From positions 14,136,001 to 14,200,000 of the forward strand of contig CP075495.1 of the NCBI GenBank assembly GCA_021613535.1: a stretch of DNA of 64,000 bases. Reading direction: 5' to 3'. Numbering within the stretch: the stretch's first letter is position 1; every line of letters starts with the position of its first letter. Position numbers and translations under genes: made by a program. This DNA is from Adineta vaga (lineage: Eukaryota; Animalia; Rotifera). Below are positions 1 to 64,000 of the stretch, in pieces. The notes under the pieces were generated by a model that made no database searches, was not told where the DNA came from, and saw only the letters and a list, made by a program, of their open reading frames with translations.

Positions 1-97
1 TTATATCGTCAATCGAAAACAAATAAACAAAAAGCATTTGAAACGTATATTATCTTCGAAAACAAAACTAAAATCATTCATCTATCCTTCATTTTAG

Positions 98-604
98 TGA
101 ACATACCAATCATTTTGCTGATAGTATTATTACTTATTTTGATACAGCTTTATCAACTATGTTATTATATGCAGTTGAAAGATCACAATATAAACAAGTA
201 AACTCTTTTTTTCTTCGTTTTTCAATGAAATATAAATATTGACGTTAGTTACAAGAGAGTTACGGACTTGGTGATAAAATACAACCATCGACTATGTATG
301 GTATTGTACATCTTTTACGTCTAATGAGTTAGTAGATACGAAGAAATATTTGAAATTGAAATTTAATGAATTGTTTTCTTAAAGGTCAATTAGGATCAAT
401 CTTAGCTTATTCACCACTCGAACAAACTGAAGTCGATTTTTTACTTCTTCATATCGATGATTTTAATCGGTAAGATTATTTCATATCTAATCAATAGAAT
501 TCTATTTGGAGTTATTATTTGTTTGTAGATTCTTGGAAAAAAATATCAAAACTTGGCTTAATGATGATCATTATACAAATAATTCAGTGAATAATACTGA
601 ATAA
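98..604 (+). CDS. MORF4L1: MRG-domain chromatin protein (MRG15/MORF4L1-like), last four exons; 5' part outside window
   Basis: Spliced translation EHTNHFADSIITYFDTALSTMLLYAVERSQYKQ/LQESYGLGDKIQPSTMYGIVHLLRLM/SQLGSILAYSPLEQTEVDFLLLHIDDFNR/FLEKNIKTWLNDDHY..* matches MRG domain motifs (YF..LLY..ER.QY; S.YG..HLLRL). TAA at 602-604. Confidence 0.85.
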
Positions 605-629
605 AAACAAAAGACAAAATATACATAAT

Positions 630-2380
630 TCTATAAGAATATTGACTTGTAATCCGTTTTCTATCAACGATCCTTTGCGTCTTTTTTTGTCTGCATATCG
701 TGTACAGTTTTGTTGATCCGATATATCGGAAAAAAACCCCATATAGATAAGTCTGAAGTTTATGTTTGTGAATGTCTATTGATGTGTATGTAAATGTACG
801 TATGTGTGTGTGTGTATGTATAAAAGAAAAAGATTTCAATTGTGTAATGAAACACAATATATCATACATAAGATGTTTTCAGCTGTATCTTTCAATTTAA
901 TTAACTAACTACAAAGATGAAAAATATTGATTGAAACTTGATAGTTAGTTACGAGAGGCATTTTTTAACCGCTTGTAAGATTGAGTAACTCTTGAATTTG
1001 TTTTTTATTACATTGGTTGATGAAAAAAAACAGAGAGAATACTCTATTTTCTCATGGAATGTCGTTTTAATTGAAAAATTACAGGATAAAAATAACCTCG
1101 TAGAACAATTATTTTTGTCATCATTATTGGCATTAGTTTAGATTTATCGTTGCGATAATTACAACCGTTTCTATCCGATAAATATTCTATCTGATAAGAA
1201 TGATATTATAAACGTCTGACATCGTATCGTATCGTATATTCGTATATCATTAAGAGTGCGACATTCATATCAAAATATAGTCGTAATTATAATTTGCATA
1301 CTGAAGTGTTTCGTCAAAGTTAAGAATGAATTCACAAACAATAGTTATATTTGACTACATCGTTTCATATCTATTTATTTTGAAATCAACAATATTTCTA
1401 ACCGATTTATTTCGATTGATTACATCATATAAATTGTCTATCGAGATGGTATAATCATTAACAATACGGATTCCTCAACTTTTCTATTTAAAATACGATT
1501 AATATGTATAACAGTCATGACGTCAGATTGATGGTGCCAATTAAATCATTCTAACATAACATATTCATGTATTTATAGAAAGTTCTATTTGTCAAATAAA
1601 TCCAGTACAACTAATAACAAACCAGAAAATTATTTATGATTGAATCATTGAGATTCTTCCTATACACATATCTTCATCTGATGCAAAGTGTCGACCGATC
1701 TTCATATGTAAAATATTGTAATGTAGAAAAACTGCGTGTAATTATATTCTCTCGTGCATTTTCATCACATAAAACTACACTTATTGTTTGAAGTAAACAA
1801 CGAGAAGACACATCACGTTCAATATATTTTGATTATATCAAACGTGTTTTAGCAGCAAATAGTGAACAGAGAATAATAACATGATGAAAAGAATTCAGTT
1901 GATCGGGTTTGTGCTCTTGAAAATATCAATGACGCCATTGACTATTGTTCATAAGGATATATTAGAATCTATTCATACAAATTGGTAACATGCAGCGATA
2001 ATGGTAGGAAAAATGCGTTCTATATCTTAGGAACTACTGTGGTCGATCGTCATACCAAAATAGTCTAAGTAAATGAACTGAATATTGTACGTAATTTGCA
2101 AAAAAACCACATTATTTCTCAAATCCAAATGAATGTAGCGGATGGTATGAACAGTTTTACCCTCTACAATAATACGACGTAAATGTGTTTTCTCTCGGTT
2201 CTTTCTTTTGTCTGTATGTTATATGCAAGTATTATTGATCCGACAAATCGGTTAGAATGTGTAGATAGATAGAGCTTAAGTTTATATCGTTGAATGTATA
2301 TGTAAATGTAAGTACGTCTGTGTACAAAAAAGATTTAGGTTGTATAATGAAACATAATATATGATATATGAGTTGTTTTC
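630..2380 (+). repeat. Diverged direct repeat: MRG 3'UTR segment (~630-885) copied at ~2160-2380
   Basis: Collinear shared blocks: ttttgtctg..ttgatccga..atcgg..atagata..aagtttat..tgtaaatgta..aaagattt..tgt.taatgaaaca.aatatat. Confidence 0.6.
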
Positions 2381-3561
2381 TTCTTTTTTTTCTGTTTCGT
2401 TCTCCTTTTTTTTACTTACACCAAGTTCAAATTGAGGTCATCAATGTAGTATACATGGAACTATCCCTGTTCCTTTTTTTTTCTTCGTCTTTACGTTCAC
2501 AATTCTATGATGGATGAACGAACAAAAAGAAAGAGAAGAAAAAAGGCGAGGAAGAAAATGGTCTGTATAGTAGCATTATTACTATTACTTTCACGAAGAG
2601 AAAATAGGAAAGTCTAATCGCTCACTAAAATCTTGATAGAATCATACTCTCTATTTCTCTTTGCTTCTTTCTGAGTTGTCATCTATAGTTTCTTTTTTTT
2701 CGCTCTCTTTCGAACACAAATCGATAACGTATCGAGAAAAGAAAAGGAAATAGCCAGAAGTGACATTATTCTCCTATGCAAATATTGATTGACGTAAGTT
2801 TTGTCTGTTTACTGAACAATACAATAACAAGTAAAACATATAGGCCATAATATCCAACAGACTTGCAGCCTAGAGTGATCTATGATCTGATGATTGCTTT
2901 ATTTGTCAGTGTAATAACAATATATGATGACTGACATGCATATTTACTATTTGATTCCCTATGGTGTAAAAAAAGAAAAGTATTCTTTCTCTCTCTCTCT
3001 CTCTGTTTTTATTGTCTTGTTAATCTTAGACGATTGATATTATGATTATTAGAGACGATCTGATTTTGGTATTTATCATATCGAATAAAAACATTTGTTT
3101 TGTTTTTTTGATGAATAAGACAGATGAGATTGTAAAACAGGTAAGACAATCAATAGACGGGCACGTTATATAATGCAACTATTTCATTTCTTTCTTTTTG
3201 CCATTTGTTATTTTATATTGCTACAAGTCAGAATCGAATGTCATTTACATTTATCTTATGTCTTTCTCGACGCATCTATTCATATAAACATATCGAAAAT
3301 AGCTATTCACTCGGTCGTCTTAATATGATATATAAATATATATATATATATATAAGATCGTTGTAGTTTTAGTCGTCGCTTCTATCACCTCGTCGTCTGT
3401 GACTATTTAACTTCTTTTTTCTTTTTATTTTGCGTTCTCTCTTTTTCGCTTCATTTCTTGTCTGACTGCGCTCTCAAAGAAAAATATAAAAGTCATCATT
3501 TACTTTTACTTTTCATTCTTTTTTAGACGTTTGAATTTTATTTATATTAAAAAAAACCAAG

Positions 3562-5218
3562 ATGAATCACTGTGTTCGATTAGTATTATTATTTACTCCA
3601 TCGTTAGCTGCTCTTGGTTTACTAGGAATAGCATTCGCTACGAACTGGTGGACAATTGCTTTAGAACGAGTAAATATTTCGTTGAAAATTTACATTGAAA
3701 TTTTCTAAATCAATCTTTATTTTAGAATATTCCTAAAGATAATTCGTTTAATTCTTCAAATGATGAACGAATTCAATCAATCTTAATTCGTGTTCCATAT
3801 TCACGCAGTCTATTTTCGGAATGTGTTGCCTATCGAAATGTAAAAGTACTCGTTTCCAATACATTTGACTTTCGACCAAGTTTTACTTCGGATGAATTAT
3901 TCAAATTAGAAAATGAAAATTGTACAACTGAACAAGTTCAATGTAAAGAAGGTGTTGCTATTGCACGTCCATTAACACGTTGTATCGATAAACAACGTAA
4001 ATGTAATCGTATCGTTGATTGTGAAGATAAAAGCGATGAAACTAATTGTTCTGATACAACTGGTATACATGATCAAGAATTTTTTCATTGTCCAACGAAT
4101 TATATGAAATGTCAAGATAAGAAATCATGTTATCGACCTAGCGAACAAACATGTGGTAAGAAGATAATACAATAAGAGGAAAAATAAATTGAATCATTTC
4201 TTATGCACGAGTTTGTTTTTAGATGGTGTTTCGAATTGTATTGATGATTCAGATGAAATGAATTGTAATGCAGAAAAATGTCAACAAAATAAACATGCTT
4301 ATTGTCCTCGAGATGGTAAATGTGCTCGGCGAGATCATTCAAAACGGTATAATTCAATTCGAATATGGTTATGATGAAATATTCATTTTCTTTTGAAGAT
4401 GTGATGGTATTGTTGATTGTGCTGATCATTCAGATGAAGATGACTGTCAACGATGTAATGGAGATTCATCAATGATTTCATGTGACTCAAAATGTAAGAA
4501 TAACGAAGAAGAAAAGATTCGGCAATAATTATATGGGGTATTTTTAGGTTTTCCTAGTGAATATATGTGCGATGGAATTGTTCATTGTTCAAATTTTCAA
4601 GATGAAATTAATTGTGATGCTTACCCAACAACATCAGAGCGACATAAGAAATTTTCATATAATGGTCAAACCTGTATGGAACAACGTTTTAATCCATTAC
4701 GTTTTCATCCGTTCACAATTGATAAATCGACATTAAAATCCTATAAACATCCAGAACAACGTATTGATTATTTAAATTTGATCTTTTATTCACGATTAAT
4801 CATTTTCTATGGTATTGTCGGTGGATTAATATTTCTTTTATTTGCCGTTCTATCATTATTTTTCTTTGGCTGTTGTCGCCGACATTGTGTTAGTGTACCA
4901 TTTTATTTTTATGGCCTATGGATGTTATTAGCATGGCTATTGATAATGATTGCATTGGGTACGTTTGTTTACATGTGGTTTTGGCAAAAACAAACAGTTT
5001 TAGATGAAGGAAAAAGTTTATTAAATGAAATTATGATTCATGAAAGAAATCCAACTTTACGACGTGTCGAATTTTTTGGTTTAAGCTTTTGGTTAGCATG
5101 TGGAGCGGCATTATCGACACTTATTGGTTTATTATTATCATATTGTGTTTGTTGTACACTTGGTTCATCTCGTGCAGATGATAAAGAATATGAAATCATG
5201 CATATGCATGCATATTAA
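3562..5218 (+). CDS. Claudin/PMP22-family four-TM protein with four LDL-receptor class A repeats in extracellular loop 1
   Basis: Five exons. TM1 LVLLFTPSLAALGLLGIAFATNWW; claudin-like RSLFSEC; four LDLa modules ending CNRIVDCEDKSDETNC, CDGVSNCIDDSDEMNC, CDGIVDCADHSDEDDC, CDGIVHCSNFQDEINC; TM2-TM4 with FGLSFWLACGAA (claudin GWSFWLA motif). Confidence 0.8.
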
Positions 5219-6644
5219 TAAGGAAAAAAAATAATATCTGTCTAGTTGGTAATGTTGTTCTTTTATCTGTTATGTAGAATTTGTCATTGCCTAATGAAGC
5301 TCAATCTCACCACGTATCTGTTTCTCTTCTTTTCTTTTCTTTTCTTTTTTAAATTCTAGTCAAATATGTTTGCGTGTGTGTGTGGTCTTTTATCCGTTTA
5401 AAATTATTGTATTCTATGTATAGATATATTATGCCGATTTGATTAATGAGTAGGGATTACACAAAAAAAATGAATTTTTACTGTCTTATTATTAAAAATA
5501 TATATAAAATAAATTTCGCTTCTTCGTAATAGAAATAATATTTTTATATTTGTGAAAAACTGAACGATAGTAAAGAAGAAATATCTTTGTTTACTTCTCG
5601 TGTTGATTAGACACTTTGAAATTACTTCAAAATAAGATCGTGTTCAAAAACAATTTTCACAAAGTTCACTATGTTCAGGGCGTTTTAGATATTGAAAAAA
5701 ATGATTTTGTTATTCTACTTCAAAGATCATAATATCAATATTTGAACAATGTCTTTCAAATCAAATATTCATCTTTTGATAGAACGAGAAAAAACTGACC
5801 TTTTCTAGTTCATTGCATTTCTCCTAAAAGTACATTTACATGAGTTTTCTTTCTTTCAGTACAAAATCCAATTGAAAAACTAATTCGTCTGTTGTTATTA
5901 TTCGAGCGAATTGAATGACATAATTATTATTTGCACTACCATATTTTTTCTGTCGAATAAATATTTGTTAAAAAAGAATAAGACTCATCTAATTCAATGT
6001 TAATGATGAGTTCTCAAAAGTACGTAAGCGAGACCAGATACTTGAGATAAGTACAAATGAACTTTTAATCAAACAAAATCTTACCTAGAAAGTAATTAAG
6101 TAAATACATTGAGTTGTATTTTGAACACTTGAATTTATATTGAAAAAAATTTCTCTTTAATAAATAGTTTACCGTTAGTAAATAGATTTTCAAATCAAAA
6201 TTAATTATCGTTAACGAATGCATATTGACCTCGGATATATTTTCAAAAGGAAGTTCATACAATTGAAGTCACCTGAGAATTTTTAACGAGCAAGTATCTA
6301 GATAATTTCTCTTTCATCAGTTAATTTTCAATAGTAGAGAAAAAAAGCCCTATTTTCTTCCATTTCTATCCTTAACGACTTCATTCGTCTAGACAGATTA
6401 GTAATCTAATATTCGATTCAAACTGAAGTATTTTTTCTGAAAAATAACATATATATATATTTGATTGATAAGATAAATATATTCCACACATATTCATTTG
6501 TCTCTCTGCGACATATAGAAAGAGGAGAAAAAAAAGAATCACAAAAATAAGAAAGTTTATACAAGAAAATTTCTTGTCCAATTCAATTTCAATGAAAGAC
6601 ACAAATGCCTGCATGATGAGAAAGTGTTTGTCTGTTTCTTTTTA

Positions 6645-9087
6645 TTATAGAATTGTACAGACTTTGGTCGAATGATGTTGAACATCGCTATTGGTTGCTC
6701 GATGTTGTTGAGGTTGTGGTCTATTTAAATTTCGTTTTGTTTTAACCGTTGTTCCTCCATATGAAACACTTATGGGTTTTCCAAAGGAATTCTTTCGTCC
6801 ACCGGGTTCAGCACTAACCGACATTGAACGACCCCATGATGTTGATAAATCTTCATTGACTGCTTTATCATATAAATCATCACGTTCAATTGGATTTGAT
6901 TGTTTTTGTAAACGATGTAAAATAATTCGATATGTTCCATTGATACTATCACGATTGGAAAGAACTTTATTATTGGAATTTTTAGTTGTTTTTTGTAATA
7001 GTTCACTTGTTATACCTAAATCTTCTAATTTTGAATGAGCTTCATTTTCAAATGATGATGTTCTTGGTAAACAATCATTACTATCATTTTTAGTTAAATC
7101 TTTATTTACAGATGTCCAATAATTCGTTAAATTTAATGGTAATGGTTCAAGTTCTTCGGGAAAATTTTGATTACTAAGCCATGGACATGAACGCATCTGT
7201 TCAATCGACCAGCGTTGAACAGCTTCAGGATGAAGAAGGCCACCTAAACATAATAGAAAAAAAGAATATAAAAATACTGTCATTTATGAAATTAATTCTT
7301 TAATATAACAAAGATGCAGATGTATTTTATTCTATTAATCATTTGTTGACAAACATTTTATCTAAGACAAAGAATAATCGAGGTAAATCTTCCTTCCGGT
7401 AGGTAAGCTATTTTTAGTAGTAATTATAAACATCATTTTATTGACAGATGACAATTCCGGCGAAAGAATAAGTTTATAAAAAATTCTATTTATATAGTAT
7501 ATCAATGTTTACCAATAAATATTTGATTTAATCGGTCTAATATAGATATGACTTTTTTCCTTTCTTTTGAACGATCGTCTTCAGAATTAAAAAACCTACT
7601 TGAGACGACGACTCTTCTACTAAATAAGATAATCGTTTTCCTTTATAGCTTTTTTAGAATTCTTACGAATTAGTTGTTGACATTCATCGGATACATGAGG
7701 AGGAATTGAATAATGTCCATCTATAATAGATTTTTTTAATTTTCCAACATTTTCCGCTCGAAATGGCATTAAACCGGTAACCATAAAATATAACAAAATA
7801 CCCATGGCCCAAAAATCGACATAGATTCCAATATAATTTTCATCACGAAATAATTCTGGCGCAGCATAAGGTGGACTACCACAGAATGTTGTTAATGTTT
7901 GATTTTTTTCTGAATATGTACTAAAACCGAAATCACCTAATTTGATCAAACGTTCTTTAGCAAAAAAGACATTTTCACTTTTAATATCACGATGAATAAT
8001 ACCTTGACTATGCTAAATATTCAATAATATATTCATCGTTTTTTCTCTTATGCTTATTTCAAAAGTCGTCTTACCATATGATCAATAGCTGCAGTCATTT
8101 GAGCAAAGATAGACTTTGCTTCATCCTCAGAAAATTTTCCAGCTTTAGATATTCGTGTATAAAGTTCACCACCTGGTGCATATTCTGTAACAATATAAAT
8201 TTCTGTTGGCGTTTCAATGACTTCATATAGACGAATAATATTTGGATGATGTAAACGTTCCATCGAAGTTATTTCACGTAAAAGTAAACGTTGAGTACGT
8301 TCATCAAGTTTAGTTTTATCAAGAATTTTTATTGCAACTTTTTCTATTGAAAGAAAAAACTTATGAATAGTAGTTTTTCTTTCAAAAGAATTGCTTTTGC
8401 TAACAAATAGAATCGATTTAAAATCAATACATATGACATACTGATAAGCATAACTCATATAAATCATGTGTTAAACAATTATGAACAAAAAAGAAGAAGA
8501 AAGATGCATTGAAACGAATAATGTATTATGATGAATGAACTCATTTGGATGAATATCTACTCGTTTGATAAAATTGTTCTCATGGCTATCAACACAATTA
8601 TTTCTTCATGAACAATCAAAAAAAAGTCAGATGTCTCTTTCATCGACAGTAAGGTCATATTAAGAATATAACGGAATTTACCTTTAGCAAGTAAATGCAC
8701 ACCTAATTTGACACGAGAAAAATTGCCTAAACCAATATCACCTCGAATGCGATAAAACCCAATTCGTCGACCAGCTTTTTCTTCAGCTTTAAATCGCATA
8801 TCATGTTGTGAATCGTACAGAAGTTTTTCATAAGCTGTTAAACGCTTTTTTTCATCTTTAGCAAATGCAACTGTAACAGCAGCTGCTGATGGCATACTAC
8901 TTGATGAAGAGAATTCATCATTCATAATAACATTAGTTCGACTAGATTTATGATTTTGAGCTGGAACAGACACCGAATTTACATGATGACGCGTTTGACT
9001 CAATGATGTTCGACGTGATGAATTATTTGTTTCAACAATTGAATTCGATCGCATAGGTGTTGTGGTTCTATTTTCTGCCGTGTTCAT
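6645..9087 (-). CDS. NIM1K: AMPK-related Ser/Thr kinase NIM1
   Basis: LTAYEKL..GRRIGFYRIRGDIGLGNFSRVKLG, KVAIKILDKTKLDERTQRLL.REI, HRDIKSEN, DFGFS, TFCGSPPYAAPELF across multiple exons. Confidence 0.9.
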
Positions 9088-10578
9088 TTGGGAGAAAATG
9101 ATTAAATAAATTTTCTATAATTTACATCTAAGAAGGAAAAAGAAACTAATAAATTTGTCACGACAAATGAATAAACTGTTGACAGACATGATAAAATAGG
9201 GTAGAAAGGGAGAGAGAGAGAGACAGAAAACCTCAGTTGTCATCTCAATGCGTGCCAGAATTTCGAAGAAAATGTTAATAAACAAGTATACATTATCAAC
9301 TATCTGTTATGAAACAAGAAGAAAAACCTTCCTAGAAAATAAAGATAATAAGAAACTAATTTGATCTCAACTAAACGAGATGAGAGATTTTCTCAAGCTG
9401 TCAATCTTCGAATAGCTCAGTAAAGAGAAGAAAATCTGTAGATTCGAAGAGAATGAAAAGAAAATTTAATGAGGAATGTGTTTTGAGTATGCTGAAAGAA
9501 CTTTGAAACGAGGGGATTTTATCAAGTCTCCTTTTTTTTCTCTTCACTCTTTCTTTCCTTCTATGCTCAAGATATTATCTCGTTTTGATTCTCTAGTCGA
9601 GACATCTGCTTCGCATTGAAAAAGTCAGATTAACAATTCTTCATCCTTACATCTATTCTATAGCAAGGAGGAGGAAGAGAGAGAGAGAGAAAGAAAGAAA
9701 GAGCAAGAAAAAAAAGTCGAATAATACTTGAAGAATAGTAAAAAACAAAAACATAAAGAAAAGATTTTATGATTGTCATTCATTCGATCGAATAGTTAAT
9801 TGAAAATGTTTTGAAAAGGAAACACTATCAATAGAACGAACGAATACACTTCAATATGCTTGACTGATTAGAATGATGTAAACATCTATCGACATTGAAA
9901 ATGATATATAAACATAGAAAATAAGATCTTAACTATTGTATGTACTTGAAAAGAAGAAGCGTAATTTAAAAGATAACAGTCTTTGATTCTATTTTTTGTA
10001 TCAAATGCGAAATATCGAGGAGAAGAAGAACTTTCCTTCGTATTTCTTAGCTTATTTTCTCTTTCTTTAAGCGTATTTGTAATAAACAACGTATTATACT
10101 TTATCTATGCAAGCAAATTATCATCCACATTGACGGGAAAACAGAGGAAAAAAGTGCCAGTTGAGGAAGTTACTCCTACATTTTTCTCCTTCCTGTTAAA
10201 TTCTTCATTCTACCATGAATGGAATCTTTCCTGATTATTACTTGGTAACTAACATTTTGTCAAAGTGCATAAATGCATTGAAATCTTCGATGCACCTTGT
10301 TAAAGATTGATTTTAAAATTATCTAAGCGAAACATTTGATTTTTAATTTTATTTTATTTCATAAATAACATAAAAGAAACTTTTTTTATAGAAATGTTGA
10401 ATTGAGAGAATCAACTACGAATGATGAATCACGGAACGATTGAATTATTGTTTATTATTTATTTTCTATATTCTCTTGCGAATGCGAATAAACACAATTT
10501 TTAGTTGTAGAGAATTTCAAATTCGATCACGATAAAGAAATTATTTATCTTTAAATTTGTAGATCAGTATATTCGACA

Positions 10579-11141
10579 ATGAAACGTAATCGATTTGTCT
10601 CATCATCCCGACGAAAAGCCCGTAAACGTTACTTTACAGCTCCATCACATATTCGTCGTCGTTTCATGAGTGCACCATTAAATAAAGAATTACGACGACG
10701 ATATAATGTTCGTAGTTTACCTATTCGTAAAGATGATGAAGTGGCGGTTAGTATTTTCATAGCAAAATCTTTGTTATTATAAAAACTATCTATCTAGATT
10801 ACACGTGGTCATTTCAAAGGTCAACCATCAGGTAAAATAACTCAAGTTTATCGTAAGAAATTCGTCGTTCATATTGAACGAATTACACGTGAAAAAGCCA
10901 ATGGTAGTACTGTTCATATTGGTATTCATCCATCAAAGGTAAAAGAAATTTATTTGTTTCTTCTTCTTCTTCTTCTAATCTTATATTGATATCTATTTAG
11001 GTTCAAATAACCAAATTGAAATTAGATCGTGATCGTAAACGTATTTTGGATCGTCGTTCGAAATCAAAATTGGCTACCAAAGGCAAACATACCGAAGAAA
11101 GCATTCAACAAACAACAACATCAATGGAAACATCATCTTAA
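10579..11141 (+). CDS. RPL26: 60S ribosomal protein L26 (uL24)
   Basis: [83 protein letters not shown]; three exons. Confidence 0.97.
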
Positions 11142-11841
11142 ACAAAGGAAAATATTCGAATGCTTTTCTAGTTGTTTGTTTTTTCTTTTGTTTTGTATTT
11201 GTGTGTGCGAGTGAATAACAACGGGACAAATAGCACAACAAAAAAAAGAGAAAAGAAGAAAAAGTTAATTATTAATAAAAAAAACCATCAACAAAAATAA
11301 ATCCATTTTTTTTCAGTTAATTTATGCAAATCCTATCGGAAAGGATTTGATAACCTTTTTAGTTTACTATCGGAATGTTGGGAAATATAGAAAAGGGAGG
11401 TGGTCATTAAGAAGAAAAAATTCGTTATAAGTGTATATTTTATTTTGTAAAATTAATGATACATCAAATAGCTTACAGCATTCTTTAAGTGATATTATAA
11501 CTGAATGAAAACAATTAATGAGATGATAGGATCTTTTTTGATTTTTGGCAAAATTTCTTGATATGCATGAATAAATTAGTTACTTTTCGAAAGAACATTC
11601 ATTTCGTATTCATTTTATTTGAAGAATTCTTTCTATATAACATCTTCTTTTTGTTGTTGTTCATACTGCCCTCTATTGTTAGCTCATTTCTCTATTGGCT
11701 TTACATAACTTCGAAGGATTTGAATAAACAAAAGCAAAAAACAAGAACAACAAATGAATTCTTCGTCTCATTTTTCTATTCTTCTACCTGATATAAAACA
11801 CGAAAAAATATCATTTTTTATTGTTATATTCTTAGATCATC

Positions 11842-13519
11842 ATGATGTTTTTTGTCTTATCCATTATCATTCCTTTTCTCACCCTAAATTCAGTACTTTC
11901 CTCTCCAGTTCTTCTCTGGAGTAATGCGTAAGTTTTGTTTCTTCACAATTTGTTCTCGAAATTCAATTCTAATTGATTTCATTTAGTGCTCTTCCTCGAT
12001 CAACTGTTTCTTTTTCAACTATTCCTTCAATTGATATGATTTCCAATTCTATTTGTCAACTTTCCAATGAACAAATTCAAGTTCGTTTATTTGCAGTTAA
12101 TGATGTAAGTCAAACAAAGAGATAAGAAGAATAAAAACGAAAAAGATAACATTCTCTCTTCTTTTCTATTAAGTTAACTCATGCAGAGATTCAACGAGGT
12201 TCACAAAGTCAACATCCAGTTTTACTCAATGCAAAAGTAATGTCAATCGAATTAATCATTGCCATAGATTGATAATTGTTCGTTTATTCTTTTTTTTTAA
12301 AGAAAACATCAAGTCAATATCGATATTTTCCAAATGTAGCTGATGATGTCTATAAAACATTTACATTAATTCCTCAATCGAATAATATGAAATGTGCACA
12401 TATTCATTTTCAAGATGTACCATCGACAACATATGAAACATTACATGATGGTTTGTTGAAGCAAATAACAGAAAACAAGAATTTTTGTTTTGTCTTGATT
12501 ATTTGTAGCATTGAATGCAATACAAGCATCTATTGATACAATTGGAACAAATTCTAAAGATACTATTGTTTTAGCATTGACTAGTATTCCAGTTACTGCT
12601 CATCAAAGTTCGGTAAGAATGATAGATGGAGAGAAAAAAGATATGATCGAAATTGTGATTTTGATACTTTTTATTCAAAGGTTCGTGTCCGACGAGATCT
12701 TGATGTTAACGAAGATGATGTTCTTATTTCCGAAAATAGTACCTGTATGTTCTATGTTGATAAATTATATTGGGGAGATGCATATGCTGATGATTCTTCG
12801 GCTGGAAATTTTACACTTGACTTAGATAGTAGTTCATGTTCAACAAATGAAAATGGAACTTCTACTGTGTAAGTTTGTTGCTATAAAGATCATTAAAATC
12901 TATTCAATATGAACTTTTCTATTCCAGTCTTGAATTACATTGGAATAATGGAACTAGTGATACAGTTAAAATGATGTATATATATTTCATTTTAATAGAT
13001 TCTAAGAAAAGTTTTTTTTTTGTGTATTTTTCATTTAGTTTAATTGCTAATCTTACTGGTCGTTTTTGGTATTTGGAAACGGCAATTATTAATGATACGG
13101 AATATCGTTATTTTGCCTATGGTATGCATAGTCGAATGGATACACCAGCTACATATTCGTATGTATGTACAACAGCTGTTTTTGTTAAATATGATCCCAA
13201 TACGAAATATGGCACATATGATTTTCGTGATAAATTTTATTTAACAAATTTACAAGTAAATAAAAATAAGTAATTAATAATTTGATCTTTTCTTTCTTTT
13301 ATTTTAAAGTTTCAACCATTTAATGCAAATGGTACATTTTTTGGTCCACCCAATTATTGTACTTCATTCTTTACCAGTGGTATTTGGATGGGTATTACAT
13401 CAAGTTTACTTTGTTTAGGAATTCTTTTATTCGGTATTTATCGTATGATGAGTATTAAATCAAATGATCAATACGATGACCCTAAAGGCAAACCATTAAT
13501 AATCAAAGCCCAAGAATAA
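11842..13519 (+). CDS. ATP6AP1: V-ATPase accessory subunit S1 (Ac45/VOA1 family)
   Basis: Signal peptide followed by PVLLWS; furin site RVRR (~12683-12695); C-terminus LQ/FQPF..NYCTSFFTSGIWMGITSSLL..MMSIKSNDQYDDPKGKPL. Confidence 0.88.
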
Positions 13520-13748
13520 ACATTTTATCTTTTCCTTTTCGTCTTTTATTTATTGTGCAATAGATATTAATTAAATCCTTTATTTTATTTTTCTTCATTG
13601 TTGTCTTGTGATAATTATTGTACGACGAACAATCGATGTTTTGTTTTCTTTGTTTGTTCCCTTTGCAATATTTTCAAAAATAATAATCAGAATAATATTT
13701 ATATGTTCGTGACAAATTCATTTTAGATTTCGAGAAAAGAAAAGAACA

Positions 13749-15269
13749 ATGCAGATTCAATTGACGATGGAAACTATTGGTATGAAAAATGAAAAATTTT
13801 CCGAGAATGATGCAAGTTTAATCTGTAAAAACTCATTTTCATCATGGATTCTCGATTATTATTTTGCAAAGATTGATTCAAATGAAAGAAATATTATTGG
13901 ATTTGATGATATGTTTAATATTTACAAAAAACTTCCGGTATCTTCATGTTCAATTATGGACTTATGTAAAAATAAATTACAACAAATTGAGAATGATTTC
14001 ATGTTGAATAATTATCAAAAATATTTGAATCAATGTAAATTAAATGATATTATTGATATATTTCTTCAATGTCAATTTGAATCAATGGACAAGACAATAG
14101 TTATATCAATCGATAGTTTCAAAAATGAGATGGATCAATTATTTTTCGAATATTTATTAAATAAATCATCGGTAAAATGTGAAATTGATGATCTGAAAAC
14201 TAAATTAATGATTACAAAATCTACGAAGACTTTCAATCAACAAATAAATAATAATGTAAGTTTTTGTAAAAGTTAACTAATCTAAAACAATCTCTGCTTC
14301 TTCTTCTCCTTCTATAGAATGATTTGAAACAAACATTATGTACATATTTATCATTGTTAATGAATATTCATGATGAGCATGTACTTCTTCATTGTCTTCG
14401 TACAAAGTTTGATCGAGAAATGATTGTTGATTTAGAAAATTTATCGAAAAATGAACAAGTAACAATGTATGAATATCTTGGTGAATTTCTTCAACGAAAA
14501 GAAAATACATCGTCTGAACAAACTCTTGATAAATATTATGTTAATCTTAAAGAATTTGTTGATTTAATTGACCAATTACAAATGATTATCAAGAAAAGTC
14601 ATCGGTCTATCTTTAGTCAAATACTCCGACAATTATTGGATTTAATCATGAAATATTTACAAAAAGAAGATGATAAAATTCTCACAGAAATTCTTGAAGA
14701 TTTCTCTCAATGTTTTCAAATAACATCCTCATTTTTAAATTTGACATCACCAAATCAAGTTCGTAGTTTATTTTCATTTTCGACTATTCGTATTTCTATT
14801 CTTCTAGTCTGCATTTTCAATTCGTCGTTGTTTCCGTCGATCCATCATTTATCTTTGTGCAAAACAAGCAATCGGGCAATCGAAATCTTTCATAGATATT
14901 CCATCAACAAAGATAAATCAACAAAAATCACGGTAAATAACGAAAGGTATCTATTTTCTAATTGAATTTCTTTCGATCTGATTTAGAAAATTACAACGAT
15001 GTTTTGATTTACCAACAATTGATGAAATAGATGAGAAAACTGATACAAATAATCAAGTACAAACGATTGTTAAACGACAAGCATTACGCGTACTTGATGT
15101 AAATTCATTTGATTCTGATGAACGAGAAATTTCATCTGAAAATTCAATTCAATTAACATTAGTAAGTGATGGTGATAAAGAAAATGTACCAGTGATAACG
15201 AAAAAACGACGAATGAATTCAACAAAAATCGAACCATCACATAAGAAACAGAAGAAAATCGAAAATTAA
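13749..15269 (+). CDS. Uncharacterised helical protein with C-terminal D-box-like, KEN-box and NLS-like motifs
   Basis: Four exons join in frame through GT-AG introns; C-terminus ..KRQALRVLDVN..DKENVPVITKKRRM..HKKQKKIEN*. No family recognised. Confidence 0.6.
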
Positions 15270-15990
15270 ACATCTTCCAAATGAACACAAAAAATCACTT
15301 CCTAGTTGTATTTTTTCCAATCAATGAATTAATTTATCGACATATAGAATTCTTTCCTTTCTACTCTCAATTCTTTCAAAACTTTTTTTTCTATTTTTTG
15401 TTACTGTTAGATATGATATATTTGAAAATGTCAGATATAGATTTCAATCAATTGAATATGTTCAATATTATTGTTATATACTTAGGCAACTTACTCAATT
15501 TGAGCTTCTCCTTTTTTTTCCTATGAGAAAATGTTAGATAAGATTTTTTTTTCTTTCATATGTATCGATGTTATTTTTTGATACGTTCTAAACAATAAAT
15601 ATGTATTAGTCAAATATGTCTAGAAATGAATAACGAAGTTAAATTCACTGAAAAAAAAAGTTCGATTAAAAAAAAGAAGTGGCGCCATCGTTCGTATGAC
15701 TTGAAATGAAATTTGGAAAACTTGAGAAGATTTTAATGAAGAAGATGAATTCCAATTGAGTTTTCAATTATTTGATTGAATTTGTATATATGTTCATCGA
15801 TTTTGGCATATTCTCATTTTTCATTGGTGCATTTCCTTTGTGGTCTTTGTTACGATCAGACTGACGACACTGGCAATCGCGTTCTTTTCACTCACATTTT
15901 TCTTTATTATTTTCGATTGAATTCATTTCAATATAAATATATAAACATCTGATTTTTTCTTTTTGTATTTCAGAGCAGCAGTGTTCTATC

Positions 15991-17430
15991 ATGCCTTCTC
16001 AGTTTAATATTGATGATTTTGAAAGACTGAGTAAAGTTGGAGAAGGTATATTTTTGTATCAATTCTTCTGGTTTTTTCATGACAAAATGTATTCTTTTTC
16101 GTTAAAACATTAGGTACTTATGGTATAGTATATAAAGTCTGTCATCGACCAACATCACAAATTTATGCTTTGAAAAAAATTCGATTAGAAGGTGAAGATG
16201 ATGGCGTACCAGCAACAGCTATTCGAGAAATATCAATTTTAAAAGAACTTCGACATCAAAGTATTGTGCAGTAAGATTGAATGAAAGATGATATTCAACA
16301 GGATCCATGAATTTTTGTTCTCTTTTATATTAGACTTCGTGATGTTATTCTGACAGATGCTCGACTTTATTTAATATTCGAATATTTGGCAATGGATTTA
16401 AAGAAATATTTAGATTGCTTAGGTGAAAATGAAGAAATGGATGCTGTATTGATTCAGGTATGGAGTAAAAACAAAACACAAGTTTTTGTAGAAAAATTTT
16501 CTTCTATTTTTAGAGTTATATGTATCAAATAACCGATGCATTACTCTTTTGTCATTGTCGACGAATAATTCATCGTGATTTAAAGTAAATTCGAGATCGT
16601 CCTCCTTTCATTATTATCTGAAATAACTTTTATTCTTAGACCACAAAATCTTCTTGTAGATACAAAAGGTATTATCAAACTTGCTGATTTTGGTTTAGCA
16701 CGAGCATTTAGTGTTCCATTGAGAATTTATACGCATGAAGTGAGATGAAATGAACAAGATCGTTTTCATCAATAATCGATTGATTCTATTTAGGTTGTGA
16801 CATTGTGGTATCGTGCGCCTGAAGTATTACTTGGTGCTTCACGTTATTCATGTCCAGGTATGCATAGGAAAATTGAGGTTTTTGTTTTTCTTCAATAAAA
16901 CAACTTGGTTCTATTTTCATAGTTGATGTTTGGTCTGTCGGATGTATTTTTGCTGAAATGTATACGAAACGTCCATTGTTTCAGGGTGATTCGGAAATCG
17001 ATCAACTTTTTCGTATTTTTCGGTATGAATTTGATTCATAAAAATTAATTTTAATCTCGAATATTATTAAAGAACACTCGGTACACCAACGGATGAAACA
17101 TGGCCTGGTGTTGTATCATTACCAGAATTTAAATCATCTTTTCCACGATGGAAACAAACCAGTGATCTTTCATCCTTACTCAATGATCGAATGCGCGATG
17201 ATGCACTTGATTTACTTCTTGTTTGTTCATCGATATTCTTCGTTTTCTTTCATAAATTATCCGAGTTTTTTTTCTCGTTTGTCTTTTAGAAAATGCTTGT
17301 CTACGATCCAGTACGACGTATATCAGCTAAACAATGTCTTAATCATCCTTATTTTAAACAATTTGACCCACAAAATCTACCTGTACCGGCACCCGTTGTT
17401 GTACCTGTTGTTAAAGAGGGAGCTAAGTGA
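15991..17430 (+). CDS. CDK1: Cyclin-dependent kinase 1 (PATAIRE variant)
   Basis: [101 protein letters not shown]; nine exons. Confidence 0.9.
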
Positions 17431-19054
17431 TATTGAATGTCTGAGTATGTGTGCATACGTGTTTGTCTTATTTGTTCATTGTTATGTCAGATATCTTTTT
17501 TTGTTCCTTTTCCTAACTGATATATGTTCTTATAATTCTCCTCAAATTTTCTTCTTTCTCTTTATCTTATATTCAAAAATACTTCGTACTCATAACTGTT
17601 GACTTATCTGTTCATTTTTTTTTCTTTTTCTCTCTATTCCTAAATCAATCACACATATACTTTTTTTAAATACGATGTGTAGATTGAACTATTCGTTCTT
17701 CTTTTTTTGTCACGCGTACGTATGACGTGAAAAATAATGAACCTGTACAAAGAATGATAACATAAAATACTTTCACAGAAGAAATACATACGCATATGAT
17801 GATTATTAGTATTTCATCGTTTCTTTTTCGTCTCAACTTCTTAATGAAATATGAATGATAAATATATTTTCACACTTCTTTTTCTTTAATTAATACTTAA
17901 TGAGCCCGCAAACAATAGAATATAACGTTGTTTTGCAAATCACCATTGCAAATTAGTCAAGATTTGAATATATGTATATGAAGAAATCATATTTTATAGA
18001 CGAATTAATTAGTGCTTATCGGATGTATTCAATGAGAAATTTATTGCCCAAAAAAATAAGTTTGATAATGAAAAAAAAACGACTTATGCATATCATATAA
18101 CTGAATCGTTCGCGTCATTGTTAATTATTTGTCGATTGACTAGTTGAAGTTTGATTTGAATTTTCATTATTTCCTGATTCAGTTGACTGATTCATTGTTG
18201 TAGTTGATGTTGAATCAGTTGAAACAGAATTTTCTTCTTGTTTTTTATCGCGTGTGCTACGTATCCAATGAAAAGAATAAACAATCGAAGACATTATTTG
18301 TATTTTCGTCAAATAACCTTTATCGGTACAGATATACTTTCTTTTTTTATATACTCTGATAAAATAGACGTTCGTCTAATTTCGACTTTCGAAAAGAAAA
18401 GAAAAGGACAATCATCTATGTTATATGTTGTACGGTACATGAACTTCGTACTTTGTACTTTTTTTTACATGAATTGTTGAATTTTTACTATGAAATATGA
18501 AAATAGCATTCATTGTGTGACTGTATATATGCGTGTTATTTGTAAAAGATAGATTAAGTACAGCATTCGTAATCAAACGACTCGTTAATGTTATTGAATA
18601 AATTCAAATTGCGTTTATTCAATACTGTCTGGTGAATCCGTTCATGTACCTAGTAAATAACTTCGTATTTGATTTTTCATTCGTTCTTCGCACTATACTG
18701 AAATGATCGAATTTTGAATGGAAAGAAAATACTTCAAACAGGTTCGCAATGAGAGTAGAAGCACGCGTTGTAATCATACAACTGTGTTGATAAGAATCAA
18801 TTATTGTTGCATATAAATACTATTAAATTATGATAGACGAATAAAATGCCGTAATTTGGATTTATGACTAGTGTGCGAAAGACAGTATTGACCTATGTTG
18901 ATTCACAAATGCAGATAAATATGTAAAAAATACAGGGAATAACAATCTGTACGAATAATTTTTCTTTTCTATTTACTATGACAGAAATAGTATGTGAAGA
19001 ATATGTTTTAAATATGTTAAATGTCAAAGAAATATCTTAGATATCATATTCAAT

Positions 19055-19205
19055 AGCGATGTATTGTGTACTTGAAATCATATCTAGTCGAATTCTTTCT
19101 CTACATAGCACGAACATTTGTTATTGTAACATCTCCTTTCACTTGCAAAGCTTGAACAGCTTGATATGGTACACGATGTCGATAAGTAAACCAAGGTTGA
19201 CCACT
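19055..19205 (-). pseudogene. Isolated last exon plus 3'UTR of galectin A (third copy)
   Basis: Near-identical to ~21470-21618 and ~33895-34042 (GQPWFTYRHRVPYQAVQALQVKGDVTITNVRAM*); homology stops abruptly at ~19205. Confidence 0.85.
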
Positions 19206-19217
19206 ACAATTCAAACA

Positions 19218-19810
19218 GTTCGATGCTAAAAACAGTCGACAATAGTGAGAGTAAAGAATAAATAATATTCATCCCGTTTCAAAAATTCATGAGCTTAATT
19301 GCTATTCGTGCTTTAAGAAAATATCAGTATATCTAAGCTGATCATTGAGCTATTTCTAGTTGCGAAAAATCGGAAAAGTTTGTAACCATGTCTATTCCGT
19401 CTGCCTTTAAGAAATTATTTTATATTATCTGTATATCACACAAGAAGTTATCCGTAACAATCCTACGACAAGGATACTATCAAGATTGAATATTTATGTT
19501 CAGAACAGTTATACATTGCCTTTTGTCATCTCAAAATTAAATGGTTTTCGAAAAGGTAATTTTTCTATCTGTGAACATAATAGAAAATACAAATAAGTGA
19601 TAATGTAATTGAAATCAGACGTAGCTTTTTACGAAACCAACATTGCAGAAGATCTGCTTATTTTGTTCAATATCTCTTTCCATTTTGTGTGTTATACTAT
19701 AAGAACGGCAAGCAAAGTCTTGTTGTATCTTGTGCTTTTTATGTGATATTAATAAATAGAAATAATTTTTTTATATAGATCTCTCCAGAAACTACATGCC
19801 GATTCGAACA
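19218..19810 (+). repeat. ~590 bp direct repeat, copy 1 (partner ~25793-26385)
   Basis: ttcgatgctaaaaacagtcgacaatagtgagag...tacatgccgattcga present at both loci with scattered substitutions. Confidence 0.9.
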
Positions 19811-19821
19811 TTTACAAACAT

Positions 19822-20108
19822 ACGTAGGATATCCTTGGGCAGGATTCGACTTTTTCTTGAGCCGATTCGTTGCAACATGCGTTCCAATCATATTGACACT
19901 GGATCCAAGTAGAACTTGATGAGCTCTATCCGTTCCAAAAATCAAACTTTGAAAAAGTCCCCCCTTCACCCTAAAAACGCAAAAAATCGCAAAAAGACAC
20001 CTAAAAAACGATCAAAATTTTACAAAAGCCGTGCGGATTCGCCTAAAAACCACCTAGCTCGATTCCGAGACTGGTTCCAGATCTAGCTCGACGAGCTCTA
20101 GCGGTTCC
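19822..20108. mobile_element. Probable non-autonomous DNA-transposon remnant
   Basis: GC-richer ~290 bp insert with repeated ctagctcga and agctcgacgagctct palindromic motifs, at a junction between unrelated duplicated blocks; only one end visible. Confidence 0.45.
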
Positions 20109-20409
20109 AATCATAAAAAATTGCATATGTGGCAATGTCAAGTACTAGTTGTTTGATAGTTGGTTGTCCTGATGCATAGGTTATTAGTAAATCATGAATT
20201 GTTTTTTTTGATTGTATTTGAAAAGATGAATTGATTGTTTGACCATAATTAGTAATAGTTAAAAAGAATCGAGTCATCTTATGAATATTAAAAGATGGAG
20301 TTGGCATTATACTTATTCGATCTGCATTACATGAAATAGATGGTAATTGAAAATTGGTGCATGTTATTTTTTGGTCACAAGGTAAGCGTAATAGTGTAGC
20401 CTTCAATAT

Positions 20410-20661
20410 TCTTACTTATATAATTTTTTCGTGTATTAGTTATTCGTGCTAACACTCAATAAATTTTTGATGTTAATAACGGATCAGTTTCGTTATCAAC
20501 AGATAAAGTACTAGCCAACATCTTAATTAAAAATCAAAATGAAGAAAAACCGTTAATAGACGTCAGATGATTATACAGATTACCTCCTCTGCTTCATCAT
20601 CTTGACCAGCTTTGAATAATGATAAAGATGTGTAGCTGATTTCAAAAGTTGTACGAGCCAT
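20410..20661 (-). pseudogene. Truncated copy of exons 1-2 of the TPR-only SGT1-like gene
   Basis: MARTTFEISYTSLSLFKAGQDDEAEE/MLASTLSVDNETDPLLTSKIY*: 7-codon deletion, in-frame TGA, downstream exons absent. Confidence 0.8.
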
Positions 20662-21515
20662 ATACATAGAGATTAGAAAAATCAGAAATGAAGAAGAAAT
20701 AGAATAATTTAAACGTTAGTGAATGCACAAGTGTACAGTATGGAAACAGATGTATATTCAAAAAGTGGGGATTTTTATTTAAATAAAGCAAAGAGAGAAC
20801 TAATAATACAGAACGAGATGGAAAGGACAGAAAAGGTCAATGCGAATAAGGCAGCAATCACAAGATATTTTAATAAAAGTAATATTATATATTAAGATGT
20901 CAATTGATGCAAGCACAATCTTTTTCTGTACTTGAAAATGTGAAAAATGTTCAAACAATTTTAGGAAATCAAAACTATTTCTGAACTTCTGTGACACTTG
21001 ATAAGAAAACATAATATAAAGTAAAAATAATAGATAATAGATAATATCGTATACTTGTCCAAAACTCTTTTTTCTTTTGAAATCGAATCAATCAGCCATT
21101 CTACAATTAACTAGAATCGAGAAATATATAATTTTTTATGTTGCGAAACATTTTCAAGTTCGGATAGATCCAGTTTTATTAAAGTTTTAAAATTCTTTTC
21201 AAAATATTCCTATACATAAATGGATTGAACAAAGGTTTTCTTTTGTTCTGATTTATTTATATGGACACAGATCGCTAAAAAGTTATTTTTTCTATTAGTA
21301 TTCAGTTTATTTGCTTTTAAATCATTACAGTTGATGACAATTTACATTCAACTGGAAGTAAACTAATGACAATATAAGCAATTTAATCAAGATGAATTTA
21401 GAATTATTATATATAAAAGAATGTTATATTTAACTCAACATGATTCATAGTCTTTTATTTTTTCTTAATAGCTATGTATTGTGCACTTGAAATCGTATCG
21501 ACTCGAGCACTTTCT

Positions 21516-22418
21516 TTACATAGCACGAACATTTGTTATTGTAACATCTCCTTTCACTTGCAAAGCTTGAACAGCTTGATATGGTACACGATGTCGATAA
21601 GTAAACCAAGGTTGACCATTGCAGTTTACCTATTCAAATACAAAACAAATCAGTACAAATTCTATCATTATCATCACGCCTTGTTTTACTTGGTAGTGTT
21701 CAGGATAACAGATGAGTTGAATTTCAAAATCTTGTCCTGCTTGTAATGGAAATCCTCCTTGTTTTTCTTCAGCACCCCATCCACCACCTTGACACGAGTT
21801 ACGAACAGCTTCACGTTGATCAAATCGTGGATTGAAATGAAACGCAACATCACCACCTTGATAAGTACTTGTCAATAAATTGAATTCAAAACGTGATGCA
21901 CCATGATTTGATCGACCGTTGATATATAACACACGACCTGCATTGTTATGCAATAACAACAATCACTTCACATTATCAACTTTTTTGATTAGATCAACTT
22001 ACCAGCAAACATATTGATAGGAAGCGGAGTTTCCTAGAAACACAAGAAAGAAAGACAAAAAGGGTTGAAAACAAAGAACAATAAATCTTTCTGACCATCG
22101 AGAATCGCCATGGTTGACCTTGTTGACTGAAACCTGGATAGATTTGAACATTTGATAGATTAACGTCGCCTTTAACAGTCACACTATCAGCAGCATTGAA
22201 TGGCATTCGATGATTGAAATCAGCTATGTGCTGATTATTCACTGCAATCTTAACAAGCAAAGATGATCATGTCACCCGATATTATCTGGTAAAAGTGAGT
22301 CTTACTTTGAAATCTTGTTCTGTGACCGTGATGGTGATGTTGAATGATTGACCATGAGAAATAGTCAATGGTTTTCGTTCTCCATTTCCCCAACCACCAC
22401 TTGGTGCAGCATTTAATA
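21516..22418 (-). pseudogene. 5'-truncated copy of tandem-repeat galectin A
   Basis: Retains the C-terminal CRD and half of the N-terminal CRD (WGNGER instead of WGNEER). Promoter, start codon and the HVNPR segment are replaced by a MITE at ~22412. Confidence 0.85.
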
Positions 22419-22905
22419 AGCCCCCTCCCAGAATAAAAGCACATCCTATAACAAAAGCCCACCCGGAATAGAAGCCCATTATCAATGTTATAATTTTCCA
22501 AATATAATAGAAGCCCACCTAACCAGAAATGCGCGTATAATGAGACAAAAGAAAGCAAATTATTTCGTTGATAGGATGAAATTCTTTTCAATAATATGTT
22601 CAACTGATACACACTTCAGTTTGTTTTCTTCTTTCTACATACATTTTCAAACAATCTATTTCCTTTCGTTCTGTCTATGTTTCTTTTACTAGAGAAATTT
22701 TTCGTCAGCTATTAACATTGTAGAATACAAGAAAGAATTTCTTGTTGTCGTGATGATATTATAGTTACGACTGCTTTTAGATTTATACAGATCGTTGTAG
22801 AAATCCGAAAAAAAGTACCTTAATATAAACCCACCTTTGGACTTATAACTTTCCGGATATGTTAGAAGCCCAGTGGGCTTCTATTCTGGGGAGAGGTTTA
22901 ATAAA
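22412..22905. mobile_element. MITE with ~30 bp imperfect terminal inverted repeats
   Basis: Left end tttaataagccccctcccagaataaaagc; reverse complement of right end tttattaaacctctccccagaatagaagc; subterminal (t/a)a(g/a)aagccca repeats; non-coding interior. Confidence 0.8.
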
Positions 22906-23972
22906 GAATTCAAACTGCACAAGAACACATTACTAACTGTGATATAAATGCTATTATAGCATTCTTATTCGTCGAGTTTATTCATTATTCAAGTAGTACA
23001 AACATGAATCATTTTATAAGAAAATAATACTAGTATGTGAAACGCTGATTTAGAGAAAATATTGATTAATTAATCTTTCCACATTTCTAAGAAATAGATC
23101 GGTAAAGTACATAGCAATAAAATCATATAAAACATTGAAAGATGATTGTTAAGATTTTCAAATACTATATATTTATCTTGATAAATCATAGAAAAAATAT
23201 TTACAAAACAACGAAAGATGTGAGGAAAGAAAATTAAACGGGAGTTTGACTAGAGAATTCGACATATTCACAAATATATTTGACATTGACATGACTGTTT
23301 TTCTAAACAAAAAGATGCACAAATGAGAAATGAAAAGCAATATTTAAATGATTATTATTTCAAAATCTGATAGCTAATCAATACTAAAATCTTTTAAATT
23401 AACAATCAATTACCTGTTTGTATGTATAAAGGAGCTAATGTAATCTTTTTGCAATGTATTTAACAAACTTACTCAAGCTATTCTAACACATCTATATAAA
23501 TAGAAGGAGAATACTAAAACATGATATCTAAACGCAAACGACCTATGTAAAAAGAATAACTAGTCTTTTCCCTTGTCTATTGCATCGAAAAACATTCTAT
23601 ATTTATATGATGAGAACACAAGGCAAATCAATTTCTTGGTTTCCTATAATTTCTCATGAATTTTGATGATATTGAGAAAAGCAAGACAAATCGGCAGAAT
23701 TAGTATAAAATATGTTTACTTCCTCTCATTAAATACTTAGTAAATCTAAAGATATATATTCATTATAATTATAATTCTCGTTGGTTTCTACCAGATTCCA
23801 TTTATTTTCGATAGTCTATCATTATTTCAAGTTGATTCTCATGTAGAAATAATTTTCCTTCGTCTTAAGATAATTAAAGACTATTTAGATAGTTAATATA
23901 ATGCTATTGATTCTCGAATAAATAAAAATAAAAGAAATGATCAAACTCACCGTCCTTTGTACTTTTACATAT

Positions 23973-25449
23973 TTATTCAATTTTTTCATGCTGTACAGTA
24001 TTTAATAACCATGATTTTATCTTTTGACATATATTCCAATTTGAATCTACTAAAACAGATAGATATGAACGATCATCAAGATATTGAAGTTATTTTTATC
24101 TAATAAATCTTCGAGATACAACTGTTTTACTTATTAAAGATCTTGAATTTTAATTCTATTGACTTTGTTTACTCTCCAACATCTTTTCAAAGCTTTTCGA
24201 TAGGTAGATCAATTGAGAGCGGAAAGAAAATACAAATAATAATTGACAATCGTTATTTCTTATAAATATGTATGCACTCGCTATCATAGAAGTGATAATC
24301 ATCGCTTACTTTTCAATTTTGATTCACTTATTTGCGGTTGAACATCCGGTGACTTTCTAATAAATCCTAATCTAAATACCTTGACAACGACCTGCGCAGA
24401 AACGAACAATCCACATAATTATAAGGTGGATAAAGCACAATTTACTTCAAAATCGTCTATATCTATATCGGCACACAGTATATTAATTGGAAAAGGTGTA
24501 TTCACTTTCAAAGAATACAATTTATCTTCAGAAAGTAGCATGATCTTAATAACATCCTAGAAAAAATAATCATAAAACTACCTTGTAGGACAATTTATGG
24601 GAGACACTTACATCTGTTTCCATTCTAACATGAACATGTTCTTCCTCAATACCAATAATTGGAATTTTAATGATAAATATGCTTTCTGTCAGATGCGTAT
24701 GATATCTTTATTAAATAGAAGTGTAATAACGACAATAACGATATTTTAAAAACATACTCAATTTCATCGGAATTCGAAGCAACAATCGTATTCCAGATAC
24801 CTCCCATATCATCGGATGTTTTCTCTAAACGAAAGAGCATGGTTGATAATCGTAGTTGCAAAAGAAAAATAAGAGATGTTAGCATCTCGTGATGAAATGG
24901 AGAAACATTAAATACATACTATTCATTGCTGTTTTGCACTTGTCAAGCAATTTTTTCAAAGCTGAATCTGAAAGTAAATTAGGTCAAAGATAGAAAAAGA
25001 CAATTTTTAGAATCACTTCTTACAAGTAGGGTCGAATGAAAGACCACGAGTAAATATTTCACAAGCTTTTTCGAATTCTCTCATATAATACAAGGATTTA
25101 CCTTGAAAGTAATAGCCTTGGACATGTGTTTCATCTGTTTGTAGAACAGTTGTACTGTCTGCTAATGCATCTGAAAACAAGAAGATAAAAAGTGAATGGC
25201 TGTACAAAAAAGCCAACTTGATTACCCTTATAGTTTTTGAGATGAATCGAACATGCAGCACGTAGATCCAGTATAATCAGTTTTTGATAGATATCGTCTT
25301 GGTCTACCTCATTCAAGGTATCGGTGAGCAACTGCGATAAAAAATATTAACAAAAAGAAATAAAATTTAAAACAACCAACATTGTAGGCGTTCTGATATT
25401 TCATATCGTCCATTGCTAAAAGAGCTTGATAGGTTTTATCATTGGTCAT
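23973..25449 (-). CDS. SGT1/SUGT1-like co-chaperone paralog: TPR plus CS domain, no SGS domain
   Basis: Spliced model MTNDKTYQALLAMDD..LRAACSIHLKNYKDALADS..GYYFQGKSLYYMREFEKACEIFTRGLSFDP..LLDKC (TPR), then IEYHTHLTESIFIIKIPIIGIEEEHVHVRMETD..YSLKVNTPFPI (CS; compare SGT1 IKYDWYQTES..YNLKLELLHPI), ending IDSNWNICQK..HEKIE*. Last exon choice is uncertain. Confidence 0.7.
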
Positions 25450-25792
25450 GATTCGTTCGCATTAATTAGTGATCTAGTGTGTTGGTACGGAAAAAAAGTC
25501 CCGATAAAATTTTTTATCAATAATTGGCAATTGTCAATTGTAAAAGGATCGGATCGAAGGAACGGAACTAGAAGAAAAAAAGAAGAAAATAAATATACGC
25601 AAAAATGTTTTCATTTGTTGTTCACGTATCTTCCTGCAAAGTTTTATGATAGATGGCGTAGGGTGGCAGTCGTGATCGAATGCGATGAGTTAAAAAGTGT
25701 CATCTACTTCTCATATGAGTCGATTGTAGAGAAAAAGGTACATGGCAATAAAGAGTTTTATCAGTGATATACGAGTCGATTCAAATCAATCA

Positions 25793-26385
25793 GTTTCGAT
25801 GCTAAAAACAGTCGACAATAGTGAGAGTAAAGAATAAATAATATCCATCCCGTTTCAAAAATTCATGAATTTAATTGCCTTTCATGCTTTAAGAAAATAT
25901 CAGTATACCTAAGCTGATCATCGAGCTATTCCTAGTTGCGAAAAACGGGAAAAGTTTATAACCATGTCTATTCTGTCTACCTTTGAGAAATTATTTTATA
26001 TTATCTGTATATCACGCAAGAAGTTATCCGTAACAATCCTACGACAAGGATACTATAAAAATTGAATATTTATGTTCAGAACAGTTATACATTGCCTTTT
26101 GTCATCTCAAAATTAAATGGTTTTCGTAAAGATCATTTTTCTATCTGTGAACATAATAGAAAATACAAATAAGTGATAATGTAATTGAAATCAGACGTAG
26201 CTTTTTACGAAACCAACATTGCAGAAGATCTGCTTATTTTGTCCAATATCTCTTTCCTTTTTGTGTGTTATACTATAAGAACGGCAAGCAAAGTCTTGTT
26301 ATATCTTGTACTTTTTATGTGATATTAATAAATAGAAATAATTTTTTTATATAGATCTCTCCAAAAATACATGCCGATTCGAGCA
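25793..26385 (+). repeat. ~590 bp direct repeat, copy 2; lies upstream of the TPR-CS gene
   Basis: Matches 19218-19810. Confidence 0.9.
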
Positions 26386-28439
26386 TTGATAAACATCATA
26401 TATTCTATAAAGCTTCAGAGACTATTAAAACAATTTCATATTGAAATATTTAAGTGTTTTTTACTTGTACCTAACAAAACGATCTTTCAGAAGCTATTGC
26501 AACTACGTGAACTACTATTCACTACGACAATAAATTAACGTCCGTATAGATGAAAGCTCATGGTTATGAGAATTCTAATAATTAAATAGTATGTGCAAAA
26601 AGATAGATCGATTTACATTCATTAATCTCATTCAATGTGCACCAGAATAAAAGATAAAACTTTTTAATTAAAGATCAAAACAGCTTCAAGTGTATAATGT
26701 TTAAAGTTTCAATTCTGTATAATTGAAATAGAAAAGGTGTCCCATAAGTCGTGCGAACATGACTGCTAAATATCGAATTTAGTTTTCTATTGAGTGCTTG
26801 TCTCTTCCACATATTGGACATACTTTTACACAAAGATACTTTCAAGCATTGTATTGACACACTCACGTGTATGACTATGGGATCTGAAAAGAAAGAGATT
26901 CTTGTTGATATTATGCATATTGTTGGGGCATCTGATCCAGTGAACTTCCAGCAGAATCTCATTCTCCATTGAATATCAATAGATATAACTGAAAGTGACA
27001 CTTTTGATAAAGAAACTTTCTTCTTGATGTTGAATACACATCTTAGACAGTATAGTTGCGCGACAGTCATTCAGAATTTTACGTTTTATGAAAAAAGCTC
27101 GGCAATTTAATTACTTAATTTATGTGAAATAGGATCAGTCTCAATCAATCAGTGTCTTAGTCAATTCGTATATACTATTGAACGACAAGAAGAAAATCCG
27201 ATTTACCATTCTTAAAAATATCTCGAATAGTTTGTTCGTCTAATATGAATAAAGTATGGGAATCTGAATTAAGTCAGAAGGACCCGATTTGCGATTAGCA
27301 ACATTTGCCAGAATGAAGAGGACCTTTTGTTTCCGTTTTGATCAACAAAACATGCGCATATGTCCATATACTTCGAAATGAATTTCTTCTTTCCTAAATA
27401 TCTTTATTAAATCAATCGTGTGTTCTTTGAGACGGCAACAAATATTATGTTAGACGAACCCGTGAGTGGAGCAGATTTAATAGAAAGTTCATTTCGAAGA
27501 ACAGAAATCTTTTGAGAAGCAACCAGCCCCGAACGTTTTTTGGATTAATTGGTTTTTATATAATAAAAGTCGTCTAAATAAAAATCTCTCTGATAAAAAC
27601 TTTCTTTTGTTAAATATGTTTATTTTTTAAAGAGATGTATGACTGAAGATTATCAAATCCTCAACATACATCGATTTGTTAAAACGATTAGTAAAGGAAT
27701 TTTCTATGCCACAACATCCATATCATAAGAGATCTGTCATAAACGTAGACTTAAATTTATCGTTATAACTCAAATACCAATGTAAAAAAAGTTTTATGCA
27801 ATTTTTTATGAGTTGTGATAAGCTATATATATAGTTTCACAATCCTTTATTTACATGATGGGGCTAAAATCAGTACATATGCCTTATTGTATAATATACA
27901 ATTATTGACTTGACAATTTAGCCGCCAATTTTTAAGCACATCGTGTCATCTGTAGATGAAACAGCGACAATAAGTACTGAGCTGTACTAAGTCAGAAATG
28001 GCAAAAGGCAATGTAATATTTGATTAGACAATGTCAAAGGTGTGAAATCTGCCGTATAAAATAGAAGATTTCCCCTACCAACGATTTTTTATAAAAACTT
28101 CCCTGAATGTAAAATACAACTACAAAAAAGAATTATGATCATCTGAAATGATTTTTCAAAATCTTTCCCTTACGGTCGTGCTCGCACACGGGCGGATCCT
28201 ACAGCTGTATTATAGAGAAACCTATTCTTGAATTGAATGTAACATCTGAGTGAATTTGAGCATGCAAAACAATCGATATAAAAGATTTTCTCAATGAATA
28301 TGAAGTCACTTTTTTATACACATAAGCTATGAATTGTTAATATTCAATATAATAACTTCGTATATGTAAATCAATATCAATCATACTAGAAACTAACTTA
28401 TATCGTCGATGTTAAATCATCAATCACGGATTTTATCTG

Positions 28440-28780
28440 ACTGCTCATGTCATCCATTTATAGCAAAATGATACCTTATTGCAGAAAAGTATTAACATGA
28501 AAGAAACCAACAAGAGCGAAAGACTAAATAATGTCGATTTATACATCAAAATGATCTAGAAATAGTCATATATTCGAAGGTGAAAAAAGAAAAGCATACT
28601 ATTATACTTTTTCCACCAGGAAAAATTTTTCCATTCAGTAAAAATTGTTGCTCCTAAATGAAATATAATAGCTGCCAATAATATCATCCAAATTAATGTG
28701 TCATCCATTTTGGAAACAAAGGCACCCATAGAAGCAGAAACCATAATTGCTGCATAAAAAGCAACGGTCTCCACTAAAAT
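28440..28780 (-). pseudogene. Decayed multi-pass membrane protein fragment
   Basis: Exon ETVAFYAAIMVSASMGAFVSKMDDTLIWMILLAAIIFHLGATIFTEWK.. followed by a hydrophobic exon containing an in-frame stop; family not recognised. Confidence 0.4.
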
Positions 28781-30976
28781 AATACAAGCACTGATAAATC
28801 TTATGGCTAAACCTAGAGAGTGTGGATGGATGAGTACGGTCGTGCAATGGGATGACTGTGAATATTGATCTATAATCGGATCCGTTCATCAGTCGCGCTC
28901 ACGCTTACATTTGCACCTTTAGTCCAAGATAAGAAGAATACGTGGAGTATGAGTGATTTAAGGCAGAGCATTGGTGACGTAAGGCGGAACACTGGAGTAT
29001 CGTTTGACTCTTCTGAATATGCGATTTAATTACATCTGATTTATAATTCGTTTAAAAAATTTAATTTGACTCATAAACGAATCAATTATTTTCTATACAA
29101 AAAAGATTTTATCGACCACTAGAAGATCTGGAAATGGACGATTGAATGACCGTTATCCTCACGCAATGTTATTTTATCTTGTTTTTCAAGTAAAACGATA
29201 CAGCAATGCAATTCCACTGTTTCAAAAGTTAATTTTTGATTATGATTAATCACTTGTCCATTGATTGAGGGTGTACGTGAGAATATTACTCTTCTTTTTT
29301 CCGTCTATTTTCACTCATCTTAAATCTAACATACTCATTCACTGCTTACTCGAAAACTCTTGAAATTTTTTTGCCTAAAAAAAAGTCAAGTTGCCATTTT
29401 CTTTCAACGTTTTTTATAAATATTTATATTAAAATAATTTACTAAATTATATTGATCACTTACAGATTTGTTGCTTTGTTGGTGATCGCTTTAATTTTCT
29501 TCTTAATTTAATTTCAATCTATATATGAAATATCAAACGATATATTGTACAACTAACAGTAACACATGTAGGAAAAACTCACTCCTGATGAGAATATATG
29601 CTTCTCTGTTAATTCAGAATTAACAGAAAATGGTAATTGATGGGAAAATTTGTAGGTATTATTATCCACTCGAAGATAAATAATAATATCTTGCTAAAAT
29701 GAAAGAATTAACTCGATCAAGTAGAGCTTATCCTTTTACTTACATCCATATTTTTGAATGAAATATTCACATGATTGAGATTGAGATTCTTCACTGGAAT
29801 GAAGATAATAATATTATTATCCTTGATGGTGATGAATTCTCTGAGAATACGGAAAAATAAATTCATTCAATTTATTATGTATAAGACATACTCAGCGTCG
29901 ATGGTAAAAGCTAAAATATACAAATATTCTATATAATATTGATATAAAATATACGGAACACTTCTAATAATTATCTAAGTAGGCGAGCATGTCACAAAAA
30001 CTTAATTTATTGGAGTTTCCCGAAACAAAATCGAACATAAATATAATATTTCATTTTTTATCGTATATTAAAATAAAAATATTCCGTGACAAAAGTTTTT
30101 CAGGACAATATCAATCACAAAAGATTTATATAAATTGCTCATATTCTTGCAGCAAAGGGATTTTTTTCATCAATTAGGATGCATTCAGCAATTCAACAGA
30201 AAAAAATGTTTTACTCAAAAAACAGTTTAGAATATGAGTAAACTAATGCATCAATACAAGCTCATGCTGATATATTTAATTCAGATGGAATTTTGTTATA
30301 CACAAAACGACACCATCAATTTTTTTGTTTACAATCAAACCTAATGTTTAAACTAAACTGCTTTTATCTTGGAAAATATCATTTTGATCTAATTTGATAT
30401 TGATCATTCGAATTTAGATTTAATAGGAATTTCAAGTAAGCTATTTCAATTAATTTTATGTTCTTTATTTAGAATTGATGTTTCTTCTAGTTCTCTCAAA
30501 TACGTTAGTTATATAAATGTCTTCTGGAATTCAATGTATATCAAATGAACGTTGAAATCAAATCGAATACTTATTTCAGTTGGTTCAAGACATCTATACA
30601 ACTTCATTATTAGACATTTCAATTGAGATTCTAATATGAACTAGGTCGTTTTCCTCATAACTCTCATTTATTGACTAAGTTTTAATATGAGAAAGAGTTA
30701 AGTGAAATATTATCCATCTCTTTACATTATTATATAAACGATAGCATTCATTAAATGTATAGATATGTAAGATGAAACAAGAATTTATTCTTTTCCCCTA
30801 ATATCCAATTAGATTTCTCGATTAACGAGATTCTTTGAAATTTTTATAGAAACATAAGCATTGCATCTCGTATTCTAAAGCTATCCAGATCAAACTATTA
30901 TATCACAAGATCCAACGAATAGTGCAAGAGTGAGGATGTTATTATCAAAATAAAGATGGTAGATGTTTTTCAAATA

Positions 30977-33085
30977 TCATTTGTAAATTACGGTATCACC
31001 TTGCATTTTCAATTATTATTATTATTAAATAACTTACCAGTTTTTGGTGGATTTGTATTGCATTTGTCTAACCATAATGCAAATGTTCCTGGTCCGGCTA
31101 AAAGAAGAAAATTGAAATTTAATGCAATCAGATCTTATTCGTTTGAGGATTTAGTTGTGGATGTTTCTCCTTAAGTTTCATCTTCGGACACTCAATGTAC
31201 ACCTTCGTCAAATATCTCTTAACGTGAATTGGTCAGCAATTTGACAAACGTTTATGAAATGAAAATATCGTCTTTGTAATTCTCTTTTTTCAAAACCGAA
31301 AGTTCTCGATGTAAGACTCAAAATATTCATTCCATCACATTATTATCAGAAGAGTAAAGTACCGAACAGTCAGTATGAGAAGGTGTCAAAAGTTTTTTTC
31401 AATGCAAAAAGCGATTCCTAGTTTCTTGATTTCTCACAGTTCCTAATAGATCCTGATAGATCCTTTGGTTTCTCAAAAATCTTGAAAGATCCTTCAGTTC
31501 TTCAGAGATCCTAATGAATCATTCGGCTCCTCAGAGATCGTGATTAATCCTCCTGGTTCCTTATGGAGATGGCGAGAACCATCAAGACCTAAAAAGAACT
31601 GAAGGAGCTATAAAAATCCAGCGAATTGGAGGAACCAAAAACTAAATTTTCCTTCTTGATATGATTTTTGAGACTTCCTGGTGGTTCCTACAAGTTCTTG
31701 ATGGTTCCAGAAACCGCTTTTTTCCGTTAATGTTCCTCAAAGAGATTCATGTTTATATTGAACAGTATGGTTCGTCAAAAGGCTTGAAAATAATACAGTT
31801 ACTTTACCAGCATGTGATTGTCCATCACGAAATGACTGGATAGCTTTCTCAATCCAACCTAAATAATAGGCAGCCACACCATTAGCCAAATGAGCTTCAT
31901 AATTAGTGCCATTGAGGTGGATTGCAATGGTCGAAAGTTCAAATGCTTCTAAAAATAATAGCATGTATAATTATTTTCGTTTGTAAACAAAAAATTTCAT
32001 TTCTTATGTTTTCTTTTCAAATAATTGCAACGATTTGACATAAAAAACTAGATGATGTACAAAGATTTTATCAATGAAACTCTATAAAACTAGGTCACTC
32101 AGCATATCTCTTAGAACTATATGAGAAAGCGTAATAAATATAGCGAATACTTAAAATCTGTAACGAATATTTGTCCTAAATCTTACCCGAATTCTAATTT
32201 TCAACAACGTCTCAATCATAATCTTAATTTAACTCATTTGGAAATATATATATCCAACTAATTCCAATTTTTCCGGAATAACGTTTTTAAAGCTGCTTTT
32301 ACAAACCAAAATATAAAAAAATTCTTTGTTTTAACTTCATCGTATTTGTAAAATATGTTTCGAATCATTTTTATTTATTTTTTCTTTTTCAAAAAGAAGA
32401 ATAAAGTTAAAATTAATACTAAGTTTAGTATGATATATAGACAACAATTTCACGGTACTTTTCAATATCGTTTTACTTATCAATGGATATTTATCATGAC
32501 TTCGATCAGTTTCATTATTCCAAAAAAGAATAGAATAGACGAATCTATTCATACTGTTTTTTAGTATTATACATCATACAATGATTAATTTATAATTTTC
32601 CTCTGAAGTCTCTCTCATAAAATATTAGATTATAATAATAAAAATCATGTACCTATTTGTTTGTAAGTTCTTTTACACAATCAGTACTAAATGAAAGATA
32701 AAAATAACTATTCTTAACTCGTTCCAGGAAATACTAATGATTTATGGATAATTAATTTCTGACTAGGTTTCCACTACAGATAGTGAAATATACGATTGAG
32801 ACGTCTTCAATATTCTTACTTATATAATTTTTTCGTGTATTAGCTATTCGTGCTAATACTGAATAAATTTTTGATGTTAACAATGGATCAGTTTCATTAT
32901 CAACAGATAAAGCACTGGTCAATATCTTAATAAAAATAAAAATGAAGAAAAGCCGTTAATAGACGTCAGATGATTATACAGATTACTTCCTCTGCTTCAT
33001 CGTCTTGACCAGCTTTGAATAAACGAGAACCAGCTTCATATAATGATAAAGATGTGTAGATGATTTCAGAAGTTGTACGAGCCAT
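30977..33085 (-). CDS. Small TPR-only protein resembling the SGT1 N-terminal TPR domain
   Basis: Five phase-compatible exons: MARTTSEIIYTSLSLYEAGSRLFKAGQDDEAEE/ILTSALSVDNETDPLLTSKIYSVLARIANTRKNYI/KAFELSTIAIHLNGTNYEAHLANGVAAYYLGWIEKAIQSFRDGQSHA/AGPGTFALWLDKCNTNPPKT/GDTVIYK*. F..GQ..F..W..KC resembles SGT1; intron positions and phases match the 23973-25449 gene. Confidence 0.7.
31399..31730. mobile_element. Degenerate MITE in intron 3 of the TPR-only gene
   Basis: Left aatgcaaaaagcgattcctag versus reverse complement of right aacggaaaaaagcggtttctgg; interior with repeated gatcct/ggttcc motifs. Confidence 0.55.
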
Positions 33086-34841
33086 AAACATCGAGATGAG
33101 AAAGATTAGCAATATAGAAGAAATAGAATAATTTAAACGTTAGTGAATGCACAAGTGTACAGTATGGAAACAGATGTATATTCAAAAAGTGGGGATTTTT
33201 ATTTAAATAAAGCAAAGAGAGAACTAATAATGCAGAACGAGATGGAAAGGACAGAAAAGGTCAATGCGAATAAGGCAGCAATCACAAGATATTTTAATAA
33301 AAGTAATATTATATATTAAGATGTCAATTGATGCAAGCACAATCTTTTTCTGTACTTGAAAATGTGAAAAATGTTCAAACAATTTTAGGAAATCAAAACT
33401 ATTTCTGAACTTCTGTGACACTTGATAAGAAAACATAATATAAAGTAAAAATAATAGATAATAGATAATATCGTATACTTGTCCAAAACTCTTTTTTCTT
33501 TTGAAATCGAATCAATCAGCCATTCTATAATTAACTAGAATCGAGAAATATATAATTTTTTATGTTGCGAAACATTTTCAAGTTCGGATAGATCCAGTTT
33601 TATTAAAGTTTTAAAATTCTTTTCAAAATATTCCTATACATAAATGGATTGAACAAAGGTTTTCTTTTGTTCTGATTTATTTATATGGACACAGATCGCT
33701 AAAAAGTTATTTTTTCTATTAGTACTCAGTTTATTTGCTTTTAAATCATTACAGTTGATGACAATTTACATTCAACTGGAGGTAAACTAATGACAATATA
33801 AGCAATTTAATCAAGATGAATTTAGAATTATCATATATAAAAGAATGTTATATTTAACTAAAGATGATTCATAGTCTTTTATTTTTTCTTAATAGCTATG
33901 TATTGTGCACTTGAAATCGTATCGACTCGAGCACTTTCTTTACATAGCACGAACATTTGTTATTGTAACATCTCCTTTCACTTGCAAAGCTTGAACAGCT
34001 TGATATGGTACACGATGTCGATAAGTAAACCAAGGTTGACCATTGCAATTTACCTATTCAAATACAAAACAAATCAGTATAAACTCTATCATTATCATCA
34101 CGCCTTGTTTTACTTGGTAGTGTTCAGGATAACAGATGAGTTGAATTTCAAAATCTTGTCCTGCTTGTAATGGAAATCCTCCTTGTTTTTCTTCAGCACC
34201 CCATCCACCACCTTGACACGAGTTACGAACAGCTTCACGTTGATCAAATCGTGGATTGAAATGAAACGCAACATCACCACCTTGATAAGTACTTGTCAAT
34301 AAATTGAATTCAAAACGTGATGCACCATGATTTGATCGACCGTTGATATATAACACACGACCTGCATTGTTATGCAATAACAACAATGATTTCACATTAT
34401 CAACTTTTTTGATTAGATCAACTTACCAGGAAACATATTGATAGGAAGTGGAGTTTCCTAGAACACAAGAAAGAAAGATAAAACGGGTTGAAAGCAAAGA
34501 ACAATAAATCTTTCTGACCATCGAGAATCGCCATGGTTGACCTTGTTGACTGAAACCTGGATAGATTTGAACATTTGATAGATTAACGTCGCCTTTAACA
34601 GTCACACTATCAGCAGCATTGAATGGCATTCGATGATTGAAATCAGCTATGTGCTGATTATTCACTGCAATCTTAACAAGCAAAGATGATCATGTCACCC
34701 AATATTATCTGGTAAAAGTGAGTCTTACTTTGAAACCTTGTTCTGTGACCATGATGATGATGTTGAATGATTGACCATGAGAAATAGTCAATGGTTTTCG
34801 TTCTTCATTTCCCCAACCACCACCTGGTGCAGCATTCAATA
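32805..34841 (+). repeat. ~2.0 kb segmental duplication, copy 2 (intact source)
   Basis: Matches 20401-22418. Confidence 0.95.
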
Positions 34842-35215
34842 CTAATTGACGGTCATTGACACGTGGATTCACATGTAAAACGATATCACCTCGACCATTT
34901 GTCAAATTGACTTCGAATCTGTTTCGAGATTTTGTAGAATTAGTCACGTCGCATAGTTATTTGAGGGACGAGAACTTACCTATCACCAGTGGTTGTGCCA
35001 TAGACATGTATTTGAGTGCCATAACTGATGGGTGGTGAGATTTGTGTTTGATAGGGAACATTCTACATATCATTTCTATGTTTTTCTTTTCACATGATGA
35101 GAAAGTGCAGATAACTTACATAGTGTTGACTACTTGTGTGCTGTAGAAAGAAAAAAGAATAGAATGAATGGTTGTATGATAAATGTGGAATATCTGTTAA
35201 ACATACCTGACCCAT
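33940..35215 (-). CDS. Tandem-repeat galectin A (two CRDs, short linker)
   Basis: MGQ/HTSSQHY/NVPY..GDR/FEVNL..LHVNPR..LVLN..WGNEER; second CRD RFEFNL..FHFNPRF..VRNS..WGAEEK..YRHR..VKGDV; no signal peptide. Confidence 0.93.
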
Positions 35216-35835
35216 GTTTGATTAAAGAGAAGAAGAAAGTTAAAGTAATATACTTTTATTTCTGACAGATGTGTGAATAGTGAAACGATGGTTAGAAACG
35301 GAGTAAATTTATAGAGTTGAAGATTATTTGATAATAAATGTAAAAAAAGAGAGAGAGAAAATGACTGTGTAAATATGTGTATTCGACAGTTGTTTTATGT
35401 GGACAGAAATCATTGAGGTTTTTATGTGAAAATGAGATGACTAAGTATCGTTATCAGAAAGACAACAAATCAAGCTGGTGAAAGAGCATAAATGATCAAC
35501 AAATATTCTCATAAAAATAATCTGTTTTATCTTGAAGAGAATGAAAGAAAAGATTAAAACGTCGAATTATATTTGTTTTTCGATGAATATATTCGGTCGA
35601 ATTTGATAATGATAATATTATACCAGCTCACTGTGGTGGTATTATCGATATTTTTAGATATATTATGTATTATAACTTTGAAGATTTTCAAGTAACGCAT
35701 AGTTTTATTTTATAAGTTAAAGTGCAATAAATGATCACAAAAATACTTTGAAAAAACAGTATAATCAAATGTTTAACTATATGAAAAAAGTTAGTAGGAT
35801 TGAGAGAATGTAAACTAAACAAGTCGTCCAGTTTT

Positions 35836-37304
35836 CTACATTTGCCCAATACTATTTATCACAATATCACCTTTATGTTGAAATGCCATGACCTAGAATA
35901 AACAATATTTTTAGTTAAATAGAAATAAATTCTGTATAAATTTATGTATTATGACACGTACGCTTCCGGGTGTGATTTTATGATAATATTCAGCAATAAG
36001 ATGACCATTCATAAATACCTATAATTAAGATTAGGACTATGATTTGCAATCTAAATTATGCGTTACTTACTGTATATTTATCCATTTGACATGAAATCTG
36101 TAGATCGATTGGTGAGCCTGGTATTAGAGGCATGTAGGATGGAAACGGTTGATTTTCTTCCGAACCCCATTGACCATTTCGTCGATGATTTTTAACAATG
36201 GTACGTGAATCAAAACGAGGATTGAAATGGAATGCAATATCATCGGTGTCATTATATCCTTGTAACAGATTTAATTCAAATCGACTAGCACCTTGAGGAA
36301 TGAAGCCACGTACAAAAATACGAGAATTATTATGGATTCTACATGATTGTATTGATGGTACACTACCGCTCTACATTGAATTAAAAGCAATAAGCTGTTT
36401 TTACAAAATCTAATAAAAATACAAACTGAAATCGAAGGAGGTGCTGAGGGAAATCCAAAACCAGCATTGAAATCTCCACCAAATGCCGGTTGAGCTGGTG
36501 GTGGTGGCGGACAATAGGCAAAATCTCCGCCAAAAGATGATGACGATGGGGGTGGTGGTGGACAAAAACCCATATTGCCACCCATACCCATACCCATACC
36601 CATACTGGGAGGAAAGCCCATTGAACCTGATCCTGAATAAACTTGTACAGATTCTAAAGTGACATCTCCTTTTATTTCAACTTGTTGAGCCAAATGCATT
36701 GGTGTACGTTGGTAAAATTCACAGACATGACTATTGTTTACCGCAATCTATCATAGTGTGAAGAAAAATTCAAACATAGTTCCCTTTTAATCATTAACAT
36801 AGACGTCTAGGTACTTTGAAACTGCGGTCTGTTGCTAAAATGACCATCGTAAATCGTGTACCACGATAAAATGGCAATGATTGACGTTCTTCTTGTCCCC
36901 ATGATCCTTGTTGAGCTAAATATCAAAAGAAGATAATATTAAGTGATGAAAAAACTCTATCTCTATCATACCACTGTTAAGAACAAGTGTGCTAGCATCA
37001 AAACGAGGATTGACATGTAAGACGATATCATCTTGATAATTCTTTAAATTGACTTCGAATCTATGTATAATATAAATCGAAAAGGGAATAACCGTTGATA
37101 TTGTTCTTATTAATCAGACCTGTTACCAGTAGGTGTGCCACTAATATGAATTTGTGTACCATTCGAAAGTGGTGGTGAGATTTGTGTAGTATACGGTACT
37201 GGCTGCAAAAATAGAGATCAAACTTATAAAACTCTTTTAACAAAATAAAAATATAAACTATTTACCAATCCGTAATTCATGCCTACTGTGAAATTAGGAT
37301 ACAT
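35836..37304 (-). CDS. Tandem-repeat galectin B with long Pro/Gly/Met/Phe-rich linker
   Basis: CRD1 LHVNPRFD..LVLNS..WGQEER; linker MGMGMGMGG..FCPPPPPSSSSFGGDFAYCPPPPPAQPAFGGDF; CRD2 FHFNPRFD..VKNH..WGSEEN. Confidence 0.93.
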
Positions 37305-38283
37305 TTTGTTTTGAAAAATAAAAATACTGTGTTAGAGTGAATTTATTACGAAAAGATGGTCCTTTGTTCTTTGAATGTAGATAGCGATTTTACTGTTATC
37401 TTTATTTGTCAACTGAGGTGCTACAAGTGTATTTATTTTCTTTCTCTTTTTTCTTATTCATTCTTTTTATTTCTGACGTTTCAGAATATTGATAAGAAGC
37501 CTTTTCTTCGATAACGTCACTATAAATACTGCTTTCGTAGATAATAAATGTCTTTATGAATCATATTATTTGTATATATCCACCTTCAACTTTTACAGAA
37601 AAAGAAACGATTGATAATAAGAATAAAGTCCATTGAAACATATAATTGTCAAGTATTGACTTAATCTTTTTATGATAAGAAAAAAAACACAGAATTTAAA
37701 ACTCTTAGCAACAATGTTTTCCGTCATAACAAGTTGTGTATTTTTTTCAATAGTATTAAAAATGAGCAGAAAGAATAAAATAGAAGATCAAGCTTAGATA
37801 TGATGTAACCTAGTTTTTATTAATTTTCTTATCGTTATAAATCGGGCATGTTTCTTAGAACATCCATATATTATAGGAATGCACTATAAAAAAAAAGTCA
37901 TTTCATTTCTTTTTTCTCAATTAATAAAATAGAATTTTTTCAAATTGCATAAATTATATCTTTGTTCATAAGACATCTTGAGATCTATATATATATATAT
38001 ATATATAAACATGCAATGTGATTCATACACACAATCACTGAGACAAATATGCAGTATTAATGTCGTTGTGTGCTGTATTTCATATAAGTTTTTACAGGTA
38101 ATGTTTACCAATCAACCACGCAAAGCGAGCGAGAAGCATTCAAGTGTAACGATTCAGTAAGAAAAATCTTATATTTTTTTTGTTTTTTCTATTTTTTTCG
38201 CCTCTTCATCGTGTACAAAATGCTATCTTAATACGCGTACAACGAGCAAGTTATTTATCCGTGATAGCAGTAAAAATATACTT

Positions 38284-39045
38284 ATGAAGCTATACGAATT
38301 ATTTATTTTATTTGCTTTAATATTATGTACAAGTGCTAGTTCTCGACAAGGTACATACTTAAAAATCTTTCTCTCCACGCAATATTATTTATATTGATGA
38401 TTATATCATAGATTCGGAACGTGAACTTCATAAATTTCTCAGAAGTAATCATATCACGGAACAACGTCGAGGAGGATATCAACATTTCGGAGCTGGTAAT
38501 ACTTGTATTGTTTAATACTTAGATTATCATTGTTCTGGTGTTTTGTAGATTCTTCTCTCGAAGGAAAACGTTATGTGAAACAAACAGGTAGGATTTAATA
38601 GTTTTAGTTCTTCATTTTTCTATAGATAATGACATTGAATATCACACCACACTTCGTATGAAGTTTTTTTTTATCATGATTCATTCCGTTTTTTCTTTTG
38701 ATTACAGGTTCTGAGCCAACATTACTGAACGTAACTGTAATCCATCGTGGTTTCTATCTTGTTACGGTTAAAATTAATTATCTTCGAAATGGAACACAAG
38801 ATGAATTCGAAACTGATTCGTTCTTCGATGGTACAAATAGAGTAATTCCTTTACAAAAAAATCCATCGGATATTATAACTTATGTACGTATACGTTTCCA
38901 TGTTGTCGGTTCGCTGAGTTTATTTGGTGATTTTCAAGTTATTGATCCCAGATCCCGTGATCTTTGTTTTGTGCTCTCTGGTACTGCATTCACGCCAGTT
39001 TATAGTATTTGCGCACCGGACGAAGATTATACGCGTAAACGATGA
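38284..39045 (+). CDS. Secreted prepro-protein with a standalone cholesterol-dependent cytolysin domain-4-like beta-sandwich
   Basis: Four exons. Signal peptide MKLYELFILFALILCTSASS; pro-region with RR and GKR; mature NVTVIHRGFYLVTVKINY..RVIPLQKNPSDI..IRF..CFVLSGTAFTP, compared from memory with perfringolysin D4 KINLDHSGAYVAQFEVAW..TVIPLEANARNIRI..VSIWGTTLYP. Confidence 0.65.
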
Positions 39046-39703
39046 AATCTATTACATTCTTACTAAAACACTGAATTGACCGAATTTTTTCCATAGAACT
39101 TTCCTAAATATATTTAACGTTTAATTCTTTTCGCTAACAATCTTTTACCAATAAAAGTAATAAAAAGATAAATCAATACTAAATCCATAAATTTTCACAT
39201 ATTCACTTTGTTCTTCGGCAATCTTTTATAATATCACTGGTACTGATGATACTAGAAAGAATGTTCTACTTTCATTTCAAACTAGTGGAAGTTCAATAGA
39301 TGAGATTGAGACGAAATGAAACAGAATATCTATCTTTCATGATAAATACAATTGTTAGAGATGTCTTCATAGTGTTTCTCTTATTCTTCTTTTCCCTCGA
39401 TCATATATCATCATCTCACTGTATCATGTCTAAACCCTCGATTCGTTCGATCATATATATATATATATGCGTTCGTTTTCTCCTCTATAGTCGGTCTGAT
39501 GTATAGTGTGTATGTGTATTTATCATCATCAAATAAACCCCTAACAACAATAGACATTTATTTTCTGAGCGCAACTTTTTCATGTTTTTTCATTTATTCA
39601 TTCAATGAAATTTATCATGTCGAACGGAACAACAGTTCTTTCATGTACATATCTAACTGATTTTTCTCACTTTGACATCTCTATTGAATCTAAACAATGA
39701 CTC

Positions 39704-41757
39704 ATGGCTGTCATAAACTTTTTATTTCTTTTTGTAACATACATCGATAAAAACTGTATCATTTTTGTAATGTTTCGTTCGTGGCTACTCAAATTTTTAT
39801 TATGTTTCTCAAGATCAGAACACAATCAAATGAAAGAACAAGAAACGCCGACATCACATCTCGACGTAGAAAATTTAGATAACAAAAATCAAACACATTC
39901 ATCCATTTATCACATTTTCTCACCGCCTTTAAAACTTTCTATGTTGAAAAAAATTCATTGTCGAATAAAACCATCGTTGACAAATAATCGTCATCACACG
40001 ACACCATGGATATATTCATTCGATCATTCTCAAAATTGTATAAAAACGTTATGTGATAAACATACATCAACGAACATTCATACTAAACGATCACCAAGTT
40101 TAATCGATATTGACTGTGATAATCATCAATTTTCATTATCATCCGTTACGAAATCAAAATCTGAAATCAAGACTCAGTTATGTCGGTAAGAAATATCTTG
40201 AACAACATTATGTTCAGTTTTTATACTTGTGAATACTCAAAGTAAACTCCGTCATTGTCATTATGTGAACAATACTTGTCATTATTTATCTTCATCTATT
40301 CGAAAACAAAACAGTGATACGATGGTAAATACTTATGAACACGACAGTCTGACAAATCCATTGCATCATCACATATCAAGATTTCTATCATCCTGTGATT
40401 GTTCATCACGCAATATCAATTCATCTAAACATCATTCACCACTTTCAACTGATTCTACTATTAATATATCTACATCTACGAATGATATTAGCACATCAAT
40501 TGATAAAACAACCGATAAAATATGGCGACTCAAGATTCATGATCATTTGAATAAAGATGGAAGTCGACACAATGTTATGCATAAAGGTATATATAATAAC
40601 TCGTCAGCATTATCGTAGCAGCATTCATACGTAGGCAGTGAAGAATCTATCCGTCAACGTCGTGATAATAAGCGTGCAAAACGTTCCGAAGAAAAGACAC
40701 AAAAAATTAATGAAAAGATATCGAAAGCAAATGAACGTTGGCAAAAGTATTCCAATATTGATTATGAACTTGTCTTCTTCATTTCACGATATTATGATCG
40801 ACTACCATTATGTTCAACGTGTCGAAATTACTTCATTACTCATCAAACACATTATCTATTCAATGATCCACGTGCATCTATTGATTATGCTGCTGATGCT
40901 GCTCTTCGTTCATCAAGCAATAAAACAATTACATTAAAACAAGCAGCAAAATCGCGATTAATCAAAGATTATGATAAACAAACAGATTTAATTTTTCATC
41001 TTTGTGATACATGTCTATCAAAATGTGAAGATATACGAAACGAATTGAAACAAATCAGTACTGCTCGAAAAGCATCATTAACAAATACAAAAACTTCACT
41101 TTCTCACTCCCCGTCATCAAATATCTTCACATTGAATAATCCTTTTCCAACGCCAAATCATCAACAACCATCATCTATACCACAACATCCAAGTGCTATG
41201 ACTACTAGTAGTTAAATCAAAATTTTGTTTGTATCTATAGATGTGTATTTTATATAGATGTGAATAATCATTTTGAATATCATCAGATGAAATTAAAACA
41301 ACTCTATGAACAAAGTCAACGTTTGATTGTTGCTCAACAAAATCAACAACAAGTACAGTCGAATTTGAATTCGTGTACAAAACAAATGCAGTATCATTGT
41401 CTGGAAATATTACAGCTTCAATATCCTGGATTATTACTATCGTTTCCTTATCGACCATCATCAAATGCATTAAATTTAACTTATCGACATCAAAATTCGA
41501 CTGATGAAAGTGATTCAATTGACGCTGTACAAGATAATGATGAGAATAATGAAAGTACTAGTGATGAAACGAGATGCTGCGAATGCGAGAATGATAAAAG
41601 TCAAGATGATCGTGTGAGAATTCAAACATGTCATGAACTTGTAGAATATTATAGTAAGTCATGTATGTCAATCGATAAACAAATAAGTGTATGTCATTCT
41701 TTGAGATGCACCATTGGACGATTTTATTCGAGGTCTTCAAGTTCTCAAATGTCTTAG
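39704..41757 (+). CDS. Uncharacterised His/Ser/Cys-rich protein with coiled-coil segments
   Basis: Four exons join in frame (donors near 40187, 40588, 41193); CxxC pairs CSTC and CDTC; start codon uncertain (39704 or 39770). Confidence 0.6.
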
Positions 41758-42178
41758 TACTTTCAATCAATATTCATCTTGACTTAGAAATGCAATAACC
41801 ACATTGAATGAAACCTTAAACCTTGTCATTTCTTTTTTCTTTAGTTAATTCTTCTGTGTAATCAATGTATTATTTAGTAAATTATCAAGCACAAGACATG
41901 TATAAAACTCGAAAATTTGTAATACAAAAATCTAAATAAAACATGTCTCGTATGTTCTCTTCATATCTATAATATTGTTGACAAATAAACATGAGGAATC
42001 GCCATTAGTATACGGATTCTTTTTCTCGTTACTGTACTTATTGAATTCATACGAATACTCGTTAATTTAAAAAAATATAATGAAATAAGATTGAAATTAA
42101 ATGAATTGATCGATATTTATCGTTTTTAATCTTTCTAATAATACTTTATTATGAAAACAAAAAACAATACACGAATTA

Positions 42179-43076
42179 TTAACTCCATTGCGATCCATCA
42201 ACCTCTATACCTTGTCGCCATGCAATCAAACATACTTTTACTTTGTTTTTCAAAGACTTGTCAGGAAATACTTTATATATAATGATGCGTTTCGAATTAT
42301 ATTTTGCACCATCTGTACGCGATACAATGAGATCAATCACATCACCTTCTTTCATCTGAAATGCACATGTACAAAATCCTAGTTCATCAATATAAAATCG
42401 CTTTACAAATCATACTTGTTGTGCTTTTTTTGTTGATTTTTCTCCATTAACTCGTAATTTTGATCCATAGAATTCATCTTCAATTGCACTAGTAATAAAA
42501 AGACAAATACATCGAGAAAATGAATGATCGTTTTACAATATTTACCTTCGTCCAATACCAGTGCCTGCTGAACAGATGAGATCAAGACGAAGTGAAGCAA
42601 GATGTCGAATGATTGTGCGATAACCTATGATCATACAACATTCTTATGAATATTCTATGTCTGTTTGTAAGTTCAAACAAACCTTTAGGTAGTTTATGTT
42701 CCTGAATACTTTGCTTAATTTTGTCTTGTTCACTCTAGAAGAAAATCAATCTATTCATAGGATATATTAAAATTGAAGAATATGAATATTATAAACTTAG
42801 TATTACTTGATCATCTTCATCATCATCTTTATCATCGTCTTCTGCTTCATCATCTTCTTCGGTAATATTCGAATAACCTTTATTTCGACGTTGTGCATGA
42901 ATAATTGATGAAGAAGAAAATAAACAATTCTGCTGTACTACCATCGAATTATATGAATATGAATCAATCGATGATAAATTTTGTATTGACATTCGTAACG
43001 ATGACAATAACATATTATGATATCTACTTGTTAACAATGATCGACGTAAAGTCGATATAAAACGAAGAGTAGACAT
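42179..43076 (-). CDS. MTRES1: Mitochondrial transcription rescue factor 1 (C6orf203, S4-like RNA-binding)
   Basis: Arg/Ser-rich presequence, acidic tract, SLRLDLICSAGTGIGR/NAIEDEFYGSKLRVNGEKSTKKAQQ/MKEGDVIDL. Confidence 0.85.
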
Positions 43077-43377
43077 CTGTAAAAAGAAACTAATATCTTG
43101 TTTAATATACACATGTATTAACTTCGAAATATCTTCATTTTATTTTATATATTTAACAAAAGTAACGTAAATTAAGAGATATCTATAGAACATCACCAGA
43201 ATAGAAACACAGTAGTTGGAAACAACAATAACAATTTTAGGAAATAAATAACCGAGGAAGAAATAGATGAAAGAAGAAAAACAAGAAAATTGTACAAGAA
43301 TAATGAAAAGAAACTCAATATCACTAGAAAAAAGATCTTTTATTTTATGCAGTTGTTGTTGAACATTTTTGTCCTTT

Positions 43378-46300
43378 TTATTGCTGCTGCTGTTGTTGTT
43401 GTTGTTTGATAAGACATTCAAATTGATCTGCAGATTTTAACTGAAGAATAGTTTTTCTTTCCACAGCATTTGCATAAAGTTTTTGCCAATCTTCACTGAT
43501 CTATTCAAATCAAAGGCTATATCAATCATCTGATGAAATTAATAGACTAAATTCTTACATTTAATGAATCCATATGACCTAATATATACATTGCATATTT
43601 TGCTCGAGTTAATGATACATTCAATCGTTGTCGATTAGCAACAAAACCAATTCCTGTTGCTGTTGTTGCAGCATTTACGACTTGTGTTGCTCGAACACAT
43701 GATAAAAGAATCACATCTTTCTGTCGACCTTGAAATGCATCGACTAAATAATAATCAAACTTATAAAGTTAAAAATCGCTTATTTTTCTTTGCTGATGAT
43801 TTTACCCGTTCCAATATCAATTTTATGTTGACGAAGATTACGTTGTGCTAGTTTTTGTTCAATCAATTTCAGTTGATAATTATACGGAGTGATAATACCA
43901 ATTTCTACGTGAATCAAATGAAGAAATGATTATTCGATGGAGGAAATTTCTACATACGATTGAATGGTACTTTTGCTTGTTCATTAATAAATTCGACTAG
44001 ACAAACAATAATTTCGGCTTCAAGTGGATTGCCATAGGATTGTGTCACAGGATCTAATTGTTCTTGCCCGTTGACAACATCAAGTATCATGTATGGTTTT
44101 AAAAGAAATTTTTTCCTATTCAAATTATGAGATAAATTAGGTAAACATGTCAATTGACTGGTAAATTACCGTTTCTGATTGATTGTTTTGTCTGTTTTTA
44201 GTTTTGAGCGATAAATATGCATCGATGGAAATTTACATATTTCATCATGCATTCGATATTGCTAAAAGAATAAGATGAAGATGAAAATACAAGTTTTCGA
44301 TCGACGTGTCTGATGAACATCAACTCTTTCATTCAATAACACTCTTTATAGATCAGGAAAAACAATCATTCAAAAAACAATCTTTGTAACTTACAATATT
44401 AAGCATACGAATAGGATTATTCAGATCGTATTTGAATAATTTGTAAAGACGTTCGAATAATGATTGATTCAAACCAGCTTCAAGTGCTCGTCGAGATAAT
44501 ATTGTTGCAGGACTAGAAGATATTTAATAGAAAAGAAGAACTCATATAAAATCAATTAAAATCTTTACAGTTGTTCAGGATCACCAACAAGTATTATTCG
44601 ATTCATTCCAAGTCGAAGTGGTATATAATTATCGATTTCAATACATTGTCCAGCTTCATCAATAATTAAACAATTAAATAGACTCGGCGCTGTTGATGAC
44701 GATGATGATGATGATGCTTTTGGTAGTTTGTTTGATTTATCATTTTTATTTGATTGTTGATTAACATCCATTGAAGAAAATGAATCAAATATAGAATTAC
44801 CAACATAATTTAGAGTAGAAACGCAACTATGTATATAAAAAAACGTTTAATAAAGACGAAGACGTAGACAATGAAACTTACATATCAGCATTTTGTAATA
44901 ATTCGATTTTAATTTCACGTTCACGTTGACGTCGAGCAGCTTCTGGCATTGTCTAAAGAAAATTAAGAAATTCTATATCATATATTAATCTTCAATAGGA
45001 AATGCATACTTTTCGACATGTCTGTTGTAGTTTTATAATACTAGCAGTGATTTCTTTTAGATTTAATTGTAAATCTTTTAACTAAATAGATTCAACATAA
45101 TACATGTTCACTAATATGATAGATTTTACAAACCTCTTCAGATATCTGATTACCAGCTGATGCTGTTTGTTGTTTCTTTTTTTCTTCTTCAATTCTTTGT
45201 AAGACTTGTTTTTTTTGTGTTTCTTTATTGGCTAAATTTCGTTCAATAGCTTCATTTGCACCACCAGTATTTAATACTAAATCAAATATTCGAACGTATA
45301 TTCTTCTCCAGATAGTTTCAAACCTTCTTCTAAACGTTTTTGAGCAAGTACGTCCAATGAAACATTTTCAATATCTTCACTAACACCACCGCCGCGTGCA
45401 CATCGGATTAATTTGAATGGTACTAGAAAGGTTTCATGCAGACAGAAAATAGTTGAAATCAATTAATCATTTTACATTGTGAAGTTGTTTGATCCGTAGT
45501 TTTACGTGCAAAAACATCAAGTAATCGACGAACGATTTCATTACAACCACCATTTGAAGGACAACATATCAAAATTTTCATTTTCTTTTGTGATCCTCCC
45601 GATGATGTGATCGTTGGTGATTGTTCATTTGATGGTGATGAAGCTAACATTGGCTAAATGATCCATATATAGAGTTTAGTTATACTGATGATTGTGATAA
45701 CTTACTTGAAGAAGAGCACGAACAATACCTGTTATTGTTTGAGATTTACCAGTACCTGGTGGACCTTGACACATATAGACTTTTGCTTGATCATCATCTT
45801 TTGTATCATAAATCATCGAAACAGCTTCGGAAATTACATTTCGTTGAGAGTCATTGTATGCCTAGAATTACAAAATCAAATGTCGTGTATTCCGCACATA
45901 CGTTTATTCTTTTTCTACCTGAAGATATTTTTGTTCCATAAGCTTCTTTTGTGTACTTGTTACTTGAAATATATCCTCAGTTAATGATGGACTTAATAGA
46001 TGTTCGAATAAAGGACATGTACGCATCGATGCTAACGCTTTAAAACGACGTAATGTTGCTGTTAAAGACGTAATTGCCTAAATATTTATTTTGTATTCTA
46101 TTGTTACACAATTCTATTGTTTTTTACTTTAATTTTTATTTGTGATCCATCTAAAATTTTCATTCCATTACCAAATATTCGAATATAATATTCATAACAA
46201 AACCAAACAGGTGGTTTTATTTTTACATCAGGATGATCATCTAAAATTAAATATTTCCATCGTTATTGAATTGATTCTACGAAGAAATAAAAACGAAACT

Positions 46301-48238
46301 TACGATACGATTTATGCAAACGTGTTTTATCGATAATTCGTTCACCACTTCGTACTAGACCAAAGATTTTCTTCACAGGTTGATTTAACAATGTAATAAC
46401 AACTAAATCATCTTCACTAAGCATTTCTCGACGTTGATTTGGCATTGATGGATTACGTTTTTGTAGTACTTGAGCTTTTAATTCATATAATCCTGATTTA
46501 AACAGACGTATTTGAGGAAGAACAGCATCATATTCTATGCCAGCTAGTTTATGATCATTTAATTTCACACTTCGTTTGATCTATTGGTAAAAAAAAGTAA
46601 GACGTATGGTAAAGTGTTTTTCTTTTGTCCTTTATTCACTTCTTCGAATGTTTCTTCGAATAGCCAAGGCATTGTAATTTCTTCATATTCTTCGAAGGAA
46701 GAATAAAGCTCAAGTAATGGCATTGGATAAGCATTTTCACCAAGGAAATCTTTATATAAAATATTCGATTCAATTTCTAGGAACATAATAAGCAATGCAT
46801 GTTCTATAAGAATCAAATGTACAATATAGTCAAACCTATTTCATCAATTAATGTAACGGGCCATTTGAGAATATAGATAAGATAATCATCATATGTATGA
46901 ATTTTTCTTGATTTGACTTTTTTCTCTTTATTAGTTGTGGAATGAAGAGTTACGACACTCGAGATAGATGATGACGATGATTGAACTGTTGTTAGATCAA
47001 CTAATGGATGTGACGATATCGATGGACTAATAGTTGTTGTATTTGTTGTTGTCGTATTAGTTAATGTTACACGAGTCATGGTTTCAGTCATTTCTTGTAC
47101 GAGTTTTTCAAAAGGATTTTTGGATGTCTAAAGAAAAATTCTGATTGTAAAAAAAAGCTGAAGAGTATGGTTGATTCAAAAAAACCTTTTCAGTTCCTCG
47201 AACTTTCTTTGATGTAGATGGATCGAGTTCTGTAGCTTTTCGTTTTGTTGGTACAGTTGGTTTTGTTGCTGAAATATAAAAACCTTTTTCTTAATACAAA
47301 GTAGAACTATTAGGTTCTCATACGTTTTCCATCGGTTGACAGTGGTGGTGCTGGTGGTGCTGGTTTGGGTCGACGCATTAATTGTTCACGTAATCTCAAT
47401 TGTTCTTCCGCAACGATTTGTGTCAACGCTACTTGTTCACCACGTGAACGACGACTTCGTAATGTAGTTAAGATCTTCTTAGTTCTATCACTGACTGATT
47501 CTAATTGAAAATAGAATATGAAATTTTGCATGATTAAGAGTGAAACAAACTTGCGTACCATCTTTTGAAGCAAAGGTATGAAAATCAGCTTTACTATTTG
47601 GCAATTTTTTCACAGGTGGTCGAACTATCGATGCTGCTGCTGATGATGATGATGGAAGATCCAATGCAACAATATCTTCATCATCACTATCACTAGCTCG
47701 ACGCTTTTTCGATGAAGATACAATAGTTGTTAGTTCTTGTCTCAGTCGATGATTTGATGGAGGAAGAGTACCAGTACTTGCTGAATCTAAATATTTAAAG
47801 ATGCTAGCCATAGTTTAATATGAAAGTGAGAAATATTGATCTTACTTTGTAATGGTTTTGATGGTGATGTGTTTGTAGAAGAATTATATCGTTTAAAAAA
47901 TGGATGTATAGTTGAACTAGTCGTTTCAGATCCTGAAAAAAAACCATCGTTTAGATCGATATGGTAATAGATGACAATGAAAAACAATGATTACCACTAG
48001 TTTTCTTTGTTTGTTCTTCAGCTTGTATGAACTGTTTAAATTCTGGTGTTTGTTCAAATTTTAATGCACTAGTCAATAATTCATCATCACTTAATTCTTC
48101 TACTATGACTGGTTTTTTAGTTGTAGTAGCTGTTGGTAATGTTTGTTGTAGATATCGGGGAATATCATTATTCTTTGTATTACTATTATTTGTAGTTGCT
48201 GATAAATTTTTAATACGTTGAAAGAAATAACTTGACAT
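43378..48238 (-). CDS. SETX: Senataxin/Sen1-like SF1B (UPF1-family) helicase
   Basis: VQGPPGTGKS, ILICCPSNGGCNEI, LIIDEAGQ, LVGDPEQL, QYRMH..I..FPS, IGIITPY, VDAFQGRQKD, RLNVSLTRAK; low-complexity N-terminus. Confidence 0.82.
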
Positions 48239-48477
48239 TTTTTAATGAATATTTACATGAATCAAAAAAATTCAAATAGACTATTTTCTGATCATCGTTA
48301 TCTAAAAATTCAGTAAATGACAAGATGAAAAAGAAGACTAGTATATATATATCAAGAGTTTTTCTATATTTTGAGTGTTATTTAGATGAGTAAATTATAT
48401 AGAAAGAATATATCAGAAGGAAAATAAAGTACATATATGTGCATGAAAATGTAGAGATAGTGAAAGTGAGAAGAAAA

Positions 48478-49265
48478 TTACATTTCTTCAAGAGTTTTTC
48501 GCACACATTCGCTGACTTTTTTCTTAAATGCTGGCCGATCATCTCGCCACATTATCGATGCATCGATATTTGCTGCTGAATCACAGTTTGGATCACTAAG
48601 CATCGAAAGTACTGAAAGAAGAATAGTTTCTAAAAGAAAAGTATCAATAAAAATAATCTATGAAACCAGAGAAAATGTTCATTTACCAACTGATTGGACT
48701 GGTGACCAACGTTCCGATGCTCGTTCATAACCAAATTGATCTACTCCAGGCTCATGAAGCTATAGAAATAACATTTTCAATTACATTTTAAGCATAAAAT
48801 ATATCTATAGACTAACTATTGAGATGCACACGTCGCCATTCTTTTCGATATTTGGATGCCAAATTTCCGAAATGAATTTCTATAATCAAAAGAATATATT
48901 TTGCAGAGAAAATATAGCCAATATCGAATCGTACCATTTTTGGTGGTTTTATTGGATATTCTTTCGGAAAATCCAGTCGTGCTTTGAAAAATCCTCCTAA
49001 ATAGACCAGACAAATCAATATAGTGACTATAAACTGTTTAAATAAACTAAACTAATCTCTAGACATTTGATAAGCAAATGAATTTGATTTGTTTGTCATC
49101 AAAAAACTGAAATCTACCTTCATAAAAAGTATCTGAAGGTCCAACGAGAATAACATTCCAAGCATATGGATTTGAATCATCGATCAATCCTGCACTGATT
49201 CCTTCAACTGGATGTCGATTAAATTCACGTAATTGTTTCATAAGAAGTAACGCTGAGCCTTCCAT
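48478..49265 (-). CDS. UBE2G1: Ubiquitin-conjugating enzyme E2 G1
   Basis: [79 protein letters not shown] (acidic-loop insertion of the UBE2G/CDC34 class). Confidence 0.93.
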
Positions 49266-49363
49266 TAGAGAAGATAAATCTGAAAGCGAGACTTTTTTTC
49301 TTGATTATCAGAATTTTAGATTTGATCGAAAAAGAAAATTAAAAAAAATAGATTGCTTTTCGT

Positions 49364-51501
<2,138 letters not shown>

Positions 51502-51619
51502 ACTTTCGTTTTATATCTACAATCAAAACAAATCTCCAAAATGTTTTATTTCATATTAAATTTTCTTTTTGTTTTCTTGGAGTAACAAAACAAAGAAAAA
51601 AAACAACATAATTTTATGT

Positions 51620-54600
51620 TTAAACATCAATTCCTTTGAATGGCATTTGTCGACAATCGACAACCGGTTGTTTCACATCTCCATTTGAGATATTTGAATC
51701 ATCTATTTTCAATTTCTTTTGTTGATTCGTTGTTGTTGTTGAAGATGATTTACGTTTTTTTGTTAACATATTCATTACTTCTTCATTGATTGTCAAGGAA
51801 AATCTAGAAAACAAACGGAATGAAAGATTAATTTTAAATAATCAATAAACAAACCTTTTCTTGAATGATTGAAGAAGATTAAGAAGTTGTTTGCGTTGTT
51901 TATCACTATTGATTGGTTTGCTTTTGATCGCTGTAGAAAGTCCATCGAGTAATGCTGATGCTTGTTTTTCAGTTAATGTTGGATTCTAGAACAAGTTCAT
52001 TTAAATGAATATAATACAATCAATACGAAGAAATTTACTCGAATCAATACTAATTTTTGTATTAAAGTAGTTATAATATGCATAGATTCCATTTTTGACG
52101 ATTTGCTATCATTACACATCTATATGAAACTAAGAATTGAAATATCAGGAAAGAAAAATTTTGAATTTTTACCATAACAAGAAGATTGATGGTTGATTTC
52201 AATAGTTTTTCATCGATATGATCCAACTAGGAAAGAAATAGAAGGTCAGAAGAAAAGAGAAGAAACGTTTTTTTACTTGTTTTCTATTGAAGAAATTGTT
52301 TAATGTACCACAGACGATATTCTTTAAAATAGATGATTTATAAGATTTAGAAAGTAAAATTTAGATGAACTATTTACTCGTTTTTTCCAATTGATATTTT
52401 CTTTTAATGTTGTTTGAACCATTGATAACATTAAACGAGAACCATATTCAGGAAAACGTAGCAGAAATTCTTTAATAATACTTGGATGAACAACTGATTG
52501 ATGAGGAGACAATTCTTCTTCCTCTTCTTCTTCTTCGTCATCATTGCCTTCATCTTTCATCTTCTTCTTCTTCTTTTGCTTCTTTTTCTTCTCAGATTTC
52601 TCTTTTGGTCTTAAAACAAATAGAGAAAATTAAATTTGGAACTCTTAATTTTAATTAATCATAACATACGGTTGTGGTTGAAGAAAACGAAGAAATCCAC
52701 TTTCATACATCGTTAAAATTGTTTCTTCAACACCGGCTAATCGATCTTCTTGTTTACCAACATGTAAACATAATTTAATCTATCAAAATCATACAGATTA
52801 AATCATAATTTGACTTTCAACTTACCACAAACATTGATACTTTTGATAATGTATCCGTTGTTAATTTTGTTCGAGTTCCTATAGAAAAATATCAATTCAT
52901 GGATGATTTATATTCAAAAAATATAACGAACCAGATAATGATGTTAAATAACGAAATAATTCTACACATGTATCTGTTGTTGGCATATCTGCATGACCAA
53001 TCTAAATTTGAACCATAAATAGTGATTAGATTTCGGATAGAAATATTCATACTTTTCGACTTGATAAATGACGTAAAATCGAATCTAATCGTTCAATCAT
53101 TGTCTTATAAGCGATATTATTTGGTAAACTTGTTAATGTTTCAATCAATGGACGAATACTAATCTAAATAACGATATAAAAAGTAGATCTATTCATTCGT
53201 ATGTTAGAATTAGTTCGACTTACTAAAACAAATCGCATTCGATCATCTTTTTTAATCACAGATTCAATTAAATCAAGAACACGAAATTGATGGTGAAGTT
53301 TTTCATTGATTATTTTTAAATTCGATGATTTTTTCATTTGTGAACGAAAAGCTTCAGCAATTAATGGATCTAAACGAAGCATTGCTTCATCATCCATCTC
53401 GATATCATCATCCTAAATGAAAGAAAGAATCAAAATGATTCAAAGATATTCTTCTCAATTCATAGTTTATGTTTACTTCTTGATCTTCTTTAACTGCTGC
53501 ATCGCCCAATGCTTTCTCTACTGCTTTTCGAAGATCTTCATTAACATCATCATTTTCCATCGATTCTTCTTCAGATTCTTCATCGATGCTTTCCTCCTCC
53601 TCCTCCTCTTCTTCTTCTCCTTCTCCTTCTTCTTCATCACTTTGATCTTCATCATCACTTTCATTTTCCACGGAAATCGTCTAAAAATATTCATTGATTT
53701 AAATTCAACATGGATTTCTTGAACAATCTTACTTGTAACATTAATTTCAATGCATTTTCATTCACATATGGTACTATTTGATGATAGATCTTCTTAATAA
53801 TAGCTCGAATATCATGTTGTTTCTTCGTATACATTGAAAGAAGAATATCAATCAATACTTCAATCCATGCTGATTGTTCTACACATCACAAATAGTTAAT
53901 TCGATGTGAAATTAATCCTTTAGAATTACCTTTCACTTTCTTCTTCGATACCAATTGAGTATGAGCATTGTTGACACATGTCACCAAATCCTAAAAACAA
54001 TAAATTAGTTTAGAAAATGAAATTTAATTTTAACATACATCGAGATATTGTTTTGCTCGATTGAAATCAACGAAAAGATCGTAAAAACTCAAGACGAATA
54101 CTTGTTGAAATGCTAATCGAAGTTTTTCATCAGGTAATGATTGAATCTAGAAGAAAGAAGAAGAAAGTAGAACTCAAAATAAAGTCTATGTCATCTTTCA
54201 AACCGTTTTTCCTTGAATAAGTTGAAATAATTCTTGACTATTTTCATTCAAATAACTTTTGATTTCTTCGATATGTTTAAATAATGGTAAATGATGTTTT
54301 GATGTTTCAATCCATTGCTACAAAAAAACATTCATTAATAAAAATTCATATTTAAACAAAAAAACAATTCATTTTACAATTGATTTTTGAAAAACATTGA
54401 AACTATGTTGATATTTATTTTCATGAAATTCATGAAGAATAAGTTTATAGGTAATATCTTCCATACGTTCACGTGTTGTATCCGAAAGTTCAACTGTTCC
54501 AGGAAGAAACTAAATAAAATAAATTGATCATATCTTGATTTTATTTTGTCGAAAACGAAATATTACTTCACGTAATTGTTTTGGTATATGATTATTTGAT

Positions 54601-56793
54601 TTAAAATTAGATAATAAAACACAAATCGAAAGGATATTTTCGAATAGTGAACCACAGGAATCAATTTTTAAATCAAATGAAGAACAATTGCATATATTCG
54701 ATAACTGAAAGAAAGCAAGAAAGAATTGACAATCAGATAAATGAATACTATAGAAGAAAAAGAGTTTTCTACCATTTCAAGAAGAAAATGTCGACGACGA
54801 TCAAGTGCACTAGAAAATATATATTCAAATTATTTAATCATCTATACCTTTATTCTGTACCTTTCATCTTCCTTGGCTATTGCACAGAATAAACCAATAA
54901 TATATTTCACATACTCTGATAATTCATCAATTGATAACTAAAATTAATAAATACAAGTTATAATTAAGATATTTATTCTTATTCATCCAGTAATTACCTT
55001 TTCAGAGACAGCATTTGCTACTGAATTCATACATGAATAATTTTTATCAGCACTAAATAAAGAAAATAATTGAAATATGAATGTTTATTTAGTTTCATAC
55101 GAACTATTTTAATAATTTTTCAAATAAACGTAATCGTTCTTGTAATGGTCGACTAGCTATCGTATGTGCGAGTTTATCAAGCTATACATAAAATACAGTT
55201 AAGATTCTATTCAATGAAAGTATCTTCAACTTACGGCATCTTTCGATAATTGAACTGATGCTTGTTGATATGTTTTTCGTCCTGCTGATGATAATAAATC
55301 CAAGATTTTACTAAATAATGCTTGGCTTTGATCCAATATGGTTTCGATCTAAACGAACAATGAGTATTTAGAAATGAAATTATAGCAGTGAGCATTACTA
55401 TATAGATAGGATCGAAGTTCTCATGTTCTTGAAAACAAAATGTGATTAAATCCAGTAGAATATGACCTTTATTTGAATCCAATCCAATATTTGAAAGTTC
55501 TACAAGTTAAAAATCGATCTCTTTACAATAAATTTCATCATTCGTCACTCTTACCATCGACAAGTATTGGCCAAAATGTTGCTAATTGTTGTGTATGAAT
55601 AGCATAGATCAATAATTCTTTACTTAATTGTTCAAGTAAATGAAGTTCATTATCAAATGACTAAATACAATTCGTCTATATAAAACTTCATGAGAACAAT
55701 GGTATTCGTTACTTGTAAACATTTTTTAATAATTGCTTGTTCTTCATTTGTTTTTCCTAACGGTAATACATCAGTCTTCCAATGTAATTGAAAATATTCT
55801 TGATCAAATATTTTCTATAAGAAAAAAAAATTTTTTTTATTCTTTTAATAGAAAAGAGATGTTTTATTCATACTGGATAAAGATTAACAAGTGAAATCAA
55901 TAAAAAGATTGATTTCGATCCATCATCACTCATTTGCCATGTTGTTGGAAGAAGTTCTTGAATTCGTGATAAAATTCCTTTTTTGAATAATTTACGATCA
56001 CTCTGAAAATGACATTAAAATTTCTAATAGATTTCTCGAATTAAGCTTTTATTGATTACCCATTTGGCTAATTGAATAATGGATGCATCAATAAATGTTC
56101 GTAAACGTCGTCGAGTTTCTTGTGTACGAATTAGAAGTAAATCAGGTATGATTTTTCCTAATACACTTGATAACTAAATAAGAAAATAGTTGAAAATATG
56201 TTCGTAATGTAAACGAAATAAAAACAAACATTATTATCTTTTTCTGTATAAGCCAATGCAATATAACTAAGAACACGACCAATACGAACATTTTTTGCGT
56301 CCTTAAAAGAAAAATCAACTTCATAGCGAAATAATTTCAAACATTTCTTCTACGTTACTTCAACACCAGTTTCTTTTTTTGTTGTTAATTTATTTTGAAT
56401 TGATGAGATAAATTCATCAGTCGATGGAACTTTCATTTGAGTATCACTAAGACTAGCAAGCTAGATTATACGAACGAAAAACAAACCAAATCTGGTAAAA
56501 ATATTTGAATTAATAAAGGACATACTGTGCCAAGAGTTGCAGCATAACCAATACGAGCACATTTACGATTGGATACAAGACCTTTGATCAATCGTGACAT
56601 GGTATATTCAAGTTGAGATGATGAATTCTAAGGATAAAACACTTTTTTTAAACAAATGACATAGAAAAATACGGAAATATACCGTCTCATCTTCGTTATC
56701 AGTCGATGAGGTTTTTAATGATTCTAATAACTTCTCTAGACCTTGTTGACGAATATGAATATCAAAATCAGATAATTCCCAATAAGCATCCAT
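51620..56793 (-). CDS. MYBBP1A: Myb-binding protein 1A / Pol5 family nucleolar protein
   Basis: MDAYWELSD..R; YTMSRLIKGLVSNRKCARIGYA; WIEVLIDILLSM; acidic tract followed by MDDEAMLRLDPLIAEAF..FRVLDLIE; many short introns. Confidence 0.87.
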
Positions 56794-57095
56794 TTGACAA
56801 TATCTAGTATAATTTTTCCTATCTAAATTTCGAAGTCTAATTAGTTAGAAATGAAAAAAAAACGAATACAGTCAATATATTGCAACTATTTCCGTTTCTA
56901 ATTTAAAAATGCAGACAGAACCAATCGATTCTCCAACGATTCGTGTCGACCAATAGAAATTAACTATGAATCAGCTGCAGTTATTTAACACGATGGACAC
57001 ATACGCCATCTCGTAAAGATGAATATTAACATTTCGAATATTTTTCCTAATAAAAAAAAAGACGAATCTTTCATAGTAAATTTATATTTATTACA

Positions 57096-60000
57096 TCAAA
57101 TATTAACAATATTATCTCGTATGAAGGTCAACCATTTTATTAGAAACAAATGATCTAACGAAGGAAATTCCATTGCAGTCGAGACATCAGATATATATTG
57201 TCTGGCAGATATGTTATGAAATTCATTGAATGAATTACTACATAATAATCCTTCAGCTGCTTCTAATTGCGAATTTTGATCAGATATTGTTTTTAATTTT
57301 ATTTGCCATTCTTCTAGAGAATTATGTTCTAATGGAATATTACATAGATACATAGATTCGATAATATCTGCAAAGACTATCTTGGTATTTGGATTTAGAA
57401 TATGATACACTTTTCCATTGGTGTCCGGCTGAAGAGAACTCAGATAGACAATGCTTTTCGCAGTAAAATCAACAGGTAGTGCTTGAAAACGAGAATTAAT
57501 AATTGTATATGGATAAGAACTGGTCTTCATCATTGCACTGAATAGTAGTGTATGAAGATCAGTTCGATTACAAGCACCTGTTTTCATACTAGCACATATC
57601 GATCCAAGACGATAGATAACAACAGGTAAACCTAAATCACTCGCTCTGGTGATAAGCTTTTCTGAGACCCATTTACTCTGTGCATATCCATTATTTAAAC
57701 CATTTGGAGAAATTTGATTGATCGATACTTCATCATTGATACCATTTGATAGAACACTGATTGTTGAAATATAATGTACAGGTATACAAGTAGATTTATA
57801 AGTTGCTAGATGAATAATTTCATAAGTACCTCTAACATTCGAATCATAGAGTTTACTGTATGGTAGAATGAAATTTACTGCAGCAGCACAATGATAGATA
57901 ATATCGACTTCGTTGGCAAGAGCTTCGTACAATTCGTTATCTAATCCAAAACGTGGTTTTGATAAATCACCTTGTAATGGTATAATTCGTTCTTGAAATT
58001 CATCTTTCCATATCTGATAAAAAAGCATATTCTGTCGAATTCGATTCAGAGCAGTGATGCATGAGTCACATCGTACTAAACAGATAAATTTACAATCTAA
58101 AGGATAGTTCATTAGAAGTTCAGCTAATAGAAAAGCACCGACAAATCCAGTTGTTCCTGTAATAAAGATCATGGAAGGAGACGTAGCTGTAGTTTTGCAT
58201 TTACCAACAGTGATATTTAAGTTTAATTGAGCATCATTCAGTAATTGTGAAACGAAATAATTCGACATCGATGCGATTTTTGTAGGATTTTCGATTAGAG
58301 TTACTAATTGGAAGAGTCATATCAGGTTTTAAAAGTATATCGATTGGTATTGATATTCCTAGATCATTCTCAATTTTACGTGATAGACGAATTGTTGTCA
58401 ATGAATCACCACCTGTCGGAAGAAAATTATTGTTTTCTCCATCATTGACTAATGATTGTTGTGTAGTTGTTTCAACGATAGATTTCAGTTGTTGTTTGAT
58501 GTTATTCAATTGTTTTAATCGATGATGATAATGTGCAGCTAGTTTATGACGACAAAGTTTAAATGTAGAAGTAAGTAAACCATTTTCAACTGTAAATGGT
58601 TCACAATCAATCAATACTCGAGATGGTATTTCATGTTTTCGAAGTAATTCTTTTTCAGCTATAGAACGAAGATCTTGTAGAATGGTTTCGCAAAATTTTG
58701 AGTTCGCGTTGTCAATATCAAAATCTTCTATGTCATGTTTCAATGCATACGCTTTTGCATATGCATGATTAGGTACAATGACAGCAACAACAGAATCTGC
58801 TAGAAGATCGCCATGAATGTAAATTTGTTCAACAAAATGACTTTGAATAAAGACATTCTCAAGAGAATCTGGCGAAATAAATTGTCCTTGTGATAATTTA
58901 AAAAAATTCTTTTTCCGATCAATCACATTAACATGACGTTTGTCGAATGGAAGATAAACTATTTCGACAATATCACCAGTACGAAAGAATCCATCTTCTG
59001 TAAAAGCTGCTTGAGTTTCTTCAGGATTGTTAAAATATCCAGAAAACATCTCATTAGTTTTGACGCATAATTCTCCTCGAGGATATGGTTGATCATCAAC
59101 TGTATAACCCATTTCTGGAACAGATATTAGGCGATATTGTAATGTGCTATCAATAATATTGTCTTTTGCAATACTTCCACATTCAGTGATTCCATAGGAT
59201 TCATTCACATAACAGTGTTTAAAACATTTCGTCATGAAATCAAAAACAGCTACACTTATCTTAGCCCCACCAGTAGAGATTAATTTACATCTTGTTGGAA
59301 TGGCTTCAAAAGTCGATCTTCTTCTGCTTTAGCAGCTTCTGATGAAAGATAAGATGTTGTTAGTGATAAAGTTGCCATGAATTCTGCATAGAATTTATTC
59401 CATATTGCAGGTGTTGCAGAAAAAATTGTTGGTCGTACTAATGCTAATTCTTCTACGAAACGAGACATATCTCCTGTCGAAAATCCAGTTCTTCCTCCAC
59501 ATAAAAAAGTTCGTATAACAGCATCCCGACCAGTCGCCCATGCTAATGGTTCATAACAAAAATTGATGTAATCAAAAGATAATGGACGACAAAATTTTGA
59601 GAACATAATTCGGTAAATGCTTTCTGATATTATGGCACCTTTAGGAAGACCTGAACTTCCACTTGTATATGTAATTGTGAAACATTCATTTGGATCAATA
59701 TTAACTGTTGGGTACTGTTTATCGATGCCATACGTTTCAATATCATTCATATAATGAATGGACAAATCATTGTTTACCATGTCTACAAAAATTAGACAGT
59801 CAATCATTTTGTCAATAGAATTCTGTAAATCTTACTTAATATTTTGTCAGAAATGGATTCTATACATATAATATGACGAAGACATGGACATTGACTATAC
59901 AAATGAATGAATCTCAACAGCATTTTTATATCACAAACAACTATCGATAACTTTGTATGATTAATAATATAAACAAGCTCACGATCGTTGAAAAAACAAT

Positions 60001-60487
60001 AGATTGGTACACTAATTATATTCTGCATAATACATGCAAAATCAACAATGACCCATTCTGGTTGATTCTTTGCACAGATGCCAAGATAACTACGTGCTTC
60101 TACTAAAGTTCGTAATCCATTTCCAAAGTTTTTCACACGATTATTTACTGTTTCATAGGTTAACCAAGAGTATGTGTCTGTATACAACAATGGATTAACT
60201 AGATCAACATCACGTGCACCTAAACAATGCCGATCACGATACATAGTTGCAGCGATTTGTATATTATTAGCCATGGTTGTACTTGCATAATTTTCTGATT
60301 TTTCTTCAAGTCGATATGCGAGTTCACGCATCAATCGATGACGATGTGGTGGATTCAATGTTCTAGTACATCCATCACATAAATCATAATTCTCACAAAC
60401 AGTACACGTGAATCGAAACTCACCATGATTTAATACACGATCACATCGATCACAATTCCAACTGGATGATTGCGGTGTAGCTATCAT
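57096..60487 (-). pseudogene. ZZ-finger fused carboxylic acid reductase (NRPS-like A-T-R); one intron and two frameshifts
   Basis: ZZ: CDRC..RFTCTVCENYDLCDGC..HRH. A domain: YTSGSSGLPKG, ESYGITECG, YRLISVPEMGY..PYPRGEL, GFFRTGD, DRKKNFFKLSQG. T domain: GGDSL. R domain: ITGTTGFVGAFLL, GYAQSKWVSE. Intron 59783-59835; frame breaks near 59305 and 58310. Confidence 0.85.
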
Positions 60488-60843
60488 ATTTATATTAATC
60501 TTAAATAAAGTCGAAAACTATGAATGAACAAAGAATATCTCGAAACAAATATGCATTAACTTTCGAAATAATCAACTATACTTACTATCAATGTCATTTG
60601 CTTTTATTTTCCTTTTTCGACAAATGATTGTGAAAGACATACTCTACAGAGTGATTCATCGCTTTGTCATCGACAAACATGTCATTCTGTGAAAATAGAA
60701 TGAATGATGTCTATGTTAAGAGCAAATATTACGAATAGGAGTGATTTCATAGAATATAGTATTGTTCTTGATACAATTAGATTTATTATAAATAACATAT
60801 TTCAAATTATATACAGAAAAAGAAAAACGATACTCTTTTTATT

Positions 60844-62345
60844 TTATTTTTTACAGCATCGTATTTGATGAATAAATAAGTTTGCTTTAGGTAGAAGAAT
60901 ATCACATGTTGGACATTTAGCATAATTCAATTTATGTTCATCATCATGAGATACAGTCGGCAGACATTGTTTCGGTGAAGTTGTACCGATTGATTTCTTT
61001 ATTTCAGGTTGTTTAATAGTAGTAGTCGACGATGCAGAAGAATTCGTTTTTTTAAAGAAAGTTTCAATAGATCCTTGTTTTGGTATTGCACTTGTTGTTG
61101 CTGTTTTTTTCTTTTTCTTAGATGGTGATGATGAAACTAAAAGAACAAGATCATTTGTATTATTTTGATATCCTAAATTCAAAAAACGATATTTATTTTT
61201 ACTTGTTGATGGTTGACTTTCATTTTTATTCGATGAGATTTCAGTCGCATTTCGTTTCTTATTTGCTTTAGCTTTATAATCATCTGGTTCTTTTACTTTT
61301 TCAAATTTACCACCACAACGTTTTTCATGTTCATCTGAAAGTGAAATAATAAATTATCAAATTATTCGATGCTATTAAAATGATAACACATACCCCACCA
61401 TCGATCTCTATTTGATGGTGCTCGATTCATGGAACGTTTAACATAACCATAGAAAGGTTTCCATTGACGACATGTTCCCGTACATCGCCACCAATGACCA
61501 TGAAGATGATCATATTCATCATGAAACGAATGATAAACCTTAACGAATACCGATAATTCAACTTTTATATTACATAAAAGAATCTCATATTACGGTGATA
61601 TTAGCACCAGTTGCAGTGTTGATTCGAACCATGTGTTTGAGAAATTCGGGTCCATGACCATCACGATCCTATGAAAATAATATTATAAACTTAAGAAGAT
61701 GAAAATTCACGTTACTTACTCGATTATTATGCGTTACAAACAGATAAGCATGGATCATTTCGTGCTAAGAAGAAACAATAAAAAACAAGGTTTACTTTTC
61801 TACACAAAAAAAAAAGTTTCACTCACTAATAATGTTTCAACAAGATCTTTTCGAGGTCGTAATGTTAAATAACTTGCACTAAGAGCAATTCGACATTCAC
61901 CACCTCGCCTATAATAACAAATACCTGCACATCTATAAGGAAAAAGGTATAAATTCTTTGAAATAAATACAAACAAGATAGTATATATTTTACCGAGTCA
62001 TTCGTTTACTCCATTCGACATAGACACTATCTAGTTTACTATAGAAAAATTGATGATTATATTGTTGAAATAATATATGAATATTCGGATTTGGATCAGT
62101 TAATTCCCACTGATGATCAACGACATTCATTGGATGAATCTAGATAAATATTTAAATAGATCCTAGAGAATTTTTGCAACGAATTATTAAGGAAAAACCT
62201 GAGTAATTTTATTCAATTGTCCTTCATTTTCTTTTTCTTCATTGTCAAACTGATTTTGTAATTGAAGTGCAATAAGAAAATCTTCATCGTTACTATGATC
62301 ATCGAAATCATTTTCCATTGATGAAGATGCTTCGAAATAAGTCAT
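60844..62345 (-). CDS. SPRTN: SprT-family DNA-protein crosslink protease Spartan
   Basis: VVDHQWELTDPNPNI..VEWSKRMTRCAGIC..LRPRKDLVETLLHEMIHAYLFV..DGHGPEF..HWWRCTG; PIP box QGSIETFF; C-terminal UBZ-like CPTC..H..C. Confidence 0.93.
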
Positions 62346-62628
62346 TGTTTCTACCTGTCACTTGATTAGAACATGTTTCAGACAATCAATAAATAAATAA
62401 AAATACATTTATATGTTATGTAAAACACATACATGAGTCATCGTTATTTTTTCTATCGAACATGTGCTTTAAAAATGTCACATAGAAATGTAGAACGATA
62501 GAAGGCGTGCGCCGTAGGCAAGCAATAACAACAACACGAATGACTCAATATTTCTTTCGTTTTATTAATTAAGAGATAAAATAAGAATATTTATTATCAT
62601 ATTTATATACATGTAAATGATAATATGC

Positions 62629-64000
62629 TTAATTTGGATTTGCTAGTGCAGCAATCTCCGATGTATCAAGTGCACGACTCCACATTTTAAATTCATCAAT
62701 ACTGCCATAATATGGTTGTGCTTGTATAACTGTTCCATTCCTACCTGCCAAAGGATTGCCTAAAGTTACGAAGATAGGCGGTGTTTCTATTGTTGGCATA
62801 TATTCAGTTCCAGGACCCGGTACCGAAATTTGAAGTGAACCATTGTAATAAAGCGAGACGTTATTTTGAGAAAAGCTGAAAGTGAAAGCTATGTGACTCC
62901 ATTCATTAACAGGGATAGTCGTCGGTGCTTCAAGTGTGAATGATGTTGGGAGTTCTGCTATTATATTGCCTGATGCACTCAAGCCTAAATAAGGTCGTGC
63001 TTGAGATGTGTCATTGATACCCGTAGTTCCAGATAAATAAATCAGTACACAATCACGCAATAAATATGGTAAAATGAAAAATGTAAAGGAAAAATCACTG
63101 TAAGAAGTTGTAAGACTAGTCATACCATGTGTCTAAAAATTAAAATTATTAGATAAAACTGATGTATAAATATGAATGAAAGATAAATACCTGAAAGTAT
63201 GTAACATTGGTAGATATAGAGAATCCATCACCTACACGACCTGCTGTATTGTACATACTACCTGTAATGACTCCATTGTTTTCATACGGTCCTGAATCTA
63301 AATTTACTTGAGGATTTGTAAATGAAAAAGAAGAAAATAAGGATGCATCGTTTGATATTTCACATAAAGATTTAATACGTGTCGTTATAGATACATGATC
63401 AATTTGACCTTCGAAAAATTCTGACGTTCCATATAATGATCCAATATAGAATGAACTATTCTCCGTGGAAACAAGTGTCACATCAAATGTAGAATCTAGT
63501 TTGCCATTAATATAAATTTCTTGTTTTCCTAGATTATGATTATAGATCAGAGCAATATGATACCATCTATTCATCCCAAGATGGGTTCCACTAGAACGTA
63601 GTTCTTCCGAGATAGAGACAATACCATTGGTACCAACACGTAAGGTTAAGTCATTTTGTGATATCAATATCATACTGAAATCAGGAGTGGTCGGACGAAT
63701 CCATAATTCAATAGTAAAACTGGTAGAAGACAAACTAATGTAAGGTACTACAATGTGTGATGAACTTCCAACTGCAAGATGAATAGCCGCATTGATATAT
63801 CCATTATTATCGATGAGAGCACCATTCATCATTGTTCCATGATAAGATCCTTTAGCATCGGTTGCATCATGATCAAAACGCCAGAGTGCTATAAGATCAG
63901 TATCGAATGAAGGAAACTCACCAGTTACACAGGTCGTGGCTAAAATAAAAATAAAAATGAAATATCATTTTAAAACGTTGTTCAATACAAACGTGTTTCG
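62629..64000 (-). CDS. Tandem LamG/concanavalin A-like (Laminin_G_3) domain protein, 3' part
   Basis: LIALWRFD, SFTIELWIRP, WYHIALIYN..IYINGKLD..YIG..FFEGQIDHV; second repeat WSHIAFTF..LYYNG..YYGSIDEFKMWSRAL..EI..LA. Confidence 0.85.

Follow-up and report, generated by a model that had tools for sequence, protein, structure and literature searches.

The window, a stretch of 64,000 nucleotides (C2:14136001-14200000 of the 100.8-Mb, six-contig Adineta vaga genome), carries a gene encoding a tetraspan protein with LDLa modules, whose exons total 1428 nt, amounting to the coding sequence and its stop codon (Table 1). Its four introns are 56, 67, 52 and 54 nt long, each bounded by GT..AG. This five-exon structure had been proposed in the initial annotation, and a comparison of public sequencing runs with positions 3400-5400 confirms it. 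The joints 3669>3726, 4346>4399 and 4493>4548 are read in intron-free contigs of RNA-like runs (X1, X3 and X5, from two studies), with one contig spanning the first of these joints and another spanning the latter two, and RNA contigs also cover the whole of exon 2. The fourth junction, 4155|4223, is supported through overlapping contig ends: on its left side a contig ending at 4155 runs on for 17 nt that correspond exactly to 4223-4239, and on its right side 11 nt corresponding to 4144-4154 precede a contig that starts at exon 3. Contigs of the DNA-like run X12 retain introns 1, 3 and 4 and show none of the joints. The linkage of exon 1 to the LDLa-encoding exons, likewise claimed at the outset, is borne out by the 3669>3726 joint in three RNA-like runs. 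The gene is intact and transcribed. The notion of a gene-model artefact, in which a secreted LDLa gene and a small membrane-protein gene were misjoined or exon 1 is foreign, draws just on the general risk in calling splice sites by eye and was rejected as having a negligible probability, because individual RNA-like contigs run across the boundary of exons 1 and 2 and across those between exons 3, 4 and 5, the ends of overlapping contigs connect exon 2 with exon 3, the cDNA-like products P0018 and P0024 of other rotifers run uninterrupted from LDLa modules 2-4 into TM2-TM4, and full-length orthologs are annotated in seven named bdelloid species (eight labels with the two Silwood Rotaria).

Table 1. 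Features of the LDLa-tetraspan gene in window coordinates, with the matching residues of, and percentage identity to, the Adineta ricciae ortholog P0175
Feature	Position	Strand	P0175 residues (identity)	Content
LDLa-tetraspan gene	3562-5218	+		five exons, 475 codons; stop TAA at 5216-5218
Exon 1	3562-3669	+	1-36 (94%)	start codon, short cytoplasmic N-terminus, TM1 (about 3580-3651), ATNWW
ATNWW	3637-3651	+		second W is the family-invariant W30
Exon 2	3726-4155	+	37-179 (81%)	N-terminal part of loop 1, β-strands (placed from ortholog model), RSLFSEC, LDLa 1, first half of LDLa 2
RSLFSEC	3804-3824	+		from translation of exon 2
Four-module LDLa insert	3921-4615	+		split by introns 2-4; between the RSLFSEC cysteine and the GQTC cysteine
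LDLa module 1	3921-4049	+		six cysteines; entirely in exon 2
LDLa module 2	4089-4266	+		six cysteines; exons 2-3
Exon 3	4223-4346	+	181-220 (92.5%)	second half of LDLa 2 (to 4266), first half of LDLa 3 (from 4279)
LDLa module 3	4279-4447	+		six cysteines; exons 3-4
Exon 4	4399-4493	+	222-252 (90%)	second half of LDLa 3 (to 4447), first half of LDLa 4 (from 4454)
LDLa module 4	4454-4615	+		six cysteines; exons 4-5
Exon 5	4548-5218	+	254-476 (77%)	end of LDLa 4 (to 4615), return strand, TM2-TM4, loop 2, tail, stop
GQTC	4664-4675	+		on the return strand, exon 5
TM2	4796-4870	+		helix placed from ortholog model
GCCRRHC	4868-4888	+		membrane-proximal, exon 5
TM3	4901-4984	+		helix placed from ortholog model; followed by loop 2
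TM4	5072-5143	+		starts with FFGLSFWLA (from 5072); helix placed from ortholog model
YCVCC	5141-5155	+		after TM4, exon 5
Tail DKEYEIMHMHAY	5180-5215	+		from translation of exon 5
YEIM	5189-5200	+		tyrosine motif of the YxxPhi type, within the invariant cytoplasmic-tail block K-E-Y-E-I

The motifs named in the initial annotation, namely ATNWW, RSLFSEC, GQTC, FFGLSFWLA and the tail DKEYEIMHMHAY, are all found in the exon translations, as are the four six-cysteine modules, which lie as described in loop 1 between the RSLFSEC cysteine and the later GQTC cysteine, the two conserved cysteines of this loop. These modules show the features of LDLa repeats, which comprise about 40 residues with six cysteines and, near the C-terminal end, an acidic D-x-S-D-E cluster that serves Ca2+ binding: each has six cysteines and an acidic cluster (DKSDE, DDSDE, DHSDE and NFQDE, respectively), and Ca2+ binding is predicted for them from sequence only. 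The Pfam model PF00057 matches exon 2 by itself with 25.9 bits (cut-off 24.1), gives half-module matches on exon 4 (E 0.01) and exon 5, and scores 37.6 bits over 3 stretches of the full-length ortholog P0175. An alignment of 14 bdelloid orthologs shows the LDLa cysteines and the acidic D/E residues to be invariant or nearly so. The best Foldseek matches for the insert, as modelled in P0175, are megalin/LRP2, VLDLR and CD320 (E 2e-6 to 5e-3), which likewise display tandem six-cysteine modules with an acidic D-x-S-D-E cluster. However, these receptors of the LDLR-family and small LDLa types are single-pass proteins, whereas the modules of the rotifer protein form a loop that is closed at both ends by strands of the tetraspan. 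Members of the LDLR family additionally contain EGF and YWTD modules and have NPxY tails. The rotifer protein, with four TM helices, a tail motif of the YxxPhi rather than the NPxY type, and neither PF00058 nor EGF matches in the exons or in other family members, falls outside this family and has the LDLa modules alone in common with it.

The closest match to the window gene is the 476-residue protein P0175 of Adineta ricciae, with which all exons are collinear at 77-94% identity, the one-residue gaps in the mapping corresponding exactly to the three split codons. Since the exons map collinearly onto an annotated protein, a chance ORF is excluded. Collinear orthologs annotated at 465-479 aa are found in A. 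ricciae, A. steineri, A. vaga, Rotaria socialis, R. sordida, two further Rotaria and Didymodactylos carnosus, together with an ortholog from R. magnacalcarata annotated at 406 aa; all of these are labelled unnamed, uncharacterized or hypothetical. The A. vaga protein P0172 represents a second copy, on contig C5. On the whole, four loci of the family can be recognized in the genome. Of these, L002 (on C5) is 60% identical to the window gene, and the five-exon layout shared by the two, taken together with a protein-kinase neighbour in tail-to-tail orientation at both, marks an ohnologous block. The remaining two, L003 and L004, are distant paralogs (32-37% identity) in which just one LDLa module occupies the equivalent place; their HYGLFGYC motif is closer to the claudin pattern, and their tail, YEIVHMTPY, is a related one.

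An exhaustive profile search over 1.84 billion representatives at HMMER sensitivity recovered some 35 clusters with matches to the membrane part, the rest of the matches being to the LDLa half-module alone. These clusters include P0059 from Seison nebaliae, a two-LDLa group (P0053, P0055 and P0057), and a diverse group, with Brachionus plicatilis BpHYR1_042120 among its members, which combines one degenerate module with a long TM2-TM3 loop. All named members are rotifers, spanning Bdelloidea, Monogononta and Seisonidea, with no named member outside rotifers among the 1.84 billion representatives, and none bears a functional name. The family thus includes versions with one, two or four LDLa modules, in each case at the same place. 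When the two-LDLa (P0055) and Brachionus-type (P0071) groups were sought in the A. vaga genome, just the four known loci matched, at low identity, indicating that these groups belong to other organisms.

Kinship of the membrane part with claudins, which the initial annotation had proposed from the layout of the motifs, is not significant at the level of sequence. The window was searched exon by exon, and Pfam yielded no claudin-type match on the single exons, as expected given that the insert splits the domain. Across 30 full-length family members the claudin-type matches remained sub-threshold, with best E-values of 0.27 for Claudin_2 (PF13903), 0.28 for Claudin_3 and 0.042 for L_HMGIC_fpl, the last in a single member, and PMP22_Claudin (PF00822) gave no match up to E 1. 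SUR7 attained a best E of 1.5e-5, with P0064 scoring 23.7 bits, below the cut-off of 29.6. These faint matches, along with one to Clc-like, occur among other weak ones of chance level. A scan of the genome with PF13903 detected 10 other loci, the LDLa-tetraspan gene not being among them. An hhalign comparison of the family with two exons of L015, a canonical claudin-like gene of the same genome, was non-significant (E about 0.2), while still pairing the expected motifs, namely the WW that ends TM1 and the FGxS that starts TM4. A profile search of PDB sequences with the TM2-TM4 alignment returned LDLa half-module matches only, and a shape search of the ESM Atlas returned clusters of LDLa receptors and one cluster of fungal membrane proteins, none with a claudin-LDLa architecture. 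A feature search with a protein language model placed the Clarin-2/Claudin_2/PMP22 cluster nearest (score 0.75), which we take as a lead only. Hence, of the profile evidence that the initial annotation had called for, the part concerning the insert was obtained with PF00057, whereas the part concerning the claudin core was not, the Pfam claudin models staying under threshold and hhalign non-significant.

The evidence for the fold comes instead from predicted structures, which are those of the closest annotated ortholog, P0175 (77-94% identical per exon), standing in for the window's own protein, and of the paralog P0064. For P0175, AlphaFold2 with an alignment of 30 family sequences gave a model (pLDDT 80.4, pTM 0.76) that contains helices at residues 3-26, 322-362, 369-403 and 432-458, which form a four-helix membrane bundle with both termini on one, the cytoplasmic, side. 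Strands assigned by DSSP at 31-33, 50-63, 67-80 and 288-291/296-300 in loop 1 and at 428-430 in loop 2 make up an outer β-sheet of four loop 1 strands and one loop 2 strand. The bundle and the sheet are both as in the claudin fold. Foldseek candidates were re-aligned with VIA-align for Z-scores, giving 16.7 for TARP gamma-2 (165 of 168 residues, rmsd 3.1 Å), 16.6 for GSG1L, 16.0 for MP20 (165 of 166 residues) and 15.7 for GARLH4/LHFPL4. An exhaustive, Foldseek-independent search of 48,161 PDB chains placed exclusively claudin-superfamily chains at ranks 1-11 (TARP gamma-8, -3 and -7, MP20, LHFPL4, a designed claudin fold, claudin-15, claudin-19, claudin-4 and CaV gamma-1), with Z 13.8-16.2 over 132-179 residues including the sheet; claudin-15, for instance, aligned at Z 14.9 over 173 of 181 residues. 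Beyond rank 11 come generic helix bundles with Z of at most 12.7 and roughly 110-120 aligned residues. As 163-179 residues align on targets of 162-181 residues, the outer sheet must be included in these superpositions. A model of P0064, which represents the one-LDLa paralog type (pLDDT 78.8, pTM 0.77), ranks the same eleven families at the top, with LHFPL4 as its best structural match; over the two models, ranks 1-11 span Z 13.4-16.2. In both models, therefore, the membrane bundle together with the outer sheet superposes nearly full-length on claudin-superfamily structures, as the initial annotation had anticipated. Conserved residues point in the same direction: W30, with which TM1 ends, shows no variation among the 30 family members, and G64, L65, C69 and C296 are each at least 90% conserved, with F or L replacing the W of the G-L-W-x-x-C motif to give G-L-[FL]-x-E-C69.

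The alternative that has to be weighed against this assignment is a four-helix protein of another family, such as the tetraspanins, MARVEL/synaptophysin, CD20/MS4A, connexins or sarcospan, that resembles claudins in looks alone. Middling Z-scores are common between four-helix bundles and many folds, and the matches to claudins by sequence are non-significant, both of which could be taken to favour such a protein. However, the other tetraspan folds fall well under the eleven claudin-superfamily chains, with Z of 11.3 for synaptophysin, 10.9 for sarcospan, 10.3 for connexin-50 and 9.8 for synaptogyrin, and the MS4A chain of the Fc epsilon RI complex reaches just 10.0 against the P0064 model. Furthermore, the faint Pfam matches (Claudin_2, Claudin_3, L_HMGIC_fpl, SUR7 and Clc-like) share one direction, and the cluster found nearest by the protein language model lies on the same side. 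An origin in another four-helix family is thus very improbable, and we assign a probability of at least 95% to the architecture being a four-pass claudin/PMP22/TARP fold with four LDLa modules in loop 1.

Within the claudin superfamily, the best structural matches are the AMPA-receptor auxiliaries, namely the TARPs (CACNG2-8) and GSG1L (Z 16.2-16.7, rmsd 3.1-3.6 Å, 163-180 residues aligned), which share with the rotifer protein the four-helix bundle and outer β-sheet, the W ending TM1 and, within loop 1, a G-L-aromatic-x-x-C motif, although the sequence identity is just 14-17% and a Pfam-level match is absent. The TARPs are not known to have an LDLa or other folded domain inserted in loop 1. 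LHFPL4/GARLH4, MP20/LIM2 and CaV gamma-1 align at Z 13.4-16.0 with near-complete coverage and, unlike the rotifer protein, are devoid of an inserted extracellular domain. The classical claudins (claudin-15, -19, -4 and -3) follow at Z 13.8-14.9 over 163-173 residues; they have in common with the rotifer protein the two conserved loop 1 cysteines on adjacent strands, the Cys clusters that follow TM2 and TM4, and a C-terminal aromatic residue. In ordinary claudins the hairpin separates the two loop cysteines, which form a disulfide, by just 8-10 residues, whereas in the rotifer protein C69 and C296, a candidate for the equivalent disulfide pair, lie about 227 residues apart owing to the insert. 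The claudin-type core of the initial annotation hence stands as a claudin-superfamily fold, but its nearest structures are the TARPs, GSG1L, MP20 and LHFPL4 and not the strand-forming claudins. In terms of the predicted model, it is the β3-β4 hairpin of the claudin-type sheet that accommodates the four tandem LDLa modules.

The claudin fold is a compact tetraspan, whose small outer sheet is the working part, whether in forming junction strands, modulating channels or binding toxins. No described member of the fold with a folded domain inserted in this sheet was found in the literature searched, which also contained no description of a claudin-fold protein with inserted LDLa modules, and the databases hold no name for one, annotating these rotifer proteins by PF00057 alone. 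The suspicion that the architecture was previously uncharacterized is accordingly upheld as far as papers and database names are concerned. The family is a divergent branch of the claudin superfamily with a domain insertion, so far confined to rotifers among named members, and constitutes a previously unannotated addition to the superfamily. It shows that the β3-β4 hairpin tolerates between one and four LDLa modules, each folding independently, with the flanking cysteines retained. Such a natural domain insertion into a claudin scaffold is of relevance to the engineering of claudin or TARP scaffolds. For rotifer biology, it provides a conserved, expressed and predicted surface protein with two experimental handles, the LDLa arm and an invariant tyrosine motif.

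This motif lies in a cytoplasmic tail of about 20 residues that carries KEYEIM..Y, and its presence, noted in the initial annotation, is reinforced by its conservation across the family. K212, E213, Y214, E215 and I216 are invariant in 27 aligned sequences, and the tail tyrosine Y468 is invariant in 30 of 30 members, including the monogonont and Seison relatives. YEIM, situated about a dozen residues from the membrane, fits a YxxPhi sorting signal, and the conservation reaches past this signal (YEIMxM..Y). The last residue is a tyrosine in every bdelloid sequence, the window protein ending in -H-A-Y, and the relatives end differently, with -SYT in Seison, -YS in group B and -PYDE in the one-LDLa type. 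The C-terminal PDZ ligand -Y-V of classical claudins is absent from the window protein and from the bdelloids examined, which end in -x-Y, and the exon 5 translation likewise lacks an S/T-x-V end. The Cys clusters directly after TM2 (GCC) and TM4 (CxCC) are conserved in the 14 bdelloid orthologs. Claudins are palmitoylated at the clusters that they carry in these positions, and by analogy those of the rotifer protein are probably palmitoylated as well.

As to function, the junction, adhesion and endocytic-receptor roles suggested in the initial annotation all remain proposals. Our leading one, a guess from these features that we hold to be somewhat short of an even chance, is a Ca2+-dependent cell-surface receptor that is sorted or internalized via the invariant tail motif. 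The LDLa arm atop the claudin sheet would serve to capture a ligand, be it soluble or part of the matrix, conceivably in the manner in which LDLR-family modules bind basic patches; the acidic-tyrosine tail motif DKEYEIM, of YxxPhi type, might then recruit a sorting adaptor, for example AP-2, whereupon the receptor and its cargo would be internalized. The extension of tail conservation beyond the YxxPhi residues suggests that the partner may be more specific than AP-2. Counting against a receptor are the nearest solved structures, which are auxiliary subunits of ion channels and not endocytic receptors, and the absence of the NPxY motif that is usual in receptors of the LDLR type.

A role as an adhesion claudin of septate junctions, which rotifers, like other invertebrates, possess in place of tight junctions, appears unlikely. 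The core would in this case assemble in cis and trans, and the LDLa arm would engage, in dependence on Ca2+, a partner located either within the junctional cleft or on the membrane opposite. The nearly full-length fold matches to claudin-15, -19 and -4 (Z 13.8-14.9) are consistent with such a role, as are the Cys clusters conserved next to the membrane behind TM2 and TM4, and the terminal tyrosine of the bdelloid proteins recalls the -YV of claudins, which is PDZ-binding. However, the C-terminus departs from a standard PDZ ligand, and the tyrosine is not terminal in the relatives. The insert of about 230 residues would occupy the claudin contact face and probably hinder packing of the strand type, and TARP, MP20 and LHFPL4 score slightly above the junctional claudins.

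Somewhat more doubtful still is an auxiliary subunit of a ligand-gated ion channel, in which the TARP/GSG1L/LHFPL4-like core would dock on the membrane domain of the channel and the LDLa arm would contact its extracellular domain. TARP tails are long and end in a PDZ ligand of the -TTPV type, and the rotifer tail of about 20 residues resembles them in neither respect. The Z difference between TARPs and claudins is less than 2, which means that the fold does not single out TARPs. In favour of such a subunit, channel auxiliaries (TARP gamma-2, -3, -5, -7 and -8, GSG1L, GARLH4/LHFPL4 and CaV gamma-1) are the top structural neighbours, and the LDLa of Neto2 contacts the ligand-binding domain of the kainate receptor GluK2 (PMC12618232). 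Neto1/2, SOL-2 and LEV-10, which are auxiliaries of ionotropic receptors, likewise bear a membrane-proximal LDLa on a small membrane protein; however, they are single-pass proteins with CUB domains and no claudin fold, and the likeness is one of functional analogy only. A slimmer prospect, building on this analogy, is that the rotifer protein might unite in a single chain both kinds of ionotropic-receptor auxiliary, with a TARP/GSG1L-like tetraspan seated on the channel and a Neto-like LDLa arm reaching the ligand-binding layer. If so, rotifers would have a lineage-specific means of tuning receptors at synapses or in the neuromuscular system, and whether one, two or four LDLa modules are present would set how far the arm reaches.

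The claudin-type tetraspan gene, with four LDLa modules in its first loop, adjoins a Ser/Thr protein-kinase gene in a tail-to-tail configuration. A clearly homologous kinase (L002:308-1157) lies beside the 60%-identical tetraspan copy on contig C5 in the same arrangement as in the window, and the two tetraspan-kinase regions are therefore an ohnologous block.

The more distant paralogs of the same genome, L003 and L004, are located on contigs C1 and C4. Their HYGLFGYC motif is closer to claudins than is the counterpart in the tetraspan gene, and their tails end in ...YEIVHMTPYDE and ...YVIVHTSPYDE, respectively. The predicted structural model of P0064, a relative of this one-LDLa type, likewise matches the claudin fold. 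A further member, P0071, is of the same family type as the Brachionus plicatilis protein P0084, and is characterized by a degenerate, Cys-rich LDLa, a long acidic cytoplasmic loop between TM2 and TM3, and a tail in which SYEVLQMH is followed by a long basic stretch.

Features of the tetraspan family and its surroundings
Feature	Location	Strand	Remarks
Ser/Thr protein-kinase gene, multi-exon	window 6645-9087	-	two of its exons match Pfam Pkinase at 75-81 bits
Variant sites, tetraspan exon 5	4909 T>C, 4937 C>T	+	both silent
Variant site, tetraspan exon 5	4959 G>T	+	G>V
Variant site, tetraspan exon 5	4968 T>C	+	V>A
Distant paralog L003	L003:847-1941	+	single LDLa module in loop 1
Distant paralog L004	L004:1480-2637	-	single LDLa module in loop 1
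P0071, 519 aa, intronless family member	L005:2545-4104	+	4.7-kb metagenome scaffold

Each RNA-like run contains two contig variants over window 4879-4998 that differ at four sites, suggesting that two alleles or strains of the tetraspan gene are expressed. Among the runs, 7 of the 12 coding differences in this gene are silent, and none of the 12 alters a cysteine or the KEYEIM tail motif. The RNA contigs start at 3551-3557, implying an observed 5' UTR of at least 5-11 nt. A short (AT)n microsatellite at window 3336-3354 precedes the start codon by about 200 nt.

Follow-up and report, generated by a model that had tools for sequence, protein, structure and literature searches.

Textbooks present domain 4 (D4) of the cholesterol-dependent cytolysins (CDCs) as the domain that binds cholesterol, and it is regarded as a part of these toxins. 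A gene of the rotifer Adineta vaga, lying in a window of 64,000 nucleotides (the whole stretch of DNA analysed here; contig CP075495.1, positions 14,136,001 to 14,200,000), was originally predicted to encode such a domain as a secreted protein of its own. This raises the question of whether an animal carries a D4-like protein, whether that protein descends from a toxin, and what it might bind.

The gene is I4U23_010169, which encodes 175 aa in four exons (Table 1); the exon chain reproduces the NCBI model exactly, and the exon frame at 38713-39042 matches the NCBI protein at 100%. Its three introns are all GT..AG and all in phase 1. A possible fifth exon of 30 nt (38626-38655) is used in no joint observed. 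Splicing was seen in contigs of seven of the eight runs, which come from six coded studies, are in no case on record as RNA and have contig depths that give no expression ranking: all three introns are spliced out in the contigs of X1, X5, X8, X2, X17 and X18, the third is spliced out in that of X9, and X15 is unspliced. The poly(A) tails begin at 39183 and 39191, and the 5' end probably lies near 38239, judging from an adaptor-like loose end. Because of these spliced contigs and poly(A) ends, the gene can be described as transcribed, spliced and separate from its neighbours. Its introns, transcription and conserved neighbour all mark integration in the animal genome, and the GC content of its exons (0.372) matches the 0.368 of the adjoining galectin gene. 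No second D4-like copy was found within the window.

Table 1. Features of the D4-like gene and its two neighbours (window positions), and D4-like ORFs on clostridial records (positions within the record named)
Feature	Position	Strand	Evidence
Galectin gene, head-to-head neighbour (lower end approximate)	35780..37304	-	Pfam; start codon 37304
Exon 1, coding part: start codon (ATG at 38284) and predicted signal peptide, 22 codons + 1 nt	38284..38350	+	sequence, hydrophobic stretch, splice joint
Exon 2: charged pro-region with RR pair	38412..38495	+	gene model and spliced contigs
Exon 3: end of pro-region	38549..38587	+	gene model and spliced contigs
KR dibasic, predicted convertase site, 13 residues upstream of first domain Asn	38566..38571	+	sequence; cleavage predicted
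Exon 4: entire CDC-D4-like domain (predicted eight-stranded beta-sandwich), basic C-terminal tail, stop codon (39043-39045)	38708..39045	+	fold model and profile comparison
NVT N-glycosylation sequon, start of strand 1, at end opposite tip	38728..38736	+	sequence and DSSP
Tip loop L2 equivalent, HRGFYL	38743..38760	+	DSSP and alignment
Tip loop L3 equivalent, DSFFDGT	38815..38835	+	DSSP and alignment
HVVGSLSLF hairpin in place of Trp-rich undecapeptide, no Trp, 5 residues shorter	38899..38925	+	alignment and profile-profile comparison
Last hairpin, C87-C102 (predicted disulfide) enclosing loop L1 GTAFTP (38980-38997), AF at Thr-Leu positions	38965..39012	+	DSSP and alignment
Poly(A) addition sites; transcript stops short of next gene	39183..39191	+	read contigs
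Downstream gene, no Pfam match	39701..41776	+	Pfam scan
Clostridial D4-like ORF, record L008	3881-4291		
Clostridial D4-like ORFs, record L009	2959-3363 and 3903-4304		
Clostridial D4-like ORF, record L014			
Clostridial D4-like ORF, record L015			

As had been proposed, the whole beta domain is encoded by a single exon, exon 4. Neither this exon nor a six-member profile gave a match among Pfam and PDB sequences; at E<=10, Pfam returned no family for exon 4 or for any of six close members, the cut-off of PF17440 was not reached, and the best hit of a 21-row profile among PDB sequences was only suilysin D4 (E 0.77). The AlphaFold2 model of exon 4, built from the 21-row alignment with no templates, is an eight-stranded sandwich with a pLDDT of 93.5, and the bacterial rows contained in that alignment may have steered it to the D4 fold. 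Foldseek found 26 matches to this model at E<=0.001, and every one of the 24 listed among them is a CDC entry (TM 0.45-0.64). In a wide search of 48,161 chains, three CDC chains came on top, with pneumolysin D4 at Z 11.3 (rmsd 2.4, 95 aligned) versus Z 8.1 for the best non-CDC, an unrelated domain; in a second structure comparison the best 25 rows were all CDCs, with perfringolysin O (PFO) at Z 11.5. At E<=0.001, nothing matched among viral structures. According to the profile-profile comparison, the 21-row family alignment matches true CDC D4 with a probability of 91% (E 1e-6, 91 columns), pairing HRGFYL with HSGWYV, VIPLQ with EINLPG, HVVGSLSLF with the undecapeptide hairpin and GTAFTP with GTSLSP; the six closest sequences alone gave just 29% over 16 columns. 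Because of the former match, the D4 landmarks, which the original prediction had recognised in their order, exceed chance, and the exon-4 domain is predicted to take the CDC D4 fold. C87 and C102 (exon-4 frame) lie in register across the last hairpin of the model, which agrees with the suggested disulfide; the bond is predicted. From the strand order, four loops converge on one tip, with the disulfide and the sequon at the opposite end.

Although the fold resembles D4, the features that define a CDC are missing. Domains 1-3 (PF01289) are absent from the 175-aa protein, whose transcript is polyadenylated at the sites in Table 1, so the standalone architecture that had been proposed holds. The undecapeptide ECTGLAWEWWR, as given in PMC3390400 and PMC11416283, is absent from exon 4, and the alignment confirmed both its replacement by the shorter, Trp-free hairpin and the change of TL to AF. 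At the Thr-Leu positions TL is found in four of five CDCs and 36 of 60 bacterial repeats, and in none of 20 bdelloid-type domains. In 84 of 87 non-CDC domains, but in none of five CDC domains, a Cys pair closes the last hairpin, which holds GT...P. Because it has no domains 1-3, no undecapeptide, no Thr-Leu pair and no score above the PF17440 cut-off, I4U23_010169 is, by its sequence, not a CDC, and its likeness to D4 would lie at most in the binding surface.

Relatives of the rotifer domain were found among pore-less proteins. A profile search of 1.84 billion representatives led to 18 matches. Eleven are bdelloid-type: three are named (a second A. vaga gene, A. steineri and Didymodactylos carnosus), and the other eight were assigned from where they fall in the tree, except for one fragment that was assigned from its similarity. 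Four more are bacterial-type proteins built from 3-5 D4-like repeats in tandem; a papain-family protease precedes the repeats in two of these, and one exceeds the PF17440 cut-off. One further match (P0025) is a standalone secreted form. The remaining P0012 and P0013 were dropped as repeat-driven, since the iterated profile recovered neither; P0013 is an Ig/cadherin adhesin, and P0012 was too long for the Pfam scan. A search for longer proteins added 17 matches, namely 15 repeat proteins and two bdelloid "fusions" of 740-799 aa. The latter were rejected as chimeric gene models: their extra part maps to the next gene of the window, the two parts come in opposite orders in A. ricciae and A. steineri, for each of which other models list the genes separately, and the A. 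vaga transcript stops before the next gene. No homologue found by the profile and longer-protein searches carries domains 1-3, and the named non-bdelloid relatives are all bacterial.

Nine of the bacterial proteins (P0015, P0020, P0049, P0050, P0052, P0053, P0055, P0056 and P0059) are proteases of the papain family that carry four or five D4-like repeats; most of the repeats keep GTTL, and the proteins might possibly be targeted to membranes or sterols; a single-sequence model of one such fusion was too poor for use (pLDDT 47). Eight Clostridium plasmid records (C. botulinum, C. novyi) encode standalone D4-like ORFs that lack a signal peptide; some of these have a hydrophobic tip and Cys-rich extensions. 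As a guess, they might be spore-surface proteins. A second, AT-rich eukaryote contains a relative of P0025 (record L002, 233-934) with four introns, three of them within the domain, tail-to-tail with an NSF gene that scores 74 bits to mammalian NSF versus 23 to yeast Sec18. Its domain retains HKGAYV, GTTF and two tip Trp, and is more CDC-like than the rotifer gene. The ESM Atlas offered leads only, placing P0025 near a 112-member cluster (89% eukaryotic, Mucoromycota commonest, 0.95). The query lies near bacterial clusters whose members are hypothetical proteins of 105-111 aa (0.92-0.93); in one of these clusters 17% are PF17440. In the phylum of G001, the family profile matched one of 301 genomes, the seed genome itself, and PF17440 matched one of 401. 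Some family members may already stand under PF17440 in family databases. The literature covered, in full text with few subscription journals and judged by title and opening of the abstract, held no account of standalone D4-like proteins or of rotifer cytolysin genes.

In total, 92 domains were gathered, comprising 20 bdelloid-type and five CDC D4 domains along with bacterial repeats, the second eukaryote and clostridial ORFs. A profile of the 20 bdelloid domains gave median scores of 31 bits for the second eukaryote, 22-26 for bacterial repeats and 15 for clostridial ORFs, compared with 1.7 (range 0.9-2.6) for the five CDC D4s, scores that favour the pore-less relatives because these were collected with the bdelloid profile; shuffles reach 4.5 bits (285 of 360 shuffles reported). 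The query sequence alone gives the same ranking of these groups, and its best bacterial pairwise similarity, 25-28 bits, is to pore-less repeats. By these scores I4U23_010169 is closer to pore-less D4-like proteins than to CDCs. Since those nearest relatives already show both the Cys pair and the absence of the undecapeptide, the two characters were probably inherited from the pore-less family and would not be rotifer inventions.

The tree was built from 68 of the 92 domains (107 columns; 22 near-redundant bacterial repeats and two fragments were left out). Bdelloid domains form one clade (98/94 in this tree, and 99/98) with two subfamilies (100/95 and 100/97), here called A, to which the query belongs, and B, which includes the paralogue UJR20692.1; one Didymodactylos domain falls in each, and CDCs stand apart (100/99). 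According to the sequences, the gene is old within bdelloids, and the two subfamilies predate the split of Didymodactylos and Adineta. AU tests rejected none of the sister groups proposed (bdelloids with CDCs, p 0.29 and 0.42; with the second eukaryote, 0.28; with bacterial repeats, 0.38), and a 58-row tree, from which clostridial and Saprospiraceae rows were also left out, joined bdelloids to the second eukaryote at 79/56.

The AU values for bdelloids with CDCs and the CDCs at the head of the solved-structure matches would be compatible with the capture of a complete CDC whose domains 1-3 were later lost in rotifers and whose remnant now serves as cholesterol sensor or toxin decoy. We consider this very improbable: the bdelloid profile scores CDC D4s at the level given above against medians of 15-31 bits for pore-less relatives, the Cys pair is a mark of the latter and not of CDCs, and domains 1-3 occur on no homologue found. 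The proposed domestication from a CDC toxin is accordingly not supported, the nearest relatives being pore-less D4-like domains with Cys pair and without undecapeptide. Its horizontal acquisition fared better: it is likely for this real, integrated animal gene, although no sister group is supported (AU p 0.28-0.42). An ordinary metazoan family would have spoken against the original prediction; the searches run revealed no broad metazoan family, and their matches include no named non-bdelloid animal, but L002 comes from an intron-bearing eukaryote whose NSF neighbour is much closer to mammalian NSF than to yeast Sec18. Because of this patchy spread and the high level of horizontal transfer in bdelloids described in PMC11258130, a horizontal origin from a bacterial, fungal or other eukaryotic donor is likely, the alternative being old inheritance followed by losses. 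The word "cytolysin" does not occur in the main text of that fungal-infection study, and the supplements covered gave GO terms only. The ancestor was likely a free D4-like module, not a truncated toxin, gained from a microbe before the Didymodactylos-Adineta split.

The N-terminus of I4U23_010169 is hydrophobic (mean KD 2.72, residues 6-17), which agrees with the signal peptide proposed for it, predicted here from hydrophobicity. Exons 2-3 encode a charged pro-region carrying RR and KR, and a dibasic pair lies 10-13 residues ahead of the first domain Asn in all five N-complete subfamily-A rows examined, two of which are from the same species. An NxT occurs at the place equivalent to the sequon in six of the seven subfamily-A rows listed. 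The product is likely to be secreted and likely to be cut at the dibasic site to a domain of about 115 aa. It would enter the ER, where the sequon would be glycosylated at the end of the domain far from the tip, and a convertase would then cleave the pro-region at the dibasic site, freeing the D4-fold domain.

What the freed domain binds may be approached through its tip. In CDCs, loops L1-L3 and the undecapeptide meet at the membrane-facing tip (PMC11416283). The four tip loops of the query contain seven aromatics, as against medians of seven in subfamily A, seven in CDCs, two in subfamily B and three in bacterial repeats, counted in loop windows that were drawn from the query DSSP and take in flanking strand residues. 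Interfacial hydrophobicity, summed over the same windows with side-chain exposure not part of the score, is +3.4 for the query, with medians of 0.3 (A), 0.5 (CDC), -9.3 (B) and -3.0 to -3.8 (repeats); three subfamily-A rows have sums of -3 to -4.5. Subfamily A has a Phe-rich tip, with a hydrophobic residue followed by Phe in place of Thr-Leu in 11 of 12 domains, and subfamily B a polar one. The exon-4 domain has no Trp and a net charge of -1.

Previous work showed that changes of T490/L491 strongly affect binding of PFO (PMC5744101), and a leafhopper CDC whose Thr-Leu pair is mutated did not bind cholesterol (PMC13670155); because of both, cholesterol recognition of the CDC kind by the rotifer domain is, by analogy, unlikely. 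PFO D4 variants with non-conserved residues still bind cholesterol (PMC11416283; PMC9057304), so the AF pair is itself compatible with sterol binding. The reading we tentatively prefer, and regard as quite possible, is a secreted, processed, non-lytic protein with putative binding to lipid-rich surfaces. F16/Y17, F39/F40, V66/V67 and F95 would insert shallowly into an outer leaflet or another hydrophobic surface; this target could belong to the animal itself or to microbial cells, either those of its gut or those of its body surface; and the bound domain would act as a tag, coat or sensor, without pores. The four to five D4-like domains fused to bacterial papain-family proteases illustrate the use of the fold as a binding module elsewhere.

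The same bacterial arrangement, in tandem arrays and on proteases, is also that of carbohydrate-binding modules, and the fold matches include pneumolysin entries titled sugar-binding or mannose-complexed (4zgh, 4qqq). The protein could then be a secreted lectin whose sandwich binds glycans of microbes, food or mucus, alongside the divergently transcribed galectin, which starts 979 bp away. Sugar-stacking sites mostly use Trp/Tyr, however, and the tip is Phe-rich without Trp; carbohydrate-binding modules reach Z 5.7 at most in the structure search, and the link kept in three Adineta species is to the gene on the side away from the galectin. We regard the lectin as unlikely. A comparable, rather low chance is given to an extracellular protein-binding or structural module, such as a receptor ligand or a component of adhesive, cuticle or egg-shell, in which the disulfide closes a scaffold. 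Subfamily B would fit this, as it retains the fold and the Cys pair with a polar tip, as would the clostridial standalone members with Cys-rich extensions and no signal peptide, and the signal-pro-dibasic layout is like that of processed secretory proteins. It leaves unexplained why subfamily A, between A. vaga and A. steineri, has conserved the Phe of its exposed loops although its leader has diverged.

The membrane-compatible tip of subfamily A, which led us to prefer a non-lytic binder, would also suit the aiming subunit of a two-part pore former, where the D4-like protein binds the membrane and recruits a separate MACPF/CDC-fold protein. Two-component CDC-like toxins do exist, with a small subunit without domain 4 (PMC11169675), and whole CDCs have been acquired by animals (PMC13670155). 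Nevertheless, no PF01289 or MACPF match was found in the 69 of 81 long window frames scanned with Pfam, neither translations nor annotations revealed a partner next to the bacterial members examined, and the binding domains of CDC-like toxins are unrelated to D4 (PMC11169675), so we hold this for quite improbable. A wider proposal is speculative and unlikely, if a little less so: free D4-like domains would be an old mobile targeting module and the source of the cholesterol-binding tip of CDCs, and bdelloids would have captured one and made subfamily A into a processed, secreted probe able to tell sterols apart and to label the membranes of fungi or microbes. It might also direct a separately encoded pore former to them, and would amount to an animal innate-immune receptor made from the toxin-tip fold.

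The surroundings of the gene are an ordinary animal neighbourhood. The galectin stands head-to-head at about the 1 kb stated originally, and nothing beyond adjacency ties it to the D4-like gene. It is the nearest of three galectin loci in a row on the minus strand (21633-22266, 33864-35350 and 35780-37304) and contains an exon for a Gly/Pro-rich linker. Near 20.8 kb and 33.2 kb there are short stretches whose scores against one and the same profile are identical, as a local duplication would give. The downstream gene adjoins the D4-like gene in three Adineta species, A. vaga, A. ricciae and A. steineri; in the last of these it lies on the other side. It has little transcript cover in the runs used. 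We also identified an NRPS-like gene (57099-60517, minus strand) with a ZZ zinc finger, an adenylation domain, a carrier domain and a terminal reductase, which is a candidate for the sort of foreign biosynthetic gene that PMC11258130 discusses. Other matches in the window are LamG-like lectin domains (62632-63964, minus), arginyl-transferase ATE1 (50049-50522, minus), an AAA_11 helicase (43547-44846, minus), a protein kinase (7623-8470, minus) and an LDL-receptor class A domain (3726-4172, plus).

If a pore-less, disulfide-closed D4-like family spans bacteria, two or more eukaryote lineages and an animal, the fold would count as an independent targeting module, which bears on how CDCs got their aim, and its natural tip variants (TL, AF, polar) allow asking what the fold binds without the undecapeptide. 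Bdelloids would gain an old, duplicated and expressed candidate foreign gene missed by Pfam and PDB sequence searches; the precedent of whole CDCs in insects makes the rotifer case less surprising. The most interesting point is therefore the pore-less family itself and the ligands of its differing tips.

Compared with known systems, the rotifer domain shares with CDC D4 (PF17440, Thiol_cytolys_C; perfringolysin O, pneumolysin, listeriolysin O) a predicted eight-stranded sandwich (Z 11.3-11.5, rmsd 2.4-2.7, 95-98 aligned), the motif order H.G.Y then GT...P and an aromatic-rich tip. It differs from CDC D4 in lacking domains 1-3, the undecapeptide and Trp, in having AF at the Thr-Leu positions with 8-22% identity overall, and in adding the Cys pair, the signal and pro-region, introns and a sequon. 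The pore-less bacterial proteins (papain C1 with 4-5 repeats, as in Saprospiraceae MBL7827008.1 and a Geobacter MAG; 3-4-repeat proteins; clostridial WP_013721008.1), which are annotated as hypothetical and in some cases exceed the PF17440 cut-off, are like the rotifer protein in their Cys pair, short hairpin and absence of pore domains; unlike it, they are tandem or protease-fused, have mostly polar tips, and show no dibasic pro-region or introns. Leafhopper CDCs (PMC13670155) are likewise bacterial CDC-fold genes domesticated and duplicated in an animal, and some with a mutated Thr-Leu pair lack both cholesterol binding and toxicity, but they are whole toxins of 490-680 aa, whereas the rotifer protein has just the fold of the binding domain and belongs to a family separate from CDC D4. 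Finally, in the two-component CDCL toxins of Bacteroidota (PMC11169675), the pore core and the binding domain are separable, as in the rotifer case. Domains 1-3 are retained in CDCLs, whose binding domains do not resemble D4 or are missing, so that the rotifer protein is their mirror case, a D4 fold without the core.
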